Origin: a virus
Reading direction: 5' to 3' (one strand)
Virus record (IMG/VR): IMGVR_UViG_3300048590_000661
Location: 60,599-124,598 of that record
DNA: 64,000 bases
The notes beneath the pieces were generated by a model, which ran no database searches, was not told the DNA's origin, and saw only the letters and a program-made list of their open reading frames with translations. Both the position numbers and the translations under genes were made by a program. Each line of letters opens with the position of its first letter. Within the stretch, counting starts at the first letter, position 1. Below are positions 1-64,000 of the stretch, piece after piece.

Positions 1-246
1 TCTTTGGTCATTATTTGTGAATAAAATTGGATCAGCATTCTCTAAGTAAAACTGTTTTTCATCTTCAGAATAGTTATTATAATTTAACCAGTCCCCAATA
101 CCACCACCAATATGAAGACTATACCACCACCACCTATTTTCTTCGGGCCAGATAATAAGGGAATCGTGTTGACTAGTTGATAAAATACCATTACCAACAC
201 GTACTATTTGATATTGTTCTGCAATTAGGTTAACAAGATCGCTCAT
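1..246 (-). CDS. Probable DNA primase N-terminal region (runs off the window edge)
   Basis: Not in the ORF track. Read manually as MSDLVNLIAEQYQIVRVGNGILSTSQHDSLIIWPEENRWWWYSLHIGGGIGDW..., which resembles the HDSL-x-W-x-W-x-S-x-GG pattern of primase CHC2-like N-domains. It lies downstream of the helicase and polymerase genes. Confidence 0.5.
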   Translation of the reverse strand, partial: MSDLVNLIAEQYQIVRVGNGILSTSQHDSLIIWPEENRWWWYSLHIGGGIGDWLNYNNYSEDEKQFYLENADPILFTNNDQR

Positions 247-252
247 ATCAAT

Positions 253-281
253 ATTATACTACACTTTCTATAATTTGTCAA
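253..281 (-). promoter_or_regulatory. Sigma70-type promoter, probably giving a leaderless transcript
   Basis: TTGACA-17 bp-TATAAT, with the ATG at 246 only 6 nt after the -10 box. Confidence 0.8.
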
Positions 282-823
282 GCACCACATTTTACGATGT
301 GAATCACCCAAAAGTAGTTGTTATGCCCTTCACTCATACTTATACCTATTTGGTTAGCTTCTTGAAAAAAACTTGTTAATCCTAACAATATATTTTTATG
401 CCTTTGACTATTCATAAGTGAATTAAATGCTACTGTTGGGTCTTTTGTGCCAATTACTAAAACCTCAACGAAATTACCTTTATCTTCATAAGGAATTTTA
501 CACCCGAACCTTTTAACAATTTCATTAGGATGCTCGCCTGTAGGACTGATATGCGTATAATAATTTTTAAGAGCCATATCATTAGTTTTATATGATGATG
601 ACTTATATAAATTTTGGTTACAAGCAAGTACCCTTTTTTGTTCAGGATGCTTAATTACTAAGTTAAAAAACTCTAACTCATTATCAGTAAAATCACATGG
701 GTTAGTTTTCTCCCTATTAAAAGCTATTGGTATATATGTAGTATATGGTAATGTATCGCCTTGCATATGTACTCCTGGTACTAGTACTATTAAAAATACT
801 AGTACCGATAAAATATTTGCCAT
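278..823 (-). CDS. Secreted CAP/SCP-domain protein
   Basis: Signal peptide; DMALKNYYTHISPTG and LMNSQRHKNIL...IGI are CAP-domain motifs. Confidence 0.75.
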   Translation of the reverse strand: MANILSVLVFLIVLVPGVHMQGDTLPYTTYIPIAFNREKTNPCDFTDNELEFFNLVIKHPEQKRVLACNQNLYKSSSYKTNDMALKNYYTHISPTGEHPNEIVKRFGCKIPYEDKGNFVEVLVIGTKDPTVAFNSLMNSQRHKNILLGLTSFFQEANQIGISMSEGHNNYFWVIHIVKCGA

Positions 824-902
824 TATTTCTGGAAAACTATTACATTAGCAGGTAGCCCATCTAGCAGATATTCTACTTTATCTAATTGTAATTTTCAAGT
901 AA

Positions 903-1688
903 TTAAATTTGACATGATTTTAAAACTCCCAATAATTCATTGCGATATTTATATTCTTTATTAGTAAATTTTTCTAAATCGTCTAATGTATTAGTTAGTT
1001 TTTTAGGGTATATTTTATGAAAGTCTTCATGGCAAGTTTTGCAAAGTGTGAGTAAATTATATGGCTCAAATTTTAAGTCTGGATAGGTAGCAAAATCAAA
1101 TATATGGTGAACTTCTAAATACCCGCTACATTGGTTACATTTTTGGCATGTATAACCGTCTCTTTCGCGAATTAATGGATTGATTTGTTTTTTTAATATG
1201 GCTCTATCTAATTCGTTTTGAGGGGATATTTTACTATCCCCCTTCCATTTAGGGCTTGCTTCACCAACATTTAACTTATTTCGATTTATTGTTACATCTC
1301 TGTTATAGCATCCGCAAGATTTTGTATCTCCATTTTTCAAACTAAACCCAACAATTACTTTTTCATTTCCGCATGTGCATTTGCATAAATAGTGCCAGTC
1401 ACTACTATTATTTTGTGAATGTTTTGCTATTACTGTCAATCTACCAAATTTTTGCCCTACTAATTCATCAGCTTTAATGGCGTGCCTTTTTGATGTGGCG
1501 CAACTAGTGCAACAAAAACTATAAATTTTACTTGTTAAACTACTTAATGCAACATCATATTCTCTATTGCACAATAAACATTCACAACGAAAATATCTAT
1601 TTTTGCATTTTTTATCTATCTCTTTAATTACTTTCCAATGTTTATTTGGAAGTACTTCACCTGTGGTAATCTCTATAATTCTGCGCAT
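903..1688 (-). CDS. Zinc-module HNH endonuclease, family copy 1 (no RHH partner)
   Basis: CECLLC module, GQKFGRLTVI...SCGC module, then RERDGYTCQKC...EVHHI...NLLTLCKTCH. Confidence 0.9.
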   Translation of the reverse strand: MRRIIEITTGEVLPNKHWKVIKEIDKKCKNRYFRCECLLCNREYDVALSSLTSKIYSFCCTSCATSKRHAIKADELVGQKFGRLTVIAKHSQNNSSDWHYLCKCTCGNEKVIVGFSLKNGDTKSCGCYNRDVTINRNKLNVGEASPKWKGDSKISPQNELDRAILKKQINPLIRERDGYTCQKCNQCSGYLEVHHIFDFATYPDLKFEPYNLLTLCKTCHEDFHKIYPKKLTNTLDDLEKFTNKEYKYRNELLGVLKSCQI

Positions 1689-1692
1689 TTGA

Positions 1693-2142
1693 TTATTTTA
1701 ATTTAAATATTAATACATTAGCCGGCAATCCTTCTAATAAATATTCGACATCGGCAATTCGCAAATTACCAAGCCCAATTCCAGGGTAAACAATGCCAAT
1801 TAATTTACTTCTATTTGCATTAGCAAAAATTGTTAATTTACTTAGTGCAAATTTAATAATTTCTACACTACTATTGTCTTTAAAATGGTATTTAGTTTGT
1901 AATGCTCCAATTCGATATTCTGAATTAAATATAAACCCATAAGAATATACACCATTAGTTTTCTTATAGTTAGCCATAATATCACTGCCTAAAAGTGATG
2001 GTAAATAGGGGTACATATCCTTGACTATCCTAGCTGTGCCAGCACCCATTACTAAGTGACCATTACTTTTAACAACACCATTACTTGTAAAACACTTTAC
2101 ATCCACATTGGATGTATATAGGTCTTCATAGATTATGTTCAT
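1693..2142 (-). CDS. Macrodomain (ADP-ribose binding/hydrolase) protein
   Basis: NGVVKSNGHLVMGAGTA and PGIGLGNL macrodomain loops; likely start MNIIYEDL at 2142. Confidence 0.8.
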   Translation of the reverse strand: MNIIYEDLYTSNVDVKCFTSNGVVKSNGHLVMGAGTARIVKDMYPYLPSLLGSDIMANYKKTNGVYSYGFIFNSEYRIGALQTKYHFKDNSSVEIIKFALSKLTIFANANRSKLIGIVYPGIGLGNLRIADVEYLLEGLPANVLIFKLK

Positions 2143-2146
2143 AGTT

Positions 2147-2401
2147 TTATTGATGATAGATATTTGGTAAATATAATTGACATACGCCATTAACCATATC
2201 TGTACACCCCTTTTCTGGTGTATTAGTGTTCGTTGGTAACGGTTGCAATGTAATACTAATCTTTGTGTTTGTTGGCGTTGGGGTTAACGTAAATAAACTA
2301 AGTGTAGGAGTAACTTGCACCATAGCCACACTATTTGTAAACCCACTATTCATAATTAATACTACAAACCCAATAGTTAGTAATGCTAAAAACTTATTCA
2401 T
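2147..2401 (-). CDS. Small secreted protein with Pro/Thr linker and C-terminal LYLPNI motif
   Basis: Signal peptide, TPTPT repeats, CQLYLPNIYHQ C-terminus. Confidence 0.6.
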   Translation of the reverse strand: MNKFLALLTIGFVVLIMNSGFTNSVAMVQVTPTLSLFTLTPTPTNTKISITLQPLPTNTNTPEKGCTDMVNGVCQLYLPNIYHQ

Positions 2402-2416
2402 TATATTCCTTTTCTA

Positions 2417-3622
2417 TTAAAAACCAGCTTGCCCTTCAAGCTCAACTAAATTATACCATTCTACTTTCATTTCATCCCAATTAAATTTAGCGTATATTGA
2501 TGCCTTGTCACCATTCCTATTTTTACTACTATAATATTTGAAGTAATTTTCTCCATTAATGGTTACAGCACTACTAGCTGTCATATTGACTGCATCTTGC
2601 CCAATACTATATGCTAACCCTAAATCTTCTGGCGTAGGTTCATCCGTTTTTGCTGCCCCACGATTCCCTTGTGTAACTGCAAAAACAGGGATTTCATGGT
2701 TAAGCGTAAATAATCTAACGTCCCTGCTAACTTCACCTAATTGTACCGTTTTTTGTGATTGGTCAATTGCGTTTCCTTTACCCATTAAATGTAACCCATC
2801 AATAGCAATAACATCAATTGGTGTATCTAAGTTCTCTAAAATAGGCAATAGTTGACTAGGGTGTGAAATTGTGCCAGCTACCTTAATACGTGGTCCGGTG
2901 TTCGTCTCAGAGTTAAGTGCTACTAATTTATTTCGCTGCTCATCTGTAAATTTTAAGTTGCGGAATAGTTTAGGATTAATCCCTAAACGCATAGCATCTA
3001 ACTTTGCAATAAATTCTCTAGGTGCCATTTCATTAGAGAATACTAAGATATTTTGGTTTTGTGTTTTGTGTAATTTATGTAGTAGATATAATAATAGATT
3101 AGTTTTACCATTCCCTAGCGCACCAAAGATAATATTATAATCACTACTGTGTACTCCACCGAATGTATCATCAAACCATTTAATACCAAATGGGATACGA
3201 GCAGATTCGTCTAGATGTAAATTGCGGTCAAAATCATCATAATCAATAATATCAATTCGTATTGGCTGGCATTTTTTTGTAATGTCTAACAAAAATCCAG
3301 GTTCGTAAATATTTTGTCCACTTTGTTGTGCATTGAGTATTTGGCTCTTAATATACCCTTCTTGTCTATCATTTATGATTGTATCTACAGCGTATTCCAT
3401 TGGAATATCAGTTGCTAAATGGTCAATCCTAAAATGCTTATATTTTTCTTTGAATATATCTAATGAAGGTCGTTGGCCATAAATAGTAGCGAAGTCTTCG
3501 ATAAATTTAATATATTGTTTTTCAACTTCATTAAATAGTACTGGTGGGATTTTCTTTAAGAAAGTATATTCTTTTTTATCTTGTAGACCACGAACTAATA
3601 AGCTATTAAATGTGTACACCAT
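2417..3622 (-). CDS. dnaB: DnaB-like (SF4) replicative helicase
   Basis: Walker A GALGNGKT, FSNEM, IAIDGLHLM, VTQGNR, SIGQDA, KNRNG. Confidence 0.9.
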   Translation of the reverse strand: MVYTFNSLLVRGLQDKKEYTFLKKIPPVLFNEVEKQYIKFIEDFATIYGQRPSLDIFKEKYKHFRIDHLATDIPMEYAVDTIINDRQEGYIKSQILNAQQSGQNIYEPGFLLDITKKCQPIRIDIIDYDDFDRNLHLDESARIPFGIKWFDDTFGGVHSSDYNIIFGALGNGKTNLLLYLLHKLHKTQNQNILVFSNEMAPREFIAKLDAMRLGINPKLFRNLKFTDEQRNKLVALNSETNTGPRIKVAGTISHPSQLLPILENLDTPIDVIAIDGLHLMGKGNAIDQSQKTVQLGEVSRDVRLFTLNHEIPVFAVTQGNRGAAKTDEPTPEDLGLAYSIGQDAVNMTASSAVTINGENYFKYYSSKNRNGDKASIYAKFNWDEMKVEWYNLVELEGQAGF

Positions 3623-4140
3623 TATTGAAACTTCTCCATAGAAAAAACCGCTGTATTATAATATGATTGTAATTCTTCAAAAGACTCTTCTGCTAAAGCA
3701 ACTTCTTCACTAGTATCATCAATATATTTAACTACATTAACAAATACATATGTAAATCCTTTATCAACTTTATAATTTTTAAAATTCATAAAATCACTAA
3801 GATTATAGTCCCACCAAAAATCGTTAATAGGGCCGCATAAATACCATTCATTAATCTCATTTTTTAGTAATTCACTATTAAAAAATGAACCTGAAATAGT
3901 TACTTTTAATCGTTTAATATACTTAACTTTACCTAATTTACTATTATCTACCAGTATTTCACCTTCGCCCATCACATGAGATAATCCTGTTGCCAATAAT
4001 GCATAATTTTCTAGCGACATTTTCATATCTACTAACTCATTACCATTAACACCATCGTAAATTCGCAAATATATATGGTCGCAATCCATATTACTATTTA
4101 CTCTACTAATCGTAGCCTTTAGAGGAATACTATTGCCCAT
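3622..4140 (-). CDS. Hypothetical protein
   Basis: ORF overlapping both neighbours in the operon. Confidence 0.6.
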   Translation of the reverse strand: MGNSIPLKATISRVNSNMDCDHIYLRIYDGVNGNELVDMKMSLENYALLATGLSHVMGEGEILVDNSKLGKVKYIKRLKVTISGSFFNSELLKNEINEWYLCGPINDFWWDYNLSDFMNFKNYKVDKGFTYVFVNVVKYIDDTSEEVALAEESFEELQSYYNTAVFSMEKFQ

Positions 4141-7093
4141 ATAATTTAAACCTTTCCTTGAATTTCATGTAGACCTTATTAAACTCATCTTCTGTATAAG
4201 GTAAGCGATATACGCTTTCAGCTAACCCAAATGTGCGATTATTTCTAATCATATATTTTACACCCACGAATGTACCTGCTGGAATAGGTTCACTATTTTC
4301 ATTTACATATGTCCAGAAGTTTCCCATTGGATGTAAATTGTAACTTAAATAAGGATGCCCATTTTTAGTCTTCTTGGTTTTATGACTTTTTACGAACCCT
4401 ATTGCACTATACTGCTTATCAATGCTACCTTCAATTTTGTCTACAATAAATTTATTTGGAATGACAAACTGCATAGCATCAAATTGTAATTCCTCAAACC
4501 CGCCATCTGGAATTTCTTCAACCTTGAATACTTTTGTAATATCTTGTATATCAGGTAAGCCACCAATTTGATATAACCGTCTTAATGTTGACTTATTTAC
4601 TTTACGACCATCTAGTCGTTTAAAATCTTCTAGCGTAGCAAACATCCTATCTTCTAGCATTTCCCTAGTTTCAATAATATGCACTACCCCTTTATCAGAT
4701 AGTCGGTAAATAGTCTGTAGTGGCAAATAAATCTTTTTATCCTTTAGCTCATAATTATCAGTACTAACATTAATATGTGGTAATTCTATTGGAATATTAT
4801 CTTGCACAGCATAATAAAGGATTTTTTGGGCATCTAAATTGCCGTTATGTTTGTCTACCTGTAATAATGCCGTGTAATATTCTGTTGGATAATGATGTAA
4901 ATACCACGCATCTTTGATTGCGTGAAATGCGTAGGCGGCTGCGTGACTGCGGTTAAAACTATATCGAGTATGTGTAAGTAATTCTTTCCATACTTCATCT
5001 AATAGGTGTTTATTCCAAGAATTAACAATACCTAAGTTCATGTATTCAACTTCTACAGCATCCTTTTCTTTGATCCAATCAGGGTCCGTTAATTTCTTTG
5101 CAGACTTTGGTGATAGAATACGTCTAGCCAAATCAGCACCTAATAAACCTGTACCAGTAATTAAGGCATAGATTGACATCACCTGTTCCTGGTAGATAAT
5201 AACGCCATATGTGTCTTTCAGAATAGCGTCAATTTCAGGATGAATAGTACGCTGTCCATTTTCTTTTAATTCGGCGTAAATTTGGGCGGTGCCTGCGTCT
5301 AACGCCCCTGGTCTATATAGGCTAATGGCTGCTACAATATCATTATAATGGGTAGGTTTAATAGCCTTAGTAAGTGAACGAATACCATCACTAGCGTCTA
5401 CTTGGAAAAAACCTAACATCTTACCTTTCTGAAATGTTTCTTGAAACATTTCTAGCGGATAATCTTCAGGATTTTTAGGTGGCATTACACCAGTCAAATT
5501 ATACATCATTCGTTGACGATCAAGCTCACGAATACCTAGGATATCAATCTTTACTACCCCAATTTTACTAAGCTCTTTATCATTTCCTTCAGTAAGACTA
5601 ATAATGCCATTTTCTAGCGGTAATTTAATTGTGGTATTTGTAGAGCCTACCGCACCCGCATGTTGTCCACGTTGGCGAATTTGTCCAATACAAACATTAT
5701 AGAATGTTTCGGCTTCTGGATATTCTTTAGCCAATACTTGAAATGGTTCGCAATCTTCTGTATTATCATATTCACAAATAAGTCGTTCTAGCTTACTAAT
5801 ATCTTTAAATCCAGGAACAGAATCAATATCAAATACTCGAAAGATGTCATGGATTAAAGATTTATGTGAATAGCGAGAATATGTAGATACACCTACCATA
5901 CCCCAACGCTTATTAAGGTACTCTAATACTTTATCACGTTGTAAAGTCTCGATATCTAAATCCACATCAGGGTAATCAGAACGACTAATATTTAAGAACC
6001 GTTCAAATAGAAGACCATATTGAATTGGATCGATGTCTGCGATTCCTAATAGGTAAATTAGATAACTACCACCACCACTACCACGTAAACTAACAAAGAT
6101 GTTTTCACGTTGGCAGAATAACGCTAAATCATAAATGATATATAAGTAATCTAGGAATTTTTTAGATTCAAATACACCATATTCTAATTCAAACCTGTCA
6201 ATACGCTCTTTACTATTACCATCATTACGAAGTTTATTTAGCAAGTAATCACGCATATTACTATATTCTTCATCTGTAATATGCGGTAATTGTGGCTCAT
6301 TTGCTAAGTCAATCTTCTCTACGCTATCAGCAATAGTATTTGTTAATGTTAATGCGTCATCAATAAGTGATTCATATTCATTACCCATGTAATTCATGGC
6401 AAAGGTTTTCATTTCTTCGCCAGTCTTTACATATAGTTCACTACTTGAATAATCAAACCCTTTACGTGCTACTGTTAATTTAGGGTGTAGTGGTGCATAT
6501 TCACCTTTTGCAAAATGACAGTCGTTAGTAATAACAGGTTTAATAGCTAAATCATTACAGACTTGTAAAACGCGGTCTACATAGAGACTTTTATCGTCCA
6601 TAGTAAACATTAGCTCACCGAATACGCTATTACGTCCATATGTATTAACAAGAAAATCTACATATTCATACCCTACATTATAATCTGACATAAATAAAGC
6701 ACTAGCTGGGCAACCTGTCAAAGTAATTAAATCAGCACTATATTCAACCATCATATCAGGCGTAATACATGGCTTCCCCCTATTCATGTTGCCTTGACTA
6801 GCGTTAGATAACTCAATCAAGTTATTAAGCCCATCTTTGGTTTTGGCAAGGATTGTAATATGGTTAGTTTTATCTTCCTTATAACGAAGATAGAACTCGC
6901 AACCAAAGATGGGCTTAATGCCATGCTTTTTACATTGTAGCCAGTGTTGGACTAAATTACCTAACGTGCCATGATCAGTAATCGCTAACGCCTTCTGCCC
7001 AATATTGGCTACATGTGTAATTAGGTCTTCAATGTTGCCCATACCATCAGGAGAAAATTCAGAATGACAATGTAAATGCACAAAGTCTAACAT
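4130..7093 (-). CDS. dnaE: DNA polymerase III alpha subunit (family C)
   Basis: PHP motifs FVHLHCHSEFS and AITDHG; RGSGGGS; PDVDLD; KIDILG; YQEQVM; YSFNRSHA. Confidence 0.97.
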   Translation of the reverse strand: MLDFVHLHCHSEFSPDGMGNIEDLITHVANIGQKALAITDHGTLGNLVQHWLQCKKHGIKPIFGCEFYLRYKEDKTNHITILAKTKDGLNNLIELSNASQGNMNRGKPCITPDMMVEYSADLITLTGCPASALFMSDYNVGYEYVDFLVNTYGRNSVFGELMFTMDDKSLYVDRVLQVCNDLAIKPVITNDCHFAKGEYAPLHPKLTVARKGFDYSSSELYVKTGEEMKTFAMNYMGNEYESLIDDALTLTNTIADSVEKIDLANEPQLPHITDEEYSNMRDYLLNKLRNDGNSKERIDRFELEYGVFESKKFLDYLYIIYDLALFCQRENIFVSLRGSGGGSYLIYLLGIADIDPIQYGLLFERFLNISRSDYPDVDLDIETLQRDKVLEYLNKRWGMVGVSTYSRYSHKSLIHDIFRVFDIDSVPGFKDISKLERLICEYDNTEDCEPFQVLAKEYPEAETFYNVCIGQIRQRGQHAGAVGSTNTTIKLPLENGIISLTEGNDKELSKIGVVKIDILGIRELDRQRMMYNLTGVMPPKNPEDYPLEMFQETFQKGKMLGFFQVDASDGIRSLTKAIKPTHYNDIVAAISLYRPGALDAGTAQIYAELKENGQRTIHPEIDAILKDTYGVIIYQEQVMSIYALITGTGLLGADLARRILSPKSAKKLTDPDWIKEKDAVEVEYMNLGIVNSWNKHLLDEVWKELLTHTRYSFNRSHAAAYAFHAIKDAWYLHHYPTEYYTALLQVDKHNGNLDAQKILYYAVQDNIPIELPHINVSTDNYELKDKKIYLPLQTIYRLSDKGVVHIIETREMLEDRMFATLEDFKRLDGRKVNKSTLRRLYQIGGLPDIQDITKVFKVEEIPDGGFEELQFDAMQFVIPNKFIVDKIEGSIDKQYSAIGFVKSHKTKKTKNGHPYLSYNLHPMGNFWTYVNENSEPIPAGTFVGVKYMIRNNRTFGLAESVYRLPYTEDEFNKVYMKFKERFKLYGQ

Positions 7094-7102
7094 AAGATTC
7101 CT

Positions 7103-8407
7103 TTAGCTCATCGTTTCCAAGTCTACAAATTTTTCACTTTGTTTTGCAATACCTTCAGCTTCAGAAAACATATTACTTTTGAATTTCACAAAATTACATG
7201 CTTCTGTATTATCGTTACGCACTACTACCCCTTCAAGTAAGCCGCCATATGAATAAGGGTTAGCGTTGCAATATTCTAGTACTTTATCCACAATTTCTTT
7301 TGGATTACCTGAATAAATGAACTGGTCTACTAATGGAACAAATAACAGGTTACGTGCTTCACAATATGTCATCAGTTCTTCATATGTGTATTCATAATGC
7401 TTATCATATGGAAAATCTACCGTAATACGATAAACTACTACCTTATATTCTCCAGGTTGACAACCGTAGTCATAATGGTATTGTTTACCATCTAGAGTAT
7501 GAACAGGCATAATAGGTTTGCCATTAGGTAAATAGCCTACAATTTCATAATATACTGTGTGAAAACTTGGTGTGTGCTCAATTAGGCTATTATGGATATC
7601 TACTCGCCAATCTTCGCTTCCATAATATCCCTCTGGAAGCATTTTATTTAAATAGGAATCAAACACGATTCTTCGGCGGCTACCAGATTGGGCTACTGGA
7701 ATTTGAATTTCACTAGTAAACTTAAAATCTAGATTCCATGTCCAATATTCTTTATTCCAGGGTCTAACTAACTTTGTTAAAAAGAAACGCCCAGTTCGCC
7801 CACTCGTACCATGCCATTTTTCTGTAATAGTAATCTTGTCACCTTCTTTAAATTTACCTAGTGCATGAACAAGTTGTGGCGTGTCAATATGTTCTTGGAT
7901 TTGAGAGATACCAATTACTTTAGGTGCAAAGAATTTGCGAATCTTATTAAGAATACTAAAACGGCTTTTCTTGCTAGGATTACTAACGATATTAATATAT
8001 TTCTTTTCAGCAGGCGTAAGGTATTTATTACATAAATGGCGGCCATCTAATTCAGATACTAATTGACCTTCATTTAAATTATAAGAGGAATCTAACTTAA
8101 ATAAAAACCCTTCGCTATATTCACCACGCAACTTAAGGATTTTAACTTTCCCATTAGCCTCAAAGAACCCGTTCCATTTTTCATCCAAGTTATCGGGGTT
8201 TTTGCGATATAGTTTATGCTCTTTTAAGAACCAATCCGATATTTGTGTATCTGGCATAAAATATAAACAAATATCACCATGATTATAGATTCCTTTTTGG
8301 ATAGCAATTTGTGCGCCATTAAAACGATATAATTCTAATTTATCCGCGTTCGGATGGGGAAACTTATTAGTTTCATCAATCGTAATTACTAATGCTTCGT
8401 ATGCCAT
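7103..8407 (-). CDS. RNA ligase with N-terminal OB fold (DRB0094/Rnl2-like)
   Basis: HPNADKLE and KLRGEYSEG N-domain; TEKWHGTS motif I; YYEIVG; EGVVVR; KFKS. Confidence 0.85.
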   Translation of the reverse strand: MAYEALVITIDETNKFPHPNADKLELYRFNGAQIAIQKGIYNHGDICLYFMPDTQISDWFLKEHKLYRKNPDNLDEKWNGFFEANGKVKILKLRGEYSEGFLFKLDSSYNLNEGQLVSELDGRHLCNKYLTPAEKKYINIVSNPSKKSRFSILNKIRKFFAPKVIGISQIQEHIDTPQLVHALGKFKEGDKITITEKWHGTSGRTGRFFLTKLVRPWNKEYWTWNLDFKFTSEIQIPVAQSGSRRRIVFDSYLNKMLPEGYYGSEDWRVDIHNSLIEHTPSFHTVYYEIVGYLPNGKPIMPVHTLDGKQYHYDYGCQPGEYKVVVYRITVDFPYDKHYEYTYEELMTYCEARNLLFVPLVDQFIYSGNPKEIVDKVLEYCNANPYSYGGLLEGVVVRNDNTEACNFVKFKSNMFSEAEGIAKQSEKFVDLETMS

Positions 8408-8409
8408 AA

Positions 8410-9351
8410 TTAGCCTTTCGTTTCTTGAAAGAAAGAGGTAAACAAATAAACCAACCTAAATGTTAATTGTCGTTTATTTGCATAATCAAAAATACTATAC
8501 CAAGTGAGTGAACCTTTATCGCTAATACTGATTTCTGCAATATTAAAATCTAGTAGTTTAGCGATAGTAATCGCCTCAACACTTGTTGGGAATACATTAA
8601 TAAATTTATTTTTAATTTCGTTTTCTAGCGGCATATTCATAGCCTTTTTGAAATAAAAAAGAAAGAATAAATTAATAATATTTTTTCTTATACTTGCAAT
8701 TCTATTCCATATTATATAATAGTTAAATCAAATACTGATAAATAGCCTTCTTCAAATTACTATCTAAGTCTAAAAATCCTCTTGGGAACTCTTCACGGTT
8801 TGCTTTATCTTTGCTTAACCGGATTACTTTATCTTCATATAAGAACACTACTTGATTTTGGTGAATATCACCTTGCGCTACCGCTAAATAGACTCGCCAA
8901 AAAATATTTTCAGTAGAGAAAACTAACTCTGTACTAGAATCTTTATGTGCAAGTACCCTGCGATTCACATCTTCAATTTCCCAATCGTTGACAGCAATAC
9001 CATCTTTACTGTATCTCATTTTAATCATAATTTAGTTAAAATTTCCTTTGCGTCTTTAGCATCTAATATGGCAATGTCTTCCATCATTTGTCCACTGTCA
9101 TCAAGCAATACGCCAAACAATAGTCTATTATTAATAGGCATTAATTTAACGACTACTAAATTACCATGTTTATCATAAAAACTATATTGATAGTCATATG
9201 GTAAATTCTGATTAATAAATCGCATTAATGTATGTTTGATATACTCTACATCAGAAGTACCTAAAATAGCTGGTATTGCTGTATAGTCTGTGTGGTATAG
9301 CCCAATTTTAATATTTAAGTCAGAGTGAACTACTATGAAATTATCTTGCAT
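8410..9351 (-). CDS. Three small hypothetical proteins (8410-8640, 8723-9028, 9025-9351)
   Basis: ORF track; co-oriented and tightly packed. Confidence 0.55.
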
Positions 9352-9821
9352 GTTTTAGGTAGCCTTTCTAACTTATTTTTGTATATAACCATTGCGATTG
9401 CATCAGTATGATTATTTGTTAGTTTAGGAAGTTTATAATACTCTTTTAAATATTCCCAAATAACCATTTTCTTTTTGCTTTTTTTATGTTTAGTTGCAGC
9501 TAGTTTTTCTTTAAGGTCAAATGTTTTTATGAACCAACTTTGATAACTAGTTGGGTTAATTAATTCTATTTTTTTATCTAATTCTAATAATTTGAATTTA
9601 ATATACCCAATTCGCTCTACTAAACTATTTATGGTGGCACTACTATTACCACTACCAAAATAGACAAACTGTTCAATAAGAACGTCTGTATCTTTGCCAA
9701 CAAATTTATTGATAGCTTTGAATTGCGTAATAGGGTTAACACTAGCGATTTCAGTAACCGTTAGACTATTACGATTATATTTACATAACCCCGTAGTAGT
9801 AGCAATATCTAACGCTATCAC
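9333..9821 (-). CDS. RuvC-like Holliday junction resolvase
   Basis: IALDIATTTG, VLIEQ and NHTDAIAM match the RNase H-fold catalytic pattern. Confidence 0.75.
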   Translation of the reverse strand: MIALDIATTTGLCKYNRNSLTVTEIASVNPITQFKAINKFVGKDTDVLIEQFVYFGSGNSSATINSLVERIGYIKFKLLELDKKIELINPTSYQSWFIKTFDLKEKLAATKHKKSKKKMVIWEYLKEYYKLPKLTNNHTDAIAMVIYKNKLERLPKTCKIIS

Positions 9822-10144
9822 TCAAACACACTTGTGCTTTCTAGAATCTGCTCAGATTGTATAATTTCTGGTAAAACTTCTTTTTTATATATAGTATTTC
9901 CATCTACAGAAACGCCTAATACCTCATTAGTACATTTATCTAAAGTTATTGTACCTGTAATAACTACTGGCTTATTAAGGATTTTTTGTTCTGTAGTAGA
10001 TGAAGAAAACACACCATATATAATCATGTTGTCAAATGATGTAGTTTCTATCCAACAATCTTCTTCTTGTGCGTTACCAATATTGTTAACTAATAATAAA
10101 TAACCTAACAAAATTGCTAATGTAATCGTTAATGGTACTTTCAT
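9818..10144 (-). CDS. Secreted or membrane hypothetical protein
   Basis: N-terminal hydrophobic signal sequence. Confidence 0.55.
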   Translation of the reverse strand: MKVPLTITLAILLGYLLLVNNIGNAQEEDCWIETTSFDNMIIYGVFSSSTTEQKILNKPVVITGTITLDKCTNEVLGVSVDGNTIYKKEVLPEIIQSEQILESTSVFE

Positions 10145-10155
10145 GGTTTTCCCTT

Positions 10156-10193
10156 GCCTAGCTAGGTAGATATATCTTTTTACCTAGCTAGGC
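10156..10193. terminator. Hairpin terminator downstream of the SSB-like gene
   Basis: GCCTAGCTAGGTA...TACCTAGCTAGGC inverted repeat. Confidence 0.7.
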
Positions 10194-10211
10194 TAACATC
10201 AAAATATTATA

Positions 10212-11063
10212 CTAAAAGTCAGTTTGCTCACTCTTTTCTAACTTAACGTTTGTAAATACGTTATATCGCTCAACGAACTCTTCCCACGTTAACCCTGTTA
10301 ATCCTGTAATATAGGCACGCACATTATCAGGGTTATATTCACCGCCATTTACTTCCATAAACAACTTTTCAATACCAGAAATTGCATGGGTATGAAGTGC
10401 TGTTACTACTTCATTAAAATCAGGGAAGCTACTAACATCAACAAACGAAAGAACTTCACTGCGGTACTTTTCGTTGTTGTTCTTATTCAACAAATCCTTT
10501 GTTATCTTAAATACTCGCCCGAACATATCAGCATTATCAGAATCTAGAATAGCATCGCGAGTAGCTTCAGACTGGATCTTTTGCATGACACTATCTGTTA
10601 CAATAAGTACCATTGCTTCGCCGTTGGCGATATCATAAGTCTTGCCTGTTTTATTCACCAAAATCACAGGCAAAAACCAATCCGTTTGTGGGCGAGTTTG
10701 TGCAAAACCCTTTCCTTGCCAAATCTGTGCCACACGGTCTGCGCTTTGATCCTTTGCTTTAAGATGTAAACCTAAATCTTCAATCGGATCACCCTTACCA
10801 GTATGCAACCATTGAACATACTTTGAAGTAGTATCAGGTACTTCATGTACATAAATAGAACAATAGCGCTTAGGAAGCGGTGGATGCTCCATAGCCATTA
10901 ATGAATCATCATCCAATTGCAACCCTTTATCACCTACATTCTTACCAAAGAGCGCTACAAAATAATAGTCGCCTTTAGAGAACTTTTCATTTTTGCCACC
11001 ACCAAAATTCTGATATTGTACTGTTGGAGCCATTTTAGGTCGATTTTGAAGAAAACTTGCCAT
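10212..11063 (-). CDS. Probable single-stranded DNA-binding protein (gp32-like)
   Basis: Size, replication-gene context, own promoter and terminator, GRVFKITK...KY segment, C-terminal DF. Confidence 0.5.
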   Translation of the reverse strand: MASFLQNRPKMAPTVQYQNFGGGKNEKFSKGDYYFVALFGKNVGDKGLQLDDDSLMAMEHPPLPKRYCSIYVHEVPDTTSKYVQWLHTGKGDPIEDLGLHLKAKDQSADRVAQIWQGKGFAQTRPQTDWFLPVILVNKTGKTYDIANGEAMVLIVTDSVMQKIQSEATRDAILDSDNADMFGRVFKITKDLLNKNNNEKYRSEVLSFVDVSSFPDFNEVVTALHTHAISGIEKLFMEVNGGEYNPDNVRAYITGLTGLTWEEFVERYNVFTNVKLEKSEQTDF

Positions 11064-11184
11064 TTTATTATTTATCCTTTTCTTTTAATTTAATGAGTTT
11101 GAAATATTTTTTTAGTATTTTAGTTTAATGTTTAATATATTTTTGTCGTTACTTTTCTCCTTCATAAACGTCTTTCGTCTCTAT

Positions 11185-11213
11185 ATTATACCACAGAACC
11201 ACTAAATTGTCAA
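11185..11213 (-). promoter_or_regulatory. Sigma70-type promoter with extended -10
   Basis: TTGACA-17 bp-(TGG)TATAAT. Confidence 0.85.
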
Positions 11214-11216
11214 GCT

Positions 11217-11654
11217 TTAGTTTTGCTCCACAGGAATACCATAATTAGTGGATTTAATTTTCTCAACAGTTTCTTGGTTAAGTGCCACTCGCCTGTCATA
11301 ATCATTATACATAGTAGGGTTATCAAACCATAAATCATCAAAATCTTTATATTTATCTGGTTCTAAATCTTGGTGAATAAGAACCATTAAATTCCACATG
11401 GCAGCAGTCAAATGCATACTATCAGGAAAATCATTGTCATACATTTCACCAGCTAAATATGCCATAATATGCCGCATAGCACTATTAACTAAAGTAGATT
11501 TCTTTTGCCCTAATGCCCAATTCGGCACCCCATCTGGCGTATTAGGGTATTTTAAACTACCATAGGTTGTATGCTTCATTAATTCAATGATAGTCGACGG
11601 ACTAATACCTGTAAATTCAACTTTAGTTGTATTATAACGTAGTGATTTATTCAT
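11217..11654 (-). CDS. dATP/dGTP diphosphohydrolase-like protein (DUF5664-like)
   Basis: GSLKY...NWALG...SAMRH...HLTAAMWN pattern; likely start MNKSLRYN. Confidence 0.75.
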   Translation of the reverse strand: MNKSLRYNTTKVEFTGISPSTIIELMKHTTYGSLKYPNTPDGVPNWALGQKKSTLVNSAMRHIMAYLAGEMYDNDFPDSMHLTAAMWNLMVLIHQDLEPDKYKDFDDLWFDNPTMYNDYDRRVALNQETVEKIKSTNYGIPVEQN

Positions 11655-12662
11655 GTTTAACGACCACATTTCTAGGGTTAATAATGGTATACATTTCAAA
11701 CGATTCGCTATTATAAATAACAACAATATCTAAATTAGTATTTGAGTAATTAGGGATGTATACTTTACCATTTTCACTACTAGTAAATTGAATAACACCA
11801 TCTACATCAATAAACGCTACTTGTCGCCAATTATCTTTATAGTATTGTATGTCTTTTAGCATAATTATTTATCCAGTTTCGTAATTTCAAAATAATCATA
11901 AGTTGCTAGCATTATTTTAGTCTCCCAATTCATATCATATTTAATATACAGTAATTTATTTTCTAAATCAATGCAATAAAATAAATTAGTAACTACAAGG
12001 TTTTCTTTAATACTAGTCCATTCTTTATTTACCCAGTATTTAACTGCAATAGCTTTATCCCATACAATTGTCATAGTTTTACTCAATTCTATAGTTAGAA
12101 AATTTAACTAAACTAACAAACCCATTAATATACTCACATTCGATTTCATCATATTCCATTGGGTCTTCACCAGAATCAATTACATTATTAAACATTTCTA
12201 AGTCATCAGTTAACACTACATACCAATGATTATTATTATCAGTCGTTGCTACATATTCTTTAATATATGTACTTGTTTGTTTTTTCATTCCATATTGCCC
12301 ATCATAAAATCAATACCAACTAACGTTGCAAGTCTATATAAATCGTCCTTTAATGCCGCAGTCGTTAAAACATTAACGATCACAAACCCAGCTACAATAA
12401 CAACATCTGCGTCATTTGTAATAGGCGTAGTAGACAGGTAAAGTTGAGAATTTTCCTTCATCAAACGTAATGTATCTGTATTATCCAATACTTTTTCTAC
12501 TTCATCCGTTGCAACCATTAGTGATGCTTCTGGTGGGCATCCAATACCAGTACCAGTAATCATACAGCCTAGTTTAAGGGCAGTTTCTTCATTAAAGACA
12601 TAATTATTAACAATACACTCTGCATACCACTCTAATTGTTCTAGTTTGTTAGTATAGTTCAT
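11647..12662 (-). CDS. Four small hypothetical proteins (11647-11862, 11865-12086, 12079-12288, 12285-12662)
   Basis: ORF track; overlapping start/stop codons. Confidence 0.55.
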
Positions 12663-12678
12663 GATATTTTCTTCTTTC

Positions 12679-13515
12679 TTAAATAGATAAATTATTTTCT
12701 AAGACTTTTCGATACTGAATACCAATACTTAAATTCCCCGACAATTTCGGAATGTACTCCGAAAACTTGACTTGGTGTTCAAAAGGTGACATATGTTTAT
12801 CTAGCCATAGTTTATCATGTAAACTTTTATCACTTTTCAACTCTGATAGCTTTTCTTGTAGACTATAGCTTGTCCTAGCACATCTAGCAGAACTAATGGC
12901 TAATTGATCTTCAATAAAATAATACGTTTCAGATTGCGTAATAAATGGTAGATGCCATTCGCCTTCCTTTAATATGGTAGGTTTTTGAGTTGTTAAAATA
13001 TATTTAATTTGCCGAGTAGGAACCTGAATTTCAAATTGAGCATTATATGAATCACGTAATGTAATAAAATTGTCCCATTCACTAGCCGTAACAAGATAAT
13101 CAATATAGGCAAATGGCTCAATTAGTCGGTTGGTGTATTGCTTGCTATACCCCATCTTATCTAATAGATAACCATGCGCAATTGCAAAGAAACGTGCAGA
13201 CTTCCAGATTAGTTTAGCGAACTCAGCATGGCAACTAAAGTCAAATTTAGAAGTTTGCATTCCCTTATGATTAAATGGAAATAATTCTGGTACATAACTG
13301 GCATCTTTTGCTAATGTAGAAAAACGCTTTGCTCTAGAAGACGAAACTGACCGTGACATTACTCGATGGACGTTAAATTCACTCAGTACTATTCTAGGCA
13401 GCCTAATTAGAAAAGTAGACACTCGTTTGTTTAGAATTTGACTGTCAGCGATTAACTTCGTAGTAATCTTATCTTCATAAAGATAATCAAATACTTCAAA
13501 TGGATTAGTGTTCAT
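12679..13515 (-). CDS. thyX: Flavin-dependent thymidylate synthase ThyX
   Basis: EFNVHRVMSRSVSSSRA, NRLIEPF, SARCARTSY, HMSPFEHQ; likely start MNTNPF. Confidence 0.9.
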   Translation of the reverse strand: MNTNPFEVFDYLYEDKITTKLIADSQILNKRVSTFLIRLPRIVLSEFNVHRVMSRSVSSSRAKRFSTLAKDASYVPELFPFNHKGMQTSKFDFSCHAEFAKLIWKSARFFAIAHGYLLDKMGYSKQYTNRLIEPFAYIDYLVTASEWDNFITLRDSYNAQFEIQVPTRQIKYILTTQKPTILKEGEWHLPFITQSETYYFIEDQLAISSARCARTSYSLQEKLSELKSDKSLHDKLWLDKHMSPFEHQVKFSEYIPKLSGNLSIGIQYRKVLENNLSI

Positions 13516-15403
13516 GTAATTTCCAGTGTCGCTTTGCATAAGGTGGTAAAGTCTCAATATGAAAATTATATGGGTTTAATAAAATAGGAATACAAAGTGC
13601 CAATTCAAAGGTACTAATATCTAATTGTGGTGCCCATAAATATGTGTTAGCCGATTGTATTTTTAATATTGATAGGGATGGATAACTATCTACATCAACA
13701 ATATATCTGTTATCTAATTCATCTTTTTTAATGTTAATATTCATCGTATTCGTTCTTTTCATTTGGTAAACATGCTAAGAAATCACCAATTAATAAGTCT
13801 CTTTGTACAAAGTTACTTTGAGTACTATATCGATTTACTAAATCAATACACAAATGTAAAATGTCTAGCCTAGCAGCATTTTCACTATCACTTCCAAGAT
13901 AATCTTCAAAATGGTCTACACAATCTTCTAAATCGCTCAATGTATTTTCAAACCTGCAATAACTCATGTTAGCCATTAGTATATATCCTTTTCTTTTTCT
14001 TCAAGAAAGTCAGGGATTAAATATCGCATTAATTTTAACGTTACTCATAGTGATAATCACTTTCTAGCCCATCACAATTAAGTAACGATTCAATATCATA
14101 CTGGATTTGACCTATTAGTTTGCGGTATGGTGGATGAATATTAGCGGCTGCTTCTAATTTGTCATAAAGCATATCTAACTTTTCCATGCCTTTATCTGGC
14201 TTATCTTCATTAATAATGACACAACGTTCTGTAGCGAATCGCATAATATTTAATGTATAAATTATATGCTTAAGCGATACATTTTTGCATAACACTTCTG
14301 ATCTATTATAATCGCTAATTGTCCACAACGTCCACAAATCACTTACATATGTTTCTACTTTTACACTAATCGCTAATGAATTTTTAGGCAGTGAACTAAT
14401 ATCATATTTATGTTTTGGTGCGTTATCTACAATATAACACTCATTATATTTAAATTCATCTAATAAAGTAAGAGAAATTACGACATCTTCTAAATCGCCT
14501 AGTAATTCATCATACTCATCCTCTTGATTTTTTGGTAGGCTAGTCAAGTATTCTTTTAAAGTTTGCATTGCTATTTACTTTCTAGTGCAGAAAGCTCTAA
14601 AATTGTAACACCATGTACGTGGTCAATTAATTCTATACTATAGCTATTATAACTATCCCTATCAAACTTAAACGCAATAGTATATTGTTCTTTAGCTAAT
14701 TCTGCCAGTGTTAATAGACTATTATGCCCAGCAGTACCATGATTAAAAAATTTTTCATAGACTAATGCAAAAGCGATTTCTTTTAGTTGTCGTTCTGTCA
14801 TAATTAACCTTCCATTTCTTGATAATTCATAATCACAACTTTATCATACCCAAATGTAGCAGCTAAATCCTGCTCCCAAAAGTTAATAACTTTGTAAGTT
14901 AAAATATTATCTTTCGTTCTAAAATTCACAACCGCATTTCCAAACCCCCAACCTTTACCATCTTTGCCCTGGTATGAAACAAAAAAATCTCTAAAAGGTA
15001 ACTCGTCACCTATTTTAATTTCGTTATTCAGCCAACTAGTATCAGGGTTTTCTGTTACCTGCAAATATAATGAGTAACAGAACATTAAGATATCTTCCAT
15101 CGGAATACTTCTGCCACGCTCAAAATATACACTAGAATGAAACCAAAATCTAGCGTTATCATGCCATCCGCCAAGCTCACCACTCCAAAAATCTTCTACA
15201 TTAGCTACTAACCCTGTAAATGGACAAATAGCTATTTCATCAAACTCGCCGTTCATAGCTTGGTAAACTGCATATTTGAATAGTTCGTCGTCGGGATACT
15301 CGCATTCCATGTAATATTTAAATACATCATTTGATATATCTGATGACACAAACCCCAAGTTTGTCTTTTCAATATCTAAGTTTGGGTCAATATTATAGTT
15401 CAT
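13505..15403 (-). CDS. Five hypothetical phage proteins (13505-13762, 13734-13976, 14041-14568, 14571-14801, 14804-15403)
   Basis: ORF track; MANMSYCRFENT is an N-terminus I recognise from other phage hypothetical proteins. Confidence 0.55.
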
Positions 15404-16208
15404 AAGTTTGGTTCCTAATCATTAATTCTTTAACAAAATTATCGCTTTGGCTATTAATACTGTAATGTATTCCATCTACTGTTTTAATATTTGCAAAATC
15501 AGAATATAAATCTAATACCGCTTGACAATTATCATATGATAGAACCCATGAAAAATTAGCAGTTTTTAAAGCGGCCGCTAATTCATGATGGTCATCACTA
15601 CTAAACCCATGACTATATAATTTATTACCTTTACCATAATAAGGTGGGTCAATATAATACATAGCGGCCGTTCTATCCATAACATCTAAATAGTTCTTAT
15701 TACTTACTGTTACACTTTCCATTAATGGTGCAATAGTTTTTATTTTATTAACTATCCTCTTAGGGTTCCACCTACAGTCTATTTTATAATTAGACCCCTG
15801 ATTAATACCACCTATAGGGCTACCAGCTTTTTCACCTAAGCCAGAGAAAGACATTTGATGTATTGCAATTTTCATAAAAGCTAAATATACAATATCTGGT
15901 GGATATGCATCCATATTTAGCTGATCTTTAAATTCAAAGAAAGATTCTACAGTAGGTAGAAAATCATTAATTAACTCGCATAGTTCATTGGGGTAATTTT
16001 TTACGCTATACCAAATAGCATATATTCCTAAATTAGCATCATTAATATAGTATTCTTGAAATTTTTTATTTACTAATAAATTAAGAAATACAGCACCAGA
16101 ACCAACAAAAGGTTCTACATATAAGTTTTTATCATAATCTAGAAGAGTAAGGATTACATTTAATAACTTACTTTTACCACCAGGATATCTAAAAAATGGT
16201 TTTGTCAT
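15393..16208 (-). CDS. dam: D12-class N6-adenine DNA methyltransferase (Dam-like)
   Basis: FRYPGGKS, YVEPFVGSGAV, IDPPY, LSYDN. Confidence 0.92.
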   Translation of the reverse strand: MTKPFFRYPGGKSKLLNVILTLLDYDKNLYVEPFVGSGAVFLNLLVNKKFQEYYINDANLGIYAIWYSVKNYPNELCELINDFLPTVESFFEFKDQLNMDAYPPDIVYLAFMKIAIHQMSFSGLGEKAGSPIGGINQGSNYKIDCRWNPKRIVNKIKTIAPLMESVTVSNKNYLDVMDRTAAMYYIDPPYYGKGNKLYSHGFSSDDHHELAAALKTANFSWVLSYDNCQAVLDLYSDFANIKTVDGIHYSINSQSDNFVKELMIRNQTYEL

Positions 16209-16255
16209 ATCTTTGCTTTCTATGCATATGATAACAAAATCGTGGTATAGATACT

Positions 16256-16284
16256 ATTATACCACGATTCTTTAGGTTTGTCAA
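16256..16284 (-). promoter_or_regulatory. Sigma70-type promoter of the Dam-like gene, overlapped by an inverted repeat
   Basis: TTGACA-17 bp-TATAAT; AATCGTGGTATA...TATACCACGATT spans 16238-16269. Confidence 0.8.
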
Positions 16285-16306
16285 TGGGGAAGTTTGGGGG
16301 GATGGA

Positions 16307-17332
16307 CTAAAGTAATTTGAGTATAGAGTTTCTAGGGTGGAAATAACCATTATCATCTGCTTCAAATTTATCTATACACATATTAAATGGCAGATATGGT
16401 TTATTGATAGCTTCTAGAATTTCGTCTTTATCGTCTACTCTATTGTATGCAATTTCAATATATTTATAATCATTTCCTAGAACTGCACCCATTTTAATCT
16501 TATCATTTTTTTGAGTTTCTTCTAGCGTACCCCAATGTGGTGGTGGCGTTTCATAATGTTGTTCGCCATGAACTTCTATTACACAATGGTGGTCTGGTAA
16601 ATAGAAATCGAACTTACGCCTTTCAACACCATCAATATCGAAACGTTTTTGTGTTTCAAATTTTATATTATTTTGTATTAAAATTAACGCGACTTTGGCT
16701 TCATATGACGATGCATAGTTAGCAGAAAATTCTTTATTTTTTATACTCTCTGTAGTTCTTCTATGATAATTAATATGGCGTTTAGTAATTGATTTACATA
16801 CTTTACATCTGCAAGTTTTATTCATAAATGCATTGAAAGTTATACTATCTGTAGTTTCACAAACCCTGCAAGTATATGTAATTTTTCTATTTTTATATGT
16901 AATATTATATAATAACCCACCAAATTCTAATGCTTTATTTAGCGCATCTGACAACCATTCTTCATCTGGTTTCATGCGACCATCAACAACACAATATGGA
17001 CAACCAGTATTATTCATGAATATACTTTGTACAGAAGTTTCCCATGATTTATTGCAAGTGTTGCATTGCAATGTTATCCTATCTCTTTTCTTAACACCTT
17101 CTATATGTACTATAGAAAATAAACCTGTCATTAATTCATGAGCATGACTAATACTAGTTGGTAATTTACGAGTACAGCCTGCGCAAACTGTACGCGTCAG
17201 TAATCGACCAAAACGTGTAGTAGTAACATACCCACACTCTAAACAAGAAAGGGCGCATTCTGTATTATACATAAGTTCGCCATCATAAGAAAAAGAAACA
17301 GGAATTTGTAACATTGCAATGCGGTCAATCAT
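16307..17332 (-). CDS. Zinc-ribbon repeat protein with C-terminal DUF559/Vsr-like PD-(D/E)XK endonuclease (probable free-standing homing endonuclease)
   Basis: Several CxxC pairs; SSYE...FDFYLP...IEVHGEQHY...DKIK. Confidence 0.8.
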   Translation of the reverse strand: MIDRIAMLQIPVSFSYDGELMYNTECALSCLECGYVTTTRFGRLLTRTVCAGCTRKLPTSISHAHELMTGLFSIVHIEGVKKRDRITLQCNTCNKSWETSVQSIFMNNTGCPYCVVDGRMKPDEEWLSDALNKALEFGGLLYNITYKNRKITYTCRVCETTDSITFNAFMNKTCRCKVCKSITKRHINYHRRTTESIKNKEFSANYASSYEAKVALILIQNNIKFETQKRFDIDGVERRKFDFYLPDHHCVIEVHGEQHYETPPPHWGTLEETQKNDKIKMGAVLGNDYKYIEIAYNRVDDKDEILEAINKPYLPFNMCIDKFEADDNGYFHPRNSILKLL

Positions 17333-17340
17333 ATATTTTC

Positions 17341-18258
17341 CTATCCGATACTACATGCGGACCATCCGCAATTAGTACAGTGTTCACAACCTTCAGCAAA
17401 TACTACGTTAGAATTATCACACCCACATTTAGAAGTATTTAAGTTAGTAGGGTTTAACTCGCTAAATTTCTTCTTAATTTCAGTGCCATTATTAAGAACT
17501 TGTGATGTACGACTGCCATCACGATATACTGTAATACCTTTACAGCCTAATTTCCAAGCCTTGATAAATCCTTGATAAACATCTTCAACAGTGGCATCAT
17601 TTGGTAAATTAATAGTTTTACTAACACCACTATCAACATATTGTTGCGCTACAGCTTGTGTATTAATATGCTCATCAATAGAAACAGACTTAGGGCCAAT
17701 TACACTGCGGAAATACTCTTTATCGTTATCTTCATGGCTGATATAATAAGTTTGCCCTCGCTCATCTATTCTGGTAAAAGAACCAGAAAAAATAGGCTCA
17801 CAACCACCACCCAATAAATTAGCAATATGGCTAATACTGCCAGTTGGTGCAATTGACTGGCAAGTAATGTTGCGTCGATTTACATGAATACATTTTTCTG
17901 GAACACCACGCAATCTACCTAACATTTCTGATTCATTATAACTTACTTGTTGAATTTTGTCAAGAATTTTAGCCAATAGATCTAATGCATCTTGGCTACC
18001 ATACGCTAATTTCATTTTTAATAGTAAATCAGCATAACCCATAATACCTAACCCAATTGGGCGAAATTGCTCGTATTTATTTTTGAACTTATCATTAGGA
18101 AAAGTGTTAGTAGTACCAACGTTATCTAGAAAAATTGTTGTACGTCTAATTACTCGCTCTAATTCGTCGTAATCAAACTCCCCATTTACAAAGAAATCTT
18201 TGTGGTTTAAATTAATGCTACCTAAATTACAACTTAGGTATGGTGGTAATGGTTGCTC
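17341..18258 (-). CDS. nrdJ: Class II ribonucleotide reductase, exon 2
   Basis: EQPLPPYLSCNLGSINL, RPIGLGIMG, SIAPTGSIS, VSKTINLP, KGITVYRDGSR, C-terminal Cys cluster. Confidence 0.9.
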   Translation of the reverse strand, partial: EQPLPPYLSCNLGSINLNHKDFFVNGEFDYDELERVIRRTTIFLDNVGTTNTFPNDKFKNKYEQFRPIGLGIMGYADLLLKMKLAYGSQDALDLLAKILDKIQQVSYNESEMLGRLRGVPEKCIHVNRRNITCQSIAPTGSISHIANLLGGGCEPIFSGSFTRIDERGQTYYISHEDNDKEYFRSVIGPKSVSIDEHINTQAVAQQYVDSGVSKTINLPNDATVEDVYQGFIKAWKLGCKGITVYRDGSRTSQVLNNGTEIKKKFSELNPTNLNTSKCGCDNSNVVFAEGCEHCTNCGWSACSIG

Positions 18259-19132
18259 CATTTTACTTATATTACTATAAGGATTGGACTATATCTTCAT
18301 AATTTTTAATACTTGTATAGTATTTAAAAATATGTTCCGCACTCGATAAAGTATTGTCAAATCTTTTGTCAGTTTTGTAAAATAACCAAGTCTTGTATTG
18401 AAAAGTAGGTGTGATATATGGGAAAACAAGGTCAATAAATCTTTGCAATCCGTTGCCAATAATTTTAACTCTTGGGTTCCTACTACGACCAGTATTACTA
18501 ACTACTGTTTTGAATGTCAGATTGTATTTTTCATTCATAAAATTAGAGAAATAATCCAATTCATTAAATGAAAAGCTTTCTAAACATAACCACCCAATAT
18601 TTTGTATTTTATCTGCTCGCCTATTTTTTGCATGTTCTAAATATCCATCACCCATCCATATATATGCCAAACATCTAGCATCAATTTTATGTACAACATC
18701 TTTCGTAAGTTCTTTCTTACCATCTGGATAACACCAGTTCGCAAACTTATCGAAGTATGCTGGATAACTAGCCACCATTTTATATGTGTACACACCGAAT
18801 CGTTTATCGAAATAATCATTTTTCCAAATCTTTTTATCACTATTTGGAAATTGAATAAATAAATCAGCACAGTGATTGCGAAAATCTGAATATTTAGATG
18901 TTAAACAAAACCTATTTTTGTAATCAATATACCCATCACTCAATACAAGACCTAATACAGACTGTTTAATTTCACTTGACGTTAACATTCTTTTCCTTTG
19001 AATAGAATTATTTATAACTTTATCTTTAGTCTCTGAACCTTCCTTAACGTATTAAGGATTGGCTGCTGATTGCCCGCTTAGGGTTTCCAGCAATTCACGG
19101 AATTTTTTACATGCGGCAAGCGTTTACCGATG
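18259..19132 (-). ncRNA. Group I self-splicing intron in nrdJ
   Basis: Core elements P AATTGCTGGAAA, Q AATCAGCAGCC, R GTTCAGAGACTA and S AAGATATAGTCC. P1 pairs CATGTGGT with GCCGCATG, with U-G at the 5' splice site. Terminal G at 18259. Removal restores NPCG|EQPL in frame. Confidence 0.95.
18275..18988 (-). CDS. Intron-encoded LAGLIDADG homing endonuclease
   Basis: VLGLVLSDG and LAYIWMGDG motifs; lies between R and S and overlaps S. Confidence 0.9.
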   Translation of the reverse strand: MLTSSEIKQSVLGLVLSDGYIDYKNRFCLTSKYSDFRNHCADLFIQFPNSDKKIWKNDYFDKRFGVYTYKMVASYPAYFDKFANWCYPDGKKELTKDVVHKIDARCLAYIWMGDGYLEHAKNRRADKIQNIGWLCLESFSFNELDYFSNFMNEKYNLTFKTVVSNTGRSRNPRVKIIGNGLQRFIDLVFPYITPTFQYKTWLFYKTDKRFDNTLSSAEHIFKYYTSIKNYEDIVQSL

Positions 19133-19876
19133 ACCACATGGATTAGTAGCATAAATCTTTTCACCAGCTTCTTTATATGGTGTATTATTATTAATGGTAT
19201 CAGAAAACAATAACCCTGGCTCACCATTTGACCAAGCATTAAGAGCTAGCTTATAAAGTAACGCTGCTTCTTTGCTTGTGTCATTACTAACCGCTTTTTG
19301 CATAAATTCATCTGTAGTCATCATTGACTGATTAAAATTATATAAATCACCCTCTTGACGATTCTTTTTAAGATTAATGAAGTCCTCAATATTAGGGTGT
19401 TCACAATCTAATGTAACCATGAGCGCCATTCCGCGAAAACCTGACTGCGTCATCATATGCATACCTTTTGACACTAATTCAGCATATTTTAATGGACCAT
19501 ACGCGTACCCATGACTACTGCCATTTACTTTAGCCCCTTCATATCGAATAAAACTACCAGTAAACCCGCAACCACCGCCACGTTTAGCTACTTCAGCAAT
19601 ATCTTTAAGTGTTTCAAAATGGTCTTCTAAAGTATCTTCAGTTGGTCCAACTACAAAACAAGCTTGTTTACCAGCATTAGGTTTGCCACTATTCACTAAA
19701 CAAGGTGAATTAGGTAAAAACTTTAAGGTTAGCATATCGTTATATACTTCTGAATAATATTCTGGCTCATCGCCTAAAATATTGTCATTATGCACACGAC
19801 TAACTAACCCTTCCCAATTTTCCCCTGGCATATAATATCGTTGTTTCAATAACTTTTCAGCATTTTCAGATAACAT
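19133..19876 (-). CDS. nrdJ: Class II ribonucleotide reductase, exon 1
   Basis: FLPNSPCLVNSG, ACFV, GGGCG, GEPGLLF, ATNPCG. Confidence 0.9.
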
Positions 19877-19996
19877 CTTTTCCCCTTATAAATTGCTTTA
19901 AAATATAAAAATAGAGGCTAAGATGCATACCCCTAGCCTCACTTTGTTGGACTTTTATTTTACCACATTAACTATACTTCTGGCAAGAAATTTAGC

Positions 19997-20806
19997 TTAA
20001 AGATTTATGCCTTTTAATATATTAGCAATAATATCAACTGTCCACCCATTACCAATTGCTTTGTATCTATTTGATTTTTTAATGCATGATGTATACCCTA
20101 TAGGCAATGTTTGTAATTCTTCACATTCTTCAGGCGTAAGTATTCTAGTTAATATTTTATCTTTCTTTAATTTTTCAAAGCTTGTCGCATTTGCCAATGT
20201 TATATCATTAATAACTCGATATTTAGTGCCTGGAGATTGTGCTGCTAACGTAGGATATTTTCTATAGAATTTAATTTCATCAGTTACATAGCCATGTCCT
20301 AAACGATACAGCCATCCATCATAATATAAATTCTTTTCTTCAATATAATTAATTGGTATATTTGTCCAGTATAATCTTACTCTATTTTGTTTAGACACTA
20401 AACTTGAATTTATTTTTATCGGATTCACACCTAAATATGTAGTTATTATATCTTGATATTGTTGTTTCATATTAACATTTTCCAATAAAAAATACTTAGG
20501 CTTACATTCGTCCAATATACGAACAAATTCAAAAAATAATTTACTCCTTTCATCTTCAAAATTTAACCTTTGTCCAGCAATAGAAAACCCTTGGCATGGA
20601 CTACCACCAATAAGTATATCTATTGGTGGTAATTTATTTACAACTTGCACATTTCCTAATTGTATTGTTTTTGGAAAGTTATACATCGTTACTGCACATG
20701 CATGTTTATCTATTTCAGATGCATAATAGTTACTAATAGGTAAATTTGCTCTATGCAAAGCTAACTGCCCACATGAGATCCCGTCAAATAAACTTAACAC
20801 ATTCAT
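19997..20806 (-). CDS. dcm: C5-cytosine DNA methyltransferase
   Basis: LSLFDGISCG, GGSPCQGFS, LLENV, QNRVRLYW, KAIGNGW. Confidence 0.93.
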   Translation of the reverse strand: MNVLSLFDGISCGQLALHRANLPISNYYASEIDKHACAVTMYNFPKTIQLGNVQVVNKLPPIDILIGGSPCQGFSIAGQRLNFEDERSKLFFEFVRILDECKPKYFLLENVNMKQQYQDIITTYLGVNPIKINSSLVSKQNRVRLYWTNIPINYIEEKNLYYDGWLYRLGHGYVTDEIKFYRKYPTLAAQSPGTKYRVINDITLANATSFEKLKKDKILTRILTPEECEELQTLPIGYTSCIKKSNRYKAIGNGWTVDIIANILKGINL

Positions 20807-20842
20807 AATTAGCTATTCCAACTTACACGCTTACGCATTTTA

Positions 20843-21645
20843 TTATCCTCTCTTAATAAATGGCATAATTAAGCCAATAGCTTCTTTACCATGTCGAATC
20901 ACTAATGGCAATGTTGGTTTTTTAATATAAAATGTTAATTCCGAATATACTTTATTTAATTTACCTAACATAGCCACAAAGTAAGCGTTGATATATGTTT
21001 GATTACTTTCATCTGCATCGCAAAAACGACAACAAGGATTAGTATAAAATAGCTTTACATCATTCGTCAAATACATTTGAGTATTATTCTCTAATGCTGG
21101 GTTTAATACTAAGCCACTATCAAATACTAAACCAGTGTCATTAATCTTTTGTACTACATTAGGTTCATACTTAGTTTGAAGCATCCAAAAACCATTAGTA
21201 GTCCATCCGTCATGCCGCTTTAAATTAGTATAATCAGCACGCACTTTACTAGCAGTGGGATTAAATATAGTTGTAATATTTTTTAGTGTAGACGTATCAA
21301 AACTTAGAATTGTGTTGCCCATTATATATTTTCCTTAGTTACGATTCCATATTCATCATTAATTGCCAATAATTCTAAATACTCAATTTCATCAATAGGG
21401 TCTTCGCCAGTCCCATTATAAATTTTACAAATTACTTTTTTTAGCTTATTATTTTTATTTGGTCTGCTACCAATACCATCACAAACTTTACATAGCTTAG
21501 TAACGTTAATGCTTTTTTCTGTATCGGGATAAAGCTCTGTATAATATTTATGATAGTAATCTGCCCTCGCTTTAATTTGTTTTATAGTTTCGGCTGAAAA
21601 CCCTACTACACTACTATTGTTATTTAAATACCATACAGAGTACAT
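20843..21645 (-). CDS. Two hypothetical proteins (20843-21322; 21322-21645, which has a degenerate CxxCxGxG zinc finger)
   Basis: ORF track; CKVCDGIG...CKIYNGTG. Confidence 0.55.
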
Positions 21646-21651
21646 ATGTGT

Positions 21652-22134
21652 TTATCCTTTAACCAGTGGTAATAAAGTAATGTTATTTAATTCATAGTTT
21701 AATACACCAAACATACTAGTAGATAACACCATATAATGCCCTTCAATTTCTACAGTAATATTAATAGCAGTTACGTAGTTATTATCAAACACTTGCATAA
21801 CAGGGTTATCTAAATTAATTAAATAGATATCTTCTGTATTATCACCCAATAATGTAAGGTTGATGGTATCACCAATTTCTTTTTCACCCAAGTAATACTC
21901 TGTTGTAGATAAAACTGTTGGTGGAATATCAAATTGATATACATCACCTTCGCCATGAACTGTAATATGTGATGTTTTAATATATTGATAGTGATTTTGA
22001 ACACGAATCAAGAACCCAGTATAACCACTTTCTAATACATAGCTATTATCACCACTACCTAAATAAGAAATATTGGTACTTGGTGATAGCGGGGTTAGTA
22101 ATAGTGCTATTGCAAAAATAATATTTAACATCAA
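21652..22134 (-). CDS. Secreted protein, paralog of 23007-23633, ending TLLPLVKG
   Basis: Signal peptide; ISYLGSGDNSYVLESGYTGFL matches ITFLGEGINTYVLPSGYNGFL. Confidence 0.65.
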   Translation of the reverse strand: MMLNIIFAIALLLTPLSPSTNISYLGSGDNSYVLESGYTGFLIRVQNHYQYIKTSHITVHGEGDVYQFDIPPTVLSTTEYYLGEKEIGDTINLTLLGDNTEDIYLINLDNPVMQVFDNNYVTAINITVEIEGHYMVLSTSMFGVLNYELNNITLLPLVKG

Positions 22135-23003
22135 ATACTCTCTTCCATAATTGGCGCAATATGATCTTCCATAACATATAACGGCTTTAAATACCGATTA
22201 TTGCCATTTTTTAAAATTTGTACCATATGACATGTAATACTTTCTTTAGTTACAAAGTTACTTTCTCGACTACTAGTTTCCCAATCGCGATAATGCTCCC
22301 AGTATCCAGATTTAACGACATTAAAACCAAGATAAATACCTTTTAGCGGCTTATTAAGTTCCTCACTTACCCATGATACCTTATCGCCATTTTTTACCTT
22401 ATTTAGGTAGCCTGTAATTTCTACCTGTTGACCGATCTTAAAACTCATAAATCTCACACTTTCTAATAGTTGCCATTCCATATTCCATACGTTGAATACT
22501 GTTTAAATCTTTCCAAATGGGTCTATATTTTTCTAGTTCCCCATTAACGCAAGCTTGATATTCTAGTGATGGTGGCGGGTTAGGATTTTTAAACATTGTA
22601 CACCCTTGAATACTAAATGTTAGAACAATCGCCAAAACATATTTAAACATATTATAATAATCCTAAGAACCATAAAATGCTAGTGATACTGCCAATGAAG
22701 TATAAAGCTAATAAGAAATATTGTAAAATTTTATTTCTGTGCATTAAGCCACTCTTGTAAAATGTCATTACTAAATAATGTATTAATAGGGATACAAACA
22801 TCTTCGCCAGTATATTTACCTCTGGCTACAAAATATTCATGCGTATATTTAAAACTATTATCCCAATCAACTAATCGATCCATAATATTAGCCCTATTAA
22901 TCTCCCAGATTACTTCTAAAATACGAGTATTAATATCGTATTCTATTTCTTCTAGTTTCTCTTTTAAATATAGTGCATAACTAATTGTGGCTTTAGTAAA
23001 CAT
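22131..23003 (-). CDS. Three hypothetical proteins, including a probable lipoprotein (22438-22650)
   Basis: ORF track; IQGC lipobox-like motif. Confidence 0.5.
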
Positions 23004-23006
23004 ACT

Positions 23007-23633
23007 CTACTCCTTAATACTCGAAAGTCCTTGTTGTTGAGTGGCGATAGGCATATATACACCATATAATTTAGGTTCTAACTCATCACCAATATTACTA
23101 CCTGTTGTAATACAAGCTTTAACGAACCCAATAGAATCATGAGTACGAATAGTATATTCATCAGTTACTTGCACATGGAAAGTAATATAACTAACCATCC
23201 CGTTATTATATGTTGAATATACATGCCCGTCAATAGTACTTACTAACTCTGTTAAGCGATTATCATTTTCATTGTCGTCATCGATAATAACAATATCTAA
23301 TTTAGTACCTGCTTGCAATGTACCTAAATTAATTTGGTCATCATATAAAGTCACCAAAGTTTCTGTAAAAGAACTACTAGCCCATACTCTATTATTCCGA
23401 TGATTAATTTCTACAGTATTTGCATTAACTTTCGTAATCTTAAATGGACGAGTAGTTTTTACTAAAAATCCATTGTATCCGCTAGGCAATACATACGTAT
23501 TAATACCTTCACCTAAAAAGGTAATATCAGGTAAAGTACACGAATTAGATTTTGCATTAGTTTGAAATGCAGAGAAAAGTATAGCAGCCGCTATCAGAAT
23601 TAAAACGAACATAATACGGATAAAGAGCCTCAT
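23007..23633 (-). CDS. Secreted protein with C-terminal VYMPIA motif
   Basis: Signal peptide; paralog of 21652-22134. Confidence 0.65.
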   Translation of the reverse strand: MRLFIRIMFVLILIAAAILFSAFQTNAKSNSCTLPDITFLGEGINTYVLPSGYNGFLVKTTRPFKITKVNANTVEINHRNNRVWASSSFTETLVTLYDDQINLGTLQAGTKLDIVIIDDDNENDNRLTELVSTIDGHVYSTYNNGMVSYITFHVQVTDEYTIRTHDSIGFVKACITTGSNIGDELEPKLYGVYMPIATQQQGLSSIKE

Positions 23634-23888
23634 AATTTACATTCTTTCTTTTAATAAAGTTTCTTTAATTGATATACCTCATCATCCATTAACATATATG
23701 CAGGATATGGTAGAAACGATACACCACCAATGGTTTCGTAAATCCAAACTATACAACAATATTCTACATTTAATCGTTTATAAGAATCTATACACTCACT
23801 AAATGCACTAAAGTAGGGGTCTGTGTCAAGATATTTTTGCGTAAGCTGTAGCCGATATAAAATATAATTTTCTTTTTCCATAATTATA

Positions 23889-24386
23889 TTAGCTACTTTC
23901 CAATTTACATTTAGAAGCTACCCCACTTTGTTCTACACCAAATGTAAAAATATGAAACTCATAATCACATTCGGTAAGGCTATCAAAAATCACCATTTGG
24001 TAAAATGGTTCTTCTAACTCTTCGCTATTCAAATGTGTAAATCTAATCACGATAGCATTAGTATATAACCATTGATAGTTTCCACTAAAAACACCTGCTG
24101 TATTGTTAGCTAAGATATGCAAATCTTTATCTAACTTAAATAGTGGATTATCTTCTACATACCACGTACCGTAAATGTTCTCATCAGTTAGTAATGGCAT
24201 ATAAAATGTACTATCATATTCGCCGTTATAGATTACGGCTTTTGGTCTACTTCCACTTAGGAAATATAAATCATTTGCGCCTTCTGTGCCTACATACATA
24301 TTAAAATATGAATTAGATAGATCAGGGTGAGTATTACAACCTACTAAGGTTAAAGTAAGTGCTAGTACTACTAAAAATTTATTCAT
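23889..24386 (-). CDS. Probable lipoprotein
   Basis: LTLVGC lipobox; internal FYMPLL. Confidence 0.65.
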   Translation of the reverse strand: MNKFLVVLALTLTLVGCNTHPDLSNSYFNMYVGTEGANDLYFLSGSRPKAVIYNGEYDSTFYMPLLTDENIYGTWYVEDNPLFKLDKDLHILANNTAGVFSGNYQWLYTNAIVIRFTHLNSEELEEPFYQMVIFDSLTECDYEFHIFTFGVEQSGVASKCKLESS

Positions 24387-24661
24387 CTAACATTTTCTCC
24401 AATTGTTTAATTTGCTTATGTTTTTCGTCTAACATATTTTGTTGCCATTGTTGAAGTTGATCTATTGCGTAAATGTATTTTACTATCCCTTCGTTAAGTG
24501 GGACACCTAATACTTTGAAGGCAAACTCTAATTGCTTTACAAGCTCATCTATTTTATTTTGGATTACGGTCTGTTCAAAATCTCTGTTCATAGTGCCACC
24601 GTTAGTAAAAAGATAAGTGTTACGATACCTGCTAGGATGTTGAATATTGTGTATTGCATAG

Positions 24662-25417
24662 TTATGACTCACTTTCTGAATAGTATTTATTATACTCTAT
24701 TAACAACTCTTCTCGATACTGGTACTCATGACCTAACCATGATTCTAGGTCGGCTAGGGTGTTGGATAGCTTGGGTAAATAAATTATATGAAAATTTCTA
24801 ATGTGACAATCTTCACATAAAGTAATTAGGTTACTTTCTACACCCCTTAATTCTGGATAAGTAGAGAAGTCGTAAATGTGATGCACGTTTAGATCACCAC
24901 CATATTTAGTACAGTTTTGACAAGTGTAATTATCACGATCACGTATTCGTGGTAAAATTGTTTCAAATATTCTCCCACGAATTATTGAATGTAGTGGTGT
25001 TATACCACCTTGCCAATTAGAACCTAATTCGCCAGTTCTAGAGCATGACCCACAACAAAAACATTGCGATTGGCTTCTTAAATTACTTAATAAATTGTTG
25101 TATATATCCCCACATCTTAAACATCGACAAGTAAATTGACGTTGACCACATCTTTTTTCAATTTCTTCTATAATTTCCCAATCTTTTATCACTTTGCCAG
25201 GAGGCATATCTATTCGTAAGTTGAGCATAGCACAAGGTTTGCATGAAAACCCTTTGTGTGGACGCACTAAGTTACTTATTTTTAATTTATATAAATCACC
25301 ACACAGTAAGCATTCACACAAAAATAACCGCTCTTTTCCTGTTTTATCTAATTCTTCGGTCACTTTCCAGTTTTTAAATACATCACCAACATTTATTGCT
25401 CGTTTTCTATTAGGCAT
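24662..25417 (-). CDS. Zinc-module HNH endonuclease, family copy 2 (two CECLLC-type modules, no RHH partner)
   Basis: RDRDNYTCQNC...NVHHIYD...NLITLCEDCH and the shared NTLxDLExWLG tail. Confidence 0.9.
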   Translation of the reverse strand: MPNRKRAINVGDVFKNWKVTEELDKTGKERLFLCECLLCGDLYKLKISNLVRPHKGFSCKPCAMLNLRIDMPPGKVIKDWEIIEEIEKRCGQRQFTCRCLRCGDIYNNLLSNLRSQSQCFCCGSCSRTGELGSNWQGGITPLHSIIRGRIFETILPRIRDRDNYTCQNCTKYGGDLNVHHIYDFSTYPELRGVESNLITLCEDCHIRNFHIIYLPKLSNTLADLESWLGHEYQYREELLIEYNKYYSESES

Positions 25418-25432
25418 TATTATTAATAAATA

Positions 25433-26518
25433 TTATCCCTCACTTTCCATAAAAGAACGAAGTGCATACAAGTTACTAAATGGTACAATTCCAAATTCAG
25501 GGTGCAATACCCAACCAATAGCTGTTGTCTTATTACTTTCGCTGAACCCACGTCGCTTGCTATAATCATCATATCGCTTATAAGTATTTGTTAAAAAGGC
25601 ATAATTAGTTTCACCACGAATATTAAATTCTCTAATTAAACTAGATGAATGAATATGTGCCCCTGCCCAAATTTTAGCATCATATGACATGTTTTTGGCG
25701 TTCCGCTCAATTGCGTGAGTAGGATTAAATTGTGAAAATCCATTCCAAATATGACGTAGCACCACACCGCAATGATTAAAATATGGTGTTTTAATACTCA
25801 AAAATAATTCATCATTATCATAGAAACAATTACTCTTAATCTCATTTAGCATATTTAAATTAACATCTAATCCAGAATATGCCTCGCTCCACGCGTTATG
25901 ATTACCCGAAACGAATGCAATTAATCGGTCCTTAATTAGATTCATATACTTACGAGAAATTGCCGCTTCTTCCTCAATAGTGAATCGTCTGTTATGAGAA
26001 ATACTAGTTGTCCAGTTGCCAATAAAGTTATTACTTAAATCACCATTATGTAAAAACCAACAGTTATCAATACTATTAACTAACTCTGCTTCTGTAAACA
26101 TTCCCTTAATATCGGTAGCAGTACCTTTTCCACCTCCTAGGTGCTGATCGCTGGCTAGCACAAATGCCACTGGACCATTAGTATCAATTTCAAAAGTATT
26201 ACTCTTAGCTAAGTTAGCTCTTTCGTCTACTTTGTCAAAGTGACTTACCATCTCCGCATAGAGCTTTTCTTCATCGATTTCATTAGCTTGAATTTCAACC
26301 GTTAAACCAGACATATGAGTAACAGTCTTTTTCACTACCTCACTAATCGCTAAATTAAGCTCACTACTCTCTTCTTGCCGTCGCCGCCATTGGCGTAAAC
26401 TATACCCTAATTCTGGTAGTTTTTCTTGTAGATGTTCATATACTGCTTTTTTAGTAGGGAAACTATTAATGGCGAATTGTGAAAGATATTCGATTACGGC
26501 TTGCTCATTATATTCCAT
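25433..26518 (-). CDS. Calcineurin-like metallophosphoesterase
   Basis: SDQHLG, NGDL, SGNHN, GAHIH; likely start MEYNEQ. Confidence 0.85.
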   Translation of the reverse strand: MEYNEQAVIEYLSQFAINSFPTKKAVYEHLQEKLPELGYSLRQWRRRQEESSELNLAISEVVKKTVTHMSGLTVEIQANEIDEEKLYAEMVSHFDKVDERANLAKSNTFEIDTNGPVAFVLASDQHLGGGKGTATDIKGMFTEAELVNSIDNCWFLHNGDLSNNFIGNWTTSISHNRRFTIEEEAAISRKYMNLIKDRLIAFVSGNHNAWSEAYSGLDVNLNMLNEIKSNCFYDNDELFLSIKTPYFNHCGVVLRHIWNGFSQFNPTHAIERNAKNMSYDAKIWAGAHIHSSSLIREFNIRGETNYAFLTNTYKRYDDYSKRRGFSESNKTTAIGWVLHPEFGIVPFSNLYALRSFMESEG

Positions 26519-26537
26519 GTTAGTTAATTTATCTTTC

Positions 26538-27323
26538 TTATGATCTGTATACAATTGGTAATTTGTACGCCATCTTAATCGGCGTAATTCCATCTAACTT
26601 AGAAGCTAAATATTCTACAAAACACTTAGGGCAAAATACGCTATCTTCTTCATCGATAATAATTTGATTCTTGTAATCTACTCGCATAGTAGCGGTAATA
26701 TATTCATTTTTATCAGCGTCATGTAAAGCCCCACATGATTCACACTTGACTGCTTGAATTGTTTTCATTTTATTCTACCTCATAATATGGGTTATATAAT
26801 TCATCTTCCAATTCATATTCACCATTACAAATGTCACAACAGTTTTCACACACATCTTCATTTTTGCTATTTGTATGAATATCTTCTAACTCTTTCCAAT
26901 TAGGTAATCTTAGTTGTTTGCTGCATTCGTAGCAGTAGATACTTCCATCAATTTTTGGCATAATTACAAACTTTCTAACTTAGATTCTGTATTGAACAGA
27001 ATATTATTTACAGACTCACCATGAACTAAAAACCAGAACCGCCTATTATAATTAGCTAATCTATTTACATAAAGGTTATATAAATTATGCTGCCGATTAT
27101 CGAGTATTGTAAGGGTTAGCGTTTCATTGCTACTTTTTTCTATATATTTTAATATTTGCTTTTGTGTGGGTAGATTAAACTCTTTAGTTTTAGTAGTTAA
27201 AATAACATGGTTTAAATAAATATTGTCAGTTGCTATTCCTTTATGAATTAAAATAAACCCGTTGTAATTTGTTACATACTTACTGTCTAAAGTATTAATT
27301 AATTCATAGCTAATTTGGTTCAT
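26538..27323 (-). CDS. Three small proteins, two with CxxC zinc fingers (26538-26768, 26770-26961, 26964-27323)
   Basis: ORF track. Confidence 0.55.
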
Positions 27324-27343
27324 ATTAATGTTTTCTTATTCAG

Positions 27344-27832
27344 TGAGCTAGAAGAGAGTCGAACTCTTACGCCAAGTGTCGGTAAAACTATGGCAATTAG
27401 GACATAATAATTGTAAATTTTCAATCACATTATTCGTTCTATCACCGTCAATGTGATGTAATTCTAACTTAATTGGATAATCCAACCAAGTTGTAAGCTT
27501 ACATTCTTCGCATTGATTGCCACGCTCGTTAATTAGATGTTTACGAAAATTATACGCTCTGGTATAAGTAGACCAATCTTTTAATTGCCTGCCCTTACTC
27601 CATAATTGTCTAGTCCAATGATCTGTATTTACATTTAATAATTGTAATTTACGATTCATATTAGCATAATTACCACCAACAGGTTTTAGTCCTACGCCCT
27701 TGAGTAACCCTGCCATTGACTTAACATTCTTTGCAATTTCTATTATATCTTCATCTGTATAATTAACAATCCGCTTTGGCATCTAAAGTAAATTTTACTC
27801 CTTAATCACGTCTACCATTCCACCACTAGCTC
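27344..27832 (-). ncRNA. Split tRNA-Leu-like structure enclosing an HNH gene
   Basis: 5' half GAGCTAG-TG-GTGGAATGGTAGAC. 3' half has variable arm CCGA-CAC-TTGG, then CGT, T arm AAGAG-TTCGACT-CTCTT and CTAGCTC-A. The 7-bp acceptor stem is perfect; no anticodon arm is recognisable. Confidence 0.8.
27348..27782 (-). CDS. HNH endonuclease (separate family) embedded in the tRNA-like structure
   Basis: CEEC...LELHHIDGDRTNNVIENLQLLCPNCHS; the last codons are the T arm and acceptor strand. Confidence 0.92.
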   Translation of the reverse strand: MPKRIVNYTDEDIIEIAKNVKSMAGLLKGVGLKPVGGNYANMNRKLQLLNVNTDHWTRQLWSKGRQLKDWSTYTRAYNFRKHLINERGNQCEECKLTTWLDYPIKLELHHIDGDRTNNVIENLQLLCPNCHSFTDTWRKSSTLF

Positions 27833-27862
27833 AACTTAGCTATTTACTCGCCTATAGCCACT

Positions 27863-27891
27863 ATTTTACCACAGGTTGAAAAGTTTGTCAA
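27863..27891 (-). promoter_or_regulatory. Sigma70-type promoter for the tRNA-like/HNH unit
   Basis: TTGACA-17 bp-(TGG)TAAAAT, about 30 nt upstream of the tRNA-like 5' end. Confidence 0.8.
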
Positions 27892-28466
27892 GGGGCAACT
27901 TTATGGTCTGGATAATAGGTATAATAAGCAATTAATAGTTCATTTCTGTATTTATATTCGTAACCTAACCAGCTTTCAAGATCAAATAGTGTATTAGTTT
28001 TATTATTTGGATATATTTTATGAAAATCATCAACATGACAGTGTTTACATAAAGTAATGAGATTGCTTTCTATACAACTTAAGTCTTTATAATTTTGCAT
28101 ATCATAAATATGATGGCAATGTAATTCAGTGTTTTTAGCACCACAATTTTGGCATGTGTTACTATCTCTTTTGCGAATTCTAGACCTCATTTTTTTAATT
28201 ATTTTTTTTCTGTCTTTTTCATTTTTTATTGCAATCCCACCTTTCCAAGAATTAGAGCTGTTACCAGAAGCCTTTTCCTTTCGATAACACCCACACGATC
28301 TTGTACTTCCCCTGGAAAGACTATTACCAACTATTATTTTTTCATTGCCACAATCGCAAATACAATTATATTCCCATTGTTGGTGTTTATTCACAGAATG
28401 TTTACTAATAACAGTTATCCTTCCAAATTTTTGCCCTGTCAAATCTTTACAGCTTGAATAAGTCAT
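27888..28466 (-). CDS. Zinc-module HNH endonuclease, family copy 3 (GQKFGR module only)
   Basis: DLTGQKFGRITVI...SCGC, RKRDSNTCQNC, HCHHIYD, NLITLCKHCH, shared tail. Confidence 0.9.
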   Translation of the reverse strand: MTYSSCKDLTGQKFGRITVISKHSVNKHQQWEYNCICDCGNEKIIVGNSLSRGSTRSCGCYRKEKASGNSSNSWKGGIAIKNEKDRKKIIKKMRSRIRKRDSNTCQNCGAKNTELHCHHIYDMQNYKDLSCIESNLITLCKHCHVDDFHKIYPNNKTNTLFDLESWLGYEYKYRNELLIAYYTYYPDHKVAP

Positions 28467-28487
28467 AATACCCCAATATAGTACTCA

Positions 28488-28652
28488 TGAGACACTAAAT
28501 TACAAGTTCAGCGCTTATGTTTTACGCCTGAATTTTTATTATTCTGGTAGTTGTAATTTAGTGTCTCATCTGTCTTATTTTTGATTTTATAGGTGTAAAT
28601 CAACAAGACAGATAGCTATTTTTATCTGTCTTGCATCTGTCTTATCTGTCTT
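28488..28652. repeat. Long hairpin followed by iteron-like ATCTGTCTT repeats
   Basis: ATGAGACACTAAATTACAA/TTGTAATTTAGTGTCTCAT inverted repeat; ATCTGTCTT at 28568, 28624, 28635 and 28644, inverted copy at 28605. Confidence 0.8.
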
Positions 28653-30117
28653 GTAAATTACTTAAACATCTTGCTTGTTTGCCATTAATATAAGACTTCG
28701 TATTAATGCACCCCTTTTGAACAAAATATTGTGTAAACTCTCTTTTATATCGTGGTTGTTCACAATTTTCTAAACACCAATCTTCATACTCTTCATAAAG
28801 TTTACTAAAGAGAACTAAGTCGTTTCTATCTTTAGTAATTGTGTAATTGTACTCAGTAAGGAAATGCCCAATAGTATCTTGTTTGGCTACCATTTCATTA
28901 AGGGCATCAACTAATACTTGTGGGATATCCGGCAGTCTACCTAAGCTAAAATATTCGATAGCACCTTCAACAAACCAATGTAAAATACCTTCAATTTCTG
29001 AAATTAGTTTATCTTCACGATCAAAGTCAATTACACTATAACCTTTAAATACTGGAATAATAATAAACCGATTAAAAAATGCAGGGTCTAGTACATCACC
29101 AATAATCTCAAAGTTTGAAGCAATTACTAACTTAAATTTAGGCTTAATTAGTATTGGTTGCTTATTCTTTTTAGCAGCAGTAATCTTTTCTCTACCGCTA
29201 ATATCTTTAATTAATGCCGCATTATATGTAGCATTTCTATCTGGCTCACTAACCGCCACTACTCGCTTAAATCTACTTTCAGCTAAATCAAACCCTTGAT
29301 CATTGTTTTTGCTTCTGTCTCGCGAAATAGAATTAAAGGGCAATTTAAAAAACAACTCATCAAATAATTTATCTAGGATATTAATAAATAGTGATTTACC
29401 AGAATCTTTTTCGCCAGTTAAAAATAGTGATTTCTTTTCCCTATTCCCACCAATTAATAGATACCCTAATAATACTTTAATGAAGTTTTTTACTTCTGGA
29501 ACATCATAGTGTTTAATTAATTCAGATAGTTGTTTTTCCCATAATGAATAGTCATAAGCTTTATTTTGTTCATATGGAATATCAATCATGTAATTAATCA
29601 TATAACTAGAAGAGTGTGGTAATAATTCACCAGTCTTTAGATTAATAATTCCACTAGTAGTATTAAATAATGTGTCTAATTCGTTAGCCTCAAATACTTC
29701 TTCTTTAATATTTATTCTAGTTTCCTTCAAAAAGAATATAGTAATATTATTAATCCTATTAGTGGTTATTTCACAATTAGCTAATAGACTATTTAACTTG
29801 CTAATTTTATCTTTTAATTCTCGTTTATTATTATCATCTAAATTTTGAGAATAAAGAATGCTATTAAGTTTACTAAGTTCTGAAATTACTAATTTTGCTC
29901 GTAATTTTAATGTTTCAATAACACATTGTTGCAACTTATCTTTAGCTTGATATGGTGTCCAATATTTTTCATAAACAAGTAAAGTACTAGTTAAATCAAT
30001 CTCTTTAAATAAATACCCATAAATTTCATATAGACATTGGTAATGCCCAAAATCATTTTCACTACTGTACAATAATGTGTCACGTTGCTTTTCACTTAGA
30101 CCAACTTCGTTATTCAT
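28642..30117 (-). CDS. D5/P4-family SF3 helicase (no obvious primase domain)
   Basis: LFNTTSGIINLKTGELLPH (D5_N), GEKDSGKS Walker A, VAVSEP, IKDISGREKITA, ASNF. Confidence 0.88.
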   Translation of the reverse strand: MNNEVGLSEKQRDTLLYSSENDFGHYQCLYEIYGYLFKEIDLTSTLLVYEKYWTPYQAKDKLQQCVIETLKLRAKLVISELSKLNSILYSQNLDDNNKRELKDKISKLNSLLANCEITTNRINNITIFFLKETRINIKEEVFEANELDTLFNTTSGIINLKTGELLPHSSSYMINYMIDIPYEQNKAYDYSLWEKQLSELIKHYDVPEVKNFIKVLLGYLLIGGNREKKSLFLTGEKDSGKSLFINILDKLFDELFFKLPFNSISRDRSKNNDQGFDLAESRFKRVVAVSEPDRNATYNAALIKDISGREKITAAKKNKQPILIKPKFKLVIASNFEIIGDVLDPAFFNRFIIIPVFKGYSVIDFDREDKLISEIEGILHWFVEGAIEYFSLGRLPDIPQVLVDALNEMVAKQDTIGHFLTEYNYTITKDRNDLVLFSKLYEEYEDWCLENCEQPRYKREFTQYFVQKGCINTKSYINGKQARCLSNLQDR

Positions 30118-30215
30118 TTTCGTTTCCTTTTAAATTTGGCAATTTTACTAGTTGTATAGTATATTACCAATAGACGGTAGTTTTGTGTACCCTGCTAGTT
30201 AGCCCTAGTAGGGTA

Positions 30216-30395
30216 TTATTTTTCTAATACGCTTTCTAGTACTGCTAATGAACCTAAATCACTAAACTCCTTAGTTAATTCTTCTGTAATTAGGTCATCC
30301 AATAGTTTGACCATACTACACCCTCTTAATGCAGCGAGTACCTTTACTTTCTTTAGCGTACTCACCCAAATCTTCGTTGTTACTTGCGGTTCCAT
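30216..30395 (-). CDS. Small RHH/CopG-like protein (59 aa, not in ORF track)
   Basis: MEPQVTTKIWVSTLKKVKVLAALRGCSMVKLLDDLITEEL...: strand-helix-G-S-helix pattern, with an upstream RBS and promoter. Confidence 0.6.
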   Translation of the reverse strand: MEPQVTTKIWVSTLKKVKVLAALRGCSMVKLLDDLITEELTKEFSDLGSLAVLESVLEK

Positions 30396-30441
30396 TATTC
30401 TTCCTTTACTATGTTAGACTGTTAATATTGCCTACATACAC

Positions 30442-30557
30442 ATTATACAACACATACCATAGTTTTGTCAAATAAGTGTATGCGGTTAGAGTAAAATACT
30501 TATTATCTACTAATTAAAATATTCCCTATTGACAACTATAGGAATGTGTGGTATCAT
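30442..30557. promoter_or_regulatory. Divergent sigma70-type promoter pair separating the two genome arms
   Basis: Minus strand TTGACA-18-TATAAT (30471-30442); plus strand TTGACA-17-TATCAT (30529-30557). Confidence 0.8.
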
Positions 30558-30617
30558 ATATAAGATAATTAATAGTAGTATTAATCTAACCAATAATTAA
30601 AAAGAAAGATATATAAC

Positions 30618-31569
30618 ATGATTGAATTAAAGATTGTAGCAACTAGCGTAGCTGACTTAAACACCCAATTAATGAATATGCTAGGTATTTACCCTACTTG
30701 TGACGAATGTAGTAATGAGGAAGAAGAGTATTCATGTGATTGTGAAGAGTGTAAGGCTAACCGTGAAGTAGAAGCGCCAGATCATTTTATTGATTGGCTG
30801 TTTAATACCACTTACCACGATACTGAAGGGTTTGCGATTTCGATTAGCAAGGCTTATGATGAATACTTTGAATATTATAAAGTAAAATGTCAAGAAGTCA
30901 GTCTTAATGAGGAACCATTAGATATTGAAGACTTTACTGGACTAATGTTAGATAATGGTTTTTATCTCGTTAATACAGATTGTGATAGTTTTTTTGTATT
31001 AGATGAGACTTATGCACAGTAATGCTAATATTATTTTAGATAAATTTGCCATATTATTTTCTAGCATATTAACTAACACGGAAACTATTAGGTATTTTTT
31101 ATTAACGACTAAACTGAGAAGGATCGATATTAAGGTATTTAAGATCCTTTCTCAGAATATCCTTAATAAAATAAAATTAAACTTTAGTAATAATATCCTA
31201 GCTAACTGGAACAGTTTTTTACTTCTTCTAACACTATATTCAGTAGATAAAGGGATAATAGATTGTGAGGAAGGTGATATTATTATTTATTCCTTTCTAG
31301 ATAGGTATATGTTTGATAAAGAGTCGTATTATGAAGCCCAGGAAGATTGGGTAGAGATATGCAATATGAGTAATGAGATAGAGTATAACTTCCTACAATT
31401 TATTATGGCGACATTATGTGAAAATAAATATGATTATGCCTTCGTGAATAGTTTTCTAGATGATTTAGATAGTGAATTTAGGGAAAAGATACTAGGGTTT
31501 GTTTACAAAAATGAGCGAGTAAGACAAGGGTTTGATGAATATATCGCTAATATAGAAAATGAGAAATAA
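30618..31569 (+). CDS. Two hypothetical proteins (30618-31022, 31003-31569)
   Basis: ORF track. Confidence 0.55.
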
Positions 31570-32426
31570 TGGAACAAATTACGAACGCAGAATTTAGCAG
31601 TCTTAATAATATTATTCATAATGGCTTATATGGCATTAAGAAAACTTACATCGATAAGAAGCGAGATTATGCCACTGGTAAAAATGCAGGGTATTGCCCT
31701 AGAATGGCTTACTTAAATTCAAAGATGGAAAATGAGGTTACGTTAGAAGCTTTACCACTTGTTACAGCTTCTATGGGTAAGGCTTATGAAGATATTATGC
31801 TTAAGTCATTACAAGAACAAGGCACATTATTTGGGTATGATTTAACCTTGAATAATAATACGTTTCCAGTACCGCACTTAAATTTTTATGGCACAATTGA
31901 TGCAGTAGTAAAAGATGATAATGAAAAGTTATTTGTAGTAGACTTCAAGACAAAAAACTCAGTAGATGATGATACGAAAGCTACACCGGCAGATATTGCA
32001 CAACTATCTTCTTATTGTGCATTAACTGGCTTACCTGGAAGTTTAATCTATTTATCACGCAAGGTCAATGAGAGCTATAACACTATTGGGTATAAAGTTG
32101 TCCAACTTGATATTGATTACAAACATATTCTCCATATCATGTTCTTTTCTAGCCTATGTATTAGAAATAATATTTTGCCACCAAAGCCAAAGAATTTCAA
32201 AAAAACTGTCCACTGCTCATACTGTTCATTTTTACCATTTTGCTATGAGGATAAAGAAATCCCATTTGCCTATAATAATGTAACTAAAGAAGCCTATGAG
32301 GAAAGTGAAAAATACGCAATAGATTACTTTACTAATATTGACGAGCATCGAGAACGTTTTATTAATAAGGTAAAAAGTAACGAATTACGTGGATATTACT
32401 TTAAGTCTCTTGAAGAAAGAAATTAA
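31569..32426 (+). CDS. Cas4-like / PD-(D/E)XK exonuclease
   Basis: YCPR, GTIDAV, VVDFKT, QLSSY, HCSYCSFLPFC Fe-S cluster cysteines. Confidence 0.85.
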   Translation: MEQITNAEFSSLNNIIHNGLYGIKKTYIDKKRDYATGKNAGYCPRMAYLNSKMENEVTLEALPLVTASMGKAYEDIMLKSLQEQGTLFGYDLTLNNNTFPVPHLNFYGTIDAVVKDDNEKLFVVDFKTKNSVDDDTKATPADIAQLSSYCALTGLPGSLIYLSRKVNESYNTIGYKVVQLDIDYKHILHIMFFSSLCIRNNILPPKPKNFKKTVHCSYCSFLPFCYEDKEIPFAYNNVTKEAYEESEKYAIDYFTNIDEHRERFINKVKSNELRGYYFKSLEERN

Positions 32427-32432
32427 CCTATC

Positions 32433-33449
32433 ATGAAAGTATCCGTAAACGTAGAAGATTGGGAAAATAACTATATAGAGTTTCATGAATCTGATACATG
32501 GAATATGGATAGTATTTTAGGCTACATAATTCTTAATTCGCTAATTGAGTTTCGTAAACACGCTACAGAAGGAACACCACAGGGGATAGAAAGTAATGAT
32601 GAATGGTTAGTTATTTTAGATAGCATGATTAGTAGTTTTGATTTGATTCAAGATGATATTATGAACTATCACGACCATGAAGAAACTATCAACTTAGGTC
32701 TTAATAACTTCGCTAAGTATTTACCTAGTTTGTGGACATAAATATGATTAAAGAAAATATTAGTATTGATGAAGTAGTAACATTATTAAATGAAATGCTT
32801 TCGTTAGATATTGGCGCTACAGCCGCCTTATTAGCAAATAGGGTGCCATGTAATAGTGATTTAGTTAACCATCCAACTATTCAAGTGGATACCCAACATG
32901 GGGTTTATTTTGTTGGATTACTAGGTGTAATTAATGGGTTATTTGGTGTAAACGAAGATAATCAAGGCGCAATAGGGTATGTATTTGAAGACGATTATAA
33001 TAGTGGTGGACGTAAATTAGTTAGGTTTCAAAAAATGAAATATGATTAGTTTAAGTTTTGAAATAGATGGGTACTTTTGGTAGACTAGTGGTAGGTAACG
33101 TAAATAACTATTCAGGAGAAGAATAAAATTGTTTAATCTATTTTCAAATATTGACGTTTTAGCAAAGAGTATCCAAGATTTAGTAACTCGCATCACTACA
33201 TTTACCAATTCTCTTACGACTACGCTTAATGCGTTAGTTGAAAAAGTTGATAATTTAGTTGAAACGGTTACTGACGAAATTGAAGATTTTGTAGAACCTA
33301 TGCCAGTTGTTAATATCAAACTCGAAGACGGAACTGTATTTTCAAATGCAGTAATTTCTATTGATGAGGGTCTACTAAATATTTCTGTTACTGATGGCGA
33401 AAAAACAGAATTATATGTAACTAATCTTGGCTTCATTGCTAAAGTTTAA
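32433..33449 (+). CDS. Three hypothetical proteins (32433-32741, 32732-33049, 33129-33449)
   Basis: ORF track. Confidence 0.55.
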
Positions 33450-33491
33450 TAAATTAATACACTAATAGCTGGTTACTATTAGTGTATTAAT

Positions 33492-34253
33492 TTATGTATT
33501 ATAATATTCGTTGTATATTTCTAATAGTTCATTACGATATTTGTATTCTTTACCCATCCAATCTTCTAAATCGGTTAGGGTATTAGGTTGTCTATTTGAG
33601 TAAATATAATGAAAATCATACATATGGCAGTTTTCACATAACGTGACGAGATTCGCTTCTTCAAATCTTAATTCAGTGTAATTGCTAAAATCAAAGATAT
33701 GATGACAATTTAATTCGGCACCTTGCATATTACATTTCTGACAAGTAAATTCGTCTCTTTCACGAATAATAGGGTTTATAATAGAAGATAAATAATTTCT
33801 ATCTATTCTATTTCTTCCAGTTATCCCGCCCTTCCAAAAATTACTGTTTTCACCAGAATGAGCGCTAATAAGTCTTTCTTTATGGTAGCACCCGCACGAA
33901 GTAGTGTTAGAACTTTGTAAATTATTGCCGCGAATTACCTTTTCATTACCACAATCACAAATACAATTGTAGTCCCACCTACCACGGTTATATTGTGAGT
34001 GTTTGCTAATAACTATTAAACGACCAAATCTTTGCCCTGTTAAATCATTAGAGTGAGCGCAAGACCGACAGCAAAAACTATTGTTTGTCTTTCTTAATTC
34101 ATTTAATCCAATTTCATAATTTTTCCTACATAACATACATTCGCATAAAAAATATCTTTCTTTTCCTCGTTTTTCTGTTTCTTTAATTACTTTCCAATGT
34201 TTATTGGGAAATGTATCACCTGGATTAATTTCTATTTTCTTTCTACCCATCAT
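33492..34253 (-). CDS. Zinc-module HNH endonuclease, family copy 4
   Basis: EINPGDTFPNKHW, GQRFGRL, RERDEFTCQKC, NCHHIFD, NLVTLCENCH. Confidence 0.9.
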   Translation of the reverse strand: MMGRKKIEINPGDTFPNKHWKVIKETEKRGKERYFLCECMLCRKNYEIGLNELRKTNNSFCCRSCAHSNDLTGQRFGRLIVISKHSQYNRGRWDYNCICDCGNEKVIRGNNLQSSNTTSCGCYHKERLISAHSGENSNFWKGGITGRNRIDRNYLSSIINPIIRERDEFTCQKCNMQGAELNCHHIFDFSNYTELRFEEANLVTLCENCHMYDFHYIYSNRQPNTLTDLEDWMGKEYKYRNELLEIYNEYYNT

Positions 34254-34407
34254 TTACCTCAATACCATTTTTTTCAGCATAGTCACGAATGGCGAGTTCT
34301 AGAATAGAGGGTTTCGTAATATTCAGTTTTTCAGATAGTTTTTCTAATAACTTCTTTGCCTTGACTGAAAAACGGATACTAGTTGGGTCTGCTTTATTGA
34401 TCTTCAT
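34243..34407 (-). CDS. RHH protein (54 aa, not in ORF track)
   Basis: MKINKADPTSIRFSVKAKKLLEKLSEKLNITKPSILELAIRDYAEKNGIEVNDG; overlaps the HNH start. Confidence 0.8.
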   Translation of the reverse strand: MKINKADPTSIRFSVKAKKLLEKLSEKLNITKPSILELAIRDYAEKNGIEVNDG

Positions 34408-34491
34408 ATTTTCTCCTAATAGAATAAGTATTTATTACATAGCTACATTGTAACACATTATGGATTATTTTGCAAATTAATAATTACATGC

Positions 34492-34520
34492 TTGACTTAT
34501 TTTAGTTTTTGATGTATACT
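34492..34520 (+). promoter_or_regulatory. Sigma70-type promoter
   Basis: TTGACT-17-TATACT. Confidence 0.7.
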
Positions 34521-34562
34521 ATTCATATCAATCAAAGTTAATCTTTTAGAAAGCAGAATACC

Positions 34563-35069
34563 ATGATTACAGATTTTAGTTTAGATGGTCGTCATTGGTT
34601 CCTTAATAACTATTCAATTTCACCTCTGATTATTAATCAAGAATATTTAGCCCCAAGTATTGCACATGCTTTTCATGCTCTAATGGCTGCTACGCCTAAA
34701 GATATGGTTCGCATTGTTACTGCTAGAACGCCAAGTGAAGCTACTAGAATGGGGTTAAAATTACTACGTGAAGGTAAAGTTCGGAAAGACTATAATGAAG
34801 TATTTTACAACACAATGAAACAGTTAATTAACCAGAAGTTCAATAAACCAGAGTTTAAAGAGCTATTATTAACTACTGGTGATCAACTACTTCTTAATGT
34901 TAACGAATATTCAGATCGCTATTGGGGTGTTGTTATTGAATTACCTAATTATGCTAGTTTAGACCAATTAGGTAATGTAAGTATTGGGCCACAATATGTA
35001 GGCTTTAACAAGTTGGGCAAGCTAATCATGGAAGTACGTGAAGAGCTAAAGGAAGAAAATCATGTTTAG
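34563..35069 (+). CDS. NADAR (YbiA-like) family protein
   Basis: FLNNYS, TPSEATRMG, QKF...LLLTTGD, DRYWG, NKLGKLIMEVREEL. Confidence 0.85.
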   Translation: MITDFSLDGRHWFLNNYSISPLIINQEYLAPSIAHAFHALMAATPKDMVRIVTARTPSEATRMGLKLLREGKVRKDYNEVFYNTMKQLINQKFNKPEFKELLLTTGDQLLLNVNEYSDRYWGVVIELPNYASLDQLGNVSIGPQYVGFNKLGKLIMEVREELKEENHV

Positions 35070-35354
35070 CAAACCAGTATATGAATTAGATATTTCCCAC
35101 GAATTTAGTAATTTAGCTGCCCAATTAGATGATGAATTAACTTCACATGATAGTTTTAGGTTTTATTCTGGTAGTTATGATATTAGCCCTAAAATAGACG
35201 CAGTACATAATTGGTGTTTAGATAGTAGTGTTCCCACAAACTATAAAGTAGGAAATGAGATGATTCTATTCCTACATAAATTAGAGATATATGATTTTAC
35301 TTTACCGTCTGATTTCCTTTTATTCTTAATTAAGCCCGACCTAGTTTTTGGTGC

Positions 35355-35383
35355 TTGACAACCGTTTCAAAGTGTGGTAAACT
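35355..35383 (+). promoter_or_regulatory. Sigma70-type promoter upstream of the tRNA gene
   Basis: TTGACA-17-(TGG)TAAACT, followed by a leader hairpin at 35410-35441. Confidence 0.8.
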
Positions 35384-35452
35384 ATATACGTGGCGTTACT
35401 GGTGGAGTGAGGGCAGTTAGGTTATGTAATCTAGTTGCCCTAGTTTTTATAT

Positions 35453-35525
35453 GCGGGGATAAGTTAATTAGTAAAACTGCCATTCTTATACAGTGGAATT
35501 ACCCGTGCAAGTCGGGTTCCCCGTA
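35453..35525 (+). tRNA. tRNA-Ile (anticodon TAT)
   Basis: Acceptor GCGGGGA/TCCCCGT-A, D arm AGTT/AACT, anticodon arm CCATT-CTTATAC-AGTGG, T arm ACCCG-TGCAAGT-CGGGT; CCA not encoded. Confidence 0.88.
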
Positions 35526-35556
35526 CTACTCAAAAAAATAAAAGGAATAAATAACT

Positions 35557-36493
35557 ATGAACTTTCAATTAGACATCACTATTAACAAGACTCACAACAA
35601 TATTCCACATTGGGTAAACTATATCGCCATTGATTTTAATGGTGGTATTCATGGGTATGAAAATGAGCCTTTTCCAGCAAGGGATTTAATATGGGTAGTA
35701 GATAATGGTCGGCAAGTAAATTTATCTTATGTAGATTTGTATAGCAAATATTGGTTAGGCAGTGTGGAAGTAAATAACTGGACGGAAACCCTAATTGGAC
35801 TAAATGAAAGTGATTAGTTATGCTCTATACAGAAGATAAAGTCATTGGGCTAGTAAGTAAATTATCTAATGACCCTTCATCTAGCGCTATTGAAGATTTA
35901 GTTATGAATATTGTATTTGACTATGAAAATGAATTACGTAGATATAAAGATAACTCACTATTCTTGGCTTTAGAATTAGCGACTGCACACGATAAAATAA
36001 ATAAGCTTATTAGTGTAGTAAGTCATGATATTCAAATAACTGAAAGGCTACTTTAATGAATACTTTTTATATGTTAATGCGAATTACCCAAGATTCATTA
36101 AGAGACTTATGTAAAGAAATGATTGCATTAGATGATGAAGAATTTAATGGTAAAACTTACCTAAGTTACATGCAATCATTAAAGCCCGATTCTGGCAGTA
36201 ATCAGTGGGTGAGTTTTAAGTTAGGGAAGCGGTTTACTTTTGAACCAATTTTCAATGATTTTGGCGTATCGGAGTGGATGGACAACGAAAAAATCAGTGA
36301 ACTTTGCCATGACACCTTGCTAAATGAACTATCCGTTATGATGGGTAATCAATACGAAATTATCACAGTATGGAAGGCGCATTATGATATTAGCTATAGT
36401 TACTTTGGTGACGAAGATTGTGAATTGATTTTAGAATTTCTTGGCGAATTAGATGGTGAAAAATTACACATCGTTGTAAAGGACTTTAACTAA
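35557..36493 (+). CDS. Three hypothetical proteins (35557-35817, 35820-36056, 36056-36493)
   Basis: ORF track. Confidence 0.55.
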
Positions 36494-37560
36494 TGCTTTA
36501 CATTCCAGAAAAGATTAAAATTGGTTTTCAAAATAGGTCTGACACTTACACAGGTAAATTGGGATATATTATCTACTTTGACGAGCGTGGAAAATTGCGT
36601 AAAGAACAATCATGGAATAATTGGAGAAATAAAGATATTGAACCACAAGAATTTGATAATGTGCCGGTCAATGGTTTCGTACTAAATAAAAAAGCCGGTG
36701 ATTATTCTGGCTATTATGGCAATCACCGTAAAGCGTACTCGCGTGTCTACGATCCCCGCGGATTTGAAATCGAAATCACGATAGAGAACCTATTATTTAT
36801 TTTAGAGAATTGCACAAGTACTAAAGGTAAAGGTCTTGAAGGGGAGTTTGTATATAGTTGGAAAGGTAAAGACCTAATTCTTTTACCTGTGGAATCGCCG
36901 GATTATAAAAATGTTAAATTACATAGTCGCCTAATTAATAAAGATGAGAAAATCAAGGCGAAAGATTTAATAGTAGGTGCTACCTATATTGATAAGAATA
37001 AAGAAGAATATATCAATATAGGTAGGTTTGATAAATTTAGCCTCGATTACAGAAGCCAAAAATCAGAAAATAAAGGCAAGCACTATTATTTTGCTAGGGC
37101 TTATACTAGTCGTGATGGCACAAATACCTATCAAATACATTATTTTAAGTCTATTAGTAACAAGTTCATTAGTTGCATAAATGAAGAATGCACACCAGAA
37201 TACCCAATTATCTTTGAGCAAATAGAAAGTAGTTTAGACTATTGCCCTATTGATGAAAACTTATCTAAATATACCAAGTATAGTTTTGATGAGTTTAGAC
37301 TATTGCTTCTTGAAAGAAGTTGGTACGATAGGCGATTCTTTGATAAAGACCATAATATTATACAAGTAGAGGCTAAATATGGTTATGGTGGTAATAATCA
37401 TGGTAAATACGAAATTAGCTGGATAAATGACAAACGAATACGTACTTGGGAAACATACACCGCACAAGAATTATTCGTCAAATATGCGCCAATGTATAAA
37501 GAAAGTTATTTAGCTAACGGAAAGTTTTATAAATCTACAAAATATACGGAGAAAGATTAA
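36493..37560 (+). CDS. Hypothetical phage protein
   Basis: IPEKIKIGFQNRSDTYTGKLGY...RVYDPRGFEIEITIENL resembles a family I recall from large phages; followed by coiled-coil ORF 37563-37967. Confidence 0.65.
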   Translation: MLYIPEKIKIGFQNRSDTYTGKLGYIIYFDERGKLRKEQSWNNWRNKDIEPQEFDNVPVNGFVLNKKAGDYSGYYGNHRKAYSRVYDPRGFEIEITIENLLFILENCTSTKGKGLEGEFVYSWKGKDLILLPVESPDYKNVKLHSRLINKDEKIKAKDLIVGATYIDKNKEEYINIGRFDKFSLDYRSQKSENKGKHYYFARAYTSRDGTNTYQIHYFKSISNKFISCINEECTPEYPIIFEQIESSLDYCPIDENLSKYTKYSFDEFRLLLLERSWYDRRFFDKDHNIIQVEAKYGYGGNNHGKYEISWINDKRIRTWETYTAQELFVKYAPMYKESYLANGKFYKSTKYTEKD

Positions 37561-37562
37561 CT

Positions 37563-39589
37563 ATGAACAACAATGATGAAAAGATTTTAAAGTTACGTGA
37601 ACAAATTGCAGCTAAAAAGGCTTTATTAAATACTGCCACAAAAACAAGCCTTAAAACTAACCTAGTACTTCACCTTGAAGAAAAGACATATAACCTTAAT
37701 GTGCTTCCCGCTGCTGATTTAGGTATGTTAACTATTCGGCTTAATATGTATAAAATTTCTGCTAGTGACTTAAAGCTAACTGATGTAGTTATTTCAGGCT
37801 ATGCTATTGATGATTGGCTAGAAGATATCTTTGCTAAGGTTAATTATGTAAACACGAAAGCTGAAAAATTGAAGTTGGCAGAGATGGAAAAGCGGCTAGC
37901 AGAATTGCTTTCTAATGATAAGAAGATCGAATTGGAGCTAAGTAACTTAGAAAAGGAATTAGGTTAATGAGTGACCACATTAGTGCTAGTGCTGACGAAC
38001 TAATGCGTCAAGCCGATTGGACAGCAGATAAATGGTTTAATACAGCTATTAAAATCATTGACGATGAATTTGGCAAAGGGTATGCTACTATTGGTGAAGC
38101 TCAATGGGGTTCTTTTCAACTTATTAAAGAGCAAAAAGAAAAAGAACGGCTAGAAAAGATTGCCAGATTAGAAGCAGAAACGGTTGCCAAGTTTGATGAA
38201 TTAGAAAACAATTATATTACTAGCACAGATTCTATTACTGCCGATATGTTTTGCCAGTTGTGTGATAAGTATAATGTGGAAATTCCAGCTAGAACTAAGG
38301 GATTTATTCTTAAGAACGTTTCTGAAATTACACGTACTAAAGGATTCTATATTACCAGTAACAACAATAAAGCTACCGTTAATGTGTTTCGATATATTGA
38401 CCGACTGAATAAAAAATTAGATAATAAGGAATAATATATTATGTTAACTAAAGCAAATTGGTATGCGCAATTAGATGACTTATTCGTAAATGAGTTCGGT
38501 ATTGGGTGGGAAGATATGGAAGATTATACATGGGAAAGCTTGCGTGAAGATGGCTATTCACCACAAGAAGCATTTGATGACTATCTAGAATATTCTGATT
38601 ACTTTGATGAGGAATAAATTATGCTAATTAATGATAAAGCAGCGTTAAAACTTCTCGAATATTGCAAAGAAATACTAGAAGAGGCAGAATCAAAAATGGA
38701 AAAATATGCAGATGACGATTTCCATAGAGTTTATAATTTTGGTCAAATTGACGCATTTAATGAGATATTGAAGGTTCTAAAACTAATTAATGGTGATTTA
38801 TGCTAATAATCTCACTCTATATCAGTGGTGTAATATATGTCACTGGAAAAGTTTATCATAGCTACATGAATAGCGAATTGTATTTTGATAATTTAAGCCG
38901 TGAAATGGATAATATGCTATTTAGCTATCCATTATTATTCTGCGCATTGATTGGTTTGGGGTGGCCTTATACTATCGTGAGATTTTCATTGATGGGGGTA
39001 TTATTCAAATGGGATGCTTAAAATGTAGTTCGCCAACTAATAGAACACTTTGTGATGATTGCGTAATTGAACTAGATAACCTTAGTGATTGTATTTCGTT
39101 GATTAAAGATCTGTATATTAAAATTGAGCAACTAGAAAAAGAAAACAAAGAATTAAATAGTGATAGCCAAATGCTATTAGCCCTAGAAGTTTGCGGGGTG
39201 GATAATTGGAGTGGTTACGATGACGCTATGCAATACTTAGAAGATGGTGGGCTAGATGAATAAAGAAAAATCGGCATACGAATTTATGTTCAAGCACCCA
39301 CAACTTAGAGAATATATAATCGTAGATAATACCCCACGGAAGATGTATAACAGATTAGCCTTTTATGGTTATTTTTATGAAAACGGGAAGTGGGTTAAAA
39401 AGGAGAAATAGCAATATGGCTTCACCTTTAAAAGTATGCCGATGTGAACAATGTAGTTATATACTGCGCACTAAAGAGGGTGATTATTGGATGACTGGTC
39501 TTAACCGCAAATTTAGACGTAAGAATAAACAACTTTTAAAGATGGGCAAAGAGCCAGCTATTAAGATATCAGTTCCTTATTTGGGGTAG
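37563..39589 (+). CDS. Run of small hypothetical proteins
   Basis: ORF track (37563, 37967, 38621, 38800, 38961, 39365), tightly packed. Confidence 0.5.
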
Positions 39590-39602
39590 AAAGAAGAATA
39601 TT

Positions 39603-40022
39603 ATGACAATGAGTTATAAGCAATATATGGCAATTAGAATCTATGACAATTTTGTTAACGTAGATAAGTTAGGATTCGTTACTAATACACACACTGGTAC
39701 ATATTCACATAGTCTAGCCACCAATAAAATTGGATGTGCCATTGGATGCCTGTTGCCACCGTTGTTAGCTGAGAAATTAGAAGATATTACTGAGCGGTAT
39801 GACCAATATTTGATTTATGATATTTTAACATTTTTAAGCCCAACTACACCAGAGGATATTTTAGTATTGTATGAAATTAAGCAGATTTTAGAATATGATG
39901 GTAATGACCAATTATTAGAGTTAGATAGTTTGTAACTTATGCATGATATCAGTAATACCTATGATGAGTTTATGTCCTATTTGAAAGGGGTAATTGAAGA
40001 TAATGGCTATGCGTTTAATTAG
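39603..40022 (+). pseudogene. Hypothetical phage gene with a probable internal nonsense codon
   Basis: The frame continues past TAA at 39933-39935 as LDSL*LMHD...AFN to TAG at 40022. Confidence 0.5.
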
Positions 40023-40689
40023 TGCCCATAATAGCAGTAACGATAAAGAAGTAGTTGGCTTTAAAAGCACAGAGTGGCATGATTACCTTACTTGTGCTTA
40101 TGACTTCTTTGCAGAACACCTATTTGAACAAGTATTTAATCAAAAGTTGCCTGATGCTATTATAACTTTAGGGCACAAAAGTACGGCAAGAGGATACTAC
40201 TGGCCCGAAATTTTCAAAGATGTGGCCGAAAGTCGCCAATTGCCAGAAATATCTATTTGTTGGAATAGTTTACGTAATGATACAAAGACAATTTTATCGA
40301 CGCTTTGTCACGAGATGGCCCACCACTATCAATATGCTTATGGCAAGCCTGGAAAAGGCGCATACCACAACCGTGAATTTGCGATGATCATGTTATCAAT
40401 TGGTTTGAAAGCTTACTCGATTCTAGATCACACAAAGATGACCGGAAATAAAGTTAGTCATGTAGTATTAGAAAATGCCAAATTTGATGTTGTAGCTAAT
40501 GAGTTTATTAAGGAATATGGCGACTTCGCACTTGCGCAGGGTGAAATTCCATTTATGATGAAACAAGAAGTAAAACGGCGACCAGTATTTTCTTGTAATT
40601 GTGGTAATGAAATGACTATCCCTAAAAATTTGATTGATGTGGTAGAAATTAAGTGTAAGGTTTGTGGTGAAATTTTAAAGTCTATTTAG
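39994..40689 (+). CDS. SprT-like zinc metalloprotease domain protein
   Basis: TLCHEMAHHYQ, YHNREF, C-terminal CxC...CKVC. Confidence 0.85.
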   Translation: MKIMAMRLISAHNSSNDKEVVGFKSTEWHDYLTCAYDFFAEHLFEQVFNQKLPDAIITLGHKSTARGYYWPEIFKDVAESRQLPEISICWNSLRNDTKTILSTLCHEMAHHYQYAYGKPGKGAYHNREFAMIMLSIGLKAYSILDHTKMTGNKVSHVVLENAKFDVVANEFIKEYGDFALAQGEIPFMMKQEVKRRPVFSCNCGNEMTIPKNLIDVVEIKCKVCGEILKSI

Positions 40690-40739
40690 TTTAGTATGCC
40701 TATTTATATAAATTAATTTATATAAATAGGCATACTAAT

Positions 40740-41303
40740 TTAATAGAATTGATTATATAAGTCTAAAAGTTCATGTCTATATTTATATTCAACACCTAAC
40801 CAATCTTCCAAATCGATTAATGTGTTAGTATCATATGTTTTATATATTCTATGGAAGTCATTTAAATGGCAATTAATGCACAGTGTAATTAAATTGCATG
40901 GTTCACAAGCCAAGTTATAATAGTTTTGCATATCAAAAATATGGTGGCAGTTAAAATTACCTCCTTTATTATCACCACATTTCTGGCAAGTAAATCCGTC
41001 TCTTTCTCTTACTAATGGGTTTATCTCAACTGCAATTTTTCGCCTAAGTAATTCTGTTTCTGTTGAAATACCACCTTTCCATGATGGATTATTTTCGCCT
41101 AGTTTAGCACAAGACCTACAACAAAAACAACTATTTTTATTTCGTAAATCATTTAACCGGACTTCGTATTCTCTACCACAAAGTAAACACTCACATAAAA
41201 AATATCTTTGTATTCCTCTTTTTTCTATTTCCGCAATGACTTTCCAATGTTTATTGGGGAATGTATCACCTGGGTTAATTTCTAATTTTTTGCACATCAT
41301 CAA
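40740..41303 (-). CDS. Zinc-module HNH endonuclease, family copy 5 (CECLLC module only)
   Basis: RERDGFTCQKC, NCHHIFD, NLITLCINCH. Confidence 0.9.
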   Translation of the reverse strand: MMMCKKLEINPGDTFPNKHWKVIAEIEKRGIQRYFLCECLLCGREYEVRLNDLRNKNSCFCCRSCAKLGENNPSWKGGISTETELLRRKIAVEINPLVRERDGFTCQKCGDNKGGNFNCHHIFDMQNYYNLACEPCNLITLCINCHLNDFHRIYKTYDTNTLIDLEDWLGVEYKYRHELLDLYNQFY

Positions 41304-41457
41304 CCTCCAAACTATACTTAGCTGCCAATTCTCTAATAGCTAGTTCAATTGTGCCAGGACGTGTTAACCCTAATTTATCTTCTAACCTATCTAGAAGATA
41401 ATCGGCATTTGGGGTTAATCGCAAACTAAATGGGTCTAGCTTTTTTTGTTTTTTCAT
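41275..41457 (-). CDS. RHH protein
   Basis: FSLRLTPNADYLLDRLEDKLGLTRPGTIELAIRELA. Confidence 0.8.
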   Translation of the reverse strand: MKKQKKLDPFSLRLTPNADYLLDRLEDKLGLTRPGTIELAIRELAAKYSLEVDDVQKIRN

Positions 41458-41512
41458 ACTACTATTGTACTACAAAAGTATACCCACCTACAAATTAATA
41501 AAAAGTAGCGCA

Positions 41513-41541
41513 TTGACAAATATTGTAAAGTGTGGTATAAT
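41513..41541 (+). promoter_or_regulatory. Sigma70-type promoter with extended -10
   Basis: TTGACA-17-(TGG)TATAAT. Confidence 0.88.
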
Positions 41542-41577
41542 AGATAATTAATTCAATAAACAGCAAAGGAATAGCTT

Positions 41578-42273
41578 ATGACCATCGACAAAGCACTAGA
41601 CCACGTTAGAACTATTTATCCTAATATCTTACGTGCCAACTACTACGGTTCACACCAGTTCGGTCTTGAAAACGAAAATAGCGACATTGACCTATTGGTG
41701 GTAGTTTCTCGTGATTATAGTTTCTATACTTCTCTAAAGGAAAAAGATTTATCTATTAAGTCAATTAAATTTGACGGTGTAGATATTCAACTAATGGATA
41801 TTAGGCGTTATTTGCAACTAATTGAATCGAGTAATTTTGTAACATTAGTTAGCCTTTATAATCCTATTTATGTAAATCCTTTCTATAATCGTGTATTTGA
41901 TATTAATGTTGCAGATTTTAACCTAAATAAAATCGGGCACCATTTGTTAGGTATGTGCGTAAGTAATAGGCAAAAGTTGTATATGCGTGCGTATTGTATG
42001 TTGTTTTTAGAGTATATTATGAGTTATAAGGCGTTACCAAGCAGTTTAGATCATAACATGTTGCTAGTAAATTATAACCTAGTGCTTTCCAATATCCTTG
42101 ACAACAAAAAATATGGTACGCCATTACATTTTGACGAAGTTACTTCGCCATATTCTCATGATAATATTAATAATGTACTAACCGATACTAATAGCCCTAA
42201 TTGTAACGTGTTATGGGCTAATCATCTAGAAAATCTTAGACAAGAAAGCAGACGAACTTATGTCAATCGATGA
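41578..42273 (+). CDS. Pol-beta superfamily nucleotidyltransferase (RlaP/YcgL-like)
   Basis: YGSHQFGLENENSDIDL, DIQLMDIRRYLQLI. Confidence 0.8.
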   Translation: MTIDKALDHVRTIYPNILRANYYGSHQFGLENENSDIDLLVVVSRDYSFYTSLKEKDLSIKSIKFDGVDIQLMDIRRYLQLIESSNFVTLVSLYNPIYVNPFYNRVFDINVADFNLNKIGHHLLGMCVSNRQKLYMRAYCMLFLEYIMSYKALPSSLDHNMLLVNYNLVLSNILDNKKYGTPLHFDEVTSPYSHDNINNVLTDTNSPNCNVLWANHLENLRQESRRTYVNR

Positions 42274-42700
42274 ACGAATTAACCTACAATATAATATCCT
42301 AAAGATGTTTGGCAGTTATTATAAATTAGCAACTGCTATCGCTGAAGGTAACGACAAAGAGGCCAAATCACAAATAACTAATTTATTTTACTATTTATAT
42401 AACCTATATATCTCTTTATCTAGCCATGAGGAATTTGAGTTAGCTATTACTTCTTTTATGCAGAACCTAGAAAAAATGGAAGGCGTTGAAGAGGAAACGA
42501 TAATCTCATTAATTACTACTATTGGCAGATATGTTACTGGTTATCTATTTGATGAAGTTGCTAACCTAATCACTGAAGAAGCTGAATTTAACAATATTGC
42601 GATGTTAATCCAGCTTGACCTATTGATGCAATATTGCCTTATTGCAATGGCTTTCTATGACTTAGAAATCACAGATATGTACACAGAAAAGGATAACTAA
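42260..42700 (+). CDS. Helical hypothetical protein
   Basis: ORF track. Confidence 0.5.
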   Translation: MSIDERINLQYNILKMFGSYYKLATAIAEGNDKEAKSQITNLFYYLYNLYISLSSHEEFELAITSFMQNLEKMEGVEEETIISLITTIGRYVTGYLFDEVANLITEEAEFNNIAMLIQLDLLMQYCLIAMAFYDLEITDMYTEKDN

Positions 42701-42702
42701 TT

Positions 42703-43272
42703 ATGAACTTAAATGAGTATATTAGTGGAACTTTAGAGACTTGGCAAGATAACCCAATTGACCTTTATCCAAAAGAAGAGTATAACCTTAGACTTCAGAA
42801 AGCTAATGCCTTAATCGGTTTAGCCAACGAATTTTTTGAAACTATTGAAGATGAAAATATCTCACCAGATGAATTAGGGGATATCCTTTATTATGTCGTA
42901 ATTGGATATCAGAAGTTTAATATTGATACATTAGATGAGCTAATTACGACGCTTAATAATTTTGTCAGTAACATTATTAGCCCAACGGATTTAGTAGTCC
43001 TATCAGAATCTAAAAAATACCAATTACAGGCTATGTTAGTTTCTGGCGATTACTTTAATAATGTTAAAAAGACATTGTTTCGTAAAGGTAAAGAATTTGA
43101 TATTAACTTCATTAGTGACCTATTATCTGAAATGCTATTCTTCATTTTCCTAATGGCAGAACGTAATAATTATACTATTTATGAAATTATGGAAATGAAC
43201 TATGATAAGTTGCATGACTTGACTAACTTGGAAAAACGTGGATTGGAATTAAAGGACAATGAACCCGAATAG
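42703..43272 (+). CDS. MazG-like NTP pyrophosphohydrolase
   Basis: MNLNEY, IGLANE, DELGDILYY, IMEMNYDKL. Confidence 0.7.
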   Translation: MNLNEYISGTLETWQDNPIDLYPKEEYNLRLQKANALIGLANEFFETIEDENISPDELGDILYYVVIGYQKFNIDTLDELITTLNNFVSNIISPTDLVVLSESKKYQLQAMLVSGDYFNNVKKTLFRKGKEFDINFISDLLSEMLFFIFLMAERNNYTIYEIMEMNYDKLHDLTNLEKRGLELKDNEPE

Positions 43273-43642
43273 GTTTTATCGTATTGCAAGAGAACTTGCT
43301 AATTTAGAATTTGCGCTCGATAATACTAAAGTTAATGTTCATATTTCTATAATTACTTGGGGCAAAAGTTACTCAATTGGCATTAATAATGAAAAAAGCC
43401 ACCCTGATATATATTATAATTATGCGCCGTTTAAGACAATGTTGCATAGCGAAAAAGCGGCACACATTAAATGCAAATTTATTTCAGATAAACCAAAGAC
43501 ACTCATCAATTTTCGGTTCAGCCGTAGCAAAAATATACCATTAATGAGTCGGCCCTGTAGCGATTGTCTCGAATGGTGCGCAAAAGAATTTGAACATATT
43601 TATTATTCAGATTTTGATGGACAATTGGTTAAGCTATACTAA
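43259..43642 (+). CDS. Cytidine/dCMP deaminase-like zinc protein
   Basis: IGINNEKSHP, LHSE, SRPCSDC, IYYS. Confidence 0.8.
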   Translation: MNPNRFYRIARELANLEFALDNTKVNVHISIITWGKSYSIGINNEKSHPDIYYNYAPFKTMLHSEKAAHIKCKFISDKPKTLINFRFSRSKNIPLMSRPCSDCLEWCAKEFEHIYYSDFDGQLVKLY

Positions 43643-43689
43643 TGCCTACACCTAACTAAATAACTAGCATTTAGTTAGGTGTAGTTAAT

Positions 43690-44436
43690 TTAATTGTAAT
43701 ATAAATTATATGAGCGTATTAATTCAGAGCGATATGAAAATTCGTGGCCTAAAAACACTTCTAAATCATTTAATGTATTCGTACCATGCACTGGGTAAAC
43801 AGCATGGAAATCGTCGTGACAATTTTTGCAAAGTGTGATAAGGTTATCTATTTCAAATCTTAGTTCTTCATAGGTAGCAAAATCGAATATATGATGAACT
43901 TCTAGCCATCCTTTGTATTGGCTACACTTTTGGCAAGTATACTTATCTCTTTCGCGAACTAGTGGGTTGATAATGTTAAATAAATGGTTTCTATCTAATT
44001 GGTTTTGGGGTGTAATCCCACCTCTCCAATTAGGATGGTTTTCACCAGAATTGGTTTCGATACTTCTTTCTTTATTATAACACCCACACGATTGAGTATT
44101 CCCATTTTTCAGAGATGACGACAATACTATTTTTTCATTACCACAATCGCAAATACAATTGTACTTCCACCTACCATTTTTATATTGCGAATGCTTACTA
44201 ATAATGGTTAATCTGCCAAATTTTTGGCCCGTTAAATCTTGAGAAATAGCGCAAGACCTGCAACAAAAACATTCGTCTTTTTTCCTTAAACTATTTAATT
44301 CTAACTTATATTCTCTATTACATAATAAGCATTCACAAGAAAAACACCTGTTCCCATTCTTTTTTTCTACCTCCCTAATTACTCGCCAATGTTTGTTTTC
44401 AAATGTATCGCCAGGGTTAATTTCTAATTTTTTCAT
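43690..44436 (-). CDS. Zinc-module HNH endonuclease, family copy 6
   Basis: Likely start MKKLEINPG at 44436; RERDKYTCQKC, EVHHIFD, NLITLCKNCH. Confidence 0.9.
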   Translation of the reverse strand: MKKLEINPGDTFENKHWRVIREVEKKNGNRCFSCECLLCNREYKLELNSLRKKDECFCCRSCAISQDLTGQKFGRLTIISKHSQYKNGRWKYNCICDCGNEKIVLSSSLKNGNTQSCGCYNKERSIETNSGENHPNWRGGITPQNQLDRNHLFNIINPLVRERDKYTCQKCSQYKGWLEVHHIFDFATYEELRFEIDNLITLCKNCHDDFHAVYPVHGTNTLNDLEVFLGHEFSYRSELIRSYNLYYN

Positions 44437-44587
44437 TATTTTTTCTCTCTTGATTCTCATGAAATTCGCGAAGTGCTAATTCAATAATAAATGTCTTTGA
44501 AGTGCCAAATTCCGTCGAATAAATATTTAGTATATTGTCAGACGTTTCACTTAATCGCACACCAGTTTGGCGTTTATTCTTTTTCAT
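44417..44587 (-). CDS. RHH protein (56 aa, not in ORF track)
   Basis: MKKNKRQTGVRLSETSDNILNIYSTEFGTSKTFIIELALREFHENQERKNNEKIRN. Confidence 0.8.
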   Translation of the reverse strand: MKKNKRQTGVRLSETSDNILNIYSTEFGTSKTFIIELALREFHENQERKNNEKIRN

Positions 44588-44668
44588 TATTGTATCCTTT
44601 AATTTTATAATTTGATTATTTACTTATAATAGTATACCATAGAGTTATACATATTGCAAATTTATGAT

Positions 44669-44734
44669 CGTATGTAAAGCGTAGGCTAGTCGTAGTCTTA
44701 GCGTCAAGTTAGGCAACGTAAAACATGGTATACT
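44669..44734 (+). promoter_or_regulatory. 11-bp-phased CGT promoter 1
   Basis: CGT at 44669, 44680, 44691 and 44702; CGTCAA-21 bp-TATACT. Confidence 0.8.
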
Positions 44735-44778
44735 ATAGGTAGGGACGTAAATAAGTTACTAGATAAAGGAAAATAATC

Positions 44779-47179
44779 ATGGCTAGATTTGGCGTTGGTG
44801 ATATTGTAACTATTAAAACCAATCCATCAATATCAACAAAAGAAGATGTCACTATTGATGATATTGAAGTAGCTTGTGATGGTGATTCAGAGTTAAAAGC
44901 AGTCGTCACTATTATGCATGAAGATAAGACCGTTACTACAGTAGGGATTTTCCAATTGGCAATGTGGATTAATAACTATACAGATAGAAAGCGATAAATA
45001 ATTATGCAAAGTCCACCGCAACATATTATTAAGTTCATGCGTAAGTATAATAAGTTAGCCACTTTCCAAGATAACCTACTTACATCAACTAATCATTTTG
45101 GTCAAATTGTCACCTATCAGTTTGACTATGAGGAAGATGGGGCTTATTTTAATAGTGGCACTTCTTTAGAGCCAGTTACTAAACTATTACCAAATGACTA
45201 TTTAGACTACACTATTCGTAAATTAGCCAATAGTAAAGTAGCTGGTATTGATGTTACTAACGCATTACGTGTTAGAAACTTTACTAATAGCTATTACCAT
45301 CTTAGTATCGCTAATATCAATTTCAGTATGTATAAAGCTGCATACAATAGGGCATATTCTATTACAGAATGGGGTTTGCGGATAAATATGTATTATACTG
45401 GTGAACATTTGATTATGTCATATTTAGATGGTAAATTAAAGGTATTTTTGCCCATAGATTATACATTTTTCACGTAGTCGTAACGAACTAAATTCACTAC
45501 TATAAATAAGGAATAAAATATCATGGTATACAAACTACTAATTCCAGTGGCTTTTAAAGACGACAATATTATTTACGAAATCTTCTATAGCGACGTTATT
45601 ATTGAAGGCGCTATTATCTTGGAGGAATTTAAAATTGATTAAAGAAACATGGCGATTTATTAATTATACTTTAGGGCTTGTATACCTATATGACCCTCCA
45701 TATATTCATGCACTTCTTAACTTTTGGACAATCTTTCTATTAACAAGAAATTGGGGATAAAATGACAAATGTTACTCATTGGGGCTATACATTCTCTGAA
45801 CTGAATATGATTCTAAAGTGGACTAAATTACCCATACTATATTTAGCCTCAATGAGTAATGGGGCTGCTTTAGAATTAGGTTGTAATGAAGAAACTGCCG
45901 AATTATTTCTACAAGAAGTCAAGGGATATTATGATGCTAAATAACTTACTAAAAATGTTGTATATCAAATACCCTAATAAACTAGTGGGTGGCGTAATTT
46001 ATTTAGACGAATATAACGCTATTATTAACACTATTAGTAATTTAGATGGCGAAGTGACGGTTACTGAAGACATGATTATTTTACCTCATGAACTACTGCA
46101 CTTTGTACATATGCCATACCTTAGTTTTAAGGATGAAATATCGTTAGCTAGTTTTAATAGTTATACCCTAGAATTAGCGATGAATAAATTAGTTTATCCG
46201 TTGACTAATTATATCGTTAATGATAGTGAGCCTATTTATGTTAGTGAGCTATTTAGATAAAGGAAAGTATTATGTCAAACAAAAAATATACATCAGTTAT
46301 TGAGTTTTACGTTAATGAAGTACTGCCACTAGTTAGCGAAGGCGCTAAATTTGTGGCGATAGATAGTGATTTTGATGTTTGTGAATACACAAAGAAACCT
46401 GAATTTAGTGATAATGGCGCTATAAGGTATTCTTATTTCAAGTTATCAACTTATGATAGTGAATATCGCAAACTACTTAATGCAGAACGCTTTTTTGATA
46501 GTGCGCTAAACTTTAGTGAAACATGTGTTTCTATTGAGCTATTAGAAAATTATAAAGCTTGTAGCAATATCGAATTTATGAATAAGCCAGCGGTTAAATT
46601 TGATGTACTTGGTGCTATTCCATTTGTTGAAGCTAAAAAGAACTGGTTTACTTCGCAATCTGGTATCGAGCTAGGCTATTTAAGTAAATATCAAGTAATT
46701 GACTTGGTTGCTTACTTTGAAAGCTTGTATGATGGGGATAACTTTCATACCGTTATGTCAGATAGTTGTATTGTAATGTACTTGGCAGGTAATGTGCTTA
46801 TTCATGCGGTATTGGTAGAAAGTGCTTAATGGTGGAAATAGGTTTTAATGACAGGTTTGACAACTTAATCATTGGGCTTGCGAATGATCAAATGTGGTTT
46901 TTAACTAAGGAAAAAATAAATTCCTATAGGTTTGCCTCTTGGGTGTCGGACAAAAGAGGGTTTAATTTTTCTATCGTCTTCAAACCTGAATTTTCTCTTT
47001 GTGCGATTCATAATTCGTTTAAAATAACCATACACAAGGATATTTTGCATAGTTCAGGGCTGAAGACGGAATTATCACAAATCAATATTTACAATAGATC
47101 GGCAAATCTTCGGTCAGAGCTTGAATATTACTGGTTTGTGCAGCTTTATTTTCTTCATAAAGAATTATTTCGATGTTAA
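44779..47179 (+). CDS. Run of hypothetical proteins (44779, 45004, 45762, 45886, 46272, 46829)
   Basis: ORF track. Confidence 0.5.
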
Positions 47180-47228
47180 ATTAGGTGTATAAGGTAGGTT
47201 ATTAATTTATCTTATACACCTAATTTAA

Positions 47229-47996
47229 TTAACAATAATAATATTCGTAGTAATTTAATAATGTTTGGCGATATTTATACTCATGGACTAACCAATTTTC
47301 CAAATCAAATAGTGTATTTGTTAGGCTTGTAGGATAGATAGAATGAAAATTATCATGGCACCGCTTACAAAGTGTAATTAGATTGCTTTCTTCAAATCGC
47401 AATTCTTCATAAGTTGCAAAATCAAATATATGATGAACATTTAGCCATCCTTTGTGTTGATTGCAATTTTGGCAAGTGTAGTTATCACGTTCTCTAATTA
47501 TTCGATTTATTTGTTTTAATTTGGTTCGATCAAGCTTATTTTTTGGTGAAATTCCGCCTTTCCAATTTCTATTATTTTCACCAGAATTTAGTTCACTAGA
47601 CCGCTCTATTTTAAGGCACCCGCAAGATTTAATGCCACCATTAGTCAGTTGGCTACCGGTTACTATGCTTATGGTCAAACAATCACATTGGCATAAATAG
47701 CGCCACCTACCATGCGTATCTTGTGAATGTTTTTCTAATACTAATAACCTATTGAATTTTTGTCCTATTAATTCGTCAGCCTTAATTTCATGATATTTAG
47801 AAATCGCGCAAGAGTTACAACAATACCATCCATTTTTACGCCTTAAACTATTCAGTGCAACTTCGTATTCTCTATTACACAATAAGCACAAACAAAGAAA
47901 ATGTCTATGTTTACCTTTTTTATCTACTTCTCTAATTACTTCCCAATGTTTATTTGGAAATGTATCGCCTGGATTAATTTCTAGTCTTTTCGGCAT
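47229..47996 (-). CDS. Zinc-module HNH endonuclease, family copy 7
   Basis: RERDNYTCQNC, NVHHIFD, NLITLCKRCH. Confidence 0.9.
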   Translation of the reverse strand: MPKRLEINPGDTFPNKHWEVIREVDKKGKHRHFLCLCLLCNREYEVALNSLRRKNGWYCCNSCAISKYHEIKADELIGQKFNRLLVLEKHSQDTHGRWRYLCQCDCLTISIVTGSQLTNGGIKSCGCLKIERSSELNSGENNRNWKGGISPKNKLDRTKLKQINRIIRERDNYTCQNCNQHKGWLNVHHIFDFATYEELRFEESNLITLCKRCHDNFHSIYPTSLTNTLFDLENWLVHEYKYRQTLLNYYEYYYC

Positions 47997-48150
47997 TATT
48001 ATCTTCCTCTACTTCATTACTCTTTGCATAATGGCGAATAGCAAGTTCAAGAATTGCAGGTTTTGAAATATCTAATTTCTCAGATAGTTTATCAAGTAAA
48101 TTTTTGGCAGTATTAGAGAAACGAATGCTTGTTGGATTGTTTTTATTCAT
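47974..48150 (-). CDS. RHH protein (58 aa, not in ORF track)
   Basis: MNKNNPTSIRFSNTAKNLLDKLSEKLDISKPAILELAIRHYAKSNEVEEDNNAEKTRN. Confidence 0.8.
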   Translation of the reverse strand: MNKNNPTSIRFSNTAKNLLDKLSEKLDISKPAILELAIRHYAKSNEVEEDNNAEKTRN

Positions 48151-48278
48151 GTCGTCTTTTTCCTTTTAGTTTGTATAGATTAATGTATATCTCAATTGTA
48201 TCATATTTCAAATACACACTCCTAATTTATGAATATTAGGCTATATTACTGTATTATCAATCAGAAAGATTATATATT

Positions 48279-48818
48279 ATGCTAAAATCAACTATGTCTA
48301 TTCATGAACTAATTTCAATGGTAAAATCATTGAGCGGGGTTCTTGTTGGTAGCAGAATGATGGGTTGTAACTCTATAACGTCAGATTACGACTTCCTTGT
48401 TTTATATCGCCAAGAAGCAATTGATGAACTAATCAAGTTTGGGTTTAATCTTGTTATTGGGTTGCCTGAAGATGGTGAATATTACTATAGCGATAATCTA
48501 GTAACATTCTATCGTGCATATTCTAGTGAAGGTATCAAGATAGAAGTTCAAGTAGCGCCAACACTAGATTTAATGAATATAATTTATGACACATACATGA
48601 CCTTGCGTGAAAATAGTACGTACAAATTACTTATGAAGCCGTTTAGACAGTTTCTATATTTAACTACGCTTGATGACAAAATCCAACGTTCCATTTTAGT
48701 ATCAAATGAAGTAAAAGAAATTTCGCGGAACATGGTCTATAATAGTCAAGGTGTAATATTTACCCAATTACAAACTATTTTTAGTAATTCAGTAGGAGAA
48801 AATGAGATTACTTTCTAA
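48279..48818 (+). CDS. Nucleotidyltransferase-like protein
   Basis: LVGSRMMG...SDYDFLV (GS...DxD pattern). Confidence 0.7.
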   Translation: MLKSTMSIHELISMVKSLSGVLVGSRMMGCNSITSDYDFLVLYRQEAIDELIKFGFNLVIGLPEDGEYYYSDNLVTFYRAYSSEGIKIEVQVAPTLDLMNIIYDTYMTLRENSTYKLLMKPFRQFLYLTTLDDKIQRSILVSNEVKEISRNMVYNSQGVIFTQLQTIFSNSVGENEITF

Positions 48819-50007
48819 CACCGATCCACATTTATCTATTCGCCTAGACCGACCAGTCCATAGCCGAAGACGACGAAGATATAAGCGTAAAAATAATCAA
48901 ACCATATCTATTAATTCCACTTTAATCGTGAATGAAAAATCAGAAAGAGTGGAATTAATAGTATTTGCTCTACAATTCTCGACAATAGAATTTTTGTTAT
49001 TGGAGAAGTTGTTAGCTTTCCCTCTCAACAGAAAATACAAAATTTCTTTTGAAGAAGCTTTTTACGATAAACATCACTATTTTTTAGAGATAGAGAACAC
49101 TCATAAAGTAAATCCTAGAATAATTCTCGCTGCATTTGAATTAGGTATTAAAATAACTCATAAAGATAACCTATTAACTTTTGAAGCTAATGAAATACAA
49201 TTTAACGATTTCATTCAACAAGTATTCATACTTTTATTTTGTCATATTAGTCAGCATGACGACTATTTAATCTCTGAGAAAGTTATTAATAGAATACGTC
49301 GATACACTAGAAAATGGTTAAAAAAGTTATCACCAAATTCTAAGGCATATTTTAAAAAAACCATAAAAGTGCCTAAAAATAACTTCATAAAATTCTTGCG
49401 AGAAAATAATAAGCCTAAAATAAAAAAACTTAATTGCATTGAAGAAGTCGTAGACCTTATTAATAGTCTAAATATCTCATCTATGATTGATATCGGCATA
49501 GCTAATAATGGTATCATCTGTTATGCCATTGCTCATTATAATAAGCATATTCAAGTAACAGGAATTAGTGAGGATAATAATAAGGTAATAGTAGCTCGAC
49601 AAGCTAAACCAACATATAAGGGTAAAGTATTGGATGGTGCTTATTATAAGAATCTAGTATTTATTCAAGCTAACCCTTTATTACCTATAATCTGTAATTA
49701 TGCACCAGTTGACCTATTAGTTATTAGCGATGGAAATACTGAAGGGTTAGAAAATGTTATAAATGATTATTATAAGCCCAGGTATATAATCGCTATTACT
49801 GACGATAAGGTAACATTAACAGAATTAGAGCAGAATAATAGCCTGTCTAAATGGCAAAAGTTTTATGAAGAATTTACAAAAGATGACCCATATAAAATTA
49901 GGGCTATTAACGAAGGTCTTTGCCACCTAAATACTTTTAATGGCGATTTCCAAAAGTTATATGAAGAATCGCTAGAAAATTACCGTCAACGTAGGCTAAA
50001 CGTATAG
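48802..50007 (+). CDS. Divergent Hen1-like RNA 2'-O-methyltransferase
   Basis: QQVFILL...DYLISEKVINRIRRYTRKWL resembles the end of the Hen1 N-domain; C-terminal Rossmann-like MIDIG...VTGI...DLLVISD...PRYII. Motifs are degenerate. Confidence 0.4.
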   Translation: MRLLSNTDPHLSIRLDRPVHSRRRRRYKRKNNQTISINSTLIVNEKSERVELIVFALQFSTIEFLLLEKLLAFPLNRKYKISFEEAFYDKHHYFLEIENTHKVNPRIILAAFELGIKITHKDNLLTFEANEIQFNDFIQQVFILLFCHISQHDDYLISEKVINRIRRYTRKWLKKLSPNSKAYFKKTIKVPKNNFIKFLRENNKPKIKKLNCIEEVVDLINSLNISSMIDIGIANNGIICYAIAHYNKHIQVTGISEDNNKVIVARQAKPTYKGKVLDGAYYKNLVFIQANPLLPIICNYAPVDLLVISDGNTEGLENVINDYYKPRYIIAITDDKVTLTELEQNNSLSKWQKFYEEFTKDDPYKIRAINEGLCHLNTFNGDFQKLYEESLENYRQRRLNV

Positions 50008-50055
50008 ATAGCGTATGGCAAACGTCAAGTAAAGCATCGAAAAGCATGGTATAAT
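49990..50055 (+). promoter_or_regulatory. 11-bp-phased CGT promoter 2
   Basis: CGT at 49990, 50001, 50012 and 50023; CGTCAA-21 bp-TATAAT. Confidence 0.8.
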
Positions 50056-50106
50056 ATGGGTAGGCAAGAAAATAAACGTGTAGGATAAGAAAAGGAAAAT
50101 AATATC

Positions 50107-52478
50107 ATGGAAAGCAAAAGCGAATCACTTATCGGAATGAAGCTAACCGCTATTGAATTTATGGAAGATGGCGAATCATTAAAAATGACCTTTGATAATG
50201 ATGATTCGGAAGCTGTTGTAATTGTTAAATCGACACTTCAACCTAATACACCTAAAGGGCACGAATTACAAATGTATATGGAAAAAGTAACTGTTGAAAA
50301 ATGTCGGCTAATTTAAAAAGGAAAAATAATCATGTTAGCAGATATTGTTTTGGGTGTTGCATTTGTTTATATGCTTAGTATGGCAGTATTCGTTAATGCT
50401 AGGGACTCGGTAGCATTCTTGTTTTTTCGATTTGTACCATTTTTGATTAGTTTGGGATTGGGATATATTTTGTTCGTTGCTTAATTAAAATAAAGGAAAG
50501 TAATAATCATGGAAATCTTAAAAGAATTTGAAGGTAAAGTGTTAGAGAACGTTACCTATAATAAAGAAGATGAAATATTAACTTTCTATTTTACTAATGG
50601 TGATGTTTATGAAATGTTTCACGAACAAGATTGTTGCGAATCTGTTTATCTTGAAGATGGGTATGATGACCTTATGTTTTTAATTGGTCAAGAAATTTTA
50701 CAGGCTTATGTAACTAGTAATAGTGGCGATGATGATGGCGGAACATATACCTATACATATTACAACATCAGCACATTTCTTAATAGTGCCACACTTCGTT
50801 GGTACGGGTCTAGCAATGGGTACTATTCAGAAGCGGTAGATATTCAGAAAGTAGGGTAATATCATGGAATCCATTATTAATATTCTAAAACGTGAAATTG
50901 AGTTAGCCCAAATATTTATTGACTTGAATAAAGAAACACCTAGTAATGAAGATTATCAATATTATCTTGGTAGATATACATTAGGCACCGCTATTTTAGA
51001 AGAGTTAGTAAAGGTACACGCTATTAATATTCAAATGGCTGGATTAATCGAAAAATTAATGACTAGAGAGTTTGGGGAATAATATCATGACTATTAAACA
51101 AGGGTATTGGGTAATTTGGCGGCAAAAGAACGGTAAAATGTCAGAGAAATTTTTTGAACGGTATTGGGAAGCGCAACAGAAAAGACAGGATTTAATTCGT
51201 AAAAGTTTTACTGATGTTTCTATGCAAGTTGGAGTTAATAAGAAATAGGAATAATAAAATGCTAAATCGACTATTTGACCTAATTAATCACCGTGATATT
51301 ATTAAAGACCAAAAGGAACATATAATTGCCATTAACGATGTTATTCAGTCACAAAAGAAGTCATTAGAGCTACGCCAACAAGAAGCAACAGTATTGCAAA
51401 AAATAATCGATATCAAAGATGAACGAATTACACAATTAGAAGCTGCATTAGAAAATAGTATTAAAGTATTAGACCTGATTGAAAGTATACGCCAAAAAGA
51501 ATTTGTGGTTGCTTTCTCTAAAACCTTTGACGTAAAAGAAATTGAAACTGGCGTTTACGTTATTAAACTAACCGAAGTACAATATCCATTAGTTGTTGGT
51601 ATTTTTCTATTTCATGGCTATGAATATGCAGGTTGTGATACCTTTGTCAATAAAAGCACAAATACTAATGTATTATTTGAGGTAGTTTAGCTAGAATATG
51701 GAACTAATTATGAAAAACATTATTAATTTTCAAAACAATTGTGAAGAATTAATTTATATCGTTACTCAAAACACAGATGATTTAACATATAAATTTATTA
51801 ATGTATATTATTCCGAAGATTTCTCGCAACTAGAAAAGTATTTGCGGAAAGTCACTAATAAGCTTACTAAATTATCACTTTCTGATGATGATCTAAAATT
51901 ATCCATTCAATACTATTTTGCTAAGTTCGCCTTGAATAATAATTTATATCCTGATGTATTTCCAGAATTACCAAATATGCTAACTAGTAGTGTAATTAAT
52001 TTAGGCAATAAAATTATTGATGTGTTTGCCATTGATAAATACTATTACAGTGAATCGAAAAATAAATTAATTAGTATTATGGAAATGGCTACAAAGCATA
52101 TTCATAATTCCGTGAATAAAAAACTAAAAAATAATGAAATTGATGAAGAATTGACGGAACTAATTAATGAATTAGTAGATCGGGTAAAAGAAGATGGGTA
52201 AAGTAATCGCTAGTAAAGCAGTAAACGAAAATACAGGAATGAGTATTTTTGATGAATTGAAAATCACGCATAACTTATACCAAAACTATAGTCGTCATTA
52301 TGACATTTTATCCTTAGGAAATAACCTAGAAGAGTTCGTTAGATATTTCTATGCTTATTTTTATGAAGATTATATGTTAAGTGATAATTGGGTAAAAGGT
52401 AGAGCAAAACAAATAGCGGATTTATTCGCTTATGATTATATGCAACAGTTTATTTTAAAAGATGAATACCAATCGTAG
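50107..52478 (+). CDS. Run of small hypothetical proteins (50107, 50509, 50864, 51214, 51698, 52194)
   Basis: ORF track; 50509-50859 has a FHEQDCCESV...WYGSSNGYYSE pattern familiar from phages; several share AAAGGAAAATAATCATG-like leaders. Confidence 0.55.
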
Positions 52479-52528
52479 GGTAATCGTATGCTTCCCGTCA
52501 AGTTAGGAACTGCTATTCGTGATATACT
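52474..52528 (+). promoter_or_regulatory. 11-bp-phased CGT promoter 3
   Basis: CGT at 52474, 52485 and 52496; CGTCAA-21 bp-TATACT. Confidence 0.78.
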
Positions 52529-52790
52529 ATGAGTAGAGAAGCAAATAGTTAAATTAGTGAAAAGGGAAATAATAATGGCTATTCAAATTGGTTCAAAAGT
52601 AAAATATAATCGTAATTTTCTTAATAATATCCATGCTGATAAAACAGACGATATCTGGCGCGAAACTGGGATTGTAGAAGAAATTAAAGGCGAAGGTAAA
52701 ACTAAACGTGCTGTAGTAGTTTGGGAAGATGAAACAACTAATACGGCATTACTTTCTAACTTAACTATTTTAGACTAAAGGCGAATAATC

Positions 52791-52949
52791 ATGGAACAAA
52801 TTATTACCAAACTTACACTTGAAATGAAATATTCAATTTTGATGATGGAAGTTTATGCCAGCGATACAAATGACCCATATTATATGTATTATTTAGGGCA
52901 GTATAACTTGGCGAATAGTCTGCTATCATATGTATTAGGTGATATTTAA
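52791..52949 (+). CDS. Small protein (52 aa), paralog of 50864-51082
   Basis: MEQII...YMYYLGQYNLA versus MESII...YQYYLGRYTLG. Confidence 0.6.
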   Translation: MEQIITKLTLEMKYSILMMEVYASDTNDPYYMYYLGQYNLANSLLSYVLGDI

Positions 52950-53063
52950 AAGGAAGATAATTATAGGTATCCCAATCGCAGTCTATTTTATTACTGGTAT
53001 TTTTCTATTTGTATACCATTGTTGTTACTTAGTAATTAAAAATACTATTAAAGGCGAATAATC

Positions 53064-53687
53064 ATGCAAATTATCTCAGATACACATTGCGAATATGAAG
53101 TATTAATTAGTCATATCAAAAACACCACAGAAGAAAACATAATCCTATTAGGTGATCATGGGTTTGGTCTTGATTACATGGGCTTGCCTTTTACGACCAA
53201 GTTTTTATCTCAAATGTTTCCTAATAAGTATTTTTGGGCGATTAGTGGCAATCACGATAATCAAGCATTTATGACTAACGAACCAAATGTATACACTATT
53301 ACTACAAAATCTGGCCCACAAATTTTCTATATTGAAGGTAAAGATATCTTAATGATTCCAGGTGCTTATTCGTATGATAAGAATTTACAACTGATGCAAA
53401 GCTCATGGTACGAAGATGAGCAAATGTCATGGCAAAGATGGGCGAAGTTTTTAAATGAGTTTAAAGTAATGCCGTTTGATGTGATTATGTCACATGATAC
53501 CAGTATTGTTAATTATTACCTGTCTTATCGTAAGACTGATGAATCATTGACTAGTAATGGGCTAGAATATATCTATAATACTTTCCCGACTATTCCAAAG
53601 TATTCAGGCCATTTGCATAATAGTTTCTATAATAGCAGACTTAATAATATTGGGTTAGGCATTAATCAAAGCTTGCTTCTTATTTAG
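53064..53687 (+). CDS. Calcineurin-like metallophosphoesterase
   Basis: ISDTH, LGDHG, SGNHD, MSHD, SGHLH. Confidence 0.88.
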   Translation: MQIISDTHCEYEVLISHIKNTTEENIILLGDHGFGLDYMGLPFTTKFLSQMFPNKYFWAISGNHDNQAFMTNEPNVYTITTKSGPQIFYIEGKDILMIPGAYSYDKNLQLMQSSWYEDEQMSWQRWAKFLNEFKVMPFDVIMSHDTSIVNYYLSYRKTDESLTSNGLEYIYNTFPTIPKYSGHLHNSFYNSRLNNIGLGINQSLLLI

Positions 53688-53703
53688 AAAGTGAGAAAGT
53701 ATC

Positions 53704-54330
53704 ATGTTAGTATATCGCTTAGAAATAGAAGGTGGTGGCCCATATTGGTTAAGTGATAGCGCAGAATATATTACTGAATTAAGTTGGTATAAAAATATGC
53801 TTACACAGCATAATGAGAAGGAAAGCCACCCAATTATTAGAGAAGATATTAGAGGATTCGCTAATTTAGGAAATAGCTATATTTGTGGGTTTTCTTCGCC
53901 AACAGATTTAGTAAGATGGTTTGGTCTGTATCTATTTGGGTTTGATAGCGTTAATGCAGAAATTGTTACCTATGAATCCAATAATGTTATTCATGCAGAT
54001 AGTGGTCGGCAATTGGCTTTTGATTCCGTTACTTCACAAGTTGTTCGGCGTGAATCTATATCTGACTTTTTAACTGCTCAGTTCTTTGATATTAAAGCGC
54101 TATTAGTTGCAAAGCGCAAATTTAACACATTATTCACCAATGGCTTTACTTCAGACGATATAGTATTAGAGGCTTTTCATAATAATCTCATTAATGATAT
54201 TACCTTCATTATGGATGAGTTATTATTTTTAGAGAATTATGGAATACTTAATCCAGACTTTTCTACCGCTGGAGATTACTTGAAATACATTTTACTAATT
54301 GATAAAGTAGTTAATATTTTGGAGAGTTAA
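53704..54330 (+). CDS. Hypothetical protein
   Basis: ORF track; VYRLE...GGPY...CGFSS...WF pattern. Confidence 0.55.
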   Translation: MLVYRLEIEGGGPYWLSDSAEYITELSWYKNMLTQHNEKESHPIIREDIRGFANLGNSYICGFSSPTDLVRWFGLYLFGFDSVNAEIVTYESNNVIHADSGRQLAFDSVTSQVVRRESISDFLTAQFFDIKALLVAKRKFNTLFTNGFTSDDIVLEAFHNNLINDITFIMDELLFLENYGILNPDFSTAGDYLKYILLIDKVVNILES

Positions 54331-54544
54331 TAACTATGGGAAATAAAACGTACAACACTAACAGTAACGGCGAATTTAAATACGAACCACCAAAAAATAT
54401 ACAATTTTATTATAATGAAGTTTTAAATACAGACGGTGTGCGTAATATTAATGGCGATGAATTTTTGACGCTTGATTTAACGAGGGATAACACAAGGCCA
54501 AATACATACACCACAGGAAATGTTAAAAGTCTTAACTAAAATAA

Positions 54545-54881
54545 TATGGCTAATTTTTAGCAACTTTAATAAAAGCAAAAATTAGCCATAAAAAGTTTTT
54601 GTATATTTTTTCACAAAGAAAGAACAAGAGTTTGCCGATATTTATATTCATTGCCGCACAATAAACACTTACATAGAAAATATCTTTGTATTCCTCTTTT
54701 ATCTATTTCTTTAACTACTTCCCAATGCTTACCTGGGAATGTATCACCTGGATTAATTTCTAATTTTTTCATTATCTTTATCGTATCTTTTTTCTTCAAA
54801 TTCACGAAGGGCTAATTCAACAATTGCAGTTTTACTTATCCCTAGCTTATTATAATATTTATCTAGAATCTCATCAGTGGC
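54545..54881 (-). pseudogene. Decayed RHH-HNH cassette E
   Basis: Hairpin at 54545-54590. HNH remnant 54611-54772 jumps from CKCLLCG to EYKYRQTL. 5'-truncated RHH reads ...DEILDKYYNKLGISKTAIVELALREFEEKR... Confidence 0.8.
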
Positions 54882-55005
54882 AAGAATATAAAATTTGCTT
54901 GGTTGCCACATAGATTAACCGAAAAACACGAATTACCTATTTATACATGGTTAGGTCTTACTATTGGTCTTTTTGTAAACATGGAATTACAAACCATTAA
55001 TATAT

Positions 55006-55518
55006 TTGAAAAGGAATAATAATATGCCTAGTATTTATGTAGCATCACTTGCAGATTATAATAATGGCAATCTTTTTGGTGTTTGGATTGATGCTGATTT
55101 AGATGTTGACGATATGCAAGAAGCTATCCATTTAATGTTAAAAGAGTCTAAATATCAACCAGCAGAAGATTGGGCTATTCATGATAGTGAGGGGTTTGGT
55201 AACGTTTCTATTTCTGAAAATATGTCATTAGAAAGCATTTCGATTATTGCGCAATTACTAGAAAAACACGATAATGATCTAGTAGCAGAATTAATTGAAT
55301 ATTATAATGACCTAAATGTTGTAGAAGATGAATTAGCGAATAAACTATATGGCGTGTATGATGGGTATGAAGAATTTGCTAAAGAATTACTATCACATAT
55401 TGAAGTGCCAAAAGAATTAGATGGTTATATTGATTGGGATTTTATCGGTCAAAATAAAGCCGATACGGAATTTAATAGCTTTATGATTAATGATACACTT
55501 TATGTATTTTCTTCTTAA
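55006..55518 (+). CDS. ardA: Antirestriction protein ArdA
   Basis: IYVASLADYNNGNLFGVWID, EDWAIHDSEG, LDGYIDW; highly acidic. Confidence 0.9.
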   Translation: MKRNNNMPSIYVASLADYNNGNLFGVWIDADLDVDDMQEAIHLMLKESKYQPAEDWAIHDSEGFGNVSISENMSLESISIIAQLLEKHDNDLVAELIEYYNDLNVVEDELANKLYGVYDGYEEFAKELLSHIEVPKELDGYIDWDFIGQNKADTEFNSFMINDTLYVFSS

Positions 55519-56071
55519 TTTAGATGAAGTAATTAAAGATGTAGCACATAATATGAATACTAATACCACTGTTATGTTCGTGGTGAATAATAACGAATAC
55601 CTTGTGACTTCTGACCATTACAGAATTTCGCTATTTCATATTAAAGACGGTACAAAAGTTTTAATCATGTGTATTAATACTCACAATAGTAAAGCAGAAA
55701 TTGACTTTAGTTATATTTACGATGGACTTGTAGCATCAAAATTAATGGCAGAAATATTTAAGTAATAGGAGAAAAAATAACATGAGTCAAAGTTTAGATC
55801 AAATTCAAAAAGATAATAAAGACCATTTTGATGTAATAGAGCGAGTTGCAGATAAGGCAAAAGAGGCCCAACAAGCAGTAGATGATTATAAGGCTAAGAA
55901 TACTAATCAAGGAGATAAAACATAATGGGTAATAAATGGGATGAACTGGAAGACCTAAAAGAAGCTAGAAGGCAGCATGAAGAAAATATGCGACGTATTA
56001 GGGAAGCAGAAGAAGCAGCAAAAAGAGCACAAGAACAAATAAAAAACCTGCCAGAAGAAAAACCTAAGTAA
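55490..56071 (+). CDS. Three small proteins (55490-55765, 55782-55925, 55925-56071)
   Basis: The last two were read manually (MSQSLDQIQK..., MGNKWDELED...); both are charged helical peptides with an RBS. Confidence 0.55.
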
Positions 56072-56124
56072 ATAAAATAGCCGTAAATAATATTAACTAG
56101 AAACTAATATTATTTACGGCTATT

Positions 56125-56871
56125 TTATTTACGATATATCTCTAATAATTCATTTCTATATTGATATTCTTTATTCATCCAAGTTTCCAAATCTGATAAA
56201 GTGTTAGTCCCTATATTTGTATATATAGAATGAAAATTTTTATGGCAGTCAAAACATAAAGTGATTAAATTAGCTATTTCAAGTCGCGATTCTAAATACG
56301 TAGCAAAGTCAAAAATGTGATGAACATCTAACCTTACATTATATTGCCCACAATTTTGGCAAGTATTATTATCTCGTTTTTTAATTATAGGGTTAATATA
56401 CGTGCTTAGTTTTATTCTATCTGCAATAGTTTCTGAATTTAACCCCCCTTTCCAATTATGATGTTTGTCACCAGAACGAATTTCACTAAGTACTTCTTTG
56501 TTATAGCAAGTGCATGAAGAAATTTCACCACTTTTTAAATGCGCACCTGAAATAACCTTTTCTTCCCCACAGTCACAAATACATAAATACCGCCATGCGC
56601 CAGATTTAAACTGCGAATGTTTACTAATAACAGTTAATCTACCAAAGTTTTGCCCTCTTAAATCATCAGAATAAGCGCAAGATCGACAACAAAAACTGAT
56701 ATTTTTACTTTGTAAACTAATTAAACTGACATTATATTCCCTATTGCATAACAAACATTCACATGAAAAATATCTTTGTATTCCCCGTTTTTCTATCTCC
56801 TTAATTACTTTCCAGTTTTTAAAAATATCACCTGGGTTAATTTCTAGTTTATTTCTGCCCATCTTTTTCAC
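56125..56871 (-). CDS. Zinc-module HNH endonuclease, family copy 9
   Basis: KKRDNNTCQNC, DVHHIFD, NLITLCFDCH. Confidence 0.9.
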   Translation of the reverse strand: MKKMGRNKLEINPGDIFKNWKVIKEIEKRGIQRYFSCECLLCNREYNVSLISLQSKNISFCCRSCAYSDDLRGQNFGRLTVISKHSQFKSGAWRYLCICDCGEEKVISGAHLKSGEISSCTCYNKEVLSEIRSGDKHHNWKGGLNSETIADRIKLSTYINPIIKKRDNNTCQNCGQYNVRLDVHHIFDFATYLESRLEIANLITLCFDCHKNFHSIYTNIGTNTLSDLETWMNKEYQYRNELLEIYRK

Positions 56872-57007
56872 CTTCTAATTTATCATAAACACGCAACGCC
56901 ATTTCGAAAATTGACGTCTTTGTTACGCCTAATTTTTTAGAATACTTTTCTAAAATTTCTTTTGCCTCTTTTGTTAGTCGCACCGCTGTTTGTTTCTTAT
57001 TCATCAT
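56849..57007 (-). CDS. RHH protein (52 aa, not in ORF track)
   Basis: MMNKKQTAVRLTKEAKEILEKYSKKLGVTKTSIFEMALRVYDKLEGEKDGQK. Confidence 0.8.
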   Translation of the reverse strand: MMNKKQTAVRLTKEAKEILEKYSKKLGVTKTSIFEMALRVYDKLEGEKDGQK

Positions 57008-57543
57008 TATTTTCCTTTATTTTGTTAGTTATATACACCTAACTGATTATACTATATAGTTATACATTATACAAAATTAATGAAAAATTGGTACATTTGT
57101 TCTATTTTTGAAGGTGCCATTTTCACCTTAAAATGGTGATCAAAACTGGCATAGTCTTTTCGCGGAAATCGTGAAAATTAAAATTAAATGAGAAAAAAGT
57201 TTCTCGATATTTCTTCGATAACTTAACACTGTATACCTTTCCAGTAAGAAAATTTGTTCTATTTGCTCGAGGTATGCGCTATTTTCTCGATTACTTTGCT
57301 ATATATCGACCGTTATCGATAAATAACCTGGAAAATACCCTATTAATATAGGTGTAAACGTCCACCATTGCACGAAAATAAGCGCAGTATACATATACAT
57401 CAAAAAAGCATAAAGACAATTGATAAAGCGCTTTATCAACGGCTATATAGAATGTTAGTTATAAGCTTATATAGATAGATAGCGCTGGTCTAGTCTCTAT
57501 AGCAGCACTATCTATATTATAGGGAAAATAGACTTTTTTGTAT

Positions 57544-57609
57544 CGTAGGGTAAACGTATAATTTGCGTAGGGTAAACGTCAAGTTAGATGTAAAAAAGCA
57601 TGATATCAT
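57544..57609 (+). promoter_or_regulatory. 11-bp-phased CGT promoter 4
   Basis: CGT at 57544, 57555, 57566 and 57577; CGTCAA-21 bp-TATCAT. Confidence 0.8.
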
Positions 57610-57659
57610 GTAATTACGAACGAAAACAAGCGAGTGACTAGAAAAACGGAGTATATAAA

Positions 57660-60600
57660 ATGCCGCGAATGCTGACAACTGACGAACAAGATATCTATTT
57701 TGCACTATTAAACGAGGAAGTTAAACCGTTAATTGTAACTTATGCAAAAGGTAAGTTAAGCGATCAAAATTTTCATGAAGCAAGTCTCGCAATACTAAAT
57801 AAAATAGACGACGATATTTTGTATTTTATCATTGCCGAGTATATCCACGCTGCGCAGTTAGTAATTAATACTCCGTTTGATTAATAGGTACGGCAGCACC
57901 AACACAATTTTTTCTCAACTAACACAAGAAAGATAACTAACCATGAATACGATTACACTAGAATTTACACTCGAAGAAATTAACGCAGTACTGGAAGCGC
58001 TTGATATGTTGGGAAGTCTGCGTTTTTACTCTGAAAAGATGCACACGTTAAAAAATCATATCGACGCACAAACAGATTTACGCTCCGCTGCCCAACTACA
58101 ACCCGACCTAACAGAAAAGTTTGCTATTGCGCTTGAATCACTTGCATAATTTTTATATCGTCTTTTAACTTAATCTAACACAAGAAAGATAACTAACCAT
58201 GAATACGCAACCAACCACTAACACAAATAACACTCAACTTTCACAAAATAAGTATAATGTAACTATGGAAAATACAACAGGCAAGCGCGGTCGCAGCACT
58301 TTTAATGGTTCACTAGCTATCGAAAAAATGGTGCCTACTTGTTATGAACCTGTTACACGTATTGCGCAAGATATGGCAAGTATGAACCTGCAAGCATGTT
58401 TCAATTATCCTAGTTCACGGTTTAACGGTAAGATGATTTACGATACTTTCGTCAAACAGTATACTGAAGTTCTAAACCTGTCTGAAGTAGCTACTCAACA
58501 TACCGATATTTTCGGCCACGCTTACAAGGTCCACAAGTTTATGTATACTGGCGAAAATAGCGTCAATGAAGATACAGAGGAAGAAGAAGAAGATAAGGAA
58601 GTAGAATTTCATACTGAAGAGGATGTGAAAGAGAATTTTGAACTTGCAATCGCCAAGCTACTGGAAACAATGCAGGCGAATGATACCTATAAGTTACTTG
58701 CACAGCCTGTAACTGATGCACTTAAAGCAGCGAACAATAGTAGTATTCTATTCGCTACTATGTCGCAATATGGCGCAGTCACAAAGTCACGCAAAACAGC
58801 AGCGGTTGAGCCAAAGGTGTATTATCTATATATCCTAGTTGCTCAAGATCATGACACCCCACGTATTGACGCACGCTTAGCACTTGGCACGAAAGATAAT
58901 TCAGATATCAGTACGGTTATTGCACTATACAAGAATTACATCATGACTGAAGTGTAATATAATAAAAGATAATAAGCTATAGCAGATGTATAGCTTATTA
59001 TCTCACTTAAGCATATAATCGGGCCAATTATCTAGCAAAATAGGCCAAATTTGTTAGCGGATTATATGCTTACGTGAGATAATAAGTATATGCCATAGAA
59101 TAGGTAATAGCGCTATGTACATAACTAAAATTAATAACTTACCAGTTCCCCCTATCTTTGTTACAGACGAACAAGCAATCTATACTATGCTGCATGTAAT
59201 GCAAGCTAAGTCAATTACATGGAAATATAATGGTACACGTCAATTAGAGCATACACTAGAAAGCGAATAATACTTATGATGCATCAAATATTGCAAAGTG
59301 AAAATGTAGAATTAGAACAAGATACCATACAAACGATATCAGAAGAAAGTGAATGTATCTTTTGTGGGTGCGCTCTGTATGTCGGAGATATTGCGTATTA
59401 TGATATTAACGATAATATATACTGTTCTGTAAAATGTGCCCAACTAGATACATAGGATAACTAACGTATGCCATTAGATAACGTATTTTTTACCGACATA
59501 CACGATCTAAATTCTAATAACTATGTACATATAGAATCTAGATCGTGTAATTTAGAGATTGAGTTTATCTCAACACTATTACAGTATATAAGCGAAGGGT
59601 ATAGAATTATCGATGTAGTCAACTATAAGTCTGTTGGTCTATATGTTACTACGCTAGTTAGTAGCCAAACAGATTTACATATTACACTAAAGCTGTGTAC
59701 AAATGGAGTAAAATAACTATGCAAGCTACAATTAATACTACTATCGTATATCCTGTAAAAGCAGACAAGTATAAAAGTTATGCTATCCATAGAATATTAA
59801 TTTTCGATAGTGATAAGCAAACTTTTAAACATGGCAAACAATGGACAGTTACGCACTTAGAAACAGGTTACAACGTAGGGTTACATTTCCCTACTCGCAA
59901 AATTGCACGGCAATTCGTAACAGAATTACAAGCTATTAACCTTACTTTTGAATGGAGTACAATTCTTAACCAGTTTACAGGTAGTCTTACTCCTGAAATT
60001 CAAACCCTACTCAACAAGTATAAACAGAGTAACTAACCATGCACTATTACATCGTACCTATTAACCATCCTACATATACGCATGGAGTATACGCTCAAAA
60101 TAAACTAGTAAGGGATAGTAGGTTAGTTTTTACAGGCAATTTTACAGCTTGCGTACTAGAAAGACTCACACTTACACAATCTAAAGTAATACCACGTATA
60201 CAACCTAAAGCAAAAGGAAATAGGGTAAGATGAGATATACCAGAAAACAGTTAAAAACAGACATAGAACAAGTAAATACTTTTTTATCTGACAAAAATAT
60301 TGATATCGTAGTAATTATAGAAAGTAGGACAACGCATATAAATATTGATATTGCCACAAACGAACAAGCAAAAAGATATACAACTATAGGTCAAATTGCA
60401 AGCGGTACACCTTCGCAATGTATAACAAAAGTGTATGCGTGGTTAGGTAGACAATTCTTATTTAACCGTTTCCCATTTTAACAGGCAAGGTTACACGATA
60501 GCCAACAGTATAGTAGTATATGCCATAATATTATCTATCGTGTAACCTACTGCCCTATATGTCAATTGAGAAAAAGAATAGAATAATGGCAGAGCAAGAA

Positions 60601-61029
60601 TTTTTACAACGTGCGCAACAGATAGCTATAGCGAATAACTTGACGACAGATATTAATACATATAGTGTATTATCTAATGGCTATACTATCTCTTCATTGC
60701 AGACTGATCTATATAATGTACCACTACTAATCGTTACTTACTCCCAAGGTTGGTTAACTACTACACTAGCGCAAGCGATATAACTATACTAAAGATACAA
60801 GGAAGGTATTATGCAATTACGTATGTTAGCTATTAATGGTTCACTAGATAAGTATATATGCGTCAATAATACTGTAATAGGTAGATTGACGCTAGCTTAC
60901 CCAGGTGACTTAGATAAATGGATGATAGCGGATAGCAAAGAAAACTATTTACATACAGGATTCACTACTGCTATGTATGGTAAATCACTAAAACTATGGC
61001 GTATAGGGGTAAAGAATTATATGTCATAA
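57660..61029 (+). CDS. Cluster of probable early/host-takeover hypothetical proteins (57660, 57943, 58199, 59468, 59695, 60039, 60230, 60559, 60811)
   Basis: ORF track; loosely spaced small genes with hairpins between them. Confidence 0.55.
57919..58207 (+). repeat. 33-bp direct repeat spanning the leaders and starts of two unrelated genes
   Basis: CTAACACAAGAAAGATAACTAACCATGAATACG at 57919-57951 and 58175-58207. Confidence 0.9.
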
Positions 61030-61277
61030 CTTAGTCTAGTTGACATAATAACCTAGCTAATACATGAGTATATAGGCTATACGTGCAAGCTTAATCCCAT
61101 TATCTTAATATCTCAAAATGAGATATTATATATTAAATAGGCGGTAACTAACATAAGTAATTACTTATATCTCTTATCTATTTACATATAAGTAATTACT
61201 TATATCACCTATTATCTGTATCGATGGGGTATATTACATATACTCTATTGCACAAAATAACCTAATTATTTACACTG

Positions 61278-61309
61278 CCCTATTAGATATCTAATAGGGT
61301 TTTATTTTG
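61278..61309 (+). terminator. Rho-independent terminator ending the plus-strand arm
   Basis: CCCTATTAGAT/ATCTAATAGGG followed by TTTTATTTT. Confidence 0.65.
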
Positions 61310-61335
61310 CCTACTGGCTAAATTATTTAATTAGG

Positions 61336-61539
61336 TTAATTATACAGTTAGTCTCAACTAAAAAATTATTTAATCCTATTTAATTATATAGTTAACTGGC
61401 GGATTAATACAGGTTAATAGTATAGTTAGCCTAGCTTAATTAATTAGTTAAATAGGGTTAATACTTTAATTAAGCTAGGCTGACTAATTAGTTAATACAG
61501 GTTAAATAATTTTTTAGTTGAGACTAACTGGATAATTAA
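61336..61539. repeat. Nested long inverted repeat (about 200 bp)
   Basis: 29-bp perfect arms at 61345-61373 and 61502-61530; inner 21-bp arms at 61423-61443 and 61466-61486. Confidence 0.9.
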
Positions 61540-62171
61540 TGGCAATTAAATTGATTTTTAGCCGCAACTAAAATTCCTATTAGGCGAGGATAAGGCGCTT
61601 GGGCCTATGGAAAAATTCTAGGTAAAATTTTCTTAATTATAAATCGTGATTTACGAAAATAATTTGGGATAACTATCTCCATATATCGTATGGCAATCGT
61701 AGGAAACAAAATAAGCATATATGTGTTATAATATATTTACTCCATCGACTTGCGTAGTTGAAATAAAAATTCCTACAACGGATGGTAAATAATAATATAG
61801 ATAAACTCGCTAAGTTAGCCCAAAGGGCAAGTATAGCGAAATGAAGCCACGGACTGATGGAAGGCAATCTTCTATCTATCGGTGGTTTTTTTGTGTGGGA
61901 TATTGTGGGATAGAATTTTTAAAAGAGGAATGTTTGTATAGAAAATAGTAAAAGTAATAAAGTTAGTTTTTAACTTTTGGAAAATATGTGTGTGGAAAAA
62001 TATATACACTCACACGAGACGAGGCGATTGTAACGAGGATTTCAATATTAAGTAGTTATACTTATTATAATACCAATACGTTATTGACGTTATCATATTA
62101 TAATAAGTATAATTAATTAATATAACTAGTACAACTAAAGAAGATGACGTTATTATTGCCTACTATACTTA

Positions 62172-62423
62172 TTATACTAATACTCTGTGGTCTAATACTT
62201 TATCCTCTATCATCTTTCTAACTTGTGAATCAGTGAAGACGCGGTATCGCCCAATTTTAAATTTTGGTGCCTCTATCTTATTATCTAGAATTAGCTTCCT
62301 TAGCCAGATAATAGAAATATTAAAGTAATCTGCTAGCTCTTGTGAAGTAATAATCCACTCTGCACCTAACACTTCTGCTACCTTTTCACGGTTTTCTAAA
62401 ACATTTTTTTCACTTAGTCTCAT
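62172..62423 (-). CDS. Xis/MerR-like winged helix DNA-binding protein
   Basis: ITSQELADYFNISIIWLRKLILDNKIEAPKFKIGRYRVFTDSQV; own promoter TTGACT-17-TATAAT at about 62482-62510. Confidence 0.8.
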   Translation of the reverse strand: MRLSEKNVLENREKVAEVLGAEWIITSQELADYFNISIIWLRKLILDNKIEAPKFKIGRYRVFTDSQVRKMIEDKVLDHRVLV

Positions 62424-62579
62424 AATATTTTCTCTTTTCTTGTTAAAATGACGTTATCTACTTATTTCACTGCCTTTACTTATTATACTATAAGATAGCG
62501 ATAAAGTCAAATTGAGCTATAAGTGATTTGTTTATCGCTCAAAATGAAAACTATGCTGTTAAAATTTTCTGGGAATTTT

Positions 62580-62954
62580 TTAGAGGAAACTAAAACTGGT
62601 AGAGGAAAAGTAAAACTCAATTCTATCAATTATTTCATCGGCATTATTAAAACTATTCTTTATCCAAACCTCTGGATTCTTAGCTCCTTTACTTCTGTTA
62701 CAACTTCTACAAGCTATAACAGTATTAGAATACGTTAAGCCTTCAAGTACTGTATAATTATCTTCGTGAATATCATCGGATTCTTTGAGGCTAATATAGT
62801 GATCAAATTCTAGACTATTAGGATATCCTTTTTCTAAAGTTAGTTCTTTAGCGCAATATGCGCAAGAGTTATTGAAATAGTGTAAAAGAAAAGGAAGGTC
62901 TTGGTGGTCTACATAGGATATATTATTAGATTTTCTAGCTTGTCTTTTGTTCAT
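62580..62954 (-). CDS. Small HNH endonuclease (McrA-like core)
   Basis: CAYC...LEFDHYISL...NTVIACRSCNRSKGAK. Confidence 0.85.
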   Translation of the reverse strand: MNKRQARKSNNISYVDHQDLPFLLHYFNNSCAYCAKELTLEKGYPNSLEFDHYISLKESDDIHEDNYTVLEGLTYSNTVIACRSCNRSKGAKNPEVWIKNSFNNADEIIDRIEFYFSSTSFSFL

Positions 62955-64000
62955 ACGTTAATACTATTCTAAGTAAAAGATCATAATATGTATGCCTAGT
63001 TATAAAATTAATCAAAGGCAAAAATGACGGAAGTAATTCTATAAGGCTAGTATTGAAGGTCATTAAGTTATGACTATAATTATATTTCCATACCAATGTG
63101 TCAGCGTCATTAGACATAATAGTAGTTGTTATTGTTTGGTTCTTTAACTCAATACTAAATACTGGTTCTTGCATTGTTCTATAAATATATTTCTTATTAG
63201 TTATTAGCTCTTTAAAAATCTTTTTAACTGTGTATTCGTCAATTACTTTCATATTATGTATCATATTTATCTACTTTCGTATTGTAATAGCCTATTCATT
63301 AGTGGTAAAATATATTCTATTAAAGGCGTATATTCGTATATTTCTATTTCTTTACGCGTTAGATTAATAGTACATAACAATATATCTTTTCTTTTTCCTA
63401 TTAGGTCTACTAAAATATTATTATAGTTATCTAAATCAAACCAAATTACTTTCTTATCATACACTACCGTTATATATTTTTTAGTTTTGAATACTTCATA
63501 ATATAGTTCTACGTCTTCTTTATCCATTAGAGGTTAATATACTTTCTTCTGTTAGGACTATTAGTTCGTTTAGTTTTACGTCTTTAATATTTTTTTCTTT
63601 TAAGTATTCTAATAGGTCAATTATGTTAGAGAATAATTCCAAGTTAGTTTCTATTGTTGTTGGTTTAGAATATATCTCTATTAATTTATTCATTAGTGGT
63701 AGTAGATAAACATATAATTCATGATTACCGTCAAAGTCAATTTCTTTAGTTTCTAGATTAATATTTCCTAAATACATCTTTTGTGGATATTCTGGACTAT
63801 CGAATACTAATGTAATAATAGGAAGTGGTGAATCCATAGTTATATCAATCGCTATTCTTTTATTAGGGTACATTATGGATGCATACTTATACTTAATAAA
63901 ATCTGTAAGTGCTTGTTTTAATTCATTATTCATAAGATAATAATCTTTCTAATAGTGGAATTAAGTAGTTAAATACTTTTTTATCTAAAAAGTTTATAAA
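62935..64000 (-). CDS. Tandem paralogous small proteins (62935-63264, 63267-63527, 63520-63933, plus a partial fourth ending at 63926)
   Basis: Shared KKYI/YKYA, INLxxKEI and (Y/F)(L/I)(L/I)PL motifs. Confidence 0.65.

Follow-up and report, generated by a model that had tools for sequence, protein, structure and literature searches.

How does a gene for an HNH endonuclease come to lie between two pieces of a tRNA-Leu gene, and do the two pieces still act together as an RNA? This layout was found on the minus strand of a 64-kb stretch of viral DNA (hereafter the window), which is the right-hand part of a virus record that measures 124,598 bp and carries direct terminal repeats. In the preliminary description of the locus, two readings were offered. 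Either a homing endonuclease had invaded a tRNA gene and recruited its 3' half as coding sequence, or the whole was a functional, processed tRNA-mRNA hybrid with a layout resembling that of tmRNA. The observations on which these readings were based proved largely correct. The choice between the readings depends on the exact anatomy of the locus, on the relatives of the endonuclease and on what surrounds these relatives.

Anatomy of the Locus

The acceptor stem, the T arm, the D arm and the A73 of a tRNA-Leu were all present at the locus (Table 1). The anticodon arm was absent, and the HNH open reading frame (ORF) occupied the interval from the D arm to the T arm.

Table 1. Features of the split tRNA-Leu locus, in window coordinates
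Feature	Positions	Strand	Details
Sigma-70-type promoter	27891-27863	(-)	-35 box TTGACA (27891-27886), 17-nt spacer, TG-extended -10 box TAAAAT (27868-27863)
Leader, 28 nt	between promoter and tRNA 5' fragment	(-)	
tRNA-Leu-type 5' fragment	27832-27807	(-)	acceptor strand GAGCTAG (27832-27826), T8, G9, D arm, G26
Shine-Dalgarno site AAGGAG	27803-27798	(-)	15 nt ahead of the ATG; read from the sequence
HNH endonuclease ORF, 144 aa, intact	27782-27348	(-)	Pfam, alignment, structure model
tRNA 3' fragment	27368-27344	(-)	T arm (27368-27352), acceptor strand CTAGCTC (27351-27345), A73 (27344)

The consensus promoter reported upstream of the tRNA half was confirmed. With its TG extension and 17-nt spacer it matched the consensus at 11 of 12 positions, and it came out on top of the 14 promoter-like sites scanned between positions 26900 and 28600. 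Its -35 box is overlapped by the stop codon of an upstream HNH ORF of 192 aa. It is probably the former promoter of the tRNA gene, which would now express the HNH gene. The 5' fragment was aligned to the truncated 5' fragments found at five loci of relatives (L027, L085, L047, L006 and L056; L numbers designate such loci throughout) and to the consensus of a tRNA-Leu profile. It lined up with them, in agreement with the Leu-type D arm seen initially: the D loop is of the Leu type, T8, A14, G18 and G19 are intact, and the D stem contains two G-T pairs. The tRNA register breaks somewhere in the segment 27806-27802. The AAGGAG motif and, after it, the 144-aa HNH ORF were found as described, with a small GTAA/TTAC hairpin separating the motif from the ATG.

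At the other end, the T arm was indeed perfect, with a stem AAGAG/CTCTT paired 5/5 and a loop TTCGACT that fits the usual consensus; G53, T54, T55, C56, A58 and C61 are all kept. The two acceptor strands pair 7/7, with Watson-Crick pairs throughout, across a span of 488 nt. The S-S-T-L-F codons and the TAG stop of the HNH ORF are at the same time T-arm and acceptor sequence, the stop straddling the junction of T stem and acceptor. In the relatives, a basic (R/K-rich) tail is found in the place of S-S-T-L-F. The claim that the final codons double as tRNA was therefore correct for the T arm and the acceptor, but it could not be kept for the long variable arm that had been read ahead of them. That segment encodes the conserved protein tail T-x-x-W-R, made of the codons of T134, W137 and R138, each conserved in at least 90% of 40 relatives; the relatives spell these codons with different nucleotides and the pairing is not kept. 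The helix supposed to close the insert has a similar origin. It is formed by the codons of the C-P-N-C-H motif, of which C127, N129, C130 and H131 are invariant in 40 relatives, and protein coding explains the pairing.

Authenticity of the tRNA Halves and Search for a Ribozyme

The possibility that the halves are a chance resemblance in AT-rich sequence was evaluated with a composite scan, which required three elements: a T arm paired 5/5, a 7/7 partner for the heptamer behind it no farther than 1 kb upstream and, following that partner, a D arm of Leu-like form. A single site was found in the 124,598-bp genome, the locus 27832-27344, and none in 60 simulated genomes (first-order Markov), although each of these held on average 5.35 T-arm-like sites and 7.1 heptamer partners. 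The 3' piece was also the top match of the genome to a profile of 78 distinct phage tRNA-Leu genes (positions 45-75), with 9.4 bits and E = 0.1. Chance is favoured only by this weak nhmmer score, obtained when the 3' piece is considered by itself. The score is outweighed by the uniqueness of the composite and by the presence of every universal tRNA nucleotide in both halves, so that chance, to which we give practically no probability, is refuted. The halves are genuine tRNA sequence.

No tRNA was called at the locus by ARAGORN in its default mode, with or without introns (up to 3000 nt). The only tRNA that it reported, both in the window and in the whole genome, was a tRNA-Ile(tat). In the controls, default ARAGORN identified tRNA-Leu(taa) genes with introns of 688 nt (L032), 233 nt (L020), 204 nt (L018) and 184 nt (L053). 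Relaxed settings produced a "tRNA-Stop(tta)" at the locus, which was rejected: its anticodon stem was mismatched and its intron was placed at 28-29.

The preliminary description had seen no group I or group II core, and the Rfam search of positions 27100-28100 agreed with it, giving 0 matches at E <= 10 to group I introns, group II introns, tmRNA or tRNA. As positive controls, the ORF-less introns of relatives scored 41.7-73.5 bits with Intron_gpI, and the ORF-bearing intron of L032 still scored 25 bits. A ribozyme would have no room at this locus, because 24 nt separate G26 from the ATG and 0 nt are left after the stop. The locus possesses neither the P3-P9 core that would surround the ORF in a group I intron, nor, lacking the anticodon arm and the long variable arm, the full cloverleaf of a functional tRNA-Leu.

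The analogy with tmRNA was not supported either: ARAGORN, which includes a tmRNA search, found none in the window, and the Rfam result was the same. The likeness consists in a tRNA-like acceptor/T arm formed by two transcript ends around an ORF. Unlike tmRNA, the locus encloses a complete 144-aa gene equipped with a start codon and a ribosome binding site of its own; the acceptor belongs to the Leu type (A73), and pseudoknots were absent when the sequence was inspected by eye.

The HNH Protein

The 144-aa ORF exceeded the Pfam cut-offs for both PF13392 HNH_3 (27.4 bits, cut-off 24.8) and PF01844 HNH (24.0 bits, cut-off 21.4). A three-helix N-terminal domain (residues about 10-49) is followed by the C-terminal HNH domain. 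Residues C91, C94, C127, C130, H110, N122 and H131, which are invariant across 40 aligned sequences, are kept in the window protein; we take H110, N122 and H131 to be catalytic and the four cysteines to be the zinc cysteines. The structure model had a mean pLDDT of 81.5 and showed a beta-beta-alpha core, with pLDDT values of 86-95 at residues 81-130. A fold search of the PDB returned weak matches throughout (E of at least 0.027), mostly HNH nucleases such as McrA, Cap5 and ScoMcrA; the N-terminal domain had no match in this search, and phmmer found no match to the 144-aa protein among PDB sequences. The invariant HNH and zinc residues being kept, and the model being confident in both domains, the enzyme is probably active. 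Among the isolated phages in the collection, no full-length relative exceeded 39% identity.

A Family of Endonucleases Associated with tRNA-Leu

Relatives were collected at 95 loci on viral, metagenome and genome contigs. They correspond to 84 distinct proteins including that of the window, and 74 are close relatives (45-64% identity). Because the loci are related to one another, the counts given here are not counts of independent events. ARAGORN placed a tRNA-Leu at most 150 nt from the ORF in 49 of the 74 close relatives. A further 21, which had no such tRNA-Leu, showed a match of at least 13 bits to the tRNA-Leu profile, among them exon halves of intron-bearing genes; as these profile-only matches may include the T arms of other tRNAs, 49 of 74 is the firm count. 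The four close relatives with neither signal were L015, in which 11 nt separate the stop from a tRNA-Leu bearing a group I intron (12.6 bits), L028 and L092, which end at a contig edge, and L038, which is without any tRNA-Leu. The share of Leu among tRNAs was 63 of 99 within 150 nt of the ORF, as compared with 18 of 113 farther off.

The position of the gene relative to the tRNA varied. The HNH ORF was found immediately 5' of a whole tRNA-Leu, often with its stop inside the first bases of the tRNA (L009, L011, L012, L026), immediately 3' of it (L016, L019), or convergent with and divergent from it (L021 and L013, respectively). The presence of the ORF in or beside tRNA-Leu on many unrelated contigs, and in all orientations, is the sporadic occurrence at a conserved target by which homing genes are recognised. 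The nearest relative of the window protein was L026; the two paired in a FastTree phylogeny of 75 proteins (midpoint root, topology only), near L100 and a group of intron-associated members.

Several of the tRNA-Leu genes adjacent to an HNH gene contained ORF-less group I introns, with Rfam Intron_gpI scores of 73.5 bits in L053, 60.2 in L018, 48.5 in L060 and 41.7 in L015. In three distinct relatives (L032, L033 and L037) the HNH gene was itself encoded in a group I intron, inserted at 34/35 of tRNA-Leu(UAA). In the intron of the L032 type, position 34, the initial T of the TAA anticodon, is the last nucleotide of the 5' exon, and the 3' exon restarts at position 35; the core flanks the ORF, which is carried in the loop of a hairpin whose closing stem is perfect over 10 bp. 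An incomplete copy of this intron type is found in L088, with a piece of the 3' exon equally far beyond the ORF. To compare the ORF-bearing with the ORF-less introns, the 3' part of a MAFFT alignment was used, and its misplaced 5' part was read by eye. The refuting outcome named in the preliminary description, homologs devoid of tRNA halves, did not arise in that form: halves were seen at homologs, but as the exons of tRNA-Leu genes bearing group I introns or, as described in the next section, as insertion scars.

Motifs resembling a D loop recurred upstream of the ORFs of the relatives, often as inverted pairs. Where the acceptor strand was absent, their interpretation as decayed tRNA 5' halves was dropped, and they were considered a recurrent upstream element of the HNH genes, often in the form of an inverted repeat.

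Other Split tRNA-Leu Genes

The 84 representatives were scanned on both strands for an acceptor 5' strand with D arm and a T arm with acceptor 3' strand, pairing at 6/7 or better and spanning the end of the ORF. Among the 24 rows obtained, 3 were the intron-bearing genes, 17 were judged by eye to be pairs from different whole tRNAs or chance matches in ORFs, and 4 were split tRNA-Leu genes without ribozyme: the window, L047, L020 and L056, the last three read by eye. These are independent cases, located in different clades of the phylogeny (75 proteins, midpoint root, read for its topology only).

In L047, a tRNA-Leu(UAA) is broken in the anticodon loop, exactly at 33/34, by an insert composed of a second, whole tRNA-Leu(UAA) and the HNH gene, the TAA stop of the latter being the interrupted anticodon. 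Of its acceptor pairs (7/7) one is a G-T, and a single T-T mismatch is present in the T stem. The break in L020 lies exactly at 34/35, and the HNH gene is accompanied in the insert by a small ORF and by a tRNA-Leu that bears an intron; here too the acceptor pairs 7/7, with one G-T among the pairs, and a single position of the T stem is mismatched. When ARAGORN was run on L047 and L020 with its intron option, it did not call the split gene. The break points of L056 are like those of the window, the 5' piece ending past the D loop (at about position 24) and the 3' piece beginning at the T arm. Its insert consists of an antisense HNH gene and a whole tRNA-Leu, and its acceptor pairs 6/7. In each of these three cases, then, a single stem position is mismatched, in the T arm or in the acceptor, as would be expected of neutral decay; the window shows no such mismatch, which would fit a scar younger than the other three. 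Truncated 5' fragments of tRNA-Leu that include the acceptor strand and end at positions 22-34 were observed beside the HNH gene or its cassette in L027, L085, L047, L006, L056 and the window.

Origin of the Split Gene

We consider it very probable that the window carries the gene of a free-standing HNH homing endonuclease specialised in tRNA-Leu, sitting inside its own target, and that the two halves are a young, non-functional relic of this target. The first of the two initial readings is in this way upheld, by a family linked to tRNA-Leu and by the S-S-T-L-F tail, in which the 3' half of the tRNA serves as coding sequence. We infer the specificity of cleavage and the mobility of the gene from its genomic context, and likewise infer in which order the events took place and that the insertion is young.

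The enzyme would recognise the DNA of tRNA-Leu genes, from the D arm to the anticodon loop, and nick or cut it there. Repair of the break would then copy the endonuclease gene into the target or beside it. In the window phage an imprecise repair may have placed the ORF within the tRNA, with the loss of roughly positions 27-48, that is, of the anticodon and variable arms. The right-hand junction would fall in an AAG that is both the K139 codon of the conserved W-R-K and the start of the T stem, and this shared trinucleotide suggests microhomology. The former tRNA promoter and the Shine-Dalgarno site would now express the nuclease, with translation running on into the T arm. Because the target is destroyed, the enzyme could not cut its own phage genome at this site. 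The insertions of L047 and L020, located precisely at 33/34 and 34/35, are compatible with an enzyme whose cutting site coincides with the site of intron insertion. Such cutting is described in PMC3984707 for intron-encoded endonucleases and for "collaborating" free-standing ones.

The flawless state of the halves (acceptor 7/7, T stem 5/5, all universal nucleotides) fits a recent insertion and also fits selection on the RNA. Relatives of the window phage were searched in viral contigs with its D5-type primase and a 119-aa neighbour as queries, and none was confirmed, so that an HNH-free allele carrying an unbroken tRNA-Leu at this position was not recovered. The primase had at most 26% identity to phage proteins among the 12 matches listed, all 918 being below 60%, and it was not found in the records that contain L100, L016 and L003. 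Searches for perfect copies of 21-nt and 23-nt sequences taken from the two halves gave no matches, and blastn of 801-bp and 7.9-kb queries against GenBank phages gave just a 68-nt HNH match.

Another history would start from a mobile intron. At first the HNH gene would have lain, as in L032, within a group I intron interrupting the anticodon loop; later deletions would have taken away both halves of the ribozyme and, with them, the anticodon and variable arms. Intron-encoded relatives do exist, and in the phylogeny, taken for its topology only, they are near the clade of the window. Such a decay would, however, demand two separate deletions exactly sparing the ORF and its ribosome binding site. 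The breaks in the window, after about position 26 and before position 49, differ from the intron site at 34/35, and no trace of a core was left to Rfam in a place that offers so few nucleotides on either side of the ORF. L056, in which the same breaks enclose an antisense HNH gene and a whole tRNA-Leu, would be left unexplained. We regard the decayed intron as unlikely. The second of the initial readings, in which the HNH message would bear a tRNA-like handle made up of the acceptor/T-arm helix and the D arm, found no support, and we judge it quite improbable. The handle would be processed by RNase P, RNase Z or the CCA-adding enzyme, or charged by LeuRS, and would stabilise or regulate the mRNA or supply an RNA cofactor. 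Both halves are undamaged and a strong promoter lies directly upstream, as this reading would have it, and the acceptor helix was present in the minimum-energy and centroid folds of the 490-nt transcript, a result favoured by construction because the RNA was cut at the predicted ends. The minimum-energy fold, however, did not include the T arm, and the z-score amounted to just -1.69. The anticodon arm is missing, and the variable arm and the closing helix are coincidental products of coding. A conserved device should moreover keep its layout, yet the content between the halves differs in every case: extra genes are present in L047 and L020, the HNH gene is antisense in L056, and a stem mismatch occurs in each of the three. 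In 70 of the 74 relatives the tRNA-Leu sequence is beside the HNH gene and not around it. If the hybrid were nevertheless real, it would be a nuclease mRNA with tRNA-type ends, possibly CCA-tailed, and would offer selfish genes a new means of stabilising their expression or of timing it. I-TevI is a repressor of its own gene, acting at an operator that resembles its homing site. The D-arm DNA upstream of the HNH gene might act as a target-mimicking operator for the nuclease, an idea that we hold to be weaker than the hybrid and for which the D-loop-like motifs upstream of the relatives' ORFs can be cited.

Comparison with Known Systems

The insertion of a homing endonuclease gene into its own target, which we favour, can be compared with several known systems. 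SegB of phage T4 is a free-standing GIY-YIG homing endonuclease located in the T4 tRNA cluster; according to PMC2330249, its site is a conserved motif of tRNA genes, and it promotes the inheritance of its own gene and of the neighbouring tRNA genes. SegB resembles the window family as a phage homing endonuclease gene among tRNA genes, and differs from it as a GIY-YIG enzyme directed at a T-loop motif of many tRNA genes and encoded between tRNA genes. The window family is of the HNH type and tied to tRNA-Leu, its breaks point to the D-arm/anticodon region, and the window gene is inside the target. The nearest named relative in sequence was hegA (F-TflIV) of T5/BF23, whose HNH domain is 49.2% identical over 61 residues (76-136). 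It is likewise found in a tRNA region, that of T5, straight after tRNA-Ser and tRNA-Ile genes. Unlike the window protein, it has 227 aa and other domains (InterPro notes) and no counterpart of the N-terminal domain; it does not adjoin tRNA-Leu and splits no tRNA.

Bonocora and Shub reportedly described, in 2001, an intron endonuclease with specificity for a tRNA's anticodon region. Mobile group I introns (the F-CphI/psbA intron; I-Ssp6803I in tRNA-fMet) share with the present family the layout that PMC3984707 terms collaborative homing. They differ from the window, which is without ribozyme, and whose tRNA, for this reason, cannot be spliced back together. The literature, as far as it was covered, contained no report of phage tRNA-Leu introns bearing an HNH gene, nor of any phage tRNA split by such a gene.

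Significance

We take the locus to be, most likely, the scar of an insertion rather than a tRNA-mRNA hybrid of a new type. What appeared to be a new class of RNA becomes a case of a homing endonuclease gene that occupies its own target unprotected by an intron. The split tRNA would be tolerable because a phage tRNA is dispensable. When phage DNA is annotated, tRNA halves on either side of an HNH ORF should first be interpreted as scars of insertion.

By 2014, according to a review (PMC3984707), every known phage intron was in a protein-coding gene; the group I introns in tRNA-Leu(UAA) on phage-like contigs stand in contrast to this account. Within one protein family, a natural series can be followed, from endonucleases encoded in introns, to those beside ORF-less introns, to those beside intron-less genes, and to direct insertions that split the gene. 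This series bears on the way in which mobile introns are assembled and dismantled.

Genome Context and tRNA Content

A second HNH ORF, distinct from the one encoding the 144-aa endonuclease, was found immediately upstream of it (27888-28466, minus strand, 192 aa, Pfam HNH 22.4 bits), and its TGA stop overlaps the promoter -35. This pair of adjacent endonuclease genes is adjoined by a D5-type primase gene (28642-30117). As a tRNA-Ile with anticodon TAT, at 35453-35526 of the window (plus strand), was the only intact tRNA gene that ARAGORN detected in the entire 124.6-kb genome, the phage lacks a working tRNA-Leu of its own. The second-best match in the genome to the tRNA-Leu profile, built from 78 distinct phage tRNA-Leu genes, was located outside the window at G000:C1:5064-5095 (minus strand; G000:C1 is the whole phage genome), where it scored 8.5 bits (E=0.19) over profile positions 12-44. 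It may correspond to a further tRNA fragment or to chance.

RNA Genes at the Loci of HNH Relatives

At the loci holding relatives of the 144-aa HNH endonuclease (L-numbers), tRNA-Leu(UAA) genes on phage-like contigs carry group I introns at position 34/35, some with and some without the HNH ORF (see the table). According to a 2014 review, the phage introns known at that time were all in protein-coding genes (PMC3984707). In a tRNA-Leu(UAA)-like gene at L010:1929-2051, the anticodon loop is interrupted by roughly 35-50 nt; this insert is below the size needed for a group I intron and is able to form a hairpin. Despite the insert, the gene was recognized by Rfam as a tRNA at 44.6 bits.

The phage tRNA clusters of the HNH relatives also contain tmRNA genes or tmRNA-like matches. 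Inside a tRNA cluster of a terminally repeated virus record of 127,895 bp, L016:585-1029 matched the bacterial RNase P RNA class A with 58.2 bits (E=2.8e-15), the gathering score of 100 not being reached; the phage may thus carry an RNase P RNA of its own. Amber-reading tRNAs with anticodon CTA, labelled "Pyl" by ARAGORN, adjoin HNH relatives at L038:258-331 and L025:1421-1494. L038 is the sole complete locus whose HNH gene has no adjoining tRNA-Leu.

Features at the loci of HNH relatives
Feature	Location	Strand	Detail
Group I intron	L032:1310-2080		tRNA-Leu(UAA) 34/35
Group I intron	L018:1920-2205	-	tRNA-Leu(UAA) 34/35
Group I intron	L053:1167-1436		tRNA-Leu(UAA) 34/35
Group I intron	L020:1115-1435		tRNA-Leu(UAA) 34/35
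Group I intron	L033, L037, L015, L060		tRNA-Leu(UAA) 34/35
tmRNA with tag peptide	L004:1058-1434	-	ARAGORN
tmRNA match	L021:680-747		Rfam
tmRNA match	L044:3276-3387		Rfam
D-loop-like motif	L009:1440-1485
D-loop-like motif	L010:1440-1480
D-loop-like motif	L053:650-700
D-loop-like motif	L012:1430-1470

A D-Loop-Like Motif Upstream of the HNH Genes

In the relatives, the stretch approximately 25-90 nt ahead of the HNH start codon repeatedly holds a motif resembling the tRNA-Leu D-loop, commonly as an inverted pair (examples in the table). Of 48 loci, 20 have it in sense orientation and 21 in antisense. Its density upstream of HNH was about 12 per kilobase, compared to 1.05 per kilobase in the rest of the loci, in a count where each overlapping match was scored several times and the loci are mutually related. 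Possible roles for the motif are those of an operator that mimics the target, of a patch of homology allowing recombination with tRNA-Leu genes, or of a hairpin in the RNA.
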